Source: Mustelus asterias (Eukaryota). Taken from it: a stretch of 64,000 bases of DNA. The stretch lies in the NCBI RefSeq assembly GCF_964213995.1, contig NW_027590117.1, positions 1,240,001-1,304,000 on the forward strand. Direction: 5' to 3'. The stretch's first letter is position 1, and every line of letters starts with the position of its first letter. The notes under the pieces were generated by a model. That model had not been told where the DNA came from and made no database searches. It saw only the letters and a list, made by a program, of their open reading frames with translations. This document shows, one piece after another, positions 1 through 64,000 of the stretch. Both the position numbers and the translations under genes were made by a program.

Positions 1-850
1 CTCTTTGAACACAGAATTAGTCCCATGGGATTGGAGGATTGCAAATGTAATGCTGTTTTTCAGGAAAGGGGCAAAGGATACCCCAGGAAACTACAGACCT
101 CTCAGCTGGACATCAATAGTGAGAAAACAGATGGAGGCCACAGTATGAAATAAGATATATATATATACTCTCAGAGAAATATAAGTTCATACTCGGCAGA
201 TGACATAATTTTCTCAAGGGCAGGTCATGTTTGGCAAGATGAGACACAGACATTGGATGAGGGTAGTGCCGTGGATGTTGTATATTTGGACTTTTAGAAA
301 GCATTTGATATGGTGCCACATGGCAGGTTGGTGAGCGAATTAGAAATGTTTGTGATTGATGGGTCCTTGGCAGCATGGATTAGAAGTTGGCTGAAAGATA
401 GGAAACAGAGGTTGGGTATAGATGTGCATTTCTCAGACTCAAGACGAGTTGAAAGTGGTGTTCCCCAGGGATCAGTGTTGGGACACTTGCTTTTTCTGAT
501 TTATATAAACCATTTAGAGATCGATGTTAAGGGCAAAATTTGCATACAATACCAAGCTGGGGAGAATAGTGAATTGTGAGAATGATGCTGAGTGACTTTA
601 GAGGGACATTGACAAGTTGCCCAAATGGGCAGACACCTGGCAGATGAATTGCAATGCAGCAAAATGTGAGGAAATGCATTTTGGTAAAAGAAACATGAGG
701 AGAAAATATGCCCATTATGGTACAGCATTTAGGGAAAGTACAGGAGCAGAGAGAACTTGGGTTTCAAGTGTATAATGCTCTGTTGTGGGCAAGGCAAGTT
801 GAAACAGTTATTAATAAGGCTGATAGGATCCTTGGAGTCATAGAGGTTTA
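1..850 (+). mobile_element. Degenerate CR1-clade LINE reverse-transcriptase fragment
   Basis: Broken frames with CR1 RT motifs (KAFDMVPH..., [18 protein letters not shown]); many stops and frameshifts. Confidence 0.85.
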
Positions 851-946
851 CAGCATGGAAACAGCTCTTTGGCCCAACTTGTCCAAGCCCTCCTGTTTAT
901 ACCACTAAGCTAGTCTCAATTGCCTGCATTCGGCCTGTATCCCTTC

Positions 947-1290
947 AGAATCATAGAAGCCCTATAGTGCAGAAAGAGGCCATTTGGCCCATCGAGTCTG
1001 CACCGACCACAATCCCATCCCGGCCCTACCCCCTTATCCCGACATATTTACCCGCTAATCCCTCTAACCTACGCATCTCGGGACACGAAGCAGCAATTTT
1101 AGCATGGCCAATCAACCTAACCTGCACATCATTGGACTGTGGGAGGAAACCGGAGCACCCAGAGGAAACCCATGCAGACACGAGGAGAATGTGCAAACTC
1201 CACACAGACAGTGACCCAAGCCAGGAATCGAACCCAGGTTCCTGGAGCTGTGAAGCAGCAGTGCTAACCACTGTGCTACCGTGCCGCCCC
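947..1290 (-). mobile_element. HE1-type tRNA-derived V-SINE, near full length
   Basis: Minus strand reads GGGCGGCACGGTAGCACAGTGGTTAGCACTGCTG...GGTTCGATTCC (A/B boxes), V-domain GGTTTCCTCTGGGTGCTCCGGTTTCCTCCCACAGTCC, and a TTCTATGATTCT tail. Confidence 0.9.
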
Positions 1291-1649
1291 AATTCCCTAC
1301 AATTCCAATTCCAATTTATACCAATCTTACCCATGTAACTGTCTAAATGCTTTTTAAAAGACAAAATTGTACCCACCTCTACGACTGCCTCTGGCAGCTC
1401 GTTCCAGACATTCACAACTCTGTGTGTGAAAACCCTCTGGTTCTGGGTTCCTAGTCCATGAATCAGAAAAGGCTAATATAGATGTGCAGCAAACAATTAG
1501 GAATGCAAATAGAATGTTATTGCTTAATGTGAGGAATTGTAGGGAATTGATGCTTCACTTGAACAGGACGAGGTGAGACCACATCTGGAGGATTGTATAC
1601 AGTACTGGTCCCCTTATCGAAAGAAATATGTAAACACGTTAGAAGCAGT

Positions 1650-3915
1650 GTCAGTGTGCAATGAATACTCTCTCAATCTATCAGCGTGTGTGCGTGAAGA
1701 ATCAACTCTCTCAATCTATTACTGTATGGGTGTGGAATTAACTCTCAATCTATTAGTGTGAGAGTGTGGAATTAACTCTCTTTCAATCTATTACTGTGTC
1801 TCAGTGTGTAATTAACTCTATCTTAATCTAGTGCTGTGTTTGGGTGGAATTAACCTTCTAACAATCTATTACTGTCTGTGTGTGTGTGGAATTAAAACTC
1901 TCTCAATCTAACAGTGTGTGTGGGTGTGGAATTAACTTTCTCTCAATCAGTTGCTGTGTGTCGGTGTGGAATTAACTCTATCTTAATCTATTACTGTGAG
2001 AGAGTGTGCAAGTAACACTGACAATCTATTAGTGTGTGGTTAACTCTCTCTCTCTCAGTCTATTACTGTGAGAGAGTGTGGAATTAACTCTCCCTCTCAA
2101 TCTATTACTGTGTGAGAGTGTGTTGAATTATCTAGCTGACAATATATTACTGTGTGTGTGTGTATGTGGAACTAACTCTCTCTCAATCTATTACTGTGTG
2201 AGAGTGTGTGGAATTAACGAGCTGACAATATATTACTGTGTGAGTGTGTGTGTGTGTGTGTGGAACTAACTCTCAATCTATTACTGTGTGAGTGTGTGTG
2301 TGGTGTGTGTGGAACTAACTCTCTCTCAATCTATTACTGTGTGTGTGTGTGGAGTTGACTCTCTCAATCCATTAGTGTGTGAGAGTGGCAATTATAATTG
2401 TCTCAATCCACTACTGTGTGTCAGTGTGGCAGAAACTCTCTCTCAATCTATTACTATGTTTGAGTGTGGCAGTAACTCTCTGACAATCTATTACTATGTG
2501 AGAGTGTAGAATTATCACTCTCTCAATCTGTTACTGTGTGTAGAATTAATTCTCTCTCAATCTATTAAGGTGTGTGAGTGTGTAATTAACCCTCTGTCAG
2601 TCTATTACTGTGTATGAGTGTCGAATTAACTCTCTCAATCTATTAGTGTGTGAGTGTAGAATTAACTCTCTCACTCTATTACTGTGTGTGAGTGTGGAAA
2701 TGACTCTCTTCTAATACTTTATCGATTACTGTGCAGAATTAACTCTCTCAATCTATTATTGTATGTGAGTGTGGAATTAACTCTATCCTATTACTGTGTG
2801 TGCATGTGTGCGTGTGTGTGGAATTAACTCTCTCTCAATCTATTCCTCTGTGTGATTGTGGAAGTAGCTCTCTCAATCTATTGCTGTGTGTGTGTTGAAT
2901 TAACTCTCTCGCAATCTATCACTGTGATTTTGGGATTAACTCTCTCTCAATCTATTGCTCTGTCAGTGTGGAATTAACTCTCTCTCAATCTATTGCTCTG
3001 TCAGTGTGGAATTAACTCTCTCTCAATCTATTACTGAGTGCGAGTGTGCAAATAATACTCTCTCAATCTATTACTGTGTGAGAGGGTGGAATTAACTCAC
3101 ATCTATTACTAGGTGCGAGTGTGCAATTAACTCCCTCTCAATCTATTCCTGAGAGTGTGTGGAATTAACTCTCTCTCAATCGATTACTGAGTGTGAGTGT
3201 GGAATTAATTCTCTCTCAATCTATTACTGTCTGAGAGGGTGGAATTAACTCCCATCTATTACTATGCATGAGTGTGGAATTAACTCCCTCTCAATCTATT
3301 CCCGAGAGTGTGTGGAATTAACTCTCTCTCAATCTATTACTATGTGATAGTGTGGAATTAACCATCTCAATCTGTTAGTGTGTGTGTGTGGAATTAACAC
3401 CCTCTGAATTGAATTGTGAGAGAGTGTGGAATTATCTCTGTCAATCTATTACTGTGTGCGAGTGTGCAATGAATAATCTCTCAATCTATCACTGTGTGAG
3501 TGTGTAATTAACTCTCTCAAACTATTACTGTGTTTCAGTGTGGAATTAACTCTCAATCTATTACTGTGTGTCAGTGTGGAATTGACTCTCTCTCAATCTA
3601 TTGCACTGTGTGCGAGCGTGGAATTAACTGTCTCTCACTGTATTGTTGTGAGGATGGAAGAACTCTCTCTCAATCTATTACTGTGTGAGAGTGTGGATGT
3701 AACTCTCTCTCAATATGTTACAGTGTGAGAGTGTGAAATTGACACTCTCTCAACCAATTACTGTGTATGTGTAATTAACTCCCTCTCAAACTATTACTGA
3801 GTGTGAATGTGGAATTAACTCTCTCTCAATCTGTTACTGTGTGATTGTGGAAATAACTCCCTAGCTATCTATTAATAATGTATGCAATTAACTGTCAGTG
3901 TCTGTTACTGTATGG
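1650..3915 (+). repeat. Tandem satellite array, ~35-40 bp unit (GTGTGGAATTAACTCTCTCTCAATCTATTACT)
   Basis: Dozens of directly visible diverged tandem units. Confidence 0.95.
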
Positions 3916-4845
3916 AAGTGGGTCACTGTCAGCTTAGCAAACTGCTGCTAGTAGAGAGCCACAGGGATCAGTGCTGGGTTCTCAGCTATTTACAATCTAT
4001 ACTAATGACCCAGATGAAGGGACAGATCAACACCAAATTTTCAGGCAATATATAGGTAAGTGGGAAAGCAGGTTGTGAGGAGGACACAAAAAGTCTGCAA
4101 GGGGATATAGAGAGGTTAAGTGAGTGGACACAAATCTGGCAGGTAGGATACAATGTAGGAAAGAGTGAGGCTTTCCACTTCAGTGGGAAGAATTGGAAGG
4201 CAGAACATTATTTAATTAGAGGAAGAGACAGCAGAATGTTACAGTACAGAGGATCTAACTGTAATTATAAGTACATATGTGGCGTATAAAAGTAGGGAAA
4301 TGTTGCTGCAAATACATGGCATTGCTGAGTCTACACGTTTATATGCTTTCTCTGATTTAAAGAGGGAAACACTTGTATTGTAGGCAATGAAGATTCACTT
4401 GGTTGATTGCTAAGATGAAGGAGTCATCTTATGAGGAAAGTTTAATCAAGTTAAGCTAATATCATAGAAGTTGAGAAGAATGAGAGATGATCATATTGAA
4501 ACATGGAAGAATCTGAGGAGACTGGACAGGGTAGATGTTGAGAGGAATGTTTCCATTTATGGGCAAAATTGGAACGACAGGACACAGTTTAAAAATAAAG
4601 TATGCCCCACTTAAGATGGAGATGAGAAGGAATTTCTCCTCTCAAAGTGTCCTTAATTTTTGGCATTGATTAGATTCCATCCTAAGGTAGGAAGAATTTT
4701 GATCTACGAGAGAGACAAGGGTTATAGGGCAGGCAATAAAATGGAGTTGAGGCCATAATCACATCAACCATGATCTTACTGAATGGTGGAGCAACCCGAA
4801 AGAACAAATTGCCTTCTGCTACTCCTGCTTCATATGTTCTGATTT
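3915..4845 (+). mobile_element. Degenerate CR1 LINE 3' part
   Basis: CCACAGGGATCAGTGCTGGG RT motif and CR1-type 3' UTR (CCATGATCTTACTGAATGGTGGAGCA). Confidence 0.75.
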
Positions 4846-5403
4846 GATGTCAATGTGGAACTAACTCTCTTAGTCTCTGTTTCAGTATTTCAGTGTGGAA
4901 TTAACTTACGTTTGACACTGCATATGAGTGCAGAACTGATTCCCTTTCCATTACTAATTTTATATGAGTGTGCAATGTCTCTGTCAGTCTCTGTTACTGT
5001 ACAGGACACCTTGATGAGAAATGTTTGGGCCCGACTGGTCTCAAATGTACTCAGGGTTAAACCCATCAGCTTTTCCTCCATCAACACTCCAGTTCAAAGC
5101 CAGCCAACAAGAACATACCTTCACAGAAAGTGAGACACCAATTTTCACAACCAACATCCACCCTGGTTCAAATGGATTCTTTGTCCATTTCTGGCCTCAT
5201 TTTTCTGAGCAACAGCTACAATAATTCACTGGTAAAATCATGTGGCCACTGGAATTTTGAAACAAGGTGAAAATTCTGGAATACACAACAGGTCAGGTAG
5301 CATCTGCAAAGAGAGAAACAGAGTTCATGTTTCAGCTCACTGACAATCAGCATGAGATAAAACACTTCCTAATATCCACTCATGGCGGCCGCAGTTCCCA
5401 CAT

Positions 5404-5710
5404 GGGGAGGTAATGGTGTAGTGGTATTGTCACTGGACTAGTGATCCAGTGTAATGCAATGGGAGCAAATTTTACCACAGCAGAGAGTGCAATTTGAACT
5501 AAAAAAAAATCTGGAATTAAGGTCTAATGATGACCATGTCATGACAACCCACTTCATTTACTGATGCTCCTTTAGGCAAGCAAATCTGCCCAAATTTACT
5601 GTTCTGGCCGACATGTGACTCCAGGCACACAGCAATGTGGTTGACTCTTAAGTGCCCTCTGAAATGGCCTGACAAGCCAGTGATGCCCACATCACATGAA
5701 TTAATAAAAA
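5404..5710 (+). mobile_element. SacSINE1/Deu-SINE-like tRNA-derived SINE
   Basis: Head GGGGAGGTAATGGTGTAGTGGTATTGTCACTGGACTAGT, body CATGTGACTCCAG...GTGGTTGACTCTT, A-rich end; related copies at 28720-29045 and 56988-57180. Confidence 0.65.
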
Positions 5711-5804
5711 CAATGCTCTGTGCCCCGGAAAGTGCTCTATCCAGGACACTGACTTGCCCAGGCACAGGGCAATCTGTGCTGGAACATTCCCCAGTGCCAC
5801 TTGT

Positions 5805-6060
5805 AAAGTTTATTTATTTGTGTCACAAGTAGGGCTTACATTAACACTGCAATGAAGTTACTCTGAAAACTCTCTAGTCACTGCACTCTGGCGCCTGTTT
5901 GGGTACACTGAGAGAGCATTTAGCATGACCAATGACCAGAGGAAACCTATGCAGACATGGGGAGATTGTGTAGACTTCGCATCGACAGTGACCTAAGCCA
6001 GGAATCGAACCCGGGTCCCTGGCGCAGTGAGGCAGCAGTGCTAACCACTGTACCACTCCC
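5805..6060 (-). mobile_element. V-SINE with HE1-like head and an alternative 3' tail
   Basis: HE1 head followed by tail ...GCAGTGTTAATGTAAGCCCTACTTGTGACACAAATAAA. Confidence 0.75.
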
Positions 6061-6924
6061 ATTCCACCAAGCTGCCCGTGTCTTATTGAAGTTTCCCACT
6101 TTCCTCCTCACAGTTGCCAATGCCTCCAAGATTGGCGGTGTATGGAAATGTTGAGCTTGAGTCCTGTACACCAAGGTGTGTGTCATTAATATATATCAGG
6201 AAGAGCAGGGCTCCTAAAACCGAGCCCTGGGGAACTCCACTAGAAACCTTCCTCCAGTCTGAAACACAACCATTAACCACTACTCTCTGTTTCCTCTCAC
6301 TCACACTCTTCCACATGGGGCGGTGAAGATGGCCTCAGCACCCTAGCTATGACTGTAACACTGCATTCTGCACTCTCTCCTATCCTTCTCTGTGAATGGT
6401 ATGCTTTGTCTGTATAGCATGCAAGCAACAATACTTTTCACTATTTACTAATACATGTGACGATAATAAATCAAATCATACCTCAATCTGAGAATGTATT
6501 TCAGATTTGGATTTGTATCAAATGTATTTGTGAATATTCACTGTGGCCATTAGTACAATAAATTCAAAACCCCTGATTTGCGTGATGTATTTAAGTCGAA
6601 TCTCAGAGTACATTATTAATGTTCATTGTGTAACTTTTAATTAGATTCCATGTGTCAGTTTTATCATATATTTAATTTGGAGCTAAGGCTGCTCTATTGT
6701 GGGATTGACACTGTGATGATCTGATGGCAGGAGTCAATTTGGACTTGGATTTATGGATCCCACTATCAATGGTACTGGGTTTGATTTGATTTATTGTCAC
6801 ATGCATTGGTATACAGTGAAAAGTATTGTTTTCTTGCGTGCTATACAGACAAAGCAGACAGTTCATATAGCACATAGAGCAGAAGAAAAGGAGAGGGTGC
6901 AGAATGTAGTCTTAAAAGTCCATT

Positions 6925-7007
6925 TAATTGGAGTGCGGTTCAAATGCACACGGACATAAGTCCATTGGATCTTAAGTCCAACCGCTTAACCACTCGGCCA
7001 TCCTGGT
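6925..7007 (-). pseudogene. tRNA-Leu(TAA) pseudogene
   Basis: ACCAGGATGGCCGAGTGGTTAAGCGGTTGGACTTAAGATCCAATGG...; T-arm mutated (ATTTGAA) and 3' acceptor strand (CCAATTA) cannot pair. Confidence 0.85.
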
Positions 7008-7137
7008 AGGATATTTAGAGTCACATGGACAAAAATGGCTGTCTCTCCTGCTCTGTTTGATTGATGGATTGAAAATGTGTCTGCAACTATTTCTGCTCTC
7101 TGAGCCCGTTGAACTAATAAGATGTCTGTGTGTCTGG

Positions 7138-8372
7138 AATTGGTTGCATTCTTGGACATACGCATCTCCATCAAGGACGGTCACCTCAGCACTTCACTGT
7201 ACCGCAAGCACATGGATAACCTCATGATGCTCCACTTCTCCAGCTTCCATCCTATACACGTTAAAGAAGCCGTCCTCTGTGGACAAGCCCTCTGTATACA
7301 CAGGATCTGCTCAGATTAGGAGTATTGCAACAGACACCTACAGACGCTGAAAGATGCCCTCATAACAACAGGATATGGTGCTCGACTCATTGATCGACAG
7401 TTCCGATGTGCCACAGAAGACAAACACAGGACACGATAGACAGAGTACCCTTCATTGTCCAATCCTTCCCCAGAGCGGAGAAGCTACGACATCTTCTCCG
7501 GAGCCTTCAACATATCAAGTATGAAGACGAACATCTCGCCAAGGCCATCCCCACACCCTCACTTCTCGCCTTCAAACAATCGCATAACCTCAAACAGACC
7601 ATTGTCTGCAGCAAATTACCCAGCATTCAGGAGAACATTGACCACGACACCACACAACCCTGCCACAGCAACCTCGGTAAATGTGCCGGATCATTGACAC
7701 TGATGCCATCATCTCACATGAGAACACCATCCACCACGTACACAGTACATATTCTTGCGAGTTGGCCAATGTTGTCTACCTGACACGCTGCAGGAAAGGA
7801 TGTCCCAAGGCATGGCACATTGGAGAGACTGTGCAGACACTATGACAACGGATGAATGAACACCGCTCAACAATCGCCAGGCAGGAGTGCTTCCTTCCTG
7901 TCGGGGTACACTTCAGCAGTCATGGGAATTCAACCTCTGATCTTCGAGTAAGCGTTCTCCAAGGTGGCCTTCACGACACATGACAACGCAGAATCAATGA
8001 GCAGAAACTGATAGCCAAGTTCCGCACACATGAGGACGGCCTCAAACGGGACCTTGGGATTATGTCACACTATCTGTAACCCCCACAACTTGCCTGGGCA
8101 AAATATCAATAACTGTCCTGGCTGGAGACAATACACACCTCTTTAACCAGTGCTTGGCCCTCTCTCCATTTACACTGTCTGTAATTTTAAGACTTGATTA
8201 CCTGTAAAGACTCGCATTCTTACCATTATCTTGTAAATTGAGTTTGTGCCTGTATGTGCCCTGTTTGTGAACACAGCTTCTCACTCACCTGAAGGAGCCT
8301 GAGACTCCAAAAGCTTGTGCTGCCAAATAAACCTGTTGGACTTTAACCTGGTGTTGTGAGACTTCTTACTGT
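7138..8372 (+). mobile_element. Penelope-like retroelement, 5'-truncated (RT C-terminus, GIY-YIG, terminal repeat)
   Basis: Frames read FLDIRISIKDGHLSTSLYRK and ..NVVYLTRCRKGCPKAWHIGET..; ends with AATAAACCTGTTGGACTTTAACCTGGTGTTGT; absent from the paralogous region near 25700. Confidence 0.85.
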
Positions 8373-8529
8373 CTGAGCTCCGTCAGAGACAACGTGAGAA
8401 GGAGCCGGCGACTCACTTCCCTGTAACTTGCGTGGAGACATCACATTTATTCACGTTCCTTCAATAATTTGTCTGTGGAAACAAAGTATATTTTAAAATT
8501 CAAGTACAGGTGAGAGAGAAGATACAGAT

Positions 8530-9270
8530 TCCGTCAGTTTAATCTCTATTAATAATCATTGTGAGCGGTTTGTGAGGCTGCAGCCAGACTCGAGCTCTGA
8601 TTGGTCACTCACATTTCAATCAGATTCGTAACCAATGGGAGGATCAGGGAGAAGAAATGGGAGGTTTTGATTGGTTCACATTTTCAAATTGGAAAAACCC
8701 GCCAATTTCAGTGCAGGAAAAATACAAAATAACGAACGCCTGAATGTTCAGGAAACTATTTCAATCTCACTTTATAATCTGTTTATTGTATTTTCCGCCA
8801 CAGAATCCTGGCGCTATTTTAGGAACAGTTTGAATTTCTCAATCTCTTATCTATAACCCGCGGTAATCAGACCCCGTTCCGCAATTTAAAACGGAGCAAA
8901 TCTCAGCTCAGTGGAAAAGCAGAAACAGAGAGATCACCAACCAACCCCTTCACACAGGCTTCCCAGGGACAGAGGGAAACGGCTGATTTCTGATCCTATC
9001 CCCTGAAAGCGGCCGGGAATGTTACAATGGGAAGTGCGGAGAGAATCCCCGGCCCGATCCCGCCGGTGGAACAGGCAGCTTTGTGTCTGGAGAATAGGGA
9101 GCGCCGGGGGGAGGCAGATCTTAAAGCGCTGCAATGGACTCAGGTCCTGTGTGTGCAGAAATCTCGCTGATTCCGTCCTCTGGGAAAACTGCGGAAGAAA
9201 GATCAGCCCGAGAATAACCTCTTCATTCCCGCCTTTACTCTGTTCCGGGAGCGACGCCCAGATCATCCGA
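8530..9270 (-). promoter_or_regulatory. Duplicated non-coding CCAAT/TTGGCGG module (inverted copy of 24805-25555)
   Basis: Near-identical reverse complement of 24805-25555; three CCAAT boxes and CCCGCCAATTT motif; no ORF. Confidence 0.6.
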
Positions 9271-10005
9271 CAGAGGAAAATATATCATTCTCCAACTGCG
9301 AAATTCTTCCTTGTTGTCGATAATGCACCGGGATAGACTCGGTATGAAGCAAACTGAAGGATTTATAAAAACCTTGATTCTGACACCATGTCGTTCAATT
9401 ATTCACTTGAGCTCAATATAGAGAGGGAAATGAAAACATCAGTAAACACATCAGAAACAGATCAATCCACCGTGACAATAACTCCATCTCTGACTCCCTG
9501 CTGCCAGGAAGCAGCCCTTTCACTGATCCTGTGAGCTTGTGTGTTAAATCTGAATGGGCTTGAGAGAAAAGGGACAGAGATCGAGTCTAACGCACTAAGT
9601 GGAGGAAGATAGACTTCAAATCCTCTCTGTACCTGTAACAATCTGTGTAAGAATGGAATAAAGTCTTAGTTTGCACAGATGGTTATTTGCTGCACAAAAA
9701 ACGGCGCAAATGATGAAATTGTTGATTAACTGAAATCAGAACCCGAGTTCCAGATATCAACTATTAATAAAAAACAGCAACTTGCATGCATTAAAATACT
9801 GCCTGTGACAATACTATCGTAACGTGGATGGTGTATTCGCCTGATGAATTCCTCTATCTGCTGCGAGACTGATGGGGTCTATTTACTATCGTACACAGGG
9901 GGAACTCCGGATTGATAAAACAAAGCGGGAAACAGCTGGACTGTGAATAGCAGCGCAGCATCTGAGGGGCAAACAATAGATCGCCCTTTTCCAGAAAAAG
10001 TGAGT

Positions 10006-10021
10006 GGCTCTGAAAAGAGCC
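10006..10021 (-). terminator. Histone 3' stem-loop (H2A)
   Basis: GGCTCTTTTCAGAGCC followed by a purine-rich HDE-like element (GAAAAGGGCGA). Confidence 0.95.
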
Positions 10022-10051
10022 TTTGGGTTATCAGATTAAAGAATGGTCGCT

Positions 10052-10501
<450 letters not shown>

Positions 10502-11541
10502 TTATAGCTCCGGGAGGAATGGAGGTGCGGACATTGCTGATTGGTCACTTTGTTGCTGCCTCTCAGCATCTTGTTCATATGACCAATCAGAAATCTGCTT
10601 AACTCACCAATCCGGAGAGCCCACGGAGTGAGGGCGGAAAATAACGGCGCCAAAATCTCAGATTCCAACCGATTTCATTTCAAACTGTAAAAGCCGCCAA
10701 AGCGGAAAGAACAAGAGTTTCGAAAATTATACGAATAGGTAATGGTTAATTAATTTTGAGTAATGTAAGAATCTCCCTTTCTCTCCTTCCCCAGTCTATA
10801 GTTAACCTGTATCTGGCAGTTTCTGATTTTCAGCCTGGGCTTTTCGGAAAATAAGTCGAAAATAACAAAATTTTCACTATTCATTTTTGAAAAGTTCGCA
10901 GATGTATTTATAAAACAAGAAATACATTTCAAATAAAATCTCTCAATAATTAACTGTCTAACAACAAAGTGTTTAAAACATCAGTCTGTGTTTGCACCAT
11001 TTCACATTTTAACCCAAGTTGCAGATTTGCTTTTAGAATCCTGGATCCATTCGGGGTTAATCTCGGCCCTTTTTAAAACTCTCGAACTCGCCGCCAGAAA
11101 GTCTCATTGACATCGTTCTGTAAACGGACGGGATGTTCTCCATATTCGTGAGAATCAAGAGGGGAGTGAACATTTTCGGTGTAAATTGACCATTGCCGAG
11201 ACTGAGGTTCCTGCACAACCGGGGCTGATAGGGAATAAACTGATCGATTATTAAGACCAAACTGGAACAGAATTGGAAGCTGCCACATTTGCTCATTAGC
11301 TCTCTCTCCCTCTCTAAAGTCGGGGAAACGGGCCTCTGAGATCTAAGTGCAGAGGCGGTCGGAAACCAATTAATTAATTAATGAAACATTATTAATCAGA
11401 CGCTGGGCGATTAACTTGCATTACTCAGTACCTATCATTGATCAACAGCAAAAACAACAATTAGATTGTTCGAGACGCTTCAGAGTGAAAGATTAATTGA
11501 AACTAAATGGATGATATAGCTTTTTCAGGGAGATTGTGAGT

Positions 11542-11557
11542 GGCTCTTAAAAGAGCC
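11542..11557 (-). terminator. Histone 3' stem-loop (H2B)
   Basis: GGCTCTTTTAAGAGCC. Confidence 0.95.
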
Positions 11558-11593
11558 GTTGTGTTTGGGATGTTTTTCAGTCCATGGGGAGTT

Positions 11594-11968
11594 TTACTTG
11601 GAGCTGGTGTACTTGGTCACCGCCTTTGTCCCTTCCGACACGGCGTGCTTGGCCAGTTCCCCGGGCAGCAGCAGGCGCACGGCGGTCTGGATCTCCCGGG
11701 AGCTGATGGTGCTGCGCTTGTTGTAATGGGCCAGGCGGGAAGCCTCACCCGCGATGCGCTCGAAAATATCGTTCACGAACGAGTTCATGATGCTCATGGC
11801 CTTGGAGGAGATGCCGGTGTCGGGGTGAACCTGCTTCATCACTTTGTAGATGTAGATGGAGTAACTCTCCTTCCTCGACTTTCGCCGCTTCTTGCCGCCC
11901 TTTACTACCGGTTTCTTAATCACTTTCTTCGCCCCCTTCTTAGGAGCTGTTTTCTTCTCATCCACCAT
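11594..11968 (-). CDS. H2B: Histone H2B, replication-dependent (124 aa)
   Basis: [15 protein letters not shown]...[27 protein letters not shown]...VTKYTSSK; stem-loop downstream. Confidence 0.97.
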
Positions 11969-12019
11969 TGTCACAGTTAATTTCAGACACAGAATCACTG
12001 AGTCGCGCTCGGAACTCCT

Positions 12020-12130
12020 CTTTTATAGATCAAAGCAGAGGCCTATGCGAATGAAGGATTGCTGAAAGCCCTGTTCCCCATTGGCTCATTCACAATGATG
12101 TCAATTCGTGACGCTCTCTCTCTGATTGGT
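12020..12130 (-). promoter_or_regulatory. H2B promoter: TATA, octamer-like H2B box, CCAAT boxes
   Basis: CTATAAAAG at ~12020-12028; ATTCGCAT (one mismatch to ATTTGCAT) at ~12045-12052; CCAAT at ~12080 and ~12125. Confidence 0.8.
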
Positions 12131-12154
12131 TAGTTCAGATACACAAACACATAG

Positions 12155-12485
12155 TTTTTTTTTATACTTTTCCAATTCAATCAAATCAAATCCAATTCAG
12201 AGTTTCAACAAGTTGAGACATTTCAGATCCAGGCTGACAAGACAGGACGGGAGACCAAAACCACCCTGTCCTGGGCCTGATCTACATGAGTCAAACTGAT
12301 TGGAGAAGGGGGAGGATCCTCCTCCAAGACTTGAGCTCATTTGCATCTTAGCCAAAAGGCCGAGATGCCGCTTTTAAAAATTGCTTCATATCAAACATAT
12401 GAAACCTCAGCGTAACCTAATGACCTCAACCAAGTGCAGGCAATCCATACTACACTTGATCTTAGCCAAAAGGCCGAGAAGCGAT
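12155..12485 (-). mobile_element. U2 snRNA-headed short retroposon, copy 1 (candidate SINEU-like element)
   Basis: Starts exactly at U2 +1: ATCGCTTCTCGGCCTTTTGGCTAAGATCAAGTGTAGTAT (12485-12447); non-U2 body; internal repeat TCTCGGCCTTTTGGCTAAGAT; A9 tail; homologous to 50316-50648. Confidence 0.85.
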
Positions 12486-12829
12486 GTGGATTTGAGCAGC
12501 AACCAGTCTGTTGTCAATCCGTCCTTTCCCCTTGTCCGCCCCGATCCACCCAACCCCCTGACTCTCTCACTCCCTCTGCCGCACCAGCGCATTCTCTCTG
12601 CTGCTAATCCCACATCACTCTATCAGACTGCTGATACTGTTCATACATTTCCCCTTCCTCACCAGCACCAACTGCTCTGCTTTACTTCCGCCCATCACCG
12701 GGAGCTGGCAGTGTACAATATCTGGGCGTGTGGAAGGGGAATAAGTTGATGAGCAACAGCCACATTGACATTGTTGCTAAAACAAAAAGCTGACTGCAAG
12801 AAGGAGTGGAATCAGAATTGGATATTACT

Positions 12830-13445
12830 GGCTACAAGCCTTGATACGGTTCCACACCAGAGGCAAATAAAGAAAATGAGAGCACGTGGAATGGTGGGGG
12901 CTGGGGGCTGGGGGGGAGGGGGGGGGCTGGGGGGGAGGGCGCTGGGGGAGAGAATGTCCTGGAATAGACTGAGAACGAGCTGATGGACAGAAAACTGAGA
13001 GTAGGAACAAATGGGTCATTTTCAAGTTAGCAGGCTATGACAAGTGGGCTACCACAAGGATCAGTGTTTGGGCCACTGCTTTCTACAATCTGTGTATCAA
13101 TGATTTGGGATTAAAGGTAATATTTCCAAATTGGTAGCTGTCACAAACAAGGTGGATGTGTGAGTTGTGAGAAGGAGGCAAAGACTCTTTGTGTGTATTT
13201 GAAGAGGCTGAGCGAATGGGCAACAATTTTGCAGATAGAAGCAATGCGGAGAGATATGAGGAGATTTAATCATTAAATATGTTCATGAGTGAGATTGATA
13301 GATTTCTACATATCAAAAACATCAAGGGTTACGGGGATAGTTCAGGAAAATGATGTTGAAGTGGAAAATCAGTCATGATCTCACTGTATGGCAATGTGGA
13401 CTCGAAGAGCCGAATGGCCGACTCTTGCTCCAATTTCTTATCTTC
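12830..13445 (+). mobile_element. Degenerate CR1 LINE fragment
   Basis: Remnant RT motifs (CCACAAGGATCAGTG) and CR1-type 3' UTR. Confidence 0.6.
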
Positions 13446-13799
13446 TAATTATGTTTTAGCATGGTCATCATTCTGTGACTGTAATTAACGATAAATGAGT
13501 ACAAGGTACTTCTTGTATCCTGTCACAGTATGACTTTGGCTTTAAAAATAGAACAGAGCATGTCCATAGCTAGTGACTGACCTCCTATTTTCCAACAGAC
13601 TTTCCACAATTGAATTCCACATTTAGGTAAGGGATGGAATACTCTCCACTCACTGGTCAGTGCACCTCCAACAACACCAAATAATCTCAGAAACAAATCT
13701 AGTTTTTGGTTTCACTTGCAAACCATTCACCAGCTTCAGCATTTACTCCCTCAACCATTCATACACAGTGTGCACCATTTGTGAAGTGCACTGCAAGAA

Positions 13800-14130
13800 C
13801 AGGCGACACAATGGTTAGACAGCTGCCTCACAATGCCAGGGACCCAGGTTTGTTTCCGGCCTCGGACGCCTGTCTTTGTGGAGGTTGCATATTCTCCCCT
13901 TATCTGTCTGGGATTTCTCCAAGTGCACTGGTTTCCTCCCACAGTTCAAAGTTGTGCAGGTTGTTCGGATTGGCCATGTTAATTGCCCCTTGGTATCCCA
14001 AGATGTGTAGTTAGGGGATGTAGCCCTGGTAAATTTGGGGGGTTATGGGGATAGGGCCTGGGTAAAATACTGAGTCAGTGCAGACTTGATGGGTCAAATG
14101 ACATCCTTCTGCACTGGAGGGATTCTATTC
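13800..14130 (+). mobile_element. Diverged HE1-type SINE
   Basis: HE1 head, V-domain and GGATTCTATTCT tail. Confidence 0.75.
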
Positions 14131-16231
14131 TAAATCAGTGAGGCTGAGTGTGGTATGAAATGGCATCTCTCTATTTCATGTCCAGAATGCGATTAATTAT
14201 GTGCTTGTAAGTATTGGGCACAGTATGTGAAACAAAATGTGTATTTGTCTGTTGATTGCCAGCTTGCATGTGTGAGATTGGCCGAACATAATTTTGAGAC
14301 TCATGCACTATATCAGTCTCCACTGTGTATGTTAATATGGGGTAAATTCTGCTCATGCCAGTGTCTTGAAGTGAATGGGAGTTTGATTTCGGTTCAGCAG
14401 GCATGTGTCATTGAGTAACTGTATAAGTGTCTGAATGATACTGTATGCATCGGTCTCTGGTACAACATCTGAGTGTGCTTTTCTGTCTGTCTGTGGTGCT
14501 GTTTGTGAATGCAGGGTTCATTCTATGGATGCTACTTGTGATACTGTGTGAGAGTGAACTTCATTTTGCTTCACTGTTTCTCAAAACAAATGTAGGTATC
14601 ATTCTGTAGATGTCATTCGCTAGTATGTTTTGGAATTCCTTGTTCTTCCATCTGTCTCGAGAGAGTTTGAGAAAGTAGGATTAATTTTACATCTGTGATT
14701 CTCTGGTTATCCATGTGGGTGTAGGAATCAATCTTTATCCATGTATCTCTTGCGTTGAAGTGTGGGATACTTCTGTCCTTTAACTTTACATGTATCTCAG
14801 ACATTGTGATAAACACTACATGCTAAAAACATAATGTATTGATATTTGTTCATCTTTCAATTTATTTTTTCATGTAGATTTCCCGTACATTTGACTGTCC
14901 CTGTTTATATTCAGCAGCTGTGTGAGAGTATTCAATTAGTAATTCTGTGAATGGTAACTATTGGAACCTGGTAAGTAATTCCTGCAGTTTGTAGCAAAGG
15001 AATTGCTGTTACATCTTTCTGTCTTACTCATATTGAGCATTTTTGGATTTATTTACATTTTTATCCCTGTAAATAGTATCAGGTAATTAATTGTAATTTA
15101 TTCAGTATTGTACAATTATCTTTTGTCTGTCTGAGCGAAGAATTGTTACTTCATGTGTGACCAAGGTGACACCGTGTTTTATATCTGTGAGTGGATGAAT
15201 TTGTTTTATTCCTGTGATATATACCTGTCAAGACAAAAGATAGGAAAATGTAGATGTACAAAAGGACTCTAGATGTTAACATGCAGGTCCAGATGGCAGT
15301 TAGGAAGGCGAATGATATGTTGGACGTTATTGCAAAAGGTTTTGAGCGCAGCAGAAGTGAAGTCTTACTTTAATTGTCTGGCAGCTTAGTTAGACTGCAC
15401 CTGGAGAACTGTGTGCTGTTTTGGTCCCCTTACCTTAGGAAGGATAATACTTTTGTTATAGAAAGTGTAACAAAGGTTCACCAAACTTGTTCCAAAGATC
15501 AGAGAGACGTCTGAGTCGGTACAGACTTGGTGGGCTAAAGGGTCAGTTTCTGTTCTGTGTTGTTCTTTGTTCTTTGCATCCCTATAGTAGAGAAGGAGGA
15601 TATTTATCCCATCTCGTCTGCACTGACTCAGCATCTTACATTTGCCCACACAACCCCCTCCCACACTATCCAAATAACCCACAAACCACTGAATCTACAC
15701 AACCTGGAACACAAAGGAACATGCAACCTGTGACCATCACCCTCTGCTTTATGTCACTACGAAAGTTGTTGATGCAATTTTCCAAATCATACTGGATCCC
15801 ATGTGCTGATATCTTCTTGATCAGTCTCCCATTGTCAAATGCCTTACTGAAGTCCATGTGGATGACATCAACTCACTGCCCTGATCTACAAGGATCGACA
15901 CCTCCCCAAAACATTCAATCTAATTTGTTAGACATGATCTTTCCCTAACAAAGCAATGCTGACTATCCTTGATTAATCCTTGCCTCTGAAAATGGAGATT
16001 AATTTTAACCCTCACAATTTGTCTCAATAATTCCCCTTACACTGATTTCAGATTTTAAACAACTGGATTGTGTCCTCGTCACCTCAAGGGCATCTCCACT
16101 CTCCAACACTACAATGTCTTCCCTAGTCAGTATTGTCATCCCACCTCTCTTTTTCTCTTATCTATCTCTTTCTGAACACAATTCCTGAATATTCAGCACC
16201 CAGTCCTCACTCTTTTTAAGGCACATTTCTG

Positions 16232-17490
16232 TCAAAGAACAAAGAACAGTACAGCACAAGAAACAGGCCATTCGGCCCTCCAAGCCTGTGCCGCTCATTG
16301 GGCCAGCTGGACCATTCATTTGCATCCCTCCAATCCCAGACTGCTCATGTGACTATCCAGGCAAGTCTTAAACGATGCCAGCGTGTCTGCCTCCACCACC
16401 CCACTTGGCAGCGCATTCCAGGCCCCCACCACTCTGTGTAAAAAACGTCCCTCTGATATCTGAGTTATACCTCGCCCCTCTCACCTTGAGCCCATGACCC
16501 CTCGTGATCGTCACCTCCAACCTGGGAAAAAGCTTCCCACTGTTCACCCTATCTATACCCTTCATAATTTTGTACACCTCTATTAGGTCTCCCCTCATTC
16601 TCCGTCTTTCCAGGGAGAACAAGCCCAGTTTACCCAATCTCTCCTCATAGCTAAGACCCTCCATACCAGGCAACATCCTGGTAAACCTTCTCTGCACTCT
16701 CTCTAATGCCTCCACGTCCTTCTGGTAGTGCGGCGACCAGACCTGGACACAGTACTCCAAATGTGGCCTAACCAGCGTTCTATACAGCTGCATCATCAGA
16801 CTCCAGCTTTTATACTCTATACCCCGTCCTATAAAGGCAAGCATACCATATGCCTTCTTCACCACCTTCTCCACCTGTGCTGCCACCTTCAAGGATTTGC
16901 GGACTTGCACACCTCGGTCCCTCTGTGTGTGTCTATACTCTTGATGGCTCTGCCATTTATTGTATAACTCCCCCTTACATTAGTTCTTCCAAAATGCATC
17001 ACTTCATATTTATCTGGATTAAATTCCATCTGCCATTTCTCCGAACAAATTTTCCAGCCTATCTATATCCTGCTGTATTGTCCGACAATGTTCATCGCTA
17101 TCCGCAAGTCCAGCCATCTTCGTGTCATCCACAAACTTGCTGATAACACCAGTTACACTTTCTTCCAAATCATTTATATATATCACAAATAGCAGAGGTC
17201 ACAGTACAGAGCCCTGCGGAACACCACTGGTCACAGACATCCAGCCGGAAAAAGACCCTTCGACTGCTACCCTCTATCTCCTGTGGCCAAGCCAGTTTTC
17301 TATCCATCTAGCCACCTCTCCTTGTATCCCATGAGCCTTAACCTCCTTAACCAACCTGCCATGAGGGACTTTGTCAAATGCCTCACTGAAATCCATATAG
17401 ACGATATCCACGGCAATCCTTCGACATCCTTCGTCAATCGTTTTTGTCACTTCCTCAAAAAACTCCATCAAATTTGTAAGGCATGACCCC
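16232..17490 (-). mobile_element. CR1/HER1-type LINE 3' part, relatively young
   Basis: ORF 16368-16910 (LYRTLVRPHLEYCVQVWSPH...RRRMRGDLIEVYKI) and upstream DFSEAFDKVPH motif; (GTTCTTT)n tail. Confidence 0.9.
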
Positions 17491-18052
17491 CCTCTTATTG
17501 TCATTGCCTCTGCACCAGATTCCCACATTTCTCTTTGTCCTTCAAGCTCATCAACCTTATTTATCACACTCTGTGTGTTTACATACATTGGAAACCTGTC
17601 TTGACATTCTTCATAGTACTTGTTAGTCTCCTTCTATCCAACATGGTATTACTTCCTTCTCCTGCATTATCCATCACTCTCCCTCCTTTCTGCCCTTCTT
17701 CCTTTCTGCTACTTTCATATGTATCACAACCTCTATCCTATCACCCTCCTCTTTCAGGATGTCCTGCAGCGATTCAGTGACATCCCTGACACTGGCCAGG
17801 GAGATAACACACCATCCTGAAGTCAAATCCTTGGCCACTGAAATGCCTGTCTGCTCTACTGACTGATGAATCCCCTATCACTATTGCTCTTCCTGTCTTC
17901 TTCCTCCCCACCTGTACAAGCAAGATGCTTGTGTTGCCAGAATCTTGGCTCTGACTGCACTCCTCTGGGGTGCCTACCGCACCCTCATCTGCATCCAAAA
18001 TGGAAGATGTGTTAGTGACGAGGACCCCACGGGACTCCTGCAGTACCTGTTT

Positions 18053-18410
18053 GGGTGGCACGGTGACAAAGTGGTTCGCATTGCTGCCTCACAGCACGAG
18101 GGACCCGGGTTCAATTCCCGCCTTGGGTGGCTGTTTGTGTGGAGTTTGCACATTCTCCCCGTTTATGCATGGGTTTCCTCCGGGTGCTCTGGTTTCCCCC
18201 CACAGTCCAAAAATGTGCAGGTTAGGTGGATTGACCATGCTAAATTGCCCTTTAGTGCCCCAAGATGTGTAGGTTAGAGAGATTGGCAGGGTAAATACCT
18301 GGGGTTATGGGGATAGGGGCTGGGCAGGATTGTTGTTGGTGCAGGCTCGGTGGGCTGAATGGCCCCCTTCTGCACTGTAGGGATTCTATGATTGTATTCT
18401 ATGATTCTAC
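18053..18410 (+). mobile_element. HE1-type SINE
   Basis: GGGTGGCACGGTGACAAAGTGG head, V-domain, GGATTCTATGATT tail. Confidence 0.85.
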
Positions 18411-18737
18411 ATGCCTGTTCTTCTTGGACTGCTCAGTGGTCACCCATTTCCTTCTTTCCTCTAGTACCTTGAGCTCTGCTGTGACCATCTCTCTAAATGT
18501 GCTGTCCACATAACTCTCAGCCTCTCAAATGCATCACAGTCTCTCCAGCTGCTCCTCAAGGTCCGAAACCTGGAGCTCCAGTTTCTGCAGCTGGGAACAC
18601 TTCCTGCACATGTGGTCATTCAACACACTGGCAGCATCCAAGACTCCCCACATGAGACAAACCGCACATTCTACTCAGCTATCTTCACCTGACGTGTCTT
18701 CAATGTAAAATTTACACCTTATACTAGAACAAATCTG

Positions 18738-18925
18738 ATGTCGTGATGCCGGCATTGGACTGGGCGGGGGGGGGGGGGGGGGGGGGGGGCACAGTAAGAA
18801 GTCTCACAACACCAGGTTAAAGTCGAACAGGTTTATTTGGTAGCACAAGCTTTCAGAGCGCTTCTCATGTTTCTATATGTGCCCTGTTTGTGAATCCAAC
18901 TCTCCACTCACCTGAGGAAGGAGTG
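18738..18925. mobile_element. Penelope-like terminal fragments in opposite orientations, with poly(G)
   Basis: Minus-strand terminus ACAACACCAGGTTAAAGTCGAACAGGTTTATT abutting plus-strand CCACTCACCTGAGGAAGGAG. Confidence 0.7.
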
Positions 18926-19073
18926 TTTCTTCAGAAGGAACTCTTCAAAATGCAGCTCATGAAAATACAACAAAACTTACTCCATCTTATAAATCAAAGG
19001 ACGGGTTTAATAAAGAAACATCATTACTCCAAACTTGGGGCCTCACCCTGGGCCACTCCAAGCTCCCACAATT

Positions 19074-19411
19074 CATAGAAATCATAGAAACCCTACAGTA
19101 CAGAAAGAGGCCATTCAGCCCATCGAGTCTGCACCGACCACAATCCCACCCAGGCCCTACTCCCATATATTTACCCACTAATCCCTCGAACCTACGCATC
19201 TCAGGACACTAAGGGCAAGTTTAGCATGGCCAATCAACCTATCCCGCACATTTTTGGACTGTGGGAGGAAACCGGAGCACCCGGAGGAAACCCACGCAGA
19301 CACGGGGAGAATGTGCAAACTCCACACAGACAGTGACCCAAGCCGGGAATCGAACCCAGGTCCCTGGAGCTGTGAAGCAGCAGTGCTAACAACTGTGCTA
19401 CCATGCCGCCC
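19074..19411 (-). mobile_element. HE1-type SINE, full length
   Basis: Complete head, V-domain and (TTCTATGAT) tail. Confidence 0.9.
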
Positions 19412-19999
19412 TACAGAGAAGTTCAGAGTTCAGAGAAGGTTTACGGGATTAATACCAGGAAGGGGCAGGTTCTCATGAGGAATTGTTGGAGGGGATAAGT
19501 TTGCATGCATGAGAGTTTAGAAGAGTAAGTATCGATTGATTGAAATTTTACAGATCTGAGTGGTCTTGACAGGATGGATGTGGAGAGAATATTTCCTCTT
19601 GTGGGAGAATCTAGAATGAGGGGTCACTGTTTCAAAATAAAGGGTCATTCATTTAAGGCACAGATGAGGCGAGATTATTTTCTCTCAGAGGGTTGCGTGT
19701 CGATGGAACTCCCTTCCTCAAAAGGCAAAGCAAGCAAAGTCTTTCAATATTTTGATTGCAGAGGTGGATAGAAAATCATAGAATCTCTACAGTGCTGATG
19801 GAGGCCATTTGGCCCCACGGGTTTGCACTGATTTTCCAACAGAACATCTTTCTGAGGGCAACTCCTTGCCACATCCCTGTAACCCCATGCATTTACCCTG
19901 CTAATCCCCCCAACCTACACATCTTGGGACACAAAGAAGCAAATTGGCATGGTCAATCCACCTAACCTGCACATCTTTGGAATGTGAGAGGAAACCGGA

Positions 20000-20975
20000 G
20001 CGTAGAAACATAGAAACCAGAAGCAGGAGGAGGCCATTCGGCCCTTTGAGCCTTCTCCACAATTCATTCTGATCATTGAATTCAATATCCTGATCCCCCC
20101 CTCCCCCCATATCCCTTGATCCCTTTGAACCCAAGAGCTATATCTAATTTCTTCTTGAAACCAGACAACGTTTTGGCCTGAACTACATTCTGCGGTAGTG
20201 AATTCCGCACATTCACCACCCTCTGGGTGAAGAAATTTCTCCTCACCTAAGTTCTGAAAGCTTTACCCCTTGTCCTCAACCAAGACCCCTAGTTCTGGTC
20301 TCCCCCACCATTTGGAACATTCTTTCTAACCGACTTAGTCTCTCTGAATCCTAAGCGATTTAGTCTCTCATCATATGACAGACCTGCCAGCCCAGGAATC
20401 TGCCAAGTAAACCTTCATTGTACTCTCTCTATAGCAAGGACATCCTTCCTCAGATAAGGACACCAAAAGTGCACACAATACTCCAGGTGTGGCCTCACCA
20501 ACGCCCTACACAATTGCAGCAAAACATCCCTATCTCTGTACTCAAATCCTCTCGCTATTAAGGCCAACATGCCATTTGCCTTCTTTACTGCCTGCTGTAC
20601 CTGCGCTCTTACTTTCAGCAACTGATGCATGAGGACTCCAAGCTCTCATTGAATATCCACCTCTCTCAATTTACAACCATTCATGTATAATAATCTTTTT
20701 TCCGATTCCTTCTACCGAAGTGGATAACCTCACGTTTATCCACATTATAGTGCATCTGACATGCGATGTCCATGCACTCAGCTTGTCCAAATCACGCTGA
20801 AGTAACTCTGCATCCTCCTCACAGCTTACCCTCCCACCCAACTTCGTATCATCTGCAAATTTGGAGATAATACATTCAGTTCCCTCTTCTAAATCATTAA
20901 TATATAATGTGAACAGTTGGGGTCCTAGCACTGATCCCTGCAGAGCCCCACTAGTCACTGACTGCCACTCAGAAA
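20000..20975 (-). mobile_element. CR1 LINE 3' part
   Basis: QGSVLGPQLFTLYINDL...ISKFADDTKLGG; ALVRPHLEYC; (TTCTATG) tail. Confidence 0.9.
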
Positions 20976-22179
20976 AAGCACCCAGAGGAACAAATGTTGA
21001 CACAGGGAGAATGTGCAAATTCCAGACAGTCACCCAAGGTTGGAATTGAACCCGGCTCCCTGGTGCTATGAGGAAGCAAGAAGGTGAAAGATTATCAGGG
21101 ATGGGTAAGGATGTGGGTTTGAAGTTACAATCAGACCAGTCATGATCATACTGAATGGTGGAGCAGGCTCAAGGGGCCAAGTGGCCGACACCTGCTCCTA
21201 ATTCAAACATTCATCTGTCTGGGAATTTTTGAAATATGTTCAAGTGAATTTCTTGGACCAGAGTATTCTCAAGAAACTATGAACAAAGCATTGCTGGATC
21301 TGGTGCTGGGGAATGGGGTGGGCCAAGGTTGGCCGCATGAATCAAGTGTCTGTGTTTTTATCCAGTGATCATTGTATCACAAGCTTGACATTAGCAAGGA
21401 ACAATCTAAAGTAGACATTCTAAATTGGAAGAGGACTAACTTCAATGCTTCAGTGCTTCTTAGTCTGCTCCTTCTCCAGTATTATCCATCACTCTCCCTC
21501 CTTTCTGCCACTTCTACATGCTGGTGTCAAACCTGCTGCCAATTTAGTTGAAACCCTCACCAACCAGACTACTGAACCATAAACCAACAACAATATTGTG
21601 CTTGGGGCCTGTGCTTGCAGAGCACAATGGATCAGAACTCCAGCAAGTGAACCTCTTGGCCATCTCTGCTGTGTGTGAGTGACACTTACTGTATGTGAGG
21701 AGCTGGCTGCAATTCTCCTTGTGTGAAAGAATCTCTTCATTTATTCTGCTGGTTTCAACTCTTTGCCTGTCAGAAGGAAAAATGTTGATTAAATTTCAGA
21801 GGATAGGTAGAAAATACGCTATACATTGAGTATTTTAGCAATTGCTTATCAAGCGCAAAGGAAGAACAGTCAAACAGAGTCAGTGTGTGATTCCACTGCC
21901 GTTCTGCAGCACATGCACTTAAATACAGGTACAGAGACTGACAGATACAAAATAAAACGAACACACTGATATTGTGGAGGAGAGGGATACATACAAAAAT
22001 AAAACTAATACCAGCAAGAAGAGAATTATTACTACATGCAATCACATGCACCACTTTTGGACAGACACACAATGAGACCCAGATACAGAATGAATCATAA
22101 ACTCAGAAATGTTCTCATCCATTCACAGATACAAATCCCACACTCACATGCTCTATCAGTGAGTAAATCCCACACGAAG

Positions 22180-23420
22180 TTTTAAAGTTCCTTGAGGGGG
22201 TAAAAGGAAGTTCGATAAAGGAGAACCAGTGGACGTGATTTATTTAGATTTCCAGAAGGCCTTCTGACACAGTGCTGAGTCGGATTCTGCTAAATAAATT
22301 AAGAGCCCATGGTGTTCAGGGTAAGATCCAGGCATGGATAGAGGGTTGGCTGACTGGCAGAAGGCAGAGAGTGGGGATAAAGAGGTCTGTTTCAGGATGG
22401 CAGCCAATGTTCGGTGGTGTGCCTCAGGGATCAGTGCTGGGACCACAACTTTTCACCATATACATTAACAATTTGGAAGCAGGAAGTGAAAGCTCTGTTG
22501 CTAAGTTTGCAGATGATACAAAGATATGGAGAGGGACAGATAGTACTGAGGAAACAGGGGGGCTGCAGAAGGACTTGGACAGGATAGGAGAGTGGGCAAA
22601 GAAGTGACAGATGGAATACAATGTGGAAAAGTGTGAGGTTATGCACTTTGGAGGGAGGAATGGAGGCATAGACTATTTTCTAAATGGGGAAATGCTGAGG
22701 AAATCAGAAGCGCAAAGGGACTTGGGAGTCATTGTTCGAGATTCTCTTAAGGTTAACCGGCAGGGTCAGTTGGCAGTTCGGAAGGCAAATGCAATGTTAG
22801 CATTCATGGCGAGAGGGATACAATACAAGAGCAGTGATGTACTTCTGAGGCTGTACAAGGCTCCAGTCACACCCCATTTGCAGTATTGTGAGCAGCTTTG
22901 GGCCCCGTATCTCAGGAAGGATGTGCTGGCCTTGGAAAGGGCCCAGAGGTGGTTCACAAGAATGATCCCTGGAATGAAAAGCTTGTCATATGAGGAACGG
23001 TTGAGGACTCTGAGTCTGTACTCATTGGAGTTCACAAGGATGAGGGGGGACCTTGTTGAAACTTATAGGATACTGTGAGGCCTGGATAGAGTGGACATGG
23101 AGAGTTTGTTTCCAAAATCAGGAAAAACTAGAACCAGAGGGCACAATCTCAGGCTAAAGGGACGATCCTTTAAAACAGAGATGTGGAGTAATTTCTTCAG
23201 CCAGGGACTGGTGAATCTGTGGAACTCTTTGTTGCAGAAGGCTGTGGAGGCCAAGTCATTGAGTGTTTTTTAAGACAGAGATAGATAGACTTGATTAATA
23301 AGGGGACCAGGGATTATGGGGAAAAGGCAGGAGAATGGGGAAGAGAAAAATATCAGTCATGATTGGCGGATAAGACTCGATGGGCCGAGTGGCCTAATTC
23401 TGCTCCGATAACTTATGGTC
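22180..23420 (+). mobile_element. CR1 LINE 3' part inserted in a minisatellite
   Basis: [18 protein letters not shown]...FADDTK; CTTATGGTCT tail; GAGTAAATCCCACAC units on both sides. Confidence 0.9.
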
Positions 23421-23740
23421 TCACACACTGTATCAGAGTGAGTAAATCCTGCACTCACACACTGTATCAGAGAGTGAGTAAATCCCACACACACTGTATC
23501 AGAGAGTGAGTAAATCCCACACACACACACTGTATCAGAGAGTGAGTAAATCCCACACTGTATCAGAGAGAGAGTAAATCCCGCACTCACACACGGTATC
23601 AGAGAGTGAGTAAATCCCGCACTCACACACGGTATCAGAGAGTGAGTAAATCCCACACGGTATCAGAGAGTGAGTAAATCCCACACTCACGCACATTACC
23701 AGAGATTCACAGTTCCTGAAGGAATCCCACACTCCCGCAC
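23420..23740 (+). repeat. Minisatellite, ~28-30 bp unit CACACTGTATCAGAGAGTGAGTAAATCC
   Basis: About ten visible tandem units. Confidence 0.9.
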
Positions 23741-24070
23741 AGTTCTTCTGTGGAGAAGGGTCCCTCACACCGACAGCCAGGCGACATTTCCCGGTGGATC
23801 TTTACACACTGAGAAACTGGCGCTGGAGATTCTTTGTAAAATGTATTTCCTGATTGTGGTAAGGAGGCTTGTGATTGGCGGAAACTCCTCAATCTGATTG
23901 GTCTGTTTTCATATCCACTCAAATGAACGCCTGATAAGTGACTGTAATAACTTTCAAAATGTCCAATCACAATCATTGCTTTCCCAATTCCTCATTAGCA
24001 TAGTTCTGTGGGACTGCCTATTTAATCAGCGCTCGGAAGGGGTTTGCTTTATTTCTGTGTGAAATTGAAG

Positions 24071-24456
<386 letters not shown>

Positions 24457-24492
24457 AACTCCCCATGGACTGAAAAACACTCCAAACACAAC

Positions 24493-24508
24493 GGCTCTTT
24501 TAAGAGCC
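24493..24508 (+). terminator. Histone 3' stem-loop
   Basis: GGCTCTTTTAAGAGCC-ACCCA, HDE-like GAAAAAGCTG. Confidence 0.95.
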
Positions 24509-24804
24509 ACCCACAATCTCTGTGAAAAAGCTGCGCCATCTTTTCCCTTATTGAGTGAATGAGAAATGTCTTTCTGGAGGATAGAGATTTGTCCCGGTGC
24601 AGAATGCTGTGAATGGGACTTCATACCCGCCCCTGACACACACTTTCACATTGAAGGGACAATCAAACTGAACTGAGAGCGTATTTTAAATCCCAGTCTG
24701 GGGATTGTCACGGACAATGGGGAGAAAGAATATCAGGAGCTAATTATTTAAATTTATTTATAACTATATTCAGAGTTTCACGACCCTGAATTATTTTTTT
24801 TTTC

Positions 24805-25555
24805 TCGGGTGATCTGGGAGCAGCTCCCGCAACAGAGTAAAGGCGGGAATGAAGAGGTTATTCTCGGGCTGATCTGTTTATTCCGCAGCTTTCCCAGAGG
24901 ACGGAATCAGCCAGATCTGTGCACACACAGGACCTGAGTCCATTGCAGCGCTTTAAGATCTGCCTCCCCCCGGCGCTCCCTATTCTCCGGTCACAAAGCT
25001 GCCTGTTCCACCGGCGGGATCGGGCCGGGGATTCTCTCCGCACTTCCCATTGTAACATTCCCGGCCGCTTTCAGGGGATAGGATCAGAAATCAGCCGTTT
25101 CCCTCTGTCCCTGTGAAGTCTGTGTGAAGGTGTTGGTTGGTAATCTCTTCGTTTCTGCTTTTCCACTGAGCTGAGATTTGCTCCGTTTTAAATTGCTGAA
25201 CGGGGTCTGATTACCGCGGGTTATAGATAAGAGATTGAGAAATTCAAACTGTTCCTAAAATAGCGCCAGGATTCTGTGAGGGAAAATACAATAAACAGAT
25301 TATAAAGTGTGAGATTGAAATAGTTTCCTGAACATTCAGGCGTTCCGTTATTTTGTATTTTTCCTGCACTGAAATTGGCGGGTTTTTCCAGTTTGAAAAT
25401 GTGAACCAATCAAAACCTCCCATTTCTTCTCCTTGGCTCTCCGATTGGTTAAGAATGTGATTGAAATGTGAGTGACCAATCAGAGCTGGAGTCTGGCTGC
25501 AGCCTCACAAACCGCTCACAATGATTATTAATAGAGATTAAACTGACGGAATCTG
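24805..25555 (+). promoter_or_regulatory. Duplicated non-coding CCAAT/TTGGCGG module
   Basis: Inverted near-identical copy of 8530-9270; more distant homologue at 40790-41270. Confidence 0.6.
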
Positions 25556-25784
25556 GATTTGAGATATTAAATGTACTTTGTTTCCACAGACAAATATTTG
25601 ACAGATCCAAAACAAACGTGATATTTCCTCCACACAAGTTACAGGGGAAATTGTCGCCAACTCCTTCTCACACACAGTCCGTACATTGTCACTGACAGCT
25701 CAGAGACACAGACAGCTGATCAATTCCACAGACCCAAACAGCAGGAGAGACAGATGATGTGCCTATTTGACAGCCAGTTCTCGT

Positions 25785-25867
25785 ACCAGAATGGTCGAGT
25801 GGTTAAGGCGTTGGACTTAAGATCCAATGGCCATATGTCTGCGTGGGTTCGAACCCCACTTCTGGTA
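25785..25867 (+). tRNA. tRNA-Leu(TAA)
   Basis: ACCAGAATGGTCGAGTGGTTAAGGCGTTGGACTTAAGATCCAATGG...GGTTCGAACCCCACTTCTGGTA; paired acceptor stem, intact B box, T5 terminator just downstream. Confidence 0.9.
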
Positions 25868-27619
25868 AATGGATTTTTAACACTACAGTCTGAACCCGCT
25901 CCTTTCCTTCTCCCCTCTACTCTATGAACGGTCTGCTTCGTCCGTTCTACGCAAGAATCAATACCTTTCACTGTATACCAACACATCAAAACAAACTCAG
26001 TGCCATTGATAGGGGGACCCATAAATCCCAGTCCAAATTCTCACCTAATATTGAATCATCACTGTGTCAATTCCACAATAGAGCAGCCACAGCTCCAAAT
26101 TCAATGTCTGATCAAACTGACAAATGGTTTTTCGGTTAAAAGTTACATAATGCACCTTAATAATGTACACTGAGATTCGAGTTAAATACCACCCACATCA
26201 GGGGTTTAAAAGTGGCCCATAGTTTGTATCCTCACAAATACATTCGATACAAAGCCTCATCTCAAATACATTCTCAGATTGAGATATTCTGAGAGCTCGT
26301 ATAACCTGAGATACAAATTCAGATTCCAGTTGAAAACTCACCCAGATTATGAAACTTAAAGTTACAATATCAATTTGCTTACTTTGAATTGAACTATAGC
26401 TTATTAACTAATCCTAACTCCCCACTCACACTGAGCCAGATGGACAATACTATACAAATTCCAGACTGAGTTTCCTTTTACATTCATGTCAAAATTCTTA
26501 CTCAGAATCAGACTGAGTGTCACAGATCAAATCAATGTGAACAACCTGAGTGAAGCTTGCATAGCAATCCAGTATCAGATTGAAGGATACATTATCTTTC
26601 ACAATTGTGTTCAGAGTGACACAGATTTAATGTTGGGCCGAAATTCACACACATTGTTTGCTTCAAACCTACCACATCAGTGGCCTGTTGCTTTGCTGGA
26701 AATTTATATGGAATGAATCCAAACTTATAAATAGATTGAAGATTACATGATGAATCCCATGCTCACATTGAGTCATAGACTCTGACATACACACGATAAT
26801 TCTCAAACATGTGCTCAGTGTTAGATGAATGAATCTCATGCTGCACATGCAGCACCAGAGACTGAAAGTTACATCTGATTATCACACTTACATTGCAGTA
26901 TCCCAGACACTTGAGTACCAGTGACAGATTCAGAATGATCCCACACTCACACACATTATGACAGTCTGACCAATACACATGATTTGCACCCTTTAGAAAC
27001 AGCAGCAGATATACTCAGATGCTGAATGAACCCCACTGTATGGTACCAGAAACAGAAACATAAATCCTACCCTAATATTCCATCTTTGTGACAGATCAGA
27101 ATGTCTGCCAAACTCATACAATTTCAGAAAATACTGAATACTGCACTCGTGCAGCACCAGAAAGATTCCTATTCAGAATTGTGTTTAAATTCATATACAA
27201 TAGCGCTGACTGATAGTCACACACACAAACACATGCACACTAACTGAAATGGAGTCTTTTAGCCAAAGGTAGATAGATTGTTGATAAACAAAGACTAAAA
27301 GGTATTAAGTTTAGACAGGAGTGTGGAGTCGATGTTCAAATCAGATCAGCCATGATGTAATAGAATGGAGGAGCAGACTTAAGTGTTCTATTCCTGCTCA
27401 GAATTTGAATGTTCACGCATGCTATTCTTAAGAGATTCAGAATGAGTCCCAAATTCACGTGCAATATCAGAAAGTAACTGATAGACAAAACCCCTTGCTC
27501 AACTACTGTTCCAACCACAGGCTCAAACAATGATGCAACATACATCCTGCAGCAGAAAATGCAAGATACATATGACATATGGTACAGATATATTGCACCA
27601 GAGAATGAGAGATACAGAA

Positions 27620-28560
27620 TGAATCCAGCCACAATGAAGGAACAGCGATATATTTCCAAGTGAGAATGGTAAGTGACTTGGAGGGTAAGGTCCATTTAAT
27701 GGTGTTTCCATGAGTCAACTGTTCTTGTCCTTCTCTCGACGGTAGTGCTCTTTGGTTTGAAAGATGCTACTGAAGGAACCTTTGTGAGTTCCAGTAGCTC
27801 ATCTTGGAGGTAGTAAGTACTGCTGCCACTGTATGTCACTGGTCAAGGGCATGTGTGTTTACAGATGGGATGTCAATCATGAGGGATGCTTTGTCCGGGA
27901 TGGTGTCAAACCTCTTGAGTGTTGCTGGTGCTGCATTAACCCAGGCAAGTGGAGATTAATCCATCATACTCCTGATTTGTGCCTGGTAGATGGTGAACAG
28001 TGTTTGGCAGTTAGGATCTTTGTTACTCACCATGGGATTTTGTGTCTCTGACCTGCCTTGTAGCCCTTGTATTACATGGCTAGTCCAATTGAAGGTAATC
28101 ACAAACATATTGATATGATTTCATTTAATGTCAAGGGACAATGGTTAGATTCTTTCTTGTTGGAAATGGTCTTTGTCTGGTACATGTGTGGTGTGATTGT
28201 TATTTGCCACTTCTCAGCCCAAGCTTGGATACTGTCCAGTTCTTGCTGCATTTGCGAGTGGGCTGCTTCGGTAACTGAAGAGTCCTGAATGGTGCTAAAA
28301 ATTGCACAGTCATCAGCGAGCATCTCCAGTTCTGACCTTATGGTGGAAGGGTCTGGGACAGTAACTTGACAAACTCGGGAAATGATCTCCTGAGGATGAA
28401 ATGACTGACCACCACAACCATCTTACTTTATGCTGGATAAAGTTCCAACCAGTGGAGAGGTTTCCATGATTCCCATCGACTTTGCTTTTGCTGAGGATCC
28501 TTGATGCTGAACTCGGTCAAATCCTGTTTTGATGTCGAGGGCAGTCACTCTCATCTCATC
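27620..28560 (-). mobile_element. Old CR1/L2-group LINE fragment
   Basis: LADDCAIFSTI...LDSIQAWAEKWQI RT-like peptide; heavily decayed. Confidence 0.65.
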
Positions 28561-28719
28561 TCAGAGGATCGTTAGTCAGTGGAATTCCCTTCCCCAGACA
28601 ACAGTTGAGGCTGGATCATTGAATATGTTCCAGGCTGAATTAGACAGATTATACAAGGGAGTGAATGGTTGCTGCAAAAGTTTGAAAAGTCGATTTGCAG
28701 CCACAATTATTTCCTTGGT

Positions 28720-29045
28720 CCATTCATAGGATGTGCGCATCACTGGCCAGCATTTATTACCCATCCACGGATCGAGTCAACCACATTGCTGTCGCTCTGA
28801 AGTCACATGTAGGCCACACAAGGTAATTTCATCAGATTTCCTGCCCTAAAGCACATTAGTGAACCAGATGGATTTTTCCAACAATGGTTCCATCGCCATC
28901 ACTAGATTCTTATTTTCAAATTACTTTTGATTGAAATCAAATTCTACCATCTGCTGTGGAGGGTTTCGAACCTGGGTCCCCAGAACATTAGCTGAGTTTC
29001 CAGATTAATAGTCTAGCGATGATACCACGAGACCATCGCCTCCCC
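28720..29045 (-). mobile_element. SacSINE1/Deu-SINE-like element
   Basis: Reverse complement begins GGGGAGGCGATGGTCTCGTGGTATCATCGCTAGACT...GGTTCGAAACCC; same family as 5404-5710. Confidence 0.65.
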
Positions 29046-30230
29046 TTCTTGAATGATGGTGCAGGACTGAGGGGCTGAATGGCCTGACTCCTGCCCGTAT
29101 TTCTAATATGATAGTAACCGTCATAATTGATTCCATTTTATTTTGATTTTTGGTTTTCATCTATATTTTCTCTTGATTTTGCTTTCAGCTGGCAGTTGTT
29201 CATCATTCTTCAATTCACACCTCCTTCAGACACATCTCTGTTTGCTGTTACTTGTTCCTTTCCCACTCCCTTTAGCCTTGCAGCACCAATTATTTTATTA
29301 CTTAATCGCTCCTGCCCTCCACCTTGCTTTGGAAAGCACAAGACAAAAGGTTCCACTAATATTAGTAATGAGGCAGGAGCAGGATTAATTAATAATCTGA
29401 CAGTAAATAAACATCAAACACTGAGTGACCACAATATGTTAGAGGCAGACATTCAGTGCGAGGAGAAAGGACACACGCAGGTCACAGTTTTGACCTTAAG
29501 TAAGGCCGAGAAGGGTGAAATGTGTTGTAAACTGAACACGTTAAAATCCGTCCAGCTATGAAGAGGCCAATCAAGGGAACAATCAGAGAGACTGAAAAAA
29601 GTATTTCATACAATGTGTATCTAATGCAAGCCTGAAGAAATGAAACTTCACTTTCTCAGTTTATGGTGATTTTGGGAACTGAATTTCATGTTTTAAACCA
29701 GTAATTAAGAAAAAAATAGTGATTTCTGTAAATAAGGATTAACTCTGTCTTTAACGTGATGCTGTGTCCACTGTGCTGATATTCTTGTCCTTCTGAATAG
29801 TACATGTCACAGGGAGCACGCTGCTGCCCATATAAGCATGGTGGCTTACTGCAGAGTGCCCCGGAGATCAGAAATAGTGCAGTTAATATGTCTAAACTTC
29901 ACTAGATTGTTTTCATTGAAGAAAATAGCTTTTTTTCTATTCGGACAATCATAGAGTGATGGTGAATAATTCAAGATCATTCGGATCATCACGCCTGTGT
30001 CAGCTGTTTGGGAGAAACGGGCTGAAAGGGAAAAACCGTGGCTTGTGTATCTTTGCAACATTTACAGCTTGTGTCCGTGTGTGAGTAAATGGCATTTTAG
30101 CGATCTGTTGTTCATTCAAATGTTAACTAGTAGCGAGAAGCGGAAGAAAATTACAGCATCCTGGGCGGAAATGTCAAATCATTTTGAAGGAGCCGCTGAG
30201 GAATTATTTTTGCTGTTGCTCAAAACATAA

Positions 30231-30302
30231 TAGCAGAGAATGGTTTCGATCCATCGACCTCTGGGTTATGGGCCCAGCACGCTTCCGCTGCGCCACTCTC
30301 CT
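30231..30302 (-). tRNA. Initiator tRNA-Met(CAT), variant with C3G
   Basis: AGGAGAGTGGCGCAGCGGAAGCGTGCTGGGCCCATAACCCAGAGGTCGATGGATCGAAACCATTCTCTGCTA; A1:U72, GATCGAAAC T-loop of tRNAi; T4 downstream. Confidence 0.9.
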
Positions 30303-30596
30303 ACACAACTAAGATTGCCTGCGAGCTATTGTGAATGTGTCACAGGTATTCACTTCCGTGTTCATCATTGGAGTGCATGCGCTCGGCTGCTCCCCCTGGC
30401 GCCAGAATTCCACTGTCACCAAGAATGGAAAACACAGAAAGACACACAGACGAAGCGACAGATAGTCAGGATACACAAGATCACACACAGGCAAAGGAGA
30501 ATGGACTGAGTGGTCATTAATGTAAATCCCAAGATGTCTCCTGTTTCTAACCACCTTCTTCTTGTTTAATTCTGCTTCCTTGTTTCTAAATAGATC

Positions 30597-30656
30597 CTCT
30601 GCTGTGGAACTGCGATCTCTGCTGTGGAACTGTGATCTCTGCTGCGGACCTGTGAT
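30597..30656 (+). repeat. 3 x 20-bp tandem repeat CTCTGCTGTGGAACTGTGAT
   Basis: Directly visible. Confidence 0.85.
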
Positions 30657-30659
30657 AGG

Positions 30660-33188
30660 AATAGATTGTGAGCAACTTAATTCCACACTCTCACACAGTC
30701 ATAGATTGAGAGGGAGTTTATTCCACACTGACATACAGTAATAGAGAGAGAGAGATAAACTCTCACACAAGAAAAGATTGAGAGAGATTGAATCCACACA
30801 GACACACAGTAATAGATTGAGAGAGAGTTAATTCCAAACTGACACAGTAATAGATTGAGAGCCGAGTTAATTCCACACTCACATACTGTAATAGATTGAG
30901 AGAGAGATAATTCCACACTGACACAGTAATAGACTGAGAGAGAGATAATTCCGTACTCTCACACAGTAATAGATTGAGAGAGAATTCCACATTCACACTA
31001 ATAGATTGCGTGAGAGTTAATTCCACACTGACAAACAGTAATAGATTGAGAGAGAGTTAATTCCACATTCACATACAGTAATAGATTGGGAGAGAGATAA
31101 TTCCACACTGACACAGTAATAGATTGAGAGAGAGATAATTCCACACTTACACACAGTAATAGATTGGGAGAGAGATAATTCCACACATACACAGTAATAG
31201 ATTGAGAGTTAATTCCACATTGACATACAGTAATATGTTGAGACAGAGAGGTAAATCCACATTGACACACAGTAATAGATTGAGAGAGAGATAATTCCGT
31301 ACTCTCACACAGTAATAGATTGAGAGAGCGATAATTCTGTACTCTCACACAGTAATAGATTGAGAGAGAATTCCACATTCACACTAATAGATTGCGTGAG
31401 AGTTAATTCCACACTGACAAACAGTAATAGATTGAGAGAGAGTTAATTCCACACTGACAAACAGTAATAGATTGAGAGAGAGTTAATTCCACACTCATAC
31501 AGGTAATAGATTGAGGGACCGTTAATCCCACAGTCACACACATAAATAGTTGAGAGGGAGTGAATTCCACTCCGATACATAGTAATAGATTGAGAGAGAG
31601 TTAATTCCAGACTGACACAGTAATAAATTGAGAGAGTTATTTCCACTCTCTCACACAGTAATAGATTGAGAGAGAGTTAATTCCACACACTCTCACTGTA
31701 ATAGATTGAGAGAGAGCTAATTCCACACTCTCTCACTGTAATATATTGAGAGAGAGTCAATTCCACATTCACACACAGGAATAGATTGAGAGTTAATTCC
31801 ATGCTCTCACACAGCAACAGATTGAGAGAGAGTTAATTCCACACGTACACACAGTAATAGATTGTGAGAGAGTGAATTCCACACTGACACAGGAATAGAT
31901 TAAGAGAGAGATAATTCCACACTCTCTCACTGAAATAGATTGAGAGAGAGATAATTCCACACTCTCTCACTGTAATAGATTGAGAGAGAGATAATTCCAC
32001 ACTCTCTCACTGTAATAGATTGAGAGAGAGATAATTCCACATTCACACACACTAATAAATTGAGAGTTAATTCCATGCTCTCTCGCAGCAACAGATTGAG
32101 AGGGAGTTAATTCCACACGTACACACAGTAATAGATTGTGAGAGAGTTAATTCCACACTGACTCAGGAATAGATTGAGAGAGAGTTAATTCAACACACTT
32201 TCACAGTAATAGATTGAAGGTTAATTCCACACTAACACGCAGTAAGAGATTGAGACAGAATTAATTCCACAGGAACATACAGTAATAGATTGAGAGAGAG
32301 TGAATTCCACACTCTCTCACACTAATAGATTGAGAGAGAGTTAATTTCACTTTCATACAAATAATAGATTGAGAGAACGTTAATTCCACACTCTCACACA
32401 ATAAAAGATTGAGAGAGTGAATCCACACAGATTCACAGTAATAGATTGAGAGAGCGTTTATTCCAGCCTGACACACAGTAATACATTGAGAGAGTTATTT
32501 CCACACTGACACTGTAATAGATAGAGAGTTAATTCCACACTCTCACATACAGTAATAGATTAGAGAGTTAGTTGCACTCTGACACAGTAATAGATTTAGG
32601 GAGTTAATTCCACACTGACACACAGTAGTAGTTTGAGAGAAAGTTAATTCCACACCCTCACGCAGTAATAGATTGGCAGTAAATTGCACACGCACACATG
32701 GTAATAGATTGAGAGGGAGATCATTTGACACTGACACGCAGTAATAGATTGAGAGAGAGTTAATTGCGCGCACACACACAACACACACACAACACACGGT
32801 AATAGATGAAAGAGAGAGTTAATTCCACACTGACACAGTAATAGATTGAGACAGAGAGTTAATTCCAAAATTTCACAGAGTAATAGATTGAGAGAGAGTC
32901 AATTCCACATTCACACACAGTAACAGACTGAGAGAGAGTTAATTCAACACTGACACACAATCGTAGATTGAGAGAGAGTTAGTTCCACTCTCACACAATA
33001 ATAGATTGACAGACAGATGATTCCACACACACACAGTAATAGATTGGAAGGGAGTTAATTCCACACTGACACACAGTAATAGATTGAGAGAGAGTTAATT
33101 CAACACTGACGGACAGTAATAGATTGAGAGAGTTAATTCCACACTGACATGCAGGAATAGATTGAGAGAGCGCTAATTCCACACATAG

Positions 33189-33227
<39 letters not shown>

Positions 33228-34105
33228 CAGAGATTGAGGGAGTTAATTCCACACTCTCACACAATAATGGATTGAGAGAGTTAATTCCACACTCACACAC
33301 AGTAATAGATTGAGAGAGAGAGTTTGTTCCACTGTCACACAGTAATATATTGAGACAGTTAATTCCAGACTGACACACAGAAACAGATTGAGAGAGAGTT
33401 ATTTCCGCACTCTCACACGGTAATAGATTGAGTGAGAGTTAATTCCACAGTCAGACAGTAATAGATTGAGTTAATTCCACACACACACAGTAATTGATTG
33501 AAAGAGAGATAATTCCACACTCACGCACAGTAATTGAGAGAAGGTTAATTCTACACTCACACGCAATGATAGATTGAGAGGGAGTTAATTCCACATTCAA
33601 ACACAGTAATAGATTCAGAGAGAGTTAATTCAATACTGGCACACAGTAAAAGATTGAGGGAGAGTTAATTCCCTGCTCGGACACAGTAATAGATTGAGAT
33701 ATAATTCCACACTGACACACGGTAATTGATTGAGAGAGTCAATTCCACACTCTCACAATGTAACAGATTGAGAGTTAATTCCATAGTGACATTGAGTAAT
33801 AGACTGAGAGACAGTTAATTCCACATTCATACAAGTAATAAATTGAGGGACCGTTAATTCCACACTCTCACACAATAAAAGATTGAGAGTTACTTCCACA
33901 CTCTCACACAATGATCGATTGAGAATTAATTCCACACTCTCTCACAGTAATAGATTGAGAGAGTTACTTCCACACTCTCTCACAATAATAGATTGAGAGA
34001 GAGTTAATTCAACACTGACACACATGAATAGATTGAGACAGGGTTAATTCCGCACCCCCACACAATGATCGATTGAGAGAGAGTTAATTCCCCACACTCA
34101 CTATG
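30660..34105 (-). repeat. Satellite array, same family as 1650-3915, opposite orientation
   Basis: Units CACACAGTAATAGATTGAGAGAGAGTTAATTCCA are the reverse complement of the first array. Confidence 0.95.
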
Positions 34106-34109
34106 AAGC

Positions 34110-36050
34110 TCAGTTAATCAACACATACATTTTCAACTGGGCCATTGTCACATTGTCTAATTTGGTAAAGCCAGAGGTACAGTAATTATTTACTATCTCT
34201 GCCATACCCTCTGCTGCAGTGAGCAGTTTACCCTGCTTGGCCCTTATGAACCCCACTTTATCCTTCACTAATCCTTTACAATTAATATGTTTGAAGAAGA
34301 TGTTATGATTTGTATTAGCGCAGCCTGCTAACATTTCCTCATGCTTCCTCTTCATTATTCCAGATTTAGCCTCTCTCCTGCATTTTGAGCTGTTTTTCCT
34401 GATTTCTATTGCTATTATTATTCCAGCATAATCATATGCCTCTTTTTTCTTCCTTATTTTCTTGTCAATAACCTTAGACATCCAGGATACCCTAGCTTTG
34501 GACACCACATATTTGTGTCTGGTGGCTATGTACCTGGCTGGCATCCCATTCAACTCAACTTTGAAAGTCTCCCATTTGTCAACCACTGTTTTATCCTCGC
34601 AATTTGCCACATTTTGCCCTCACTTAATCTATCTGTTTCCTTTTGAAGCCTCCTTACGTATACTTCACAATTAATTTCTTATCTATCTTTATGCTGTCAG
34701 CAAATTTAGCAATGGTACCTTCAGTCCCTTCACCTAAGCAATTTTTATAAATTGTAACAATTTGTAGCCCCAGCATGAATACACCACTCATCAGATCCTG
34801 CCACCCAGAGAAAGAACCATTTGTGCGAATTCTTTTTGACCTGTTAGCTAGCCAACCATCAATCCATGCCAAAATGATACGCCCAAAACCATGAATGTTT
34901 ATTTTACACAATAACCTTTAATTTGGCACTTTGGCAAATGTCTTCTGGAAATGTAAGAACAGGACATCCACCGGTTCCCCATTCACAGCACATGGGCCTC
35001 TTTCAAAAAACTCCAATAATTTAGTTAAACATGATTTCCCTTTCAGAAAACCATATTGACTCTGCCTGATTGCCTTGTATTTTTTCCAAGTTGTAATATC
35101 TGTAATATCTTTCAGAATGGCTTCTAACATTTTCCCGATGACAGCTGTTAGGCCAACAGCCTGTAGTTTCCTGCTTTCTGTCTCCATCCCTTTTTGAATC
35201 AAGGGATTACATTTGTCATATTTCAACCTAATGGAACATTCTCCAAAGCCAGGGAATTTTGCAAAATTAAAACAAATGCATCAACTATCTCATTCGCCAC
35301 TACTTTCATGTCCTTCACGAGAAGTCCATCTGGACCCAGGAATTTGTCAGCCTGTCGACCCGACAATTTGCTCAATACCACTTTCCCTGTTGATTGGAAT
35401 TTTCCTGTGTTCCTCCCTCCCTTCCATTTGCTGGTTTACAGCTATTTCTGGGATGTTACTTGTATCCTCTATAGTGAACACCAATGAAAAATACATTTGC
35501 CAATACCCTGTTTTCCATTATCAATCCCCCAGTTGCACTTTCTATAGAACCAATGCTCACTCTGCTAACTCTTTTCTTGTTCAACTATCTGCAGAATCTC
35601 TGACTATCCACCTTCATATCACTGGCTACTTGTCAGCTTCAACTTGGAAATTTCCTGATAAATGCAGCTTTATCAATTGTTTGTGGACAATTCAACATTT
35701 CCACCATCCTCTGTAAAGAAGCTTTTTCTGAAATTACTCCTGAAATGCGCCTCTGTCATTTTACAGTGAGGTTCCCCATTCAGAGCCAATAGTTTATCTC
35801 TGTGTACCCTGTCAAATCATTCATTGTAAACATCTCACTTACATCATCCCTTAATCTTCCATATTCAGGTAATGACAGGGCTTGTCTTTGCAATCTGTCC
35901 TCATCATTTGAGTCTGGTCTCACTGGTGAAATTCTGTTGCTCCCACTCCAAGGCCAATCTAACCTTCTTGAGGTGTGTTGTCCAGACTGAACGCAGTGAT
36001 CTAAATGGGCTCTAAACAAGAGTTTTATATAACTGTAGCACGAGTTCCAA
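34110..36050 (-). mobile_element. Mosaic of decayed CR1 LINE fragments
   Basis: QYGFLKGKSCLTKLLEFFE, AKFADS and RAHLDHC motifs in broken frames. Confidence 0.75.
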
Positions 36051-36399
36051 TTCTTCGTATTCTGTTCACTTTGTTACATTATTTTTTACCTTCCTGTCCA
36101 CTAGCTGATAATGATGTCTGTACACGGCTCTCTGTTCCTCCACAGTTTCGTGCATCCCGCCACAAACATAACCACCCTGCTCTATTACATAACAAGGAAA
36201 TTTCAAACTTAATGTGTTTCCCAAAGATAATCTGTTACTGCTCCATCACTAATAACGTTCTCCGTTGTTCTTTCAGCCGGTGTAAATCCAGAGAATGGAA
36301 GGGAGGAAGGAAAAATCTTGCTGCCTTTTTCCCGAATCCTATTTGATCATCGTTCCAACAACAATTGGGTCAGGAAATCTAATTGGTTTTCCTCTGGGT

Positions 36400-37005
36400 G
36401 AATCATAGAATCCCAACAGTGCAGAAGGAGGCCATTCAGCCCATCAAGTCTGCACCAACAACAATCCCACCCAGGTCTGATCCCCGTAAACCCACATAGT
36501 TATCCCGCAAATCCCTCTAAACTATGCATCCCGGGACACTGAGGGGCAATTTAGCATGGCCAATCCACCTAACCCGCACATCTTTGGACTGTGGGAGGAA
36601 ACCAGAGCACCTGGAGGAAACCAAGCAAACACGGGGAGAGCGTGCAGACTCCACACAGACAATGACCGAAGCCAGCAATCAAACCCAGGTTCCTGGCGCT
36701 GTGAGGCAGCAGTGCCACCCCATAAACTTCTAATTTGCCCCATTAGGAATCCACCACATTGGGATTTGAACCCAGGACTCTGGGTTTCCAGACCAGTACA
36801 TCCATCCTCTGCCTCTTTCCTCTTCTGAAAGAGGAAAGTGCTCCTGTTTCCTCGCACAGTCCAAAGATGTGCAAGTTGGGTGAATCGGCCATGCTAAATT
36901 CTCCCTCAGTGTACCCGAACAGGCGTCGGAGTGTGGCGACTAAGGGATTTTCACAGTAATTTAATTGCAGTGTTAAATATAAGCCTACTTGTGACTAATA
37001 AATTA
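36400..37005. mobile_element. HE1-type SINE (minus, ~36400-36720) plus V-SINE fragment with alternative tail (plus, ~36835-37005)
   Basis: V-domain motifs in both orientations. Confidence 0.75.
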
Positions 37006-37429
37006 TCTTTTATACTTTCGTTTGTGTCTCCTGTCCTGTAATCCAAACACTGACCCAGAATTCACTCAGCTGCCTTCGCTTTGTGCTGAAAACTTATTAT
37101 TCTGTTATTTTCACAGCTCCTAAATGACCCCATTCGCGGCTGTTTTTCGCGGTAACGGTCCCTTCTCTCAATTCCTGAAATGTTCATTGATTCATCATTT
37201 TATTCACAGTTTTTCTCCGCAGGGTAACATTCCGGAGTGGGATTATTAGAGAGCGGAATAAGGACAGTGTGAGGACTCGATCCGGCTCCCTGTTTTCAGT
37301 GAAGGACACTGGGTTCTGATTGAAGACTAAACGGAGTGTTTTCCTTCTGGGAATGCTGTGAACAGGGATTGATTCCCGCCCGGGACAGTTAGAAAGCGAT
37401 AGGAGAATGTAGCACATTGAAAGAAAATG

Positions 37430-38401
37430 TTAAAGTCGCGCCTGCGACGGGACTGGGAGCATTCTGGCCAAGTTTGCCGATGATACAAAGATAGGTGGAG
37501 GGGCAGGTAGTATTGAGGAGGTGGGGAGGCTGCAGAAAGATTTAGACAGTTTAGGAGAGTGGTCCAAGAAGTGGCTGATGAAATTCAACGTGGGCAAGTG
37601 CGAGGTTGTACACTTTGGAAAAAAGAATAGAGGCATGGACTATTTTCTAAACGGTGACAAAATTCATAATGCTAAAGTGCAAAGGGACTTGGGAGCCCTA
37701 GTCCAGGATTCTCTAAAGGTAAACTTGCAGGTTGAGTCCGTAATTAAGAAAGCAAATGTAATGTTGTCATTTATCTCAAGAGGCTTGGAATACAAAAGCA
37801 GGGATGTACTTCTGAGGCTTTATAAAGCACTGGTTAGGCCCCATTTGGAGTACTGTGAGCAATTTTGGGCCCCACACCTCAGGAAGGACATACTGGCACT
37901 GGAGCGGGTCCAGCGGAGATTCACACGGATGATCCCAGGAATGGTAGGCCTGACATACGATGAACGTCTGAGGATCGTGGGATTATATTCATTGGAGTTT
38001 AGGAGGTTGAGGGGAGATCTGATAGAAACTTACAAGATAATGAACGGCTTAGATAGGATGGACGTAGGGAAGTTGTTTCCATTAACAGGGGAGACTAGGA
38101 CGCGGGGGCACAGCCTTAGAATAAAAGGGAGTCACTTTAGAACAGAGATGAGGAGAAATTTCTTCAGCCAGAGAGTGGTGGGTCTGTGGAATTCATTGCC
38201 ACAGAGGGCTGTGGAGGCCGAGACGTTGAGCGTCTTCAAGACAGAAATTGATAAATTCTTGATTTCTCGAGGAATTAAGGGCTATGGGGAGAGAGCGGGT
38301 AAATGGAGTTGAAATCAACCATGATTGAATGGTGGAGTGGACTCGATGGGCCGAATGGCCTTACTTCCGCTCCTATGTCTTATGGTCTTATGGTCTTATG
38401 G
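37430..38401 (+). mobile_element. Young 5'-truncated CR1 LINE directly upstream of H2A
   Basis: Uninterrupted RT C-terminal frame (ORF 37521-38312, preceded by FADDTK) and perfect (CTTATGGT)n tail. Confidence 0.93.
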
Positions 38402-38655
38402 TGACGGGAAGAGCTGAATAAAAGCAAATCGATAGAAGGGATTTGAAATCTCTGACTGATGACGACATTGATTTGAATTCGCTCCTTTCCCACAATGAAA
38501 TTGGCGGGCTTTTGGAAATGGACAAATTCTCTGCTTCTGCCGGTTGTTGTGGGGAAATCCCGCCCTCTTCTGTTTCCAGTGAGCTGATTGGTGAAGAACA
38601 TAGGCAAATGAGGTGAATAGAGCAGCGGCCAATCAGAGGAGCTGTCAGTTTATAA

Positions 38656-39105
<450 letters not shown>

Positions 39106-39135
39106 AGCGACCATTCTTTAATCTAATAACCCAAA

Positions 39136-39151
39136 GGCTCTTTTCAGAGCC
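39136..39151 (+). terminator. Histone 3' stem-loop (H2A)
   Basis: GGCTCTTTTCAGAGCC. Confidence 0.95.
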
Positions 39152-39369
39152 ACTCACTTTATCTGAAAAAGGGCGACCTGGTGTCTATCGGTCAGTTTCT
39201 GCACTGCTATTCACAGCACAGCTGTTTCCCGCTTTGTTCTATCAATCCGTACTATTGACGCATACTGTATTTTAATACAAGTTGCTGTTGTTGATCGGGG
39301 AAACCATCCCAGTGAACTGAAATGATCCTATTTCCAATATAATTGCTTTAAAATGTGATAGTCGCATAG

Positions 39370-39493
39370 ACATTCACAGAGACAATAATTAACACTTTTC
39401 CAGATCCAGTGACTCACTTTGAAAACCGATGAATGTCCTCACAAAGTCAGTCACTGGATCTGGAAAAGTGTTAATTATTGTCTATGCGAATGT
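39370..39493. repeat. Inverted repeat with 35-bp perfect core arms
   Basis: AGACAATAATTAACACTTTTCCAGATCCAGTGACT (39380-39414) and its exact reverse complement (39449-39483). Confidence 0.92.
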
Positions 39494-39885
39494 GCAAGCG
39501 TTCCTGCAATGGCTATATCGGTGTGAGTGGGTTACTGTTTGAGACATGCTTCATATTCTGAACTTAATTGACACAATTTTCAACACTCTCGCTGCGACTC
39601 GAAACACGTGCGGAGAAAGTGGATTTGCGGAAGTATTGCTCGGAAACTGAAATGATCGCAGGTTTAATAAACTACTTTAAAATTAAATTGTGGTAAAATT
39701 GTTAACGGCATCGCTTTTACTCCAACCATCAAAGGATTGGAGATATGAATGACCTCAATGCAACGGAGGGTTAATTGTAACATTGAGAGGTTTCAGTACT
39801 GGAGTCCTGGGAATATTCTGTCCTGGGAATTGAAACACTAGAATCGTTAACAGGAGATCGCAGCTCTTTCATTTGTCGAGTTGGT

Positions 39886-39901
39886 GGCTCTTAAAAGAGC
39901 C
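39886..39901 (-). terminator. Histone 3' stem-loop (H3)
   Basis: GGCTCTTTTAAGAGCC plus HDE GAAAGAGCTG. Confidence 0.95.
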
Positions 39902-39930
39902 GTTGTTGTACTTGGTGCTGAAGCCGGGTT

Positions 39931-40464
<534 letters not shown>

Positions 40465-41641
40465 TCAAATTGTGACCAGGGAATTAATATCTGTAACTCA
40501 GGTTCTAATTGGTTCAGTGGTTTCCTTAACCGCCCCTTTCAGAAATTGGGCCGTTTTTGATGCAAGAAATAACCGTCTGTTTCAAAGAAGACTTTATTCC
40601 GTCCTTATTAATATAACCATTACCAGAAACATTGAAGATTTGAAGTCCATCTCCCTCCACTTAGTGCTTTAGACCCTTTCCCCGCTCTCTGGGCTGTTCA
40701 TTCCCAGAATCTCCCACTGTTCCACTCTATCCCCGTCCCTTTCCTCTCCAGCCCATTCAGATTGCCCTTCCCCTGTCGTTTGTGACATTCGCCGCAGCTT
40801 TCAGCGGAAAGGATCAGAAATCTGTCGCTTCTCTGTGTCCCCCTGAAGCCGGTGTGAAAGGGGTTGAGTCTGTTGTTTGTTACAGAGAGTGACTTCATAT
40901 TTGTCCCGTTTGACATTACTGAATAGAGCCGTTTGCTTCCCGTGGCGGACAAATGAAACCTTTTGTAAAATAATCTTACAGCAGAATATTAATTGAGAAT
41001 CTATTTTTAATAAGTTAAGAATTTGTCTCAATTCCCTTTCCCGCGCTGAAATTGGCGGCATTTCCCCCAATTCAAAATTTCTGCCGGTTGACAGTTGAAG
41101 CCAATGATTGGCTCAATCTTCACATTCGATGCTCTGCGATTGGTTCAGAGCTGCGAATGCGGAGAGGATGGCCAATCAGAAGCAGGTTGGGGCTGGAGCG
41201 GCTCAAACTGCGGGAATTGCGGGTTTGTGAATGACTGAGCGGAAACTGATCAGTTTCACAAAGCGTCAGTTTCAGTGCAGGAAACAACCGTCTGGGGGCA
41301 AATAGCATCACAACTGGGACTGGTTCCAGTGAACGATTCACCGGCTGCTGCTACTAAACTCCGCTATTCCAGAGAAAGCTTTGATAAACTCTACCCAAAC
41401 AGTGATTAAACAGGAGTGATGTGGCTTTTCACTGAGGGCACATGTCAACTGGGGAAAATCAACAACTGCAGAAACGATAGAGCTATTTAGATCATCCAAT
41501 TAAAAATAAAAACAATTTCAATCCCTACTGCAAATGAAATGTTAAATTCAACCTGAACAAAGCAAATATTCATCTCCACCACTGAACAGCCTATCCCAGC
41601 CCCCGTGCCCAGGTCACTGCTCTCTCTGTGAAGCGGTGAGT

Positions 41642-41657
41642 GGCCCTTAAAAGAGCC
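41642..41657 (-). terminator. Histone 3' stem-loop (H4)
   Basis: GGCTCTTTTAAGGGCC (one G-U pair). Confidence 0.9.
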
Positions 41658-41691
41658 TTTGTTGTGTGTTCGGGAGGAAGGTTCCAGTTGT

Positions 41692-42042
<351 letters not shown>

Positions 42043-42609
42043 TCAGGCTCCTTTTATACAGCCCGCCCCGACGTGACTGAGAAAGGCGGAGTGAGAGCAG
42101 AGAGGGGAGGAGACAGAGTGAAGATTAAACACAGAGCGGGAGGGAGGAGAGAGCCGGACTAACACACACACACACAGAACGGCCCCTGATCTTTCAGCTC
42201 CACCTCCAGTTTCTGCAACCGCCAATTTCAACCCGTTTATTAACAATGGAAGCGAAACACAGCTCCCCACACAAACACTACCAGAGCCGCCGTTCACAGT
42301 CAAGAGTTTCCACAAACCCGGAGCTTTGAAATATGGAAGCAAAACAGAAAATGCTGCAAATAATCAGCAGCTCCGGCAGCTTTTGTGAAGAGAGAGACAG
42401 AGTTAACGTTTCGGATCGTGACTTTGTCCGTTTGTGTTTTTAAACCTGGTCCCGGAATAATTCCCAGTCAGTAATATTCCGACCTAAACACAGTCGATTC
42501 TCTAGCAAGAATCTTCCCCCGGAACACCCTCACACACATCTGCTTCTCGCTGTTTGCAAACACTTTATTGAAGCTGTTTGGGGCAATCTCCTGTGTTAAA
42601 ATTAAGGGA

Positions 42610-42678
42610 GTCAGGATGGCCGAGCGGTCTAGGCCGCAGTCTCCTCTGGAGGCGTGGGTTCAAATCCCACTCCTGACA
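42610..42678 (+). pseudogene. tRNA-Leu(CAG)-derived gene lacking the anticodon (14-nt deletion)
   Basis: GTCAGGATGGCCGAGCGGTCT-AGGCCGCAGTCTCCTCTGGAGGCGTGGGTTCAAATCCCACTCCTGACA; 69 nt versus 83. Confidence 0.88.
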
Positions 42679-42694
42679 TTGATGTTTGGCGAAG

Positions 42695-42975
42695 AATTGC
42701 CGTCTCACAGCACCAGGCACTTGGGTTCGATTCCCGGCTGAGGTCTCTGTCTGTGTGGAGTTTGCACATACTCCCCGGGCTTCCTCCGGGTGCTCCGGTT
42801 TCTTCCCGCACACCAAAGTGCCTGTCAGGTTGATTGGCCATGCTAAATTGCACCGGAGTGTCAGGGGGTAAGTCCGGTCAATAAATAGGGTAATGGGGAT
42901 CCGGACTGGGTGGGATTGAGGTCGGTGCAGACTCGATGGGACGATTGGCCTCCTTCTGCATTGCAGGGATTCGGT
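42695..42975 (+). mobile_element. HE1-type SINE, 5'-degenerate
   Basis: GGTTCGATTCCC B box and V-domain. Confidence 0.75.
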
Positions 42976-43215
42976 TAAAAATGAGGCAGGAATGCGGTGT
43001 TGAGCCGCCAGTGTTCCTGTCTCACACTGAATCTAACAGACATCTTTATTATGAGAGAAAGTGGCGATTGAACAAATGTGAAATTCAAATGAAATTCAGC
43101 ATCTGCTGTGTTTTGCTTTAGTCTGAACTTGAAATGATCTCTATTGAGAATGAGCCGGGCCGCGGGACAGGAATCATTTTCTTGCGGGATCAGCTCTTTC
43201 CTGAGAGATGTGGGT

Positions 43216-43231
43216 GGCTCTGAGAAGAGCC
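43216..43231 (-). terminator. Histone 3' stem-loop (H1)
   Basis: GGCTCTTCTCAGAGCC-ACCCA, HDE GGAAAGAGCTG. Confidence 0.95.
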
Positions 43232-43267
43232 TTTGGGTTCAGAGGTTTACAATTTGCTCGGGTTGTT

Positions 43268-43933
43268 TCACTTCTTTCCTGACGCTTTCTTCGCTTTTGC
43301 TGCTTTCACTTTGGGTTTGGCTTTCGATTTAGTCACTTTTTTGACAGACTTTCCGCCCGTCACCTTCTTCACAGGAGACTTTTTCTTCAGGGCTGCTTTC
43401 TTCAACACCTTTTTTGGAGTTGCCGCCTTTTTGCTGCTTGTTCTCTTCACTGTTGATTTCTTCACTGGAGTTCTCTTTGCTGCGGGTTTCTTGGCTGCGG
43501 GTTTCTTGGCTGCTGCTTTCTTTGTTGTCACCTTCTTGGCCGCTGTTTTCTTTACTAAAGATTTCTTGGCTGTTGGTGTCTTCACCTTCTTTCCCATTTT
43601 CCCCGGGCCTTCGTTCTTAGCGAGTTTGAAGGAGCCGGAGGCGCCCTGTCCCTTTGTCTGCACCAGAGACCCTGTCTCCACCTTCCTCTTGATCGTTAAC
43701 CTGATCTGGGAGACGCGCTTCCCCACATCCACTCCGCTGCCAGCCAAAGCTTTCTTTATCGCGGCCAGGGACATCCCCTTGCGATCGCGGCATTCCGCCA
43801 CAACATTGAGGATCTGCTCGCCCAACTTGGGACCGGCTGCCGCAGGTCGGGGAGCCGCCTTCTTCTTCCTGGGAGACTTCACTTGAGCGGGAGCGGCTGG
43901 AGGAGCCGTTTCGGCGGCTGCAGTTTCAGTCAT
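43268..43933 (-). CDS. H1: Linker histone H1 (221 aa)
   Basis: MTETAAAETAPPAAP..., globular domain (RKGMSLAAIKKAL...LVQTKGQGASGSFKL), K/A/P-rich tail with S/TPxK motifs; stem-loop. Confidence 0.97.
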   Translation of the reverse strand: MTETAAAETAPPAAPAQVKSPRKKKAAPRPAAAGPKLGEQILNVVAECRDRKGMSLAAIKKALAGSGVDVGKRVSQIRLTIKRKVETGSLVQTKGQGASGSFKLAKNEGPGKMGKKVKTPTAKKSLVKKTAAKKVTTKKAAAKKPAAKKPAAKRTPVKKSTVKRTSSKKAATPKKVLKKAALKKKSPVKKVTGGKSVKKVTKSKAKPKVKAAKAKKASGKK

Positions 43934-44077
43934 ATCCGAGAGTGTGTGGAAAATCTGTGTGAGAGTCAGAACTGGATCCGAAATGAACCCAGTGGTGGCG
44001 GCACAGAGCAACTTAAAGGCAGAGAGCGGACGGAGCAGAGACAAGCTGCTGTCAGCTCCCGGCTCCTCCAGCCTCTC

Positions 44078-44084
44078 TGTGTTT
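44078..44084 (-). promoter_or_regulatory. H1 box (AC box) AAACACA
   Basis: Exact H1-specific promoter motif ~150 nt upstream of the ATG. Confidence 0.6.
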
Positions 44085-45537
44085 CTCTCTCCTCTCAAAC
44101 TCTCCCATTGCAATGAAATTCCACCTCTCCAGAGATCCAGCTCACATCCTTCATGTCTCTGACACACGAATGATTGCAGTTGAAAAGGTTTCACTCGAAC
44201 TGAGTACTCCGTTTTCCACTGAAACCCGTTTTACTGCTGCACTGATCGCGCTCTCACACGCGATAGCTGACATGTTCTCTACTTTTCCACTGAATTCTTC
44301 AATTTAGAGAAAACAATTGCCTTGAAGTCTAACTTTGGGGCTCAGCAGGGGGATTAAGGGAATCTTTGATTGGAAAATTGTTTTATTTTACACAAGAGAG
44401 ACTCGGAGATGTCATGATCAGAACAGAAACACAAACACAGTTGGATTAGTCTGACCCGCCCGTCCCTTTCATACACTCTCTCTTACACAATATTCACATC
44501 TGCACATTCACAGGACAAAACTTTCACCAAATGTAAGGTCCCAGGACGGAATTTCTCCTCCTTTTCGCCTTTCCTCTGTATTCCGGGGGGTTCGTTAGAG
44601 TTTTTCACCTCAGTAACTGTTAAACACTCTGAAGCCCCCTCCCTGCAGATTGTCTTTGAATTCATTCATGGAATGTGAGTGTCGCTGTCTGGGTCAGCAT
44701 TTATTGCCCATCCCTAATTGCCCTTGGGAAGGTGGTGGTGAGCTGCTTTCTGGAACCGCTGCAGTCCATGTGGTGTACGGCCACATTTGTTCACTAGATT
44801 CGCGGCAACAGCCAATTATATCTGTTTTTTTTCAGTTATTATAGCGATTGCAGACATGATTGTGTTTCTTTCGGGCGAAGGACAAATTATCTGCTCTCGG
44901 AGTCTCTCAATTTTCCTGTTTTATTTGTTTCTCTTGCACTGACAGGTAACAGTAAATCACAACCTCAACAACCAGTGACAGCCAGTTAAATAATCATCCC
45001 CCACTCGCTGATAATGGAGTTTCTGACAGTGGCAGACAGTTTCTGACCATCCTCCAATTGGGCCCGAAGGTAACTAGATTCAGTGTCAGAGCTGGACTTT
45101 CTTACTGAGGGGGTGGCAGAGCCAGGTGAGTGATGGTGGTGACTGTGCGAACATTTGACCAAGGGTCAGTTCCTGGCCATCACAGTGGTAATTCATTTAA
45201 TTATCTATCGCAGGTCAGAACAGTAGGTGGGCACTCCTAAAATAAAATTCACTAAAAATTCTCATCATCGCTGTGTTTCTAATGTAAAATCCACATTCAA
45301 TTTCCTTTCAGCTGAAACGTTGTTCAAATGAAAGAAAAGGCCTCAAAACTAATCAATGAGTTCTCAGTCAGAATCAATTGTAAAACGAAAGGTGGGCTAA
45401 ACTGTCCAGAAAAGCGAGACAAGCCAAGTTCAATTTACAAACTGTGCTGTGGACACATCTGGTGTTTGATGAAATCAGCAACTCAGGAAGTTCCTTAATT
45501 ATAACTAATGAAAATAACAGTTGTTTAAGCAGAGTGA

Positions 45538-45609
45538 GCGATGGTGGTATAGGGGTGAGCATAACTGCCTTCCAAGCAGATGACCCAGGTTTGATTCCTG
45601 GCCAACGCA
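45538..45609 (+). pseudogene. tRNA-Gly(TCC), degenerate
   Basis: GCGATGGTGGTATAGGGGTGAGCATAACTGCCTTCCAAGCAGATGACCCAGGTTTGATTCCTGGCCAACGCA; acceptor and anticodon-stem mismatches, T-loop TTC to TTT. Confidence 0.85.
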
Positions 45610-45943
45610 TTGGTCATTTATTTCGAACCTTATCCGCGGCCTCTTGTGTTTTAAACTGAGTGGACAAAAACAGGGCAAACGAAACATTTGACAAGAATGA
45701 AATAAAATGCAGATAGCTTTTTCATTTTTTGTTCGGACATAATTCTTTTTTGATGAAAAATATTGGAATAGAAAAACAAGTCTCTGACCGAATAAATGAA
45801 TTTTCAGCCAGACACAAAGACTCAAAGTAAAAGTAGAAGAACAAATTTCAGCTCCCACACTGTGTGCTGCGCAAAACTGGTGCCTGATGAAGTTAATGTG
45901 AACGTTACTGAGGTGGTTACATTATTCAGACAAATAAGAGCTG

Positions 45944-46175
45944 CCAAAAGATAAAATACTGGAAAATCTTAGCAGGTCTGACAACATCTGTAAAGAAAGA
46001 AAAGAGCTGACATTTCGAGTCCAGATGACTCTTTGTCAAAGCTTTGACAATGGATCGTCTGGACTCGAAACGTCAGCTCTTTTCTCTCCTTACAGATGCT
46101 GCCAGACTTGCTGAGATTTTCCAGCATTTTCTCTTTTGGTTTCAGATTCCAGCATCCGCAGTGATTTGCTTTCAT
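45944..46175. mobile_element. Palindromic element (two head-to-head copies of a retroelement terminus)
   Basis: ~95-bp imperfect arms centred on CAAAG|CTTTG (46041/46042); single-arm relatives at ~5270-5340, ~42340-42420, ~62610-62720. Confidence 0.75.
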
Positions 46176-46189
46176 TCTTTAAAGAAGCA

Positions 46190-46271
46190 GCTGCCGTGGC
46201 TGCGTGGTTAAGGCGATGGATTTGAAACCCAATGGAGTTTCTCCGTGCAGATTCGAACCCTGCTGGCAGCG
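46190..46271 (+). pseudogene. tRNA-Ser(TGA), degenerate
   Basis: GCTGCCGTGGCTGCGTGGTTAAGGCGATGGATTTGAAACCCAATGG...ATTCGAACCCTGCTGGCAGCG; several stem mismatches. Confidence 0.8.
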
Positions 46272-46481
46272 AGTGTGATTGGAAATGTTTGCTTTAGGCA
46301 GCCACAGAATTGCAAATCCTATTTTTTTGGAATGAATTCTTTGGATCTCCAGCATGCTTTCAGCTACATAACAGGAAGGTGAGCTTGGAAAGGACACCTG
46401 AGTGTCCTCAGTCTGGCAAGGACAAGATAGGCCGAATGGGTTCCTTCGGTGCTGTTACATTTCTCTGGTTCTTTCTAAGGT

Positions 46482-46749
46482 CGTGATGTGGAGATGCCGG
46501 CGTTGGACTGGGGTGAACACAGTAAGAGTTTTAACAACACCAGGTTAAAGTCCAACAGGTTTATTTGGTAGCAAATACCATTAGCTTTCGGAGCGCTGCT
46601 CCTTTGTCAGATGGAGTGGAAATGTGCTCTCAAACAGGGCACAGAGACACAAAATCAAGTTACAGAATACTGATTAGAATGTGAATCCCTACAGCCAACC
46701 AGATCTTTAAACCTGTTGGACTTTAACCTGGTGTTGTTTAAACACTTAC
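46482..46749 (-). mobile_element. Short Penelope-like insertion with inverted terminus and 12-bp TSD
   Basis: TCTTTCTAAGGT at 46470-46481 and 46750-46761; empty site in the paralog near 50760. Confidence 0.85.
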
Positions 46750-47009
46750 TCTTTCTAAGGTGCCATGAGGAAAATCAAAGCATGAGCAGAGTGACAAAGG
46801 CATCAACAGGGGCACAAGGACAAAACAAGGTCTCATGTCAGAGGAAGGTTTTTATAAATGACACACAGAACATAAGAAATACATTTATTTAATTGAGCTG
46901 GACCCTGAAAGATGAAACAAACTTCGAACCAATCAGTGCCTGTCTGAGAACTGGCAAGGAATATGCCTGACATTGATCCGGTTCGTGGTGAATTTTTTTA
47001 GAGAATAAA

Positions 47010-47935
47010 AGAATCATACAGTACAGAAGAGGCTCTTCGGCCCATCGAGTCTGCTCTGACACGGAAGAAGCATCTGACCTCCAATCGAATCGCATCTACC
47101 AGCACTTGACCCATGGACCTGAATGTTATGATATGCCAATTGCTGAACACATACTTTTAAAGGATGTGAGGCAACTTGCCTCTATCATCCTCCAAGGCAG
47201 CGCATTCCAGACCGTCACTACCCTTGGGTAAAAAAAAATTTCCGCACATCCACCCTAAACTTCCTGCCCCTCACATTGAACCTATGTCCTCTTTTTACTG
47301 ACCCTTCAACCAAGGGGAACAGCTGCTTCCTGTCCACTCTGTCGATGCCCTCATAATTTTGTACACCTCGATCAGGTCCCCCCTCAGTATTCTCTGCTCT
47401 AAAGAAAACAATCCAAGCCTCCCCAATCTCCCTTCATAACTTACATGTTCCATCCCAGACAGCATCATGGTGAATTTCCTCTGCCTCCCCTCCAGTGCAA
47501 TCACATCCTTGCTACCTTGTGGCGACCAAAACTGTACACAGTACTCGAGCTGTGGCCTCACCAAAGTTCTATGCAATTCCAACATGACATTTTATTGCAA
47601 TCGATGCCCCGATTGTTAAAGGCAAGTGCCCCATATGTTTTTTTTTCACCATCCTACTAACATACCCTTCTACCTTCAGAGATTATGGACAAACACGCCA
47701 ATGTCCCTTTATTCCACAGAACTTCCAAGTGCCATGCCCTTCATTGAATACTTCCTTGCCAAATTATTCCTTCCAAAGTGTGTTACCTCACATCTTTCGG
47801 GGTTAAATTCCATCTGCCACTTATCTGCCCGTTTGACTATCCTGTCTATATCTTCTTGCAGACTAAGAAACTGAGCCTCCCTTTCACCACCCAGCCAATC
47901 TATATGCCATCCGCAAAGTCACTCATCCTACCCCG
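47010..47935 (-). mobile_element. CR1 LINE 3' part
   Basis: LHRTLVRPQLEYCVQFWSP...LRGDLIEVYKI. Confidence 0.85.
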
Positions 47936-47944
47936 TCATTTTTT

Positions 47945-48860
47945 AGGAGGCATGGTTAGTATGTTTGCAAACGACACCAAGATTGGTGGCAGAGTGGACA
48001 GTGAAGAAGGTTACCTCGGATTGCAGTGGGATCTTGATCAATTGAGTCAGTGGGCCGATGAACGGCAGATGGAATTTGATTTAGATAAATGTAAGGTGAT
48101 GTATTTTGGCGGATTAAACCACGGCAGGACCTATTCAGTTCATGGTAAGACGTTGGGGTGAGTTATAAAACAAAGAGATCTCGGGGTACAGGTTCATAAC
48201 TCCTTGAAAGTGGAGTCACATGTGGACAGGGTGGTGAAGAAGGCATTTGACATGCTTGGTTTCAGTGGTCAGAACATTGAACACGGGGGTTGGGACATCT
48301 TGTGAAATTGTACAAGACATTCATAAGGCCACACTTGGAATACTGTGTAGAATTCTGGTCACCCTATTATCGGAAGGATATTAATAAACTAGAAAGAGTG
48401 CAGAAAAGATTTATTAGGATGCCACCAGGATTTGATTGTTTGAGTTATAAGGAGGGGTTGGGTGGACTGGAACTTTTTTTCCCCTGGAGCGCAGGAGACC
48501 TCGAGGTGATATAAAGAGGCCTATATCATAATGAGGAAATAGATAAGGTAGATAGCCAACAGCTTTTCCCCGCAATAAGGGAGTCTAAAACTGGAGAACA
48601 TAGGGTTAAGATGAGAGGGGAGGGATACAAAAGGGTCCAGAAGGGCAATTTATTTCACACAGAGAGTGGTGTGTGGAACGAGTTGCCAGAGGGAGTAGAG
48701 ACGGGTACAATTTTGTCTTTTAAAAGGAATTACATGGGTGAGCTGGATATAGAGGGATATGGACCAAACACGGGCAATAGGGACGAACTTAATGGTAAAA
48801 TTTGGGCGGCATGGACATGTTGTGCCAAAGGGCTTTTTTCCATGCTGTGAACCTCTATGA
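47945..48860 (+). mobile_element. CR1 LINE 3' part
   Basis: FANDTKIGG, LYKTFIRPHLEYC motifs. Confidence 0.85.
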
Positions 48861-49611
48861 CGAGATTTATTGACACAAACAGCAAATCCAAATTATTGTT
48901 CTCTGCTGCCATCTCCTGGCTGAACGCAAGTTGTGCAACAAGGTCACGATTCAAACAAACCTTCACAGATTGGAGTGAAATTACATCAACATGGTCCTTA
49001 CCGATTAACATGATTGCAAAACATGATATTAATCAAATTCCATGTCCCAAGGATCTGCTTTCTGATTGGGCGACCCTGCTCACCCCGATCTATTGGAAAG
49101 TGTAAAACTCCCAGAACGGGAATGTCGGTTACAGAATTCTCTCAGCTGTGATTTCTCTGCCACTTCATTGCTTCGTTCTATAAATACAGAGGGGGTGACA
49201 GAGCCAGGTGGTGTTGTGGTGACTGTGCGAGCATTTGACCAAGGGTCAGTTCCTGACCTTCAGAGTGTTGACTTATTTAATTAGCTATCTCTGGTCAGAA
49301 CAGAAGGGGGAAAGTTCTAAAAAAAATCAGCAAATATTCTCATCATCCATGTGTTTCTGACATAAAATCCAGCTTCAATTTCCGTTCAGTGGAAACTTTG
49401 TTCAAATGAAAGAACAGGCCGCAAATCTAATCAGAGTTATCAGTCAGAAGCAATCGCAAAAAGGTGGCTAAAACTGTCCAGAAAAATGAGACAAGCCAAG
49501 TTCAGGTAAAAAAAAATGTCCCAAGGACATACCTTCTGTCTGCTGAAATCAGAAGTTAAGGTAGTTTTGTAATTATAACTAATGAAAATAACAGTTACAT
49601 GAGGGGAGCGA

Positions 49612-49683
49612 GCGATGGTGTTCTAGTGGTGAGCATAGCTGCCTTCCAAGCAGTTGACCCGGGTTCGATTCCCGGCCATCGCA
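49612..49683 (+). tRNA. tRNA-Gly(TCC)
   Basis: GCGATGGTGTTCTAGTGGTGAGCATAGCTGCCTTCCAAGCAGTTGACCCGGGTTCGATTCCCGGCCATCGCA; fully paired acceptor stem, intact B box; D-stem variant, function uncertain. Confidence 0.8.
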
Positions 49684-49990
49684 TTGGTAATGTCAGCGCC
49701 CTCATGTGGTTTAAACGCAACATTTGACTGCAATGAAATAAAGTGGACTTCATGTTTTCGTTTTATTTTTCGGATGCAGAATTCGGGTTCAACTTGATTT
49801 TAATGAAAGGTTACTGAAAAAGAACAACAAGTCTTTGAACTAGTGAATGAGTTCTGGATCAGAGACAAAGATACAAATTAAAAGGAGACGAACAAATTTC
49901 AGCTCACACGCTGTGCCCTGCATCATTCCGGTGCCTGATAAAGGTCTGTGAATGTTGCTAAGTCGGTTACATCACAACAGCAAATAAGCA

Positions 49991-50068
49991 GCTGCGCTGG
50001 CCGAGTGGTTAAGGCGTTGAGAAATCCAATGGGGTTTCCCCGCGCAGGTTCGAGCCCTGCTAGCAGCG
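49991..50068 (+). pseudogene. tRNA-Ser pseudogene (4-nt deletion in the anticodon arm)
   Basis: ...AAGGCGTTG----AGAAATCCAATGGGGTTTCCCCGCGCAGGTTCGAGCCCTGC...; 78 nt versus 82. Confidence 0.85.
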
Positions 50069-50251
50069 GGTGTGATTTGAAATGTTTACTCCGCTGCTAC
50101 AGGGCAGCCACTGACTCGAAGAAGGCTCGCCATTATTTGGATATTCAGCTGCATAGCTCCGGGCTGGGTGCAGGAAGATGGGCTTGGAAAGGACATATTA
50201 ATTTGTAAATTGAATTTGTGTCTTTGTATGACCTGTTCGTGAACAGAACTC

Positions 50252-50296
50252 CCACTCACCTGATGAAGGAGCTGCAAGCGCTCTGAAAGCTAGTGG
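50252..50296 (+). ncRNA. Minimal type-I hammerhead ribozyme in a Penelope-like terminus
   Basis: CAC-CTGATGA-aGGAGC..GCTCT-GAAA-GCTA-GTG: intact core, stem II, palindromic short stem III. Confidence 0.75.
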
Positions 50297-50315
50297 CTTT
50301 TGCTACCAAATAAAC

Positions 50316-50648
50316 CTCGGCCTTTTGGCTAAGATCAAGTGTATGGACGGCAGCCCATGGTCGGCCGCACTTGGTCGAGGTCATTAGGTTACGCTGAGGC
50401 TTCATATGTTTCATATGAAGCAATTTTTAAAAGCGGCATCTCGGCCTTTTGGCTAAGATGCAAATGAGCTCAGGTCTTGGAGGAGGAACCTCCCCCTTCT
50501 CCAATCAGCTTGGCTCATGTAGATCAGGCCCAGGACAGGGTGGTTTGGTCGCTCGCCCTGTCTTGTCAGCCTGGATCTGAAATGTCTCAACTTGTTGAGA
50601 CTCTGAATTGGATTTGATTTGATTGAATTGGAAAAGTATTAAAAAAAA
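50316..50648 (+). mobile_element. U2 snRNA-headed short retroposon, copy 2, nested in a Penelope terminus
   Basis: CTCGGCCTTTTGGCTAAGATCAAGTGTA (U2 nt 8-35), body as in copy 1, A8 tail, TSD AAATAAAC at 50308-50315 and 50646-50653. Confidence 0.88.
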
Positions 50649-52454
50649 TAAACCTGTTGGACTTTAACCTGGTGTTGTGAGATTTCTTGCTGTGTCCTTG
50701 GACTGGCATGGCAGGATAGGTTCAATGGCTTCCTTCTGTGCTGTTATTTTTCTATAATTCTTCCTATGGTTCGATGAGAAAATTCATAACATGAACATGT
50801 TTTTTTAAAGCAGCATCAAGGCACAAAGACAAAACACGGTCTCATGTCAGAGGAAGATTCTTATGCAATGGCATAAGAATGCACACAGAGCATTAAATAA
50901 TCAGAATACATTGAATGAATATTTCAAAATGCTGCTTCGATGATATCACATCATGTTCATTCAAACACATTGCAACAAGCTGGTCACTACTGGGCGTTCT
51001 GTATTCTTGGTTATAACAGTTTGGGAATGGAAGGAGCAGGTTCACATCTGCACATTGACAGGGTCAAACTGTGTCTCAGATTGACAGCTCCCAGGACAGG
51101 CTTTCCTCTCGCTCTGTGCTGTGGATTCTCAGGGATTTGTTGGAGTTTCCCGGCTCAGTAACTGTAAAAGCCTCTGAGGCCGGTGCTGCTCCCCAGATTC
51201 AGGGGGCTGCAGCCAATCAGAGCAGTGCTTCATTTAACCCAGAACTGGTTGAAATGATGATATTGTTCACAAGCTGAATTCTATTTGATCAGATGAAGGT
51301 ACAGATTGTGTGCACTCAGTCACTAAACAACAATATCCTGCCTTCACATAGAGTCGATGAGAGTGGTTGGAGGGAGAGACAGAGACAGAGTGAGTTAGGG
51401 CGGCGAGACACAGACGGCCAGACAATGTCTCAGTGACATAAATCCTTGTAAATTCTGGCTTTAGCCAGAAAGATTCTCTTGGAGAAACAGAAGCTGCAGT
51501 ATCAGTTCTCACTGATATTGTGGAAGAGACACATTATTAATCCCACACTCAGGAACAGTGCTGCCTTTTCACAGAAGAGATGGGGAGAGGCAAAATAAAC
51601 TGAATGGTCCAGTTCGAAACAGTGTGCAGGCTCAGAGGGAGTGAGGTTCAGGGAGATATTTGAAAGTGAGATAGTTTCGGACAGTCGTTCGCAAAGTGGA
51701 TGGGATCCTTGGCTTCACAAATGGAAGCACTGAGTGTCCATTGGATCCCTCATAATCCATTGTGAGAAAGGAGGCCATTTGCCCATTGCATCTGCACTGA
51801 CTCGCTGGAAGAACATCTTTTCCCATGGCTAACCCTCTTAACCTACACATCTTGGGTCATTAAGGGGCAATATATCATGTCTAATCTATTTATTCTGCAC
51901 ATCTTTAGTCTTTGGGAGGAAACTGGAGCACCTGGGGAAAACCCATGCAGATACAGGGAGAATGTGCAAACTCCACACAGTCAGCCATGGAGGAATTGAG
52001 CATGGGTCTCTGGCGCTGTGAAGCAGCAGCGCTAACCAGTGCCACTCTGCTGGTGTAACTTTAACAATCCAATTCCTTTCTGAATGCCTCACTTGAAGCT
52101 GCATCACCACATTGTCAGACAATACAACCCAGAGCTGAACTACTCGCTGTGGGAAAGGGTTTTCTCATTATGCTTCAATCACTAACGAAGGGTCAGTAAA
52201 TTGGTCCACGGGGGTGAAAGGGTTTCATATGATATGACCCTTCATAAACTGGGTCTGTATTCTCTGTGATTCACAAGCATGAGAGGCAAAACATTAAAAC
52301 ATACAAGATTCTGAAGGGGTTTGATTTTGTGGACATTGGGAGATTGTGGAAGCTGGCTCAGTGTAAGGATCAGATCATTTCACACTGACATGAGAATACA
52401 TTTCTGCACTCATTGGGTTGTGATCCTTTGACATGCTCCATTGTTGAATACACT

Positions 52455-52750
52455 AGTGGTGGCACAGTGGTTAGCATTGCTGCCTCAAAGCACCAGGGAA
52501 CCGGGTTCAATTCCACCTTGGCTGATTGCCTGTATAATGTTTGCATGTCCTCCCCATGTTTGCGATTCCTTCCATTCTCCAAATGTTAGGTGGATTGACC
52601 ATGCTAAACTGCCTGTTAGTGTCCCAAATATATTGGTTCGGGGGATTAGCAGAATATGTGGGGTTACCGGGATAGGTTCTGGGTGGGATGCTCTGTCAGA
52701 GAGTCAGTGCAGATTCAATGGACCAAATGGCCTCCATCTACACTGCAGGT
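52455..52750 (+). mobile_element. Diverged HE1-type SINE (another copy on the minus strand at ~51760-52045)
   Basis: Head GTGGCACAGTGGTTAGCATTGCTGCC and B box. Confidence 0.7.
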
Positions 52751-53024
52751 TATGACAGTCTATGACAATTAAGGCTGAGATAGACAAATTTTGGTTTCTC
52801 AGGGAATCAAGGGAGTGAGGAGTAAAGTGCAGTTCAATCCAAGATCTGGAACTCTTTAAGCAGCTGGAATGCCCACATCTGGAGTCTGCATCCACAGTTT
52901 GGAACCCACACTTTCAAAAAGATATACAGCTGATAGAAAGAGTGGAAAGCTGTGTAACCAGGAAAAGGGAAGGCATGAGGGGAATACTTTATGAGGGATT
53001 AGGAATTATTGGATTGCAACCTTT

Positions 53025-53500
53025 GGAGGTGCTTAATGAATACTTTACCTCGGTATTCACGGTGGAAAGGGATCTGGGTGGTTGTACTGCTGGTTTGCGG
53101 TGGACAGAAAGGATCGAGCATGTGGACATAAAGAAAGAGGATGTGTTGGAACTATTGAATGGCATCAAGGTTGGTAAGTCGCCGGGACCGGATGGGATGT
53201 ACCCCAGGTTACTGTGGGAGGCGAGGGAGGAGATTGCGGAGCCTTTGGCGATGATCTTTGCATCGTCGATGGAGACGAGAGAGGTTCCGGAGGATTGGAG
53301 GATTGCAGATGTGGTCCCTATATTCAAGAAAGGGAACAGGGACAGCCCGGGAAATTACCGATCGGTGAGTCTAACCTCAGTGGTTGGTAAGTTGATGGAG
53401 AGGATCCTGAGAGACAGGATTTATGATCATCTAGAGAAGTTTAGTATGATCAAAAGTAGTCAGCACGGCTTTGTCAAGGGCAGGTCGTGCCTTACGAGCC
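53025..53500 (+). mobile_element. CR1 LINE internal ORF2 fragment
   Basis: KSPGPDGMYPRLL...PEDWRIADVVPIFKKG...GNYRSVSLTS...QHGFVKGRSCLT. Confidence 0.9.
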
Positions 53501-53684
53501 ATGGATAGGAAACTGACTGAGTGACAGGAAACACAGCAGTGGGAAATGTTTTTATTTGGAATGGAGGTCGGTTAAAGTGGGATTCCAGGAGGGTTGGTAT
53601 TAGGAATACTGCTCTTCCTGACGCATATTAGAGACATTGGCAATGCTGCAGAAAGCACATATTCAAACTGTGGTAATTACACAA

Positions 53685-54895
53685 TGTGGAGATGCCGGCG
53701 TTGGGGTAATCACAGTAAGAGTTTTAACAACACCAGGTTAAAGTCCAACAGGTTTATTTGGTAGCAAATGCAATTAGCTTTCGGAGCGCTGCTCGTACGT
53801 CAGATGGAGTGGATATCTGCTCTCAAACAGGGCATACAGAGACACAAAATCAAGTTACAGAATACTGATTAGAATGTAAATCTCTCCAGCCAACCAGGTC
53901 TTAAAGATACAGACAATGTGAGTGGAGGGAGCATTAAACACAGGTTAAAGAGATGTGCATTGTCTGCAGACAGGACAGCCAGTGAGACTCTGCAAGTCCA
54001 GGAGGCAAGCTGTGGGGGTCACTGATAGTGTGACATAAATCCAAGATCCCGGTTTAGGCCGTCCTCATGTGTACGGAACTTGGCTATCAGTTTCTGCTCA
54101 GTGACTCTGCGCTGTCGTGTGTCGTGAAGACCGCCTTGGAGAACGCTTACCCGAAGATCAGAAGGTGAATGCCCGTGACCGCTTAAGTGTTCCCCCACAG
54201 GAAGAGAACAGTCTTGCCTGGTGATTGTTGAGCGGTGTTCATTCATCCGTTGTCGTAGCATCTGCATGGTTTCCCCAATGTACCATGCCTCGGGACATCC
54301 TTTCCTGCAATGTATCAGGTAGACAACGCTGGCCGAGTTGCAAGAGTAGGTACCGTGTACTTGGTAGATGGTGTACTCACGTGAGATGATGGCATCCGTG
54401 TCGATAATCCAGGACGTCTTGCAGAGGTTGCTGTGGCAGGGTTGTGTGGTGTCGTGGTCAATGTTCTCCTGAAGGCTGGGTCTGTTTGAGGTTGTGCGGT
54501 TGTTTGAAGGCAAGAAGTGGGGGTGTGGGGGATGGCCTTGGCGAGATGTTCGTCTTGATCAATGACATGTTGAAGGCTCCGGAGGAGATGCCGTAACTTC
54601 TCCGCTCCGGGGAAGTACTGGACGACGGAGGATACTCTGTCCACCGTGTCTCGTGTTTGTCTTCTGAGGAGGTTGGTGAGGTTTTTAACTCCCATATACA
54701 CAGGGTCTGCTCAGATGAGGAGGATCGCAACGGACACCTCCAGACGCTGAAAGATGCCCTCACAAGAACAGGATATGGCGCTCGACTCATCGATCGACAG
54801 TTCCAACGCGCCACAGCGAAAAACCGCACCGACCTCCTCAGAAGACAAACATGGGACACGGTGGACAGAGTATCCTTTGTCGTCTCGTACTTCCC
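53685..54895 (-). mobile_element. Penelope-like retroelement with GIY-YIG endonuclease and inverted 5' segment
   Basis: ORF 54019-54513: SVVYLIHCRKGCPEAWYIGET...RQRMNEH; hammerhead-like terminus at ~53771-53812; plus-strand piece at 54692-54895. Confidence 0.9.
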
Positions 54896-55684
54896 ATCAG
54901 TGGCTGACTTTAATCTTCCTGTGGATTCGGACAATCAAGTTTGCAGAGGTAGCCATGAGGAAGAATTCAGAGTGCATTCGGCACAGTTTCCATGAAGAAT
55001 ATTTTGTGAATCCAAGCAGAAATCAGGCCATTTTGAATATTGTAATGTGTAATGAGACAGCTTTCATAAACAATCAGAGTAAAAGCTCCGCTAGGAAACA
55101 GTGAACTTGACATGGTGGAATTTAGCATTCAGTTTGAGAGTGCAAACGTGGGTCAGAAGCAACTGTGTTCAACGTAAATAAGGGTAATTGCAAAAGAATG
55201 AGAACAGAGATGGCGAGGCTGGACTGCAAAAGATATTCAGCAGAAAAGACGATCGATCAGCAATGACATACATTATGAAAATAGTTCTTGACTCACAAAA
55301 AACACTCAATGTGTTTCTGGAGTCACTTTGTGCAGATTGTGTCATGGTCAAGTTCTGCCTTTCCAGCATCTCTCCAAGAATGTGGGAGTGTGTCTATCAA
55401 GGGCTAAAACAATTGTAATTTCCTTTTTTTAAACTTGATCGGCAAAAGATTCCCACAGCTACTGTAACTAGCTCTCTAAGGAGAGTCACCCTTAGATTCA
55501 TCGTTACTCCCGCTTTTATAGATTTGTGAAACTGCAATATTGTTTGCATATATCAAGATGATCTCTATATAAGAAAATCAGAATATTTACAGAATGTTTT
55601 AATGGCAAGTTGCTTCTCCTTGCTTTATTTACATAAGCAAGTTGCTCTTCTGTGAAGATATAGGTCTACATGGCTTATTCTATC

Positions 55685-55985
55685 TTGGGGACATGGTGGC
55701 ACAGTGGTTAGCACTGCTACACCTCAGCACCAGGGACCCGGGTTCAATTCCAGTCTTGGGTGACTGTGACGACATTTGCATGTTCTCTCCGTGTCTGCAT
55801 GAGTTTCCTCTGGGTGCTCTGATTTCCTCCCACAGTTCAAAGATGTGCCATGCTAAATTGCCCCCTAGTGCCAGGGGGACAAGCAGGGTTAACATATGGG
55901 GTTACGGGGATAGGGCCTGGCTGGGATTGTTGTCGATGCAGGCTCAATGGGCCAAATGGCCTCGTTTAGCACTACAGGGAATCTT
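55685..55985 (+). mobile_element. HE1-type SINE
   Basis: Head, B box and tail. Confidence 0.8.
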
Positions 55986-56903
55986 ATTCTGAATCTTATG
56001 TCTCTTTGCCCTCCACTTCTTCTGCCCCTGCCCTGGAATTTCAATGGCAGGGTGTTGCTGGGCCTCCCACTAAGATAAACTTGATTCAAGAGTACTTATC
56101 TGAAAGGTAACACAGTATTCAATATGTGCATACTGTCTTGGGCCTTTTTTCTCTGAAACGTAGAAAGCTGAGGGGTGATCTTATAGAGGTCTTTAAATAA
56201 TGAGGGGCATAGATCAGCATGATAGTCAATATCTTTTCCCAAAGGTAGGGGAGTCTAAAACTAGAGGGAATAGGTTTCAGGTGAGAGATATAAAAGTGTC
56301 CAGAGGAGCAATTTTTTCACAGAGGGTGGTGAGTGTCTGGAACAAGCTGCCAGAGGTAGTAGTAGGGCAGGTACAATTTTATCTTTTTAAGTGTTTAGAC
56401 AGTTACATGGGTAAGATGGGTATAGAGGAATTGGCCAAATACGGGCAATTGGGACTAGCTTAGGGGTTTTAAAAAAAAAAGGGGGCGCCATGGACAAGTT
56501 GGGCCAAAGGGCCTGTTTCCATGCTTTAAACCTCTATAACAAAGATGTATACCGGTGTCAAACAAGGATTCTGGGGAAGGGAATAAATCAACCATGGTTA
56601 ACCGAGGAAGTTAAAGATTGCATTAAACTGAAAGACGAACATAGGATGTTTCATATATTAGTGGGAAGACAGAGCATTGGGGAAGTTTCAAAAACCAACA
56701 AATGATGACCAAAAAAATACTAACGTGGGAGAAGATGAACTACAAACGTAAATGAACAAGTAACATAAAAAGGATCAGAAAGAGCTTCTTTCAATATATA
56801 AAAATAAAGAGGGAGACTAAAGTGAACATAAGCTCCTGAGACATTGAGACTGGGAAATAAAGGGGAACCAGAAAGTGGCAGAGGAGTGAAATACATAGTC
56901 TGT

Positions 56904-56980
56904 GTCAGGATGGCCAAGTCATCGAAGGTGCTGCGTTCAGGTCACAGTCTCCTCCATGCGTTCAAATTCCAGTCCTTACA
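56904..56980 (+). pseudogene. tRNA-Leu(CAG), degenerate
   Basis: GTCAGGATGGCCAAGTCATCGAAGGTGCTGCGTTCAGGTCACAGTCTCC...TTCAAATTCCAGTCCTTACA; same 3' flank TTGATG as 42610-42678. Confidence 0.75.
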
Positions 56981-58349
56981 TTGATGAAGGGAGGCAGTGG
57001 CGTCATGGGCTAGTGATCCAGAGACTCTGGGAAATGCTTGAGGGACCTGGGTTCAAAACCCAGCAGGACAGATTGTGAAATTTGAATTCAATATGAATCT
57101 GCAATCAACAATCTAATTGTTGCTTGTCATAAACCCTATTTGGTTGACTAATGTCCTTCAGGGAAGGAAATCTGCTGCAGGAGTGTGCTTGAATTATCAA
57201 GCCTCGAGGTAACAAAAATATGGATGAGGGTTTCAGGTACGGGTGAGCTGAGATATTACAAACAATGTGTGATGTTACACAGCTGGAAATAGGTGATCTT
57301 GGTGAAGGAACAGATATGTGGTCAGAATCTCATTTCCGAGTCTAATGAGGTGCCAAGATTATGAGGGTTTGTTTCAACGTCGGACAGTGATCAGTGGGGG
57401 AGATGGAGTCAGTGATTGGGAACGGAATTTGGGGTGGGAACATTGGTTTTCCAAATATTTAATTGGGGGAATTCTCTGCTTAGCCAGTACTAGAGGTCGG
57501 AGAAGGAGTCTAATAATTTAATAACAGGGGATTGGTTGTGAGAGGTGATGGTGGGGTAGAGCTGGGTGTTATCAGCATACATGTGAAAACTAACACTGTG
57601 CTTTCAGATAATGCCACTGAGGAATAAGGTGGAGATGAAAAATTGGAGGGAGCCAAGGATAGATCCTTGGGCGATTTGGGTGGTAACAAAACAGGAGTGG
57701 GAAGAGAAATCATTGCAGGTGATATTCTGCATATGAAGGAAAAGATCGGAACGGGGTAAATGCAGTCTTACCAAGCTAAACTATCCCTCCTTATCCTTCT
57801 CAGCCTGTCCACACCTTTGACATGGTTGACTGCACTATCCTGCTCCAATACCTTCCCACTGTCAGGTCAGTGTGCACAGCAGATGAAGATGGTAATGTAC
57901 CTGACATCCTGGGAAAACTAATGATAAATGAAGGGCTGGGCCTCAGTGAACGAGTATAGAGAAAGCTGGAGTTCTGAATCATCTTCATTTTGAGCGGCAG
58001 CTCCTCCATCTCAATGTGTGTCGTCAGATCAGGCCATTCTGCTCAGTCTGTAAGACAGAGAGAGGCTATAATTAAAACCAAACAATAAGGGAGATCCACT
58101 CAGAGTAAGCAAACCCCACCCCCAAAGCAGAGCACAGGAAGATCCCAGTATCTAACCGTGGCCTCTGCAAAGTGAGCTGCTTTAACCCAGTGTGGCACTG
58201 AGCCCCACACACAGAGCACAGGAAGATTCCAGTTTATGTACTGATTGGTCTGACTCCAGGGGAGTTTGTAACACCGGCATTGCTGAGACTGGGGAACTGT
58301 AGCGACATGTTTACACAGGAAGCTGCCATTGGAAACCCTGAGCTGCGAT

Positions 58350-58995
58350 TTATAGAATCCAACAGCGCAGAAGGAGGCCATTCGGCCCATCGAGTCTGTA
58401 CCAACCACAATCCCACCAAGTCCTATCTCCATAACCTCATGCATTTATCCGAGCTGGTCCCCCTGACACTAAAGGGCAATTTAGCATGGCCAATCCACTA
58501 AACCCGCACATCTTTGGACTTTGGGAGGAAACCGGAGCACCCGGAGGAAACCCACTGGGAGACGTGCAAACTCCACACAGACAGTGATCCAAGCCGTAAT
58601 CGAACTCGGGTCCCTGGCGCTGTGAGGATATTGGGTTCATGTCACACTATTTGTAACCCCCACAGTTGCCTCGACCTGCAGAGTTTCACTGGCTGTCTTG
58701 TCTGGAGACAATACACATCTTTTTAGCCTGTCTTGATGCTCTCTCCACTCACATTGTTTTGTTTCTTAAAGACTTGATTAGTTGTAAGTATTCGCATTCC
58801 AACCATTATTCATGTAAATTGAGTCTGTGTCTTTATAAGCTCTGTTTGTGAACAGAATTCCCACTCACCTGAAGAAGGGGCTTAGAGCTCCGAAAGCTTG
58901 TGTGGCTTTTGCTACCAAATAAACCTGTTGGACTTTAACCTGGTGTTGTTAAACTTCTTGCTGTGAGGCAGCAGTGCGAACCACGGTGCCGCCCC
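58350..58995 (-). mobile_element. HE1-type SINE interrupted by a Penelope 3' fragment (58628-58959, plus)
   Basis: TSD GCTGTGAGG at 58619-58627 and 58960-58968; hammerhead motif CTGAAGA...CGAAAGCTT at 58861-58905. Confidence 0.85.
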
Positions 58996-59500
58996 ATTTA
59001 GAGCCGGGCAGGACGGGATTCCCGCTGCCGAAACCCTCCCGCCATCCCGAGCCCCGCCGCGGGCTCAGGATCCGGGCCCGGGAACTGAAGCCACTGGCGG
59101 GACATTTGCTGCCGCTGCGCGCGGTGTCTGATGGGCCCGGGGTAAATCCCCGCCAACGGCCTGTGACCGGCAGCTGTGAAAACCAATCGGAAATTGACGC
59201 ATCGCGGTCCTCCAATGGACACTCTGCGACCACTGAGTGACAGTTACTTTATCCAATCGGTGAGCTCCATCCGGCTGAACTGTGAGACCACTGAAAATGA
59301 CGCTCCCAATTCTAACCAATCGCAGATCGCGCTGATGGTAACACACGCCCTCAATTTGATTGACATCTTCTTTAGCCAATCGTAACCCACTGCCCAATCG
59401 GAATGCGCCGCTCCTGCGCGACTCGCGGAGCGTCACTCCCAGCCCAGCGTCATTGCGTCATTCAATTCGATCCAGAGCTGAAACCAATGAGAAATCAAAG
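58996..59500. promoter_or_regulatory. CpG-rich island with eight co-oriented CCAAT boxes and TGACGC half-sites
   Basis: CCAAT at 59183, 59212, 59253, 59306, 59316, 59376, 59394, 59484; TGACGC/GCGTCA x5; high CpG density. Confidence 0.65.
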
Positions 59501-60796
59501 AGCTGGAGGAGGAAAGAATCCTTAAAGTGGAACCACACGGAAAATTATAGTAAAATAATTATAATTCGTTGACAGCAGTTAAAGCGGCCGAAGGACTGCG
59601 GAAAATCAGAGGGTGCAAACTGTGAGACCCACGGGAGAGGAAGGAGCAAATAAATGAAAGAAACAGGCGACAAAAATAAACGGGAGGAAAGCAAGCTCGA
59701 AGCAGGGGCATTGAGAGAGGGAATTCCAGAGCTGAAACCCAGAGAGCTGAAATTACGATCATCAGTGGTGGAATGAACCAAATCAGGGATGCTCACGAGG
59801 GCAGAATCAGAGGAGCTCAGATATCTCAGAGGATTGTTATGGTGGACGTGATGAAAGGGAGGAAGAGCTGAGGACAAGGAGAAGAAACACAGATAAGAAT
59901 GTTAAAATTGAGACATTGCTTAACCACGAGTCAGTGTTTGTCACTGAGCACAGGGTTGATGCATTAACAGTATTTGGACTAAAATTCTGATTTAATGATG
60001 AGAAATCAATCAGCAGCTTTCTGGACACAGCAGCACAATAAATCGGATCAGAAGTGGACTACATGGCCTCACAAGCCTGCTGCTCCATTCAATAGGATCA
60101 TGTTTTAGATTCCCAAACCACAGAATCTTTACAATGCAGTAGCAGTCCATTTGGCCCATCAAGTCTACACCGCGTTATTGAAATTGCATGCTATCTAATC
60201 CCACTCTCCCGCCTCATAGCCCCAGAGACCCGGGTTTGGTCCTGACCTTTGCTGACTGTGAAGAGTTTGCACATCTTCCCCCGTGGGTTTCCTCTGGGTG
60301 TTCTGGTTTACTCCCATGGTTCAAAGATGTGCAGGTTAGGTGGATTGGCCATGTTAAATGTACCTTTATTTTCCTAAAATGTGGACATTCGGCACTGAAT
60401 CGTTGCAATTTTGACACTTATTTTGCAAATTTTCCCCTGGTTCTTGATGAACTCTTGACTGGAACAGGAAAACATCTATCATTGAATCCCTACATTGCAA
60501 AAGGTGGTCAGTCGGCCCATTGAGGCTCCACTGATTCTCTGACCTATCCACGCAACCTCACATATTTATCCCGTTAATCCTCCTAATCTCAACATACTGG
60601 GAGACATAAGGGCAAATCTAGCATGGTAAATCCACTTACCCTATCAATGGAGTGTGGGGGAAACCAGAGCACCCGGAGGAAAGCCGCATGGACACAGAGA
60701 AAATGTGGAAAATACATACAGCCACCCAAAGCCTGAATTGAACCCGCGTCCCTGTCATTCTGCAGCAGCAGTGCGAAAGCCACACTTCTTTCTCTT

Positions 60797-61670
60797 CCAT
60801 AAGACCATAAGACATAGGAGCAGAATTAGGCCACTCAGCCCATCGAGTCTGCTCCGCCATTTTACTCATTCCCATTCTCCTGTCTTTTCCCCGTAACCCC
60901 TGATCCCCTTATTAATCAAGAATCTATCTATATCTGTCTTAGAAACACTCAATGACCTGGCCTCCACAGCCTTTTGCAGCAAAGATTTCCACAGATTTGC
61001 CAATCTGTGGCTGAAGAAATTCCTCCTCATCTCTGTTTTAAAGGATCGTCCCTTTAGTCTGAGACTGTGCCCTTTGGTTCTAGTTTTTCCTTGAAGTGAA
61101 AACATCCTCTCTGTGTCCACTCGATCCAGGCCTCGCAATAGCCGATAAGTTTCAATAAGATCACCACTCGTCCTTGTAAACTCCAACGAGTACAGATCCA
61201 GAGTCCTCAACCATTCTTCATACAACAAGCTCCTCATTCCAGGGATCATTCTTGTGAACTTCCTCTGGACCTTTTCCAAGGCCAGCACATCCTTCCTTAG
61301 GTATGGGGCCCAAATTGCTCACATTACTCCAAACGGGGTCTGACCAGAGTCTTTGCCAGCCTCACAAGTGCATCCATGCCCTTGAATTCCAGCCCTCTCA
61401 ACATTGCATTTCCCTTCCGAACTGCCGACTGAACCTGCACGTTTACCTGAAGAGAATCTTGAACAAGGACTCCCAAGTCCCTTTGTGCTTCTGAGTTCCT
61501 AAGCATTTCACAATTTAAAAAATAATCTGTGCCTCCATTCCTCCTTCCAACGTGCATAACCTCACACTTTTCCACATTGTACTCCATCTGCCACTTCTCT
61601 GCCCACTCTCCCAGCCTATCCAAGTCCTTTTGCAGCACACCTGCTTCCTCAATGCTACCTGTCCCTCGAC
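60797..61670 (-). mobile_element. CR1 LINE 3' part
   Basis: LQKDLDRLGEWAEKWQMEYNVEKC; (CTTATGGT) tail; same subfamily as 22180-23420. Confidence 0.88.
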
Positions 61671-63476
61671 AGGTCCTCTCAGACTTCTTTCCCTGAGGAA
61701 AAATATCCAACTTCTCAAATCGATCTTCATAGCTACAAATCTTTATCAATAGAATCATTCGTGTGGATATCCTTTGCACTCTCCCCATTGCCTTCACAAC
61801 CTTCTTCAAGTGTGGTGCCCAGAATTGGACGCAGTGCTCCAGGTGAGGCCTATCTAGTGTATTTAAAAGCTCAACATGATCTTCTTACTCATGTATTCAA
61901 TCCTCCAATAAAACGTAGGATGCCATTTTCTTTATTACCTGCTCTCTCAACATGCTCAACCAACTTCAATGACTTTTGTACTGAGAAACCGAGATCCCTT
62001 TTTTCCTGCATTTTCTTAAGAGTTTCTCTCTTTATTTCTCCACACTCTCAAAATGAATCAACTCACACTTGTCAGCATTGAACTTCAACTAGTTCACTGA
62101 TTGACCCGCACAGGTGCCCGACTGTGGCAATTCGGAGAATTTCACAGTTAATTCATTGCAGTGTTAATGTAAGCCTTACTTGTGATTAATAAACTTTACT
62201 TTAACTTTACTTTCCTTTACTTTTACTTTATCTGCCACTCGTCTGCCCAGAGGGCAGCAATGGAAGCGTTCACTCAGCATCTACACATTGTTCTGAGCTC
62301 TCGGGTCTCTCGCCTAATTCACTCGGCCTCTCAACATAGAACAACCTCCTCATTCCGGGGGGCAATCTCGTGAACCTTCTCTGTACCGCCTCCAATGCAA
62401 GCTTATCTTTTCTCAAATGTGGATACCATAGCTGTACACAACATTGCAGATGTGGTCTCCATAAAATCCTGTACAATTGTACCAAGTCTTCAATTACTCC
62501 AATCCACTTGCAATAAAAACAAACATGCCATTTGTAATTGCTTTAATGAATAATCTGGATTGTGCTCCGAATTCTCTGCAACATTTAAAATCCGTCACAT
62601 TTCAACGTCTCTTCAGCTCTGAAGAATTATCATACAGACTCGAAGCATTAACTCTGTTTCTCTCTCCACAGATGCTGCCAGATCTGCTAAGGTTTCTAGC
62701 ATTTTCTGTTGTTATTTCAAATTTCGTCTCTCTGCCATCCTCATCTTTTAGACATATATTTGTTTATTTTTAACTTTCCCGTCAGAATTCGGCCACCAAC
62801 TCTCCTGTCAATTAAACATTGCTGCACTTCTCCTTGTTTAGAAACGACAAGAGAACAGCTCACACTCGATTCAGTGATGAGTGATGAATGCGAAATTATG
62901 TGAGGAGTTGTGACAGAAAATGAACATCTCCGCCTTTTCCCTGCAACCCTGCACATTCTTCCTTTTCAGATAACAGTCTAATTAATTTAGAACGTTTCAA
63001 TTGAATCTATATCCACCACACTCTCCAGCAATGCATTCAACACTTTACACAATCCCTGTGTGAAAAACGTTTTCCTCGCGTTCCTATTCCTTCCTTTGCT
63101 AATGATGCTAAACCTGTTCTCTCTCATTCTTCATCATTCCAGAGTGGGAACAGTTTGTCCCTATACACTCTGTCCAGATGCCTCATAACAGTTGGTATTT
63201 TATTTTGAACCAAGTGGCATTTTGAATCACTGCTGTTTCGGATAGTAAGAATTGAATATCCAACCCGCAGTCTGCATTGCACCTTTTGCTTGTACAGTGA
63301 TCACTAAACGTTTAGCACTCCCACTTTCTTATGTACCTTCACCCTACAACGTCTCCCTGCCCCGTCTCACAAGGCAGTCAACGTCGCACCTTTACTTTGT
63401 CTTTTACCCATGGGAGGCTTATCGTGACCAGTCCCCATGTGTTTCACTTTGCTCAGTTATATTGCCCAGATTGCAT

Positions 63477-64000
63477 ACATAGAACATAGAACATAGAACA
63501 TAGAACATTACAGCGCAGAACAGGCCCTTCGGCCCACGATGTTGCACCGACCAGTTAAAAAAAAACTGTGACCCTCCAACCTAAACCAATTTCTTTTCGT
63601 CCATGAACCTATCTACGGATCTCTTAAACGCCCCCAAACTAGGCGCATTTACTACTGATGCTGGCAGGGCATTCCAATCCCTCACCACCCTCTGGGTAAA
63701 GAACCTACCCCTGACATCGGTTCTATAACTACCCCCCCTCAATTTAAAGCCATGCCCCCTCGTGCTGGATTTCTCCATCAGAGGAAAAAGGCTATCACTA
63801 TCCACCCTATCTAAACCTCTAATCATCTTATATGTTTCAATAAGATCCCCTCTTAGCCGCCGCCTTTCCAGCGAAAACAATCCCAAATCCCTCAGCCTCT
63901 CCTCATAGGATCTCCCCTCCATACCAGGCAACATCCTGGTAAACCTCCTCTGCACCCTCTCCAAAGCCTCCACATCCTTCCTGTAATGTGGGGACCAGAA
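63477..64000 (-). mobile_element. Young CR1/HER1-type LINE 3' end (continues beyond the window)
   Basis: Open frame 63581-63973 (ERVQRRFTRMLPG...RRRLRGDLIETYK) and (TTCTATG)n tail. Confidence 0.9.

Follow-up and report, generated by a model that had tools for sequence, protein, structure and literature searches.

The window analysed here, a stretch of 64,000 nucleotides from Mustelus asterias, carries at 12155–12485 (minus strand) an element that opens with the 5′ part of the spliceosomal U2 snRNA. This locus raises the questions of whether the element is a solitary U2 pseudogene or a member of a retroposon family, and of how a sequence headed in this way comes to be transcribed. SINEs with snRNA heads (SINEU) were defined in crocodilians only and linked to Tx1-Mar, near Keno; their transcription was left open because U1 and U2 promoters lie outside the RNA (Kojima 2015, PMC4494074). 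Here we describe a real, young family of SINEU-type non-coding retroposons with more than 4,000 copies. Its RNA probably comes from the external U2 promoter of the genes that host it, and a Keno-like Tx1 LINE probably does the copying, a combined reading to which we assign a probability of roughly 0.6.

Anatomy of the element in the window

The original prediction held that the element begins at U2 nt 1, follows U2 to nt 39 and then passes into a non-U2 body. The head indeed reproduces U2 nt 1–39 letter for letter, and past nt 39 the match of this copy to the U2 model collapses. The tail and A-tract end at 12155, as described; the tail called poly(A) does consist of A residues and is more correctly a short, genome-encoded A-tract. 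Within the element lies a second U2 fragment that the prediction had missed, and the 4 bases preceding it are those found upstream of type-A U2 genes. The last ~70 nt of the body weakly resemble the 3′ UTR of the Keno-like LINE. No target-site duplication is visible at this copy. The features are:

11594–11968, minus strand: histone H2B gene, identified by eye, in the flank outside the element
12155–12163, minus strand: short A-tract of 9 A
12165–12344, minus strand: body, a chain of hairpins in the predicted fold
12345–12368, minus strand: internal second U2 fragment, nt 4–27, 23/24 identical
12414–12439, minus strand: arm predicted to pair with U2 nt 11–36, from the fold of sister copy L006
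12440–12446, minus strand: head–body junction, the loop of hairpin 1 and the sequence that marks the subfamily
12447–12485, minus strand: head, exact U2 snRNA nt 1–39, from the sequence and the U2 model
50308–50316, plus strand: 5′ part of the second copy's 9-base target-site duplication (3′ part 50646–50654), inside an abundant repeat
50316–50648, plus strand: second copy, of another subfamily, 5′-truncated to U2 nt 8

The copy from which the arm was folded differs from the window copy at 5 positions, and the arm is predicted to mask stem-loop I together with the greater part of the branch-point recognition sequence. The expectation of a second, diverged copy in an unrelated context was borne out, the two copies being 91% identical over 334 columns (E = 4e-134) with unrelated flanks.

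The surrounding DNA is a mixed cluster of histone and tRNA genes, with 7 histone stem-loop matches, one of them at 11516–11562, and several tRNAs and decayed tRNAs (cluster positions 9982–11968, 24488 and 39131–43236; 25785, 30231, 42610 and 45538–50068). The A-tract of the element lies 187 bases upstream of the H2B start codon, beyond the CCAAT boxes.

A young family of dispersed copies

We searched the 3.68-Gb genome with exact patterns. The 23-base tail has 4,134 matches, to which an older subfamily with a different tail end is additional, and a pattern of U2 head plus junction and body has 2,121; the reversed-pattern control gave 0 in each case. The dispersed tail matches and the unrelated flanks rule out both a one-off U2 pseudogene and a segmental duplication of two copies sharing their flanks, and the element is a dispersed family, as had been proposed. 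A DNA search of the genome returned 1,744 candidates, and the 40 that were scored are 98–100% identical.

Two samples were examined: the 30 best matches, which are biased to young copies, and 96 copies with a tail, drawn from 90 loci in the order in which they occur on contig 1. Among the latter, 16/96 start at U2 +1 and 71/96 at nt 1–17. Target-site duplications of 8–28 bases (median 15) flank 60 of 131 copies, against 1/131 in a swapped-flank control, and two copies (L113 and L132) have 5′ inversions. The original prediction had looked for high copy number, for 5′ ends at U2 +1 and for duplications, and all three were found; the family spreads by retroposition. No extra 5′ base precedes the head in 11 of the 14 full-length dispersed copies with a duplication, and the −1 position of 31 dispersed copies shows no excess of a cap-derived or U2-upstream base.

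In a tree of 134 copies the subfamilies cluster by junction sequence, and within a subfamily the junction is constant across many copies. Divergence from the majority sequence of the copy's own subfamily is 1.1–4.6%. The family is young, since 14 of the 30 best matches are identical over 305 bases. The variation among junctions sits in a hairpin loop and need not reflect separate insertions into U2. The chimeras at L032 and L033 (C1:112.24 Mb) and L227, in which the internal U2 fragment extends as U2 to about nt 94 or runs into the junction of another copy, suggest template switches at this fragment. Extra U2 fragments 5′ of the heads of L178, L179 and L222 show that template jumps also happen.

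The copies are not scattered at random with respect to one another. A relative lies within 100 bases downstream of 16 of the 96 sampled copies, and exact tail-to-head joins number 353 genome-wide, where <0.2 would be expected. Existing heads contain no insertion at nt 37/38 (0 in >2,000 heads), which indicates that the site needs U2 sequence downstream of nt 38. To define the nick motif we removed from the 60 duplications the 8 that follow another tail. Of the remaining 52, 46 begin with A, and AG(C/T)|A, the core of the U2 target site, is found in 13/46 compared with a background of 4.5% (p = 7e-8). The motif, five bases long, does not suffice to account for the many tandem joins; these may reflect recruitment of the enzyme by the head or repeated use of hot sites.

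The SINE and the LINE also share a few recurring positions in the tail of one abundant repeat (L012, L079, L125, L193–L196, L210 and window position 50308), which we take to be CR1-like. By analogy with Mariner-N4, a target of crocodilian SINEU, this repeat tail is a possible secondary target.

Copies inside U2 genes and a Keno-like LINE

A U2 pattern search gave 76 places, mainly a type-A array on contig C24 and a type-B cluster on C21. Intact units of both types score 174–190 bits on the U2 model, so the intact neighbours of the promoter-backed copies described below are true U2 genes. Eight element tails join directly to U2 nt 39, compared with 0.03 expected; these 8 are the only tails, of more than 4,000, that lie within U2 sequence. 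PMC4640811 gives the same position as the junction of Utopia and Keno. Both kinds of U2 gene, type A and type B, host copies at the Keno site.

The arrays themselves have a varied structure. The second, type-B gene, at L071–L074 (C21:28.05–28.08 Mb), is a very compact tandem unit of ~440 bases that is heavily invaded by the LINE described below and has ~87% identity to the main U2 downstream of nt 38; retroposition has carried pieces of this unit, promoter included, to C1, C8 and C14. In L063–L065 (C24:43.02–43.05 Mb), several main-array units (3/5 in L063) have a small duplication–deletion scar at nt 19–48, at the target of the LINE, and are probably inactive. At L061, L062 and L070 (C24:44.81–44.94 Mb), an amplified 8-kb unit contains a single intact U2 gene together with a LINE headed by U2 and the 3′ part of a U2 sequence, and the LINE is preceded by an extra piece of U2 nt 13–58 resembling a template jump.

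Five copies of the element lie directly behind a full U2 upstream region: L066 in the type-A main array on C24, L110 on C21, and one copy in each of three type-B units (C14, C1 and C8). In a sixth copy, also on C14, a duplication is followed by 31 bases of U2 upstream sequence. Master loci with promoter DNA upstream and U2 sequence downstream had been predicted, and both parts were found, except that the downstream U2 resumes at nt 39 and not at nt 40. The upstream regions contain a PSE-like block at about −63 to −41 that is weakly common to the two gene types (p = 0.016). Its tentative assignment as a PSE follows from the weak match between the types and from its position, which is given for snRNA genes in PMC4494074.

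Two of these promoter-carrying units are themselves retroposed. The C14 unit, composed of U2 promoter DNA and copies, ends in a SINE tail and has an 18-base duplication at its flanks, and the C1 unit ends in a LINE tail within a duplication of ~10 bases. These flanks and tails indicate that transcripts reading through type-B arrays served as templates for retroposition, by which promoter DNA reached other loci. Some of the SINE copies inside the two units may have arrived later.

One dispersed copy may preserve a trace of its origin. In L180, a 16-base duplication is followed by 7 bases that match type-A U2 upstream DNA and then by U2 +1. L180 and the array copy L066 belong to the same subfamily and have in common a rare tail variant, present in 2/155 copies examined and at 5 places in the genome against 4,134 for the usual tail. 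The other three places belong to other subfamilies, and the change therefore recurs about once per thousand. L066 has lost the internal U2 fragment and decayed.

We also looked for an active master among the U2-hosted copies by tree and by private variants, and found none: 0/6 of the full-length copies tested behind U2 upstream DNA match their subfamily, and a young promoter-backed copy on C14 has 3 private changes that are present in 0/29 sampled relatives. The promoter-backed copies could be dead daughters, and the U2 arrays may be collapsed in the assembly or polymorphic.

The failure to find a U2-hosted master among the six copies tested would fit another reading, modelled on the crocodilian elements, in which RNA would be made from unrelated upstream promoters or tandem neighbours, the U2 head would be renewed by template jumps onto U2 snRNA or by trimming at +1, and the copies in U2 genes would be by-products of the target preference of the LINE. 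Such a scheme would also accommodate the extra U2 fragments 5′ of three heads and the 353 tandem joins, and flank-driven transcription with template switching is what Kojima proposed for SINEU (PMC4494074). However, each subfamily keeps its own junction over many copies, unlike the products of independent jumps; nothing extra precedes the head in most full-length copies, and the clearest case of an extension consists of DNA from upstream of U2; and L180 is linked to L066. We consider this reading unlikely. Transcription from the U2 promoter, taken by itself, is likely.

The partner of the SINE is, with good support, a Keno-like LINE. As the original prediction had anticipated for a Keno-type partner, a 5.3-kb LINE has the same U2 junction as the SINE, and it alternates or stands in tandem with the SINE in the U2 arrays. 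It encodes a ZCCHC3-type ORF1 with a zinc knuckle, and APE, RT and zf-RVT domains; the copies examined are frameshifted. We call it Keno-like by its APE–RT build and by its insertion such that U2 resumes at nt 39, the protein atlas having given only generic APE–RT clusters. Eight exact LINE 5′ ends bear a U2 head, 5 of them outside the arrays and four of these five in one duplicated context, and in one array copy a 14-base duplication is followed by a restart at U2 −2. The LINE is also dispersed, with 1,024 candidates whose best matches are 97–99% alike. Its U2 specificity is relaxed rather than strict, 3 of the 30 best LINE 3′-end loci lying in U2 genes, and 4 of 25 distinct LINE 3′ flanks are a SINE head.

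The tails of the two elements, whose comparison had been proposed as a check, are alike but weakly so (p ~0.01–0.02; 16/25 tails at p < 0.05, one of them a self-match). An origin of the SINE by internal deletion of the LINE (a SIDE) was rejected on account of this weak tail match and the lack of any sense-strand match to the first 700 bases of the LINE. The weak tail likeness, the existence of related Tx1 3′ ends with 70–89% identity, and a dispersed motif of only ~5 bases would fit a division of labour in which the U2 promoter drives transcription but a different family, Tx1 or L1, does most of the dispersal and the Keno-like LINE makes only the U2-site insertions. We think this very unlikely, because the Keno-like LINE is itself dispersed with little divergence among its best matches and has the same habit of inserting upstream of heads and the same hot spots in the abundant repeat.

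Transcription, folding and relation to known elements

A simple pattern search found no Pol III A or B box in the element, and no tRNA match covers it. Runs of T at nt 15, 106, 129 and 226 of the element argue against transcription by Pol III. The body contains an octamer at nt 140, a CCAAT at nt 183 and a PSE-like 10-mer near nt 245, and these motifs, together with the amplification of many subfamilies and the commonness of tandem arrays, might suggest an internal promoter, such that any full copy or upstream tandem copy could be a source. This is very unlikely: besides the missing boxes and the T-runs, which would stop Pol III, the octamer coincides with the point where the internal U2 fragment is broken and seems fortuitous, and alignments of the body to U2 upstream DNA are not significant on the sense strand. 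For the last reason a U2 promoter captured within the body is likewise not supported. By eye the element has no Sm site, and a TMG-cap pull-down may consequently miss its RNA. A look-up in sequencing runs listed 11 rows from 7 studies, mostly with small shares, and no RNA run among them.

The RNA is predicted to be strongly folded. The sister copy has a z-score of −8.25, and one copy from each of 7 subfamilies gave values of −4 to −10. In the model, hairpin 1 pairs U2 nt 11–36 with the next 26 bases of the body, and 4/6 variable pairs stay paired. Covariation is thin: 34/111 pairs vary among the 7 subfamilies, of which 10/34 are kept in all and 3 are compensatory.

Substitutions were counted in 120 of 153 aligned copies, after dropping 33 unassigned rows, CpG sites and variants above 25%. 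A>G changes outnumber T>C (145 to 84, rate ratio 2.3, p = 5e-10), are most frequent after U, and remain in excess without the top copy (p = 8e-7); the LINE control gave 6 and 8, respectively (25 LINE 3′ ends, 5 duplicates dropped). Two hyper-mutated copies have 20–24 and 11–13 A>G changes with 1–2 T>C. The excess would fit ADAR editing before reverse transcription, as would its maximum after U, given the neighbour preference of ADAR. Predicted pairs show no enrichment of A>G changes (15 against 20 per 1,000, p = 0.13), and a strand skew is seen in C>G and A>C as well.

The cycle that we propose from these sequence comparisons would run as follows. The endonuclease of the LINE would place its nick between nt 37 and 38 of U2 genes and, with a looser preference, at AG(C/T)|A sites in other DNA. 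A copy placed in a U2 gene with a clean 5′ join would be read from U2 +1, its head being the host gene's own 5′ part, whereas dispersed daughters, lacking a promoter, would mostly be dead ends, and the family would survive by re-entry into U2 genes. The fold-back arm would hide the spliceosomal part of the head, and the hairpin RNA would be edited by ADAR before being copied. A difficulty is that the host transcript should continue to the U2 3′ end, yet copying starts at an internal A-tract. The account in its fullest form is of a SINE that borrows both promoter and head from a spliceosomal host gene, persists only through re-insertion into U2 genes by the Keno-like LINE, conceals its U2 part with a fold-back arm and destroys its own target while its head draws insertions just upstream, with ADAR edits becoming fixed in new subfamilies; in our judgement it stands at about even odds.

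On this account SINEU would have arisen a second time, independently and outside the crocodilians, and the way in which these elements are transcribed would be explained. The family also suggests how SINEs in general could do without an internal promoter, namely by riding a site-specific LINE into a multicopy RNA gene. With a young family, copies behind U2 promoters and an identifiable partner, the question of SINEU transcription becomes directly testable. The system further offers a U2-site endonuclease with thousands of off-target footprints, heads that strongly attract new insertions, and A-to-I-like editing recorded in genomic copies.

The family resembles SINEU-1, -2 and -3 in being non-coding and shorter than 500 bp, with a U2-derived head, an A tail, internal oligo-T and no internal Pol III promoter, and in having many copies with duplications, repeated addition of the snRNA head and tandem copies around a duplication, as reported for SINEU (PMC4494074). 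The shared U2 junction and the head-adjacent habit point to mobilization by a Tx1-clade LINE, here a Keno-like one able to carry the same head. In contrast, crocodilian SINEU prefers Mariner-N4_AMi, has no reported copies in U2 genes and shares no tail with a LINE, whereas here U2 genes harbour copies at the Keno site, with upstream DNA in front of them; this residence sets the family apart from described SINEU. Because the described layouts differ, the family is probably of separate origin. Our literature searches, which took in open-access papers but not Repbase Reports, Dfam or subscription journals, turned up neither this family nor a SINEU from any non-crocodilian; PMC5786205 and PMC5381603 repeat the SINEU account, and PMC4758252 adds no further case of a snRNA-headed SINE.

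Keno and Utopia have the same 3′ junction at U2 nt 39 (PMC4494074, PMC4640811), and the partner LINE has the APE–RT build of Keno. The element differs from them in being non-coding and not a LINE internal deletion, and both it and its partner are mostly outside U2 genes. The SIDEs of R2 (Eickbush 2012, PMC3414825) are likewise non-autonomous elements at the site of their partner in a multicopy RNA gene, 28S rRNA, with which they are co-transcribed. They self-excise by a ribozyme and derive from R2/R1 ends, whereas the body described here does not come from the 5′ and 3′ ends of its partner, and the element keeps the 5′ part of its host as a head and has spread to thousands of outside sites. 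Classical Pol III SINEs have a tRNA, 7SL or 5S head with an internal promoter, which this element lacks. Finally, U6–L1 chimeric retrocopies and tailless snRNA pseudogenes also combine a snRNA 5′ piece with other sequence between flanking duplications (PMC4494074), but these are one-off template switches, whereas the junction and body of this element are inherited in subfamilies of many copies.

Follow-up and report, generated by a model that had tools for sequence, protein, structure and literature searches.

A young U2-headed SINE family in the genome of Mustelus asterias, with a Keno-like Tx1-clade LINE as its likely partner and U2 genes as candidate source loci

An insert of 330 nt at 50316-50645 of the 64,000-nt window (the whole stretch of Mustelus asterias DNA analysed here, which is part of a histone/tRNA cluster in a 3.68-Gb genome) is almost certainly a copy of a young, non-coding SINE family that is headed by U2 snRNA sequence. 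Judging from sequence comparison, this U2-headed SINE is likely reverse-transcribed by a Keno-like LINE lineage of the Tx1 clade that resides in the same genome.

Results

The insert is flanked by AAATAAAC on both sides, at 50308-50315 (the left copy, corresponding to the single one present at the site in empty paralogs) and at 50646-50653. Since CT (50316-50317 and 50654-50655) can be assigned to either side, the target-site duplication (TSD) is 8 or 10 bp long; with this ambiguity, the clean TSD that a preliminary description had reported for the copy at 50308-50655 stands with exact coordinates. All parts of the element lie on the forward strand. Its head (50316-50343) matches U2 nt 8-35 by sequence comparison, that is, a 5' truncation of 7 nt, as previously described, or of 9 nt when CT is counted with the TSD, and the head does lack, as had also been noticed, one GTA relative to both the U2 genes of the genome and a second family copy at 12155-12485 (reverse strand; L031). 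The latter copy is 91% identical to the insert, represents another subfamily, carries a full U2 1-39 head, and has no TSD that could be found. It is located ~190 nt upstream of a histone H2B gene, beside CCAAT-like boxes.

Downstream of the head, the left arm (50344-50435) comprises a subfamily-specific loop, a stretch that folds back onto the U2 head, a hairpin formed by a palindrome and a T5-A4 run, and is followed by a second, internal U2 piece (50436-50459; nt 4-27 with one change), whose position after the mid-element T5-A4 run looks as if two U2-headed units had fused. The right arm (50460-50640), a hairpin chain with GATTT-like repeats, showed no similarity to the LINE described below and no convincing Rfam family, and is followed by a short A tail (50641-50645), with five A outside the TSD or eight A including the first three of the right TSD. 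The RNA of the whole element is predicted to fold as a chain of hairpins (z -7.5), the first of which pairs the U2 head with an inverted look-alike. The covariation signal for this fold is weak because the copies are related and most changes are one-sided (one pair changed on both sides; the others are one-sided G-U swaps). T4 and T5 runs are present inside the element, no tRNA, 5S or 7SL head with an internal Pol III promoter was detected in it by Rfam and ARAGORN, and the Rfam search returned no credible source for the SINE body.

The host of the insert is a terminal fragment whose 5' part lies at 50204-50315 (84% identity to 58813-58926) and whose 3' remainder lies at 50646-50694 (94% identity to 58917-58965), with an uninterrupted 3' end available as a reference at 58627-58965, all on the forward strand. 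The intact terminus reported at ~58910-58940 is present as described, and the flanks of the insert align to it near 58900. Copies of this terminus come after an ORF that ends in ...GLNRDIGFMSHYL and a stop, and a GIY-YIG match of that ORF, albeit weak (E ~2e-4; 22.2 and 21.6 bits vs. the Pfam cut-off of 22.6 in two of two proteins scanned), supports a Penelope-like identity for the fragment. The motif CTGATGA...GAAA at ~50260-50289, seen by eye, may be a hammerhead-like core. A minimal hammerhead is described for the terminal repeat of Penelope-like elements (PMC4209133). Just 5' of the fragment, at 49993-50070, there is a degenerate tRNA-like sequence that resembles 46254-46293 and received no ARAGORN call. 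Two satellite arrays of 36-40 bp units, in opposite orientation, occupy 1650-3880 and 30650-34100 of the window.

Paralogs of the 3' flank (the best 40 of 300 candidates were scored and 30 of these examined) include units with and without the element. That is, 18 of the 30 lack it and present the empty site ...ACCAAATAAAC(C/T)TGTTGG with one AAATAAAC, and 12 carry it with the same junctions. Hence, removal of the insert restores a Penelope terminus, and the insertion is later than the Penelope fragment, both as had been proposed from the window alone; beyond that proposal, the paralogs provide true empty sites. Because the junctions are the same in the 12 filled units and AAATAAAC is single in the 18 empty ones, a Penelope fragment already in place must have received the element in a single event, after which amplification of the surrounding gene-cluster unit brought this insertion to 12 copies. 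In a comparison of seven filled units, divergence is ~0.5% in the element and ~1.8% in the flanks, and the lower divergence of the element suggests gene conversion besides duplication. The reverse nesting was also observed, with a Penelope end inside a SINE copy (L145:7091-7191; 97% identity to the reference end of the window), and therefore the activity periods of the two families overlapped.

The exact last 20 nt of the element occur 4,242 times in the genome, so the family comprises at least 4,242 members; 600 kb of arbitrary DNA (60 stretches) contained no SINE copy, which fits a density of about one per Mb. All 40 scored matches, distributed over many contigs, showed 98-100% identity. For the family-level analysis, we used a score-chosen set of 84 independent loci (90 minus six duplicates of the window site) and a positional set of 66 copies from 60 sites in order along contig C1, with one known site skipped. 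TSDs were found in 82 of the 150 copies of both sets together. Specifically, TSDs of 7-30 bp were detected at 48/84 score-chosen loci vs. 3/400 shuffled pairs and in 34/66 positional copies vs. 9/300 control draws, with ~45% of the copies having none by the test used. The 5' truncation is variable across the family, and of the 66 positional copies, 14 have U2 +1 as their first nucleotide and 41 begin somewhere in nt 1-8. Accordingly, the signature of target-primed reverse transcription that had been recognized in one copy (poly(A), TSD, truncation) is borne out by TSDs far above chance, short A tails, variable 5' truncation and empty sites; that is, it is not the case that the other copies lack TSDs and poly(A). 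The family is also dispersed, with only ~7 of >4,000 copies at the U2 site, in agreement with the earlier view that it is not restricted to U2 targets.

The head of the SINE (U2 nt 1-35/39) is identical to the U2 genes of this genome. Nearest-neighbour identity was 92-99% among 50 sequences (49 near-full-length positional copies plus the window element), and in the tree of these sequences the loop variants that follow the head largely track the clades, so that the subfamilies suspected previously do exist; the GTA-less junction is found again at almost every one of the 30 closest loci. No body joined to a different 5' partner was encountered in the 150 copies. Extra U2 heads were found at the 5' end of six loci (L033, L068, L376, L385, L386 and L389), with an extent to U2 nt 40-56 noted for L033, L376, L385, L386 and L389, and right-arm-only copies were completed by a true U2 5' end in about half of 24 loci. 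Copies frequently abut another copy (20/84 loci vs. 2/2,000 random points). At five loci (L022, L060, L070, L309 and L328) the arrangement is head-to-head, in the opposite strand of the other copy and near its fold-back stretch, which in antisense resembles the U2 sequence 5' of the target site. Six of 262 copies (L255, L274, L287, L309, L252 and L069) show 8-23 A-to-G changes each with at most one T-to-C change, on the sense strand, and the reverse pattern was found in none. Such an excess is the pattern expected of ADAR editing before reverse transcription, and these few hypermutated copies indicate a hairpin RNA intermediate. In reads of two organisms, coded A and B, the depth of the element was far above that of its unique flanks, and for further coded organisms shared sequence words hint that it may be present. 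Among the contigs consulted for its presence or absence in individuals, none spanned the locus.

A search for partners with the zf-RVT profile, in which the best 150 of 1,389 candidates were scored, recovered a LINE with an open, Tx1-type ORF1 (ZCCHC3-type domains, zinc knuckle) and an open ORF2 encoding an APE endonuclease, RT and zf-RVT. Its RT region is 46% identical to a protein named Tx1 149 kDa, five copies of its ORF2 are 96.5-99.5% alike, and its exact 3' end occurs 722 times. Full copies begin with U2 1-33/35, and the same head types are found on the LINE and the SINE. LINE tails are joined to U2 nt 39 in 23 of 722 cases, 15 of which belong to one tandem array, and SINE tails in six cases plus one (L378) with a 1-nt variant. 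SINE and LINE alike are inserted at U2 nt 38/39, the Keno site. An array at G000:C24:44.81-44.94 Mb (L141) consists of ~15 repeats of an 8,035-bp tandem unit in which one U2 gene is intact and a second U2 is joined at nt 39 to a broken LINE copy; that is, a LINE insertion was amplified along with the U2 array.

The two elements also occur together. In a main-array U2 gene (L166), LINE and SINE stand in tandem within one TSD, and in 9 of 33 cases the LINE tail leads directly to a SINE, within 120 nt. In an unselected stretch (the first 77 Mb of C1), a SINE tail was found within 400 nt of 1 of 15 LINE tails, which is far below 9/33, yet above the 0.008 expected. However, when the body and tail of the SINE were compared with a full LINE copy, the U2 piece was the sole match (E 0.66 for the best one otherwise).

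For the targets of the SINE, the expectation of an L1/Tx1-like A-rich logo did not hold, since no L1-like TT|AAAA was present and the logo shows nothing more than AA where the TSD begins, which is in part a product of how it was built; AATAAA was found in 4/150 5' flanks vs. 1.3% in the background. CTGTT stood near the tail in 7/142 cases vs. 0.6%, and several of these cases are Penelope sites. The SINE tail followed by CCTGTTGGACT, i.e., the Penelope end, was found at 75 junctions. Large contigs account for 48 of them, the event of the window for 12 and other small contigs for 15. The 48 dispersed junctions compare with ~4 expected from motif frequency (52 per 600 kb), and two control motifs of similar frequency (43 and 48 per 600 kb) gave 0 and 0 junctions. 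The 30 junctions examined are diverse in subfamily, in TSD length and in where the SINE starts, and 28 of them have Penelope DNA on the 5' side (by eye), which indicates independent insertions; antisense Penelope junctions numbered five, about the uniform expectation. The Penelope end is thus a recurrent weak target and not a chance site, and its sequence, A-CCTGTT, resembles A-TCTGTT at the U2 site. Another common repeat, which we take to be HE1-like, was rejected as a preferred target (5/84 vs. 161/2,000). For the LINE, four identical junctions at the Penelope end represent one event among 722 tails, with ~8 expected at the SINE rate (P ~0.003). This single event counts against the LINE as the sole partner, and the SINE insertions at Penelope ends may be the work of a different or an older Tx1 subfamily.

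A variant U2 unit, with a 448-bp period and 85-90% identity to the main U2, harbors SINE copies with five loop variants as well as LINE copies at the U2 site. Its tandem array is short (G000:C21:28.05-28.08 Mb; L144, L149 and L380-L384) and crowded with LINE and SINE insertions. The last upstream bases of the variant unit followed by the U2 head occur at 13 places. Among these extensions, one dispersed SINE (L376) has a 16-bp TSD and 92 nt of variant-unit upstream DNA, and another (L386/L387) has a TSD and 13 nt, both being capped by a fresh U2 piece past nt 39; L385 carries 10 nt and a LINE (L377) 91 nt of the same DNA. A TGT(C/G)AAAGA motif, presumably a U2 promoter motif, is situated at -52 in the main U2 and at -54 in the variant. 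No SINE directly behind the main U2 promoter was found with the one head type searched. Two matches for main-U2 flank plus SINE were dismissed, as they include only ~5 nt of flank, which is chance-level. Copies inside variant U2 genes, together with upstream DNA on dispersed, TSD-flanked copies, suggest U2 loci as sources, and the 5' extensions are compatible both with transcripts that start in U2 units and with template jumps to read-through RNA from these units. Whether U2 loci would be the main source of the SINE is, in our assessment, evenly balanced.

Discussion

Taken jointly, the sequence data make it probable that the SINE is copied by a Keno-like Tx1-clade LINE, and plausible that it is transcribed from source copies in U2 genes. 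Under this model, the ORF2 protein of the LINE would nick DNA at AA, prime on the A tail of the SINE and copy it; the endonuclease would retain a weak remnant of U2 preference, so that most copies land at other places, among which the neighborhood of earlier copies and the Penelope end, whose sequence resembles the U2 site, would be hot spots. Jumps of the reverse transcriptase to U2 RNA would add or complete heads, and a copy inserted into a U2 gene at nt 38/39 would gain an upstream snRNA promoter and an exact U2 5' end.

Several alternative hypotheses need to be weighed against this model. It is rather unlikely that a different L1/Tx1 family, perhaps one with a preference for Penelope ends, accounts for most of the movement of the same SINE, with the LINE found here merely sharing its hot spots. 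The strong Penelope preference of the SINE (75 junctions, 48 of them on large contigs with ~4 expected) is nearly absent for the LINE, the two have no common tail, and scoring covered only the best 150 of 1,389 zf-RVT candidates, all of which favor a different mover; on the other side, the exact U2 nt 38/39 site, the TSDs of tandem LINE-SINE pairs and the U2 1-33/35 head types are common to both. That the SINE might instead have arisen from the Keno-like LINE by internal deletion, as a non-autonomous derivative, would account for the U2 head at the start of both, but with nothing in body or tail matching beyond that piece, this idea is refuted for the LINE found and is highly improbable overall. 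Only slightly less improbable is that there is no SINE at all, but rather independent chimeric retrocopies of a structured host RNA to which template switching added a U2 piece each time. Fresh U2 additions do occur (the five loci with heads past nt 39 and about half of the 24 right-arm-only loci); however, the head-body junctions are constant per subfamily and follow the tree, almost all of the closest loci have the GTA-less junction, and the 150 copies include no body with another 5' partner.

The alternative to U2 loci as sources deserves more weight, even though we consider it less probable than not. That is, the SINE may be transcribed from arbitrary flanking promoters or by read-through (e.g., from Penelope repeats or histone/tRNA clusters), with the copies in U2 genes being dead ends. 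Very few copies reside in U2 genes, the window copy is part of a histone/tRNA cluster, within which it was amplified 12-fold, and transcription from flanking sequence has been proposed for crocodilian SINEU (Kojima 2015, PMC4494074). Yet, 5' ends pile up at U2 +1, and the one common 5' extension that was traced comes from a U2 unit.

As far as the consulted sections of that paper go, SINEU is found in crocodilians only (Kojima 2015, PMC4494074), and these sections describe many of the features seen here. Like SINEU-1/-2/-3, the shark element has a U2-derived head, a second internal snRNA piece, a length below 500 nt and an A tail; it also shares with SINEU the TSD or target loss, tandem copies around the TSD, recurrent 5' addition of snRNA, a weak preference for another transposon and Tx1 partners with U1/U2 heads, and with SINEU-1 the lack of a tail in common with the LINE (PMC4494074). 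That is, the structural features of SINEU are present: a U2 head, ~330 nt in multiple copies with subfamilies, an A tail with TSD, and added snRNA pieces; target sharing between SINE and Tx1 is seen at the U2 site and in tandem and not at Penelope ends. The same sections of PMC4494074 also reveal differences, in that crocodilian SINEU prefers Mariner-N4_AMi, whereas the extra target here is the Penelope end, and among crocodilian elements the U2-headed subfamilies of SINEU-1 are described as ancient and the copies of Tx1-Mar as old (85-87%), whereas the shark family and its intact LINE are young. Further, unlike what is described there for crocodilian SINEU, no U1 piece was seen here and copies lie inside U2 genes. 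We therefore classify the element as SINEU-type outside crocodilians on the basis of its structure, and an origin independent of crocodilian SINEU is likely.

The LINE can be compared with Keno, which the sections covered of PMC4494074 and PMC4640811 place in the Tx1 clade as U2-specific, the junction at U2 nt 39 being reported for Keno and Utopia (PMC4640811). It resembles Keno in its APE-type endonuclease and in a 3' flank starting from U2 nt 39 (PMC4494074; PMC4640811), but unlike Keno it has only 23 of 722 tails at U2, i.e., relaxed specificity; since its insertion is not U2-specific, we call it Keno-like and not Keno, a placement made by features. Template switching to snRNA likewise adds 5' pieces in U6-L1 and other snRNA chimeric retrocopies, as described in part of PMC4494074. 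Unlike U6-L1 chimeras, the chimera described here is inherited as subfamilies, in thousands of copies. In the papers searched, we found no non-crocodilian or shark SINEU, no other snRNA-headed SINE and no Penelope-targeting Tx1 (the covered portions of PMC5499810 gave zero matches, and those of PMC5786205 and PMC5381603 none); Repbase, Dfam and subscription papers, outside this scope, may hold an entry.

We offer, as a tentative synthesis with somewhat less than even chances, that this is an independently evolved, still active snRNA-headed SINE, which a relaxed Keno-like LINE now and then drops into nt 38/39 of tandem U2 units. These units would provide its promoter and head and serve as launch loci for thousands of copies elsewhere, and Penelope ends would be a secondary target because they resemble the U2 site. 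In the sections of PMC4494074 drawn on here, the transcription of snRNA-headed SINEs without internal promoters is left open and the partner LINEs are old. With a young family present in one genome together with an intact LINE as candidate partner and with candidate source loci, mobilisation, target relaxation and promoter borrowing become directly testable, and the young insertions are possible population markers. If true, U2 launch loci would explain how promoter-less SINEU elements are transcribed, and a second lineage would show that Keno-type LINEs spawn such SINEs repeatedly.
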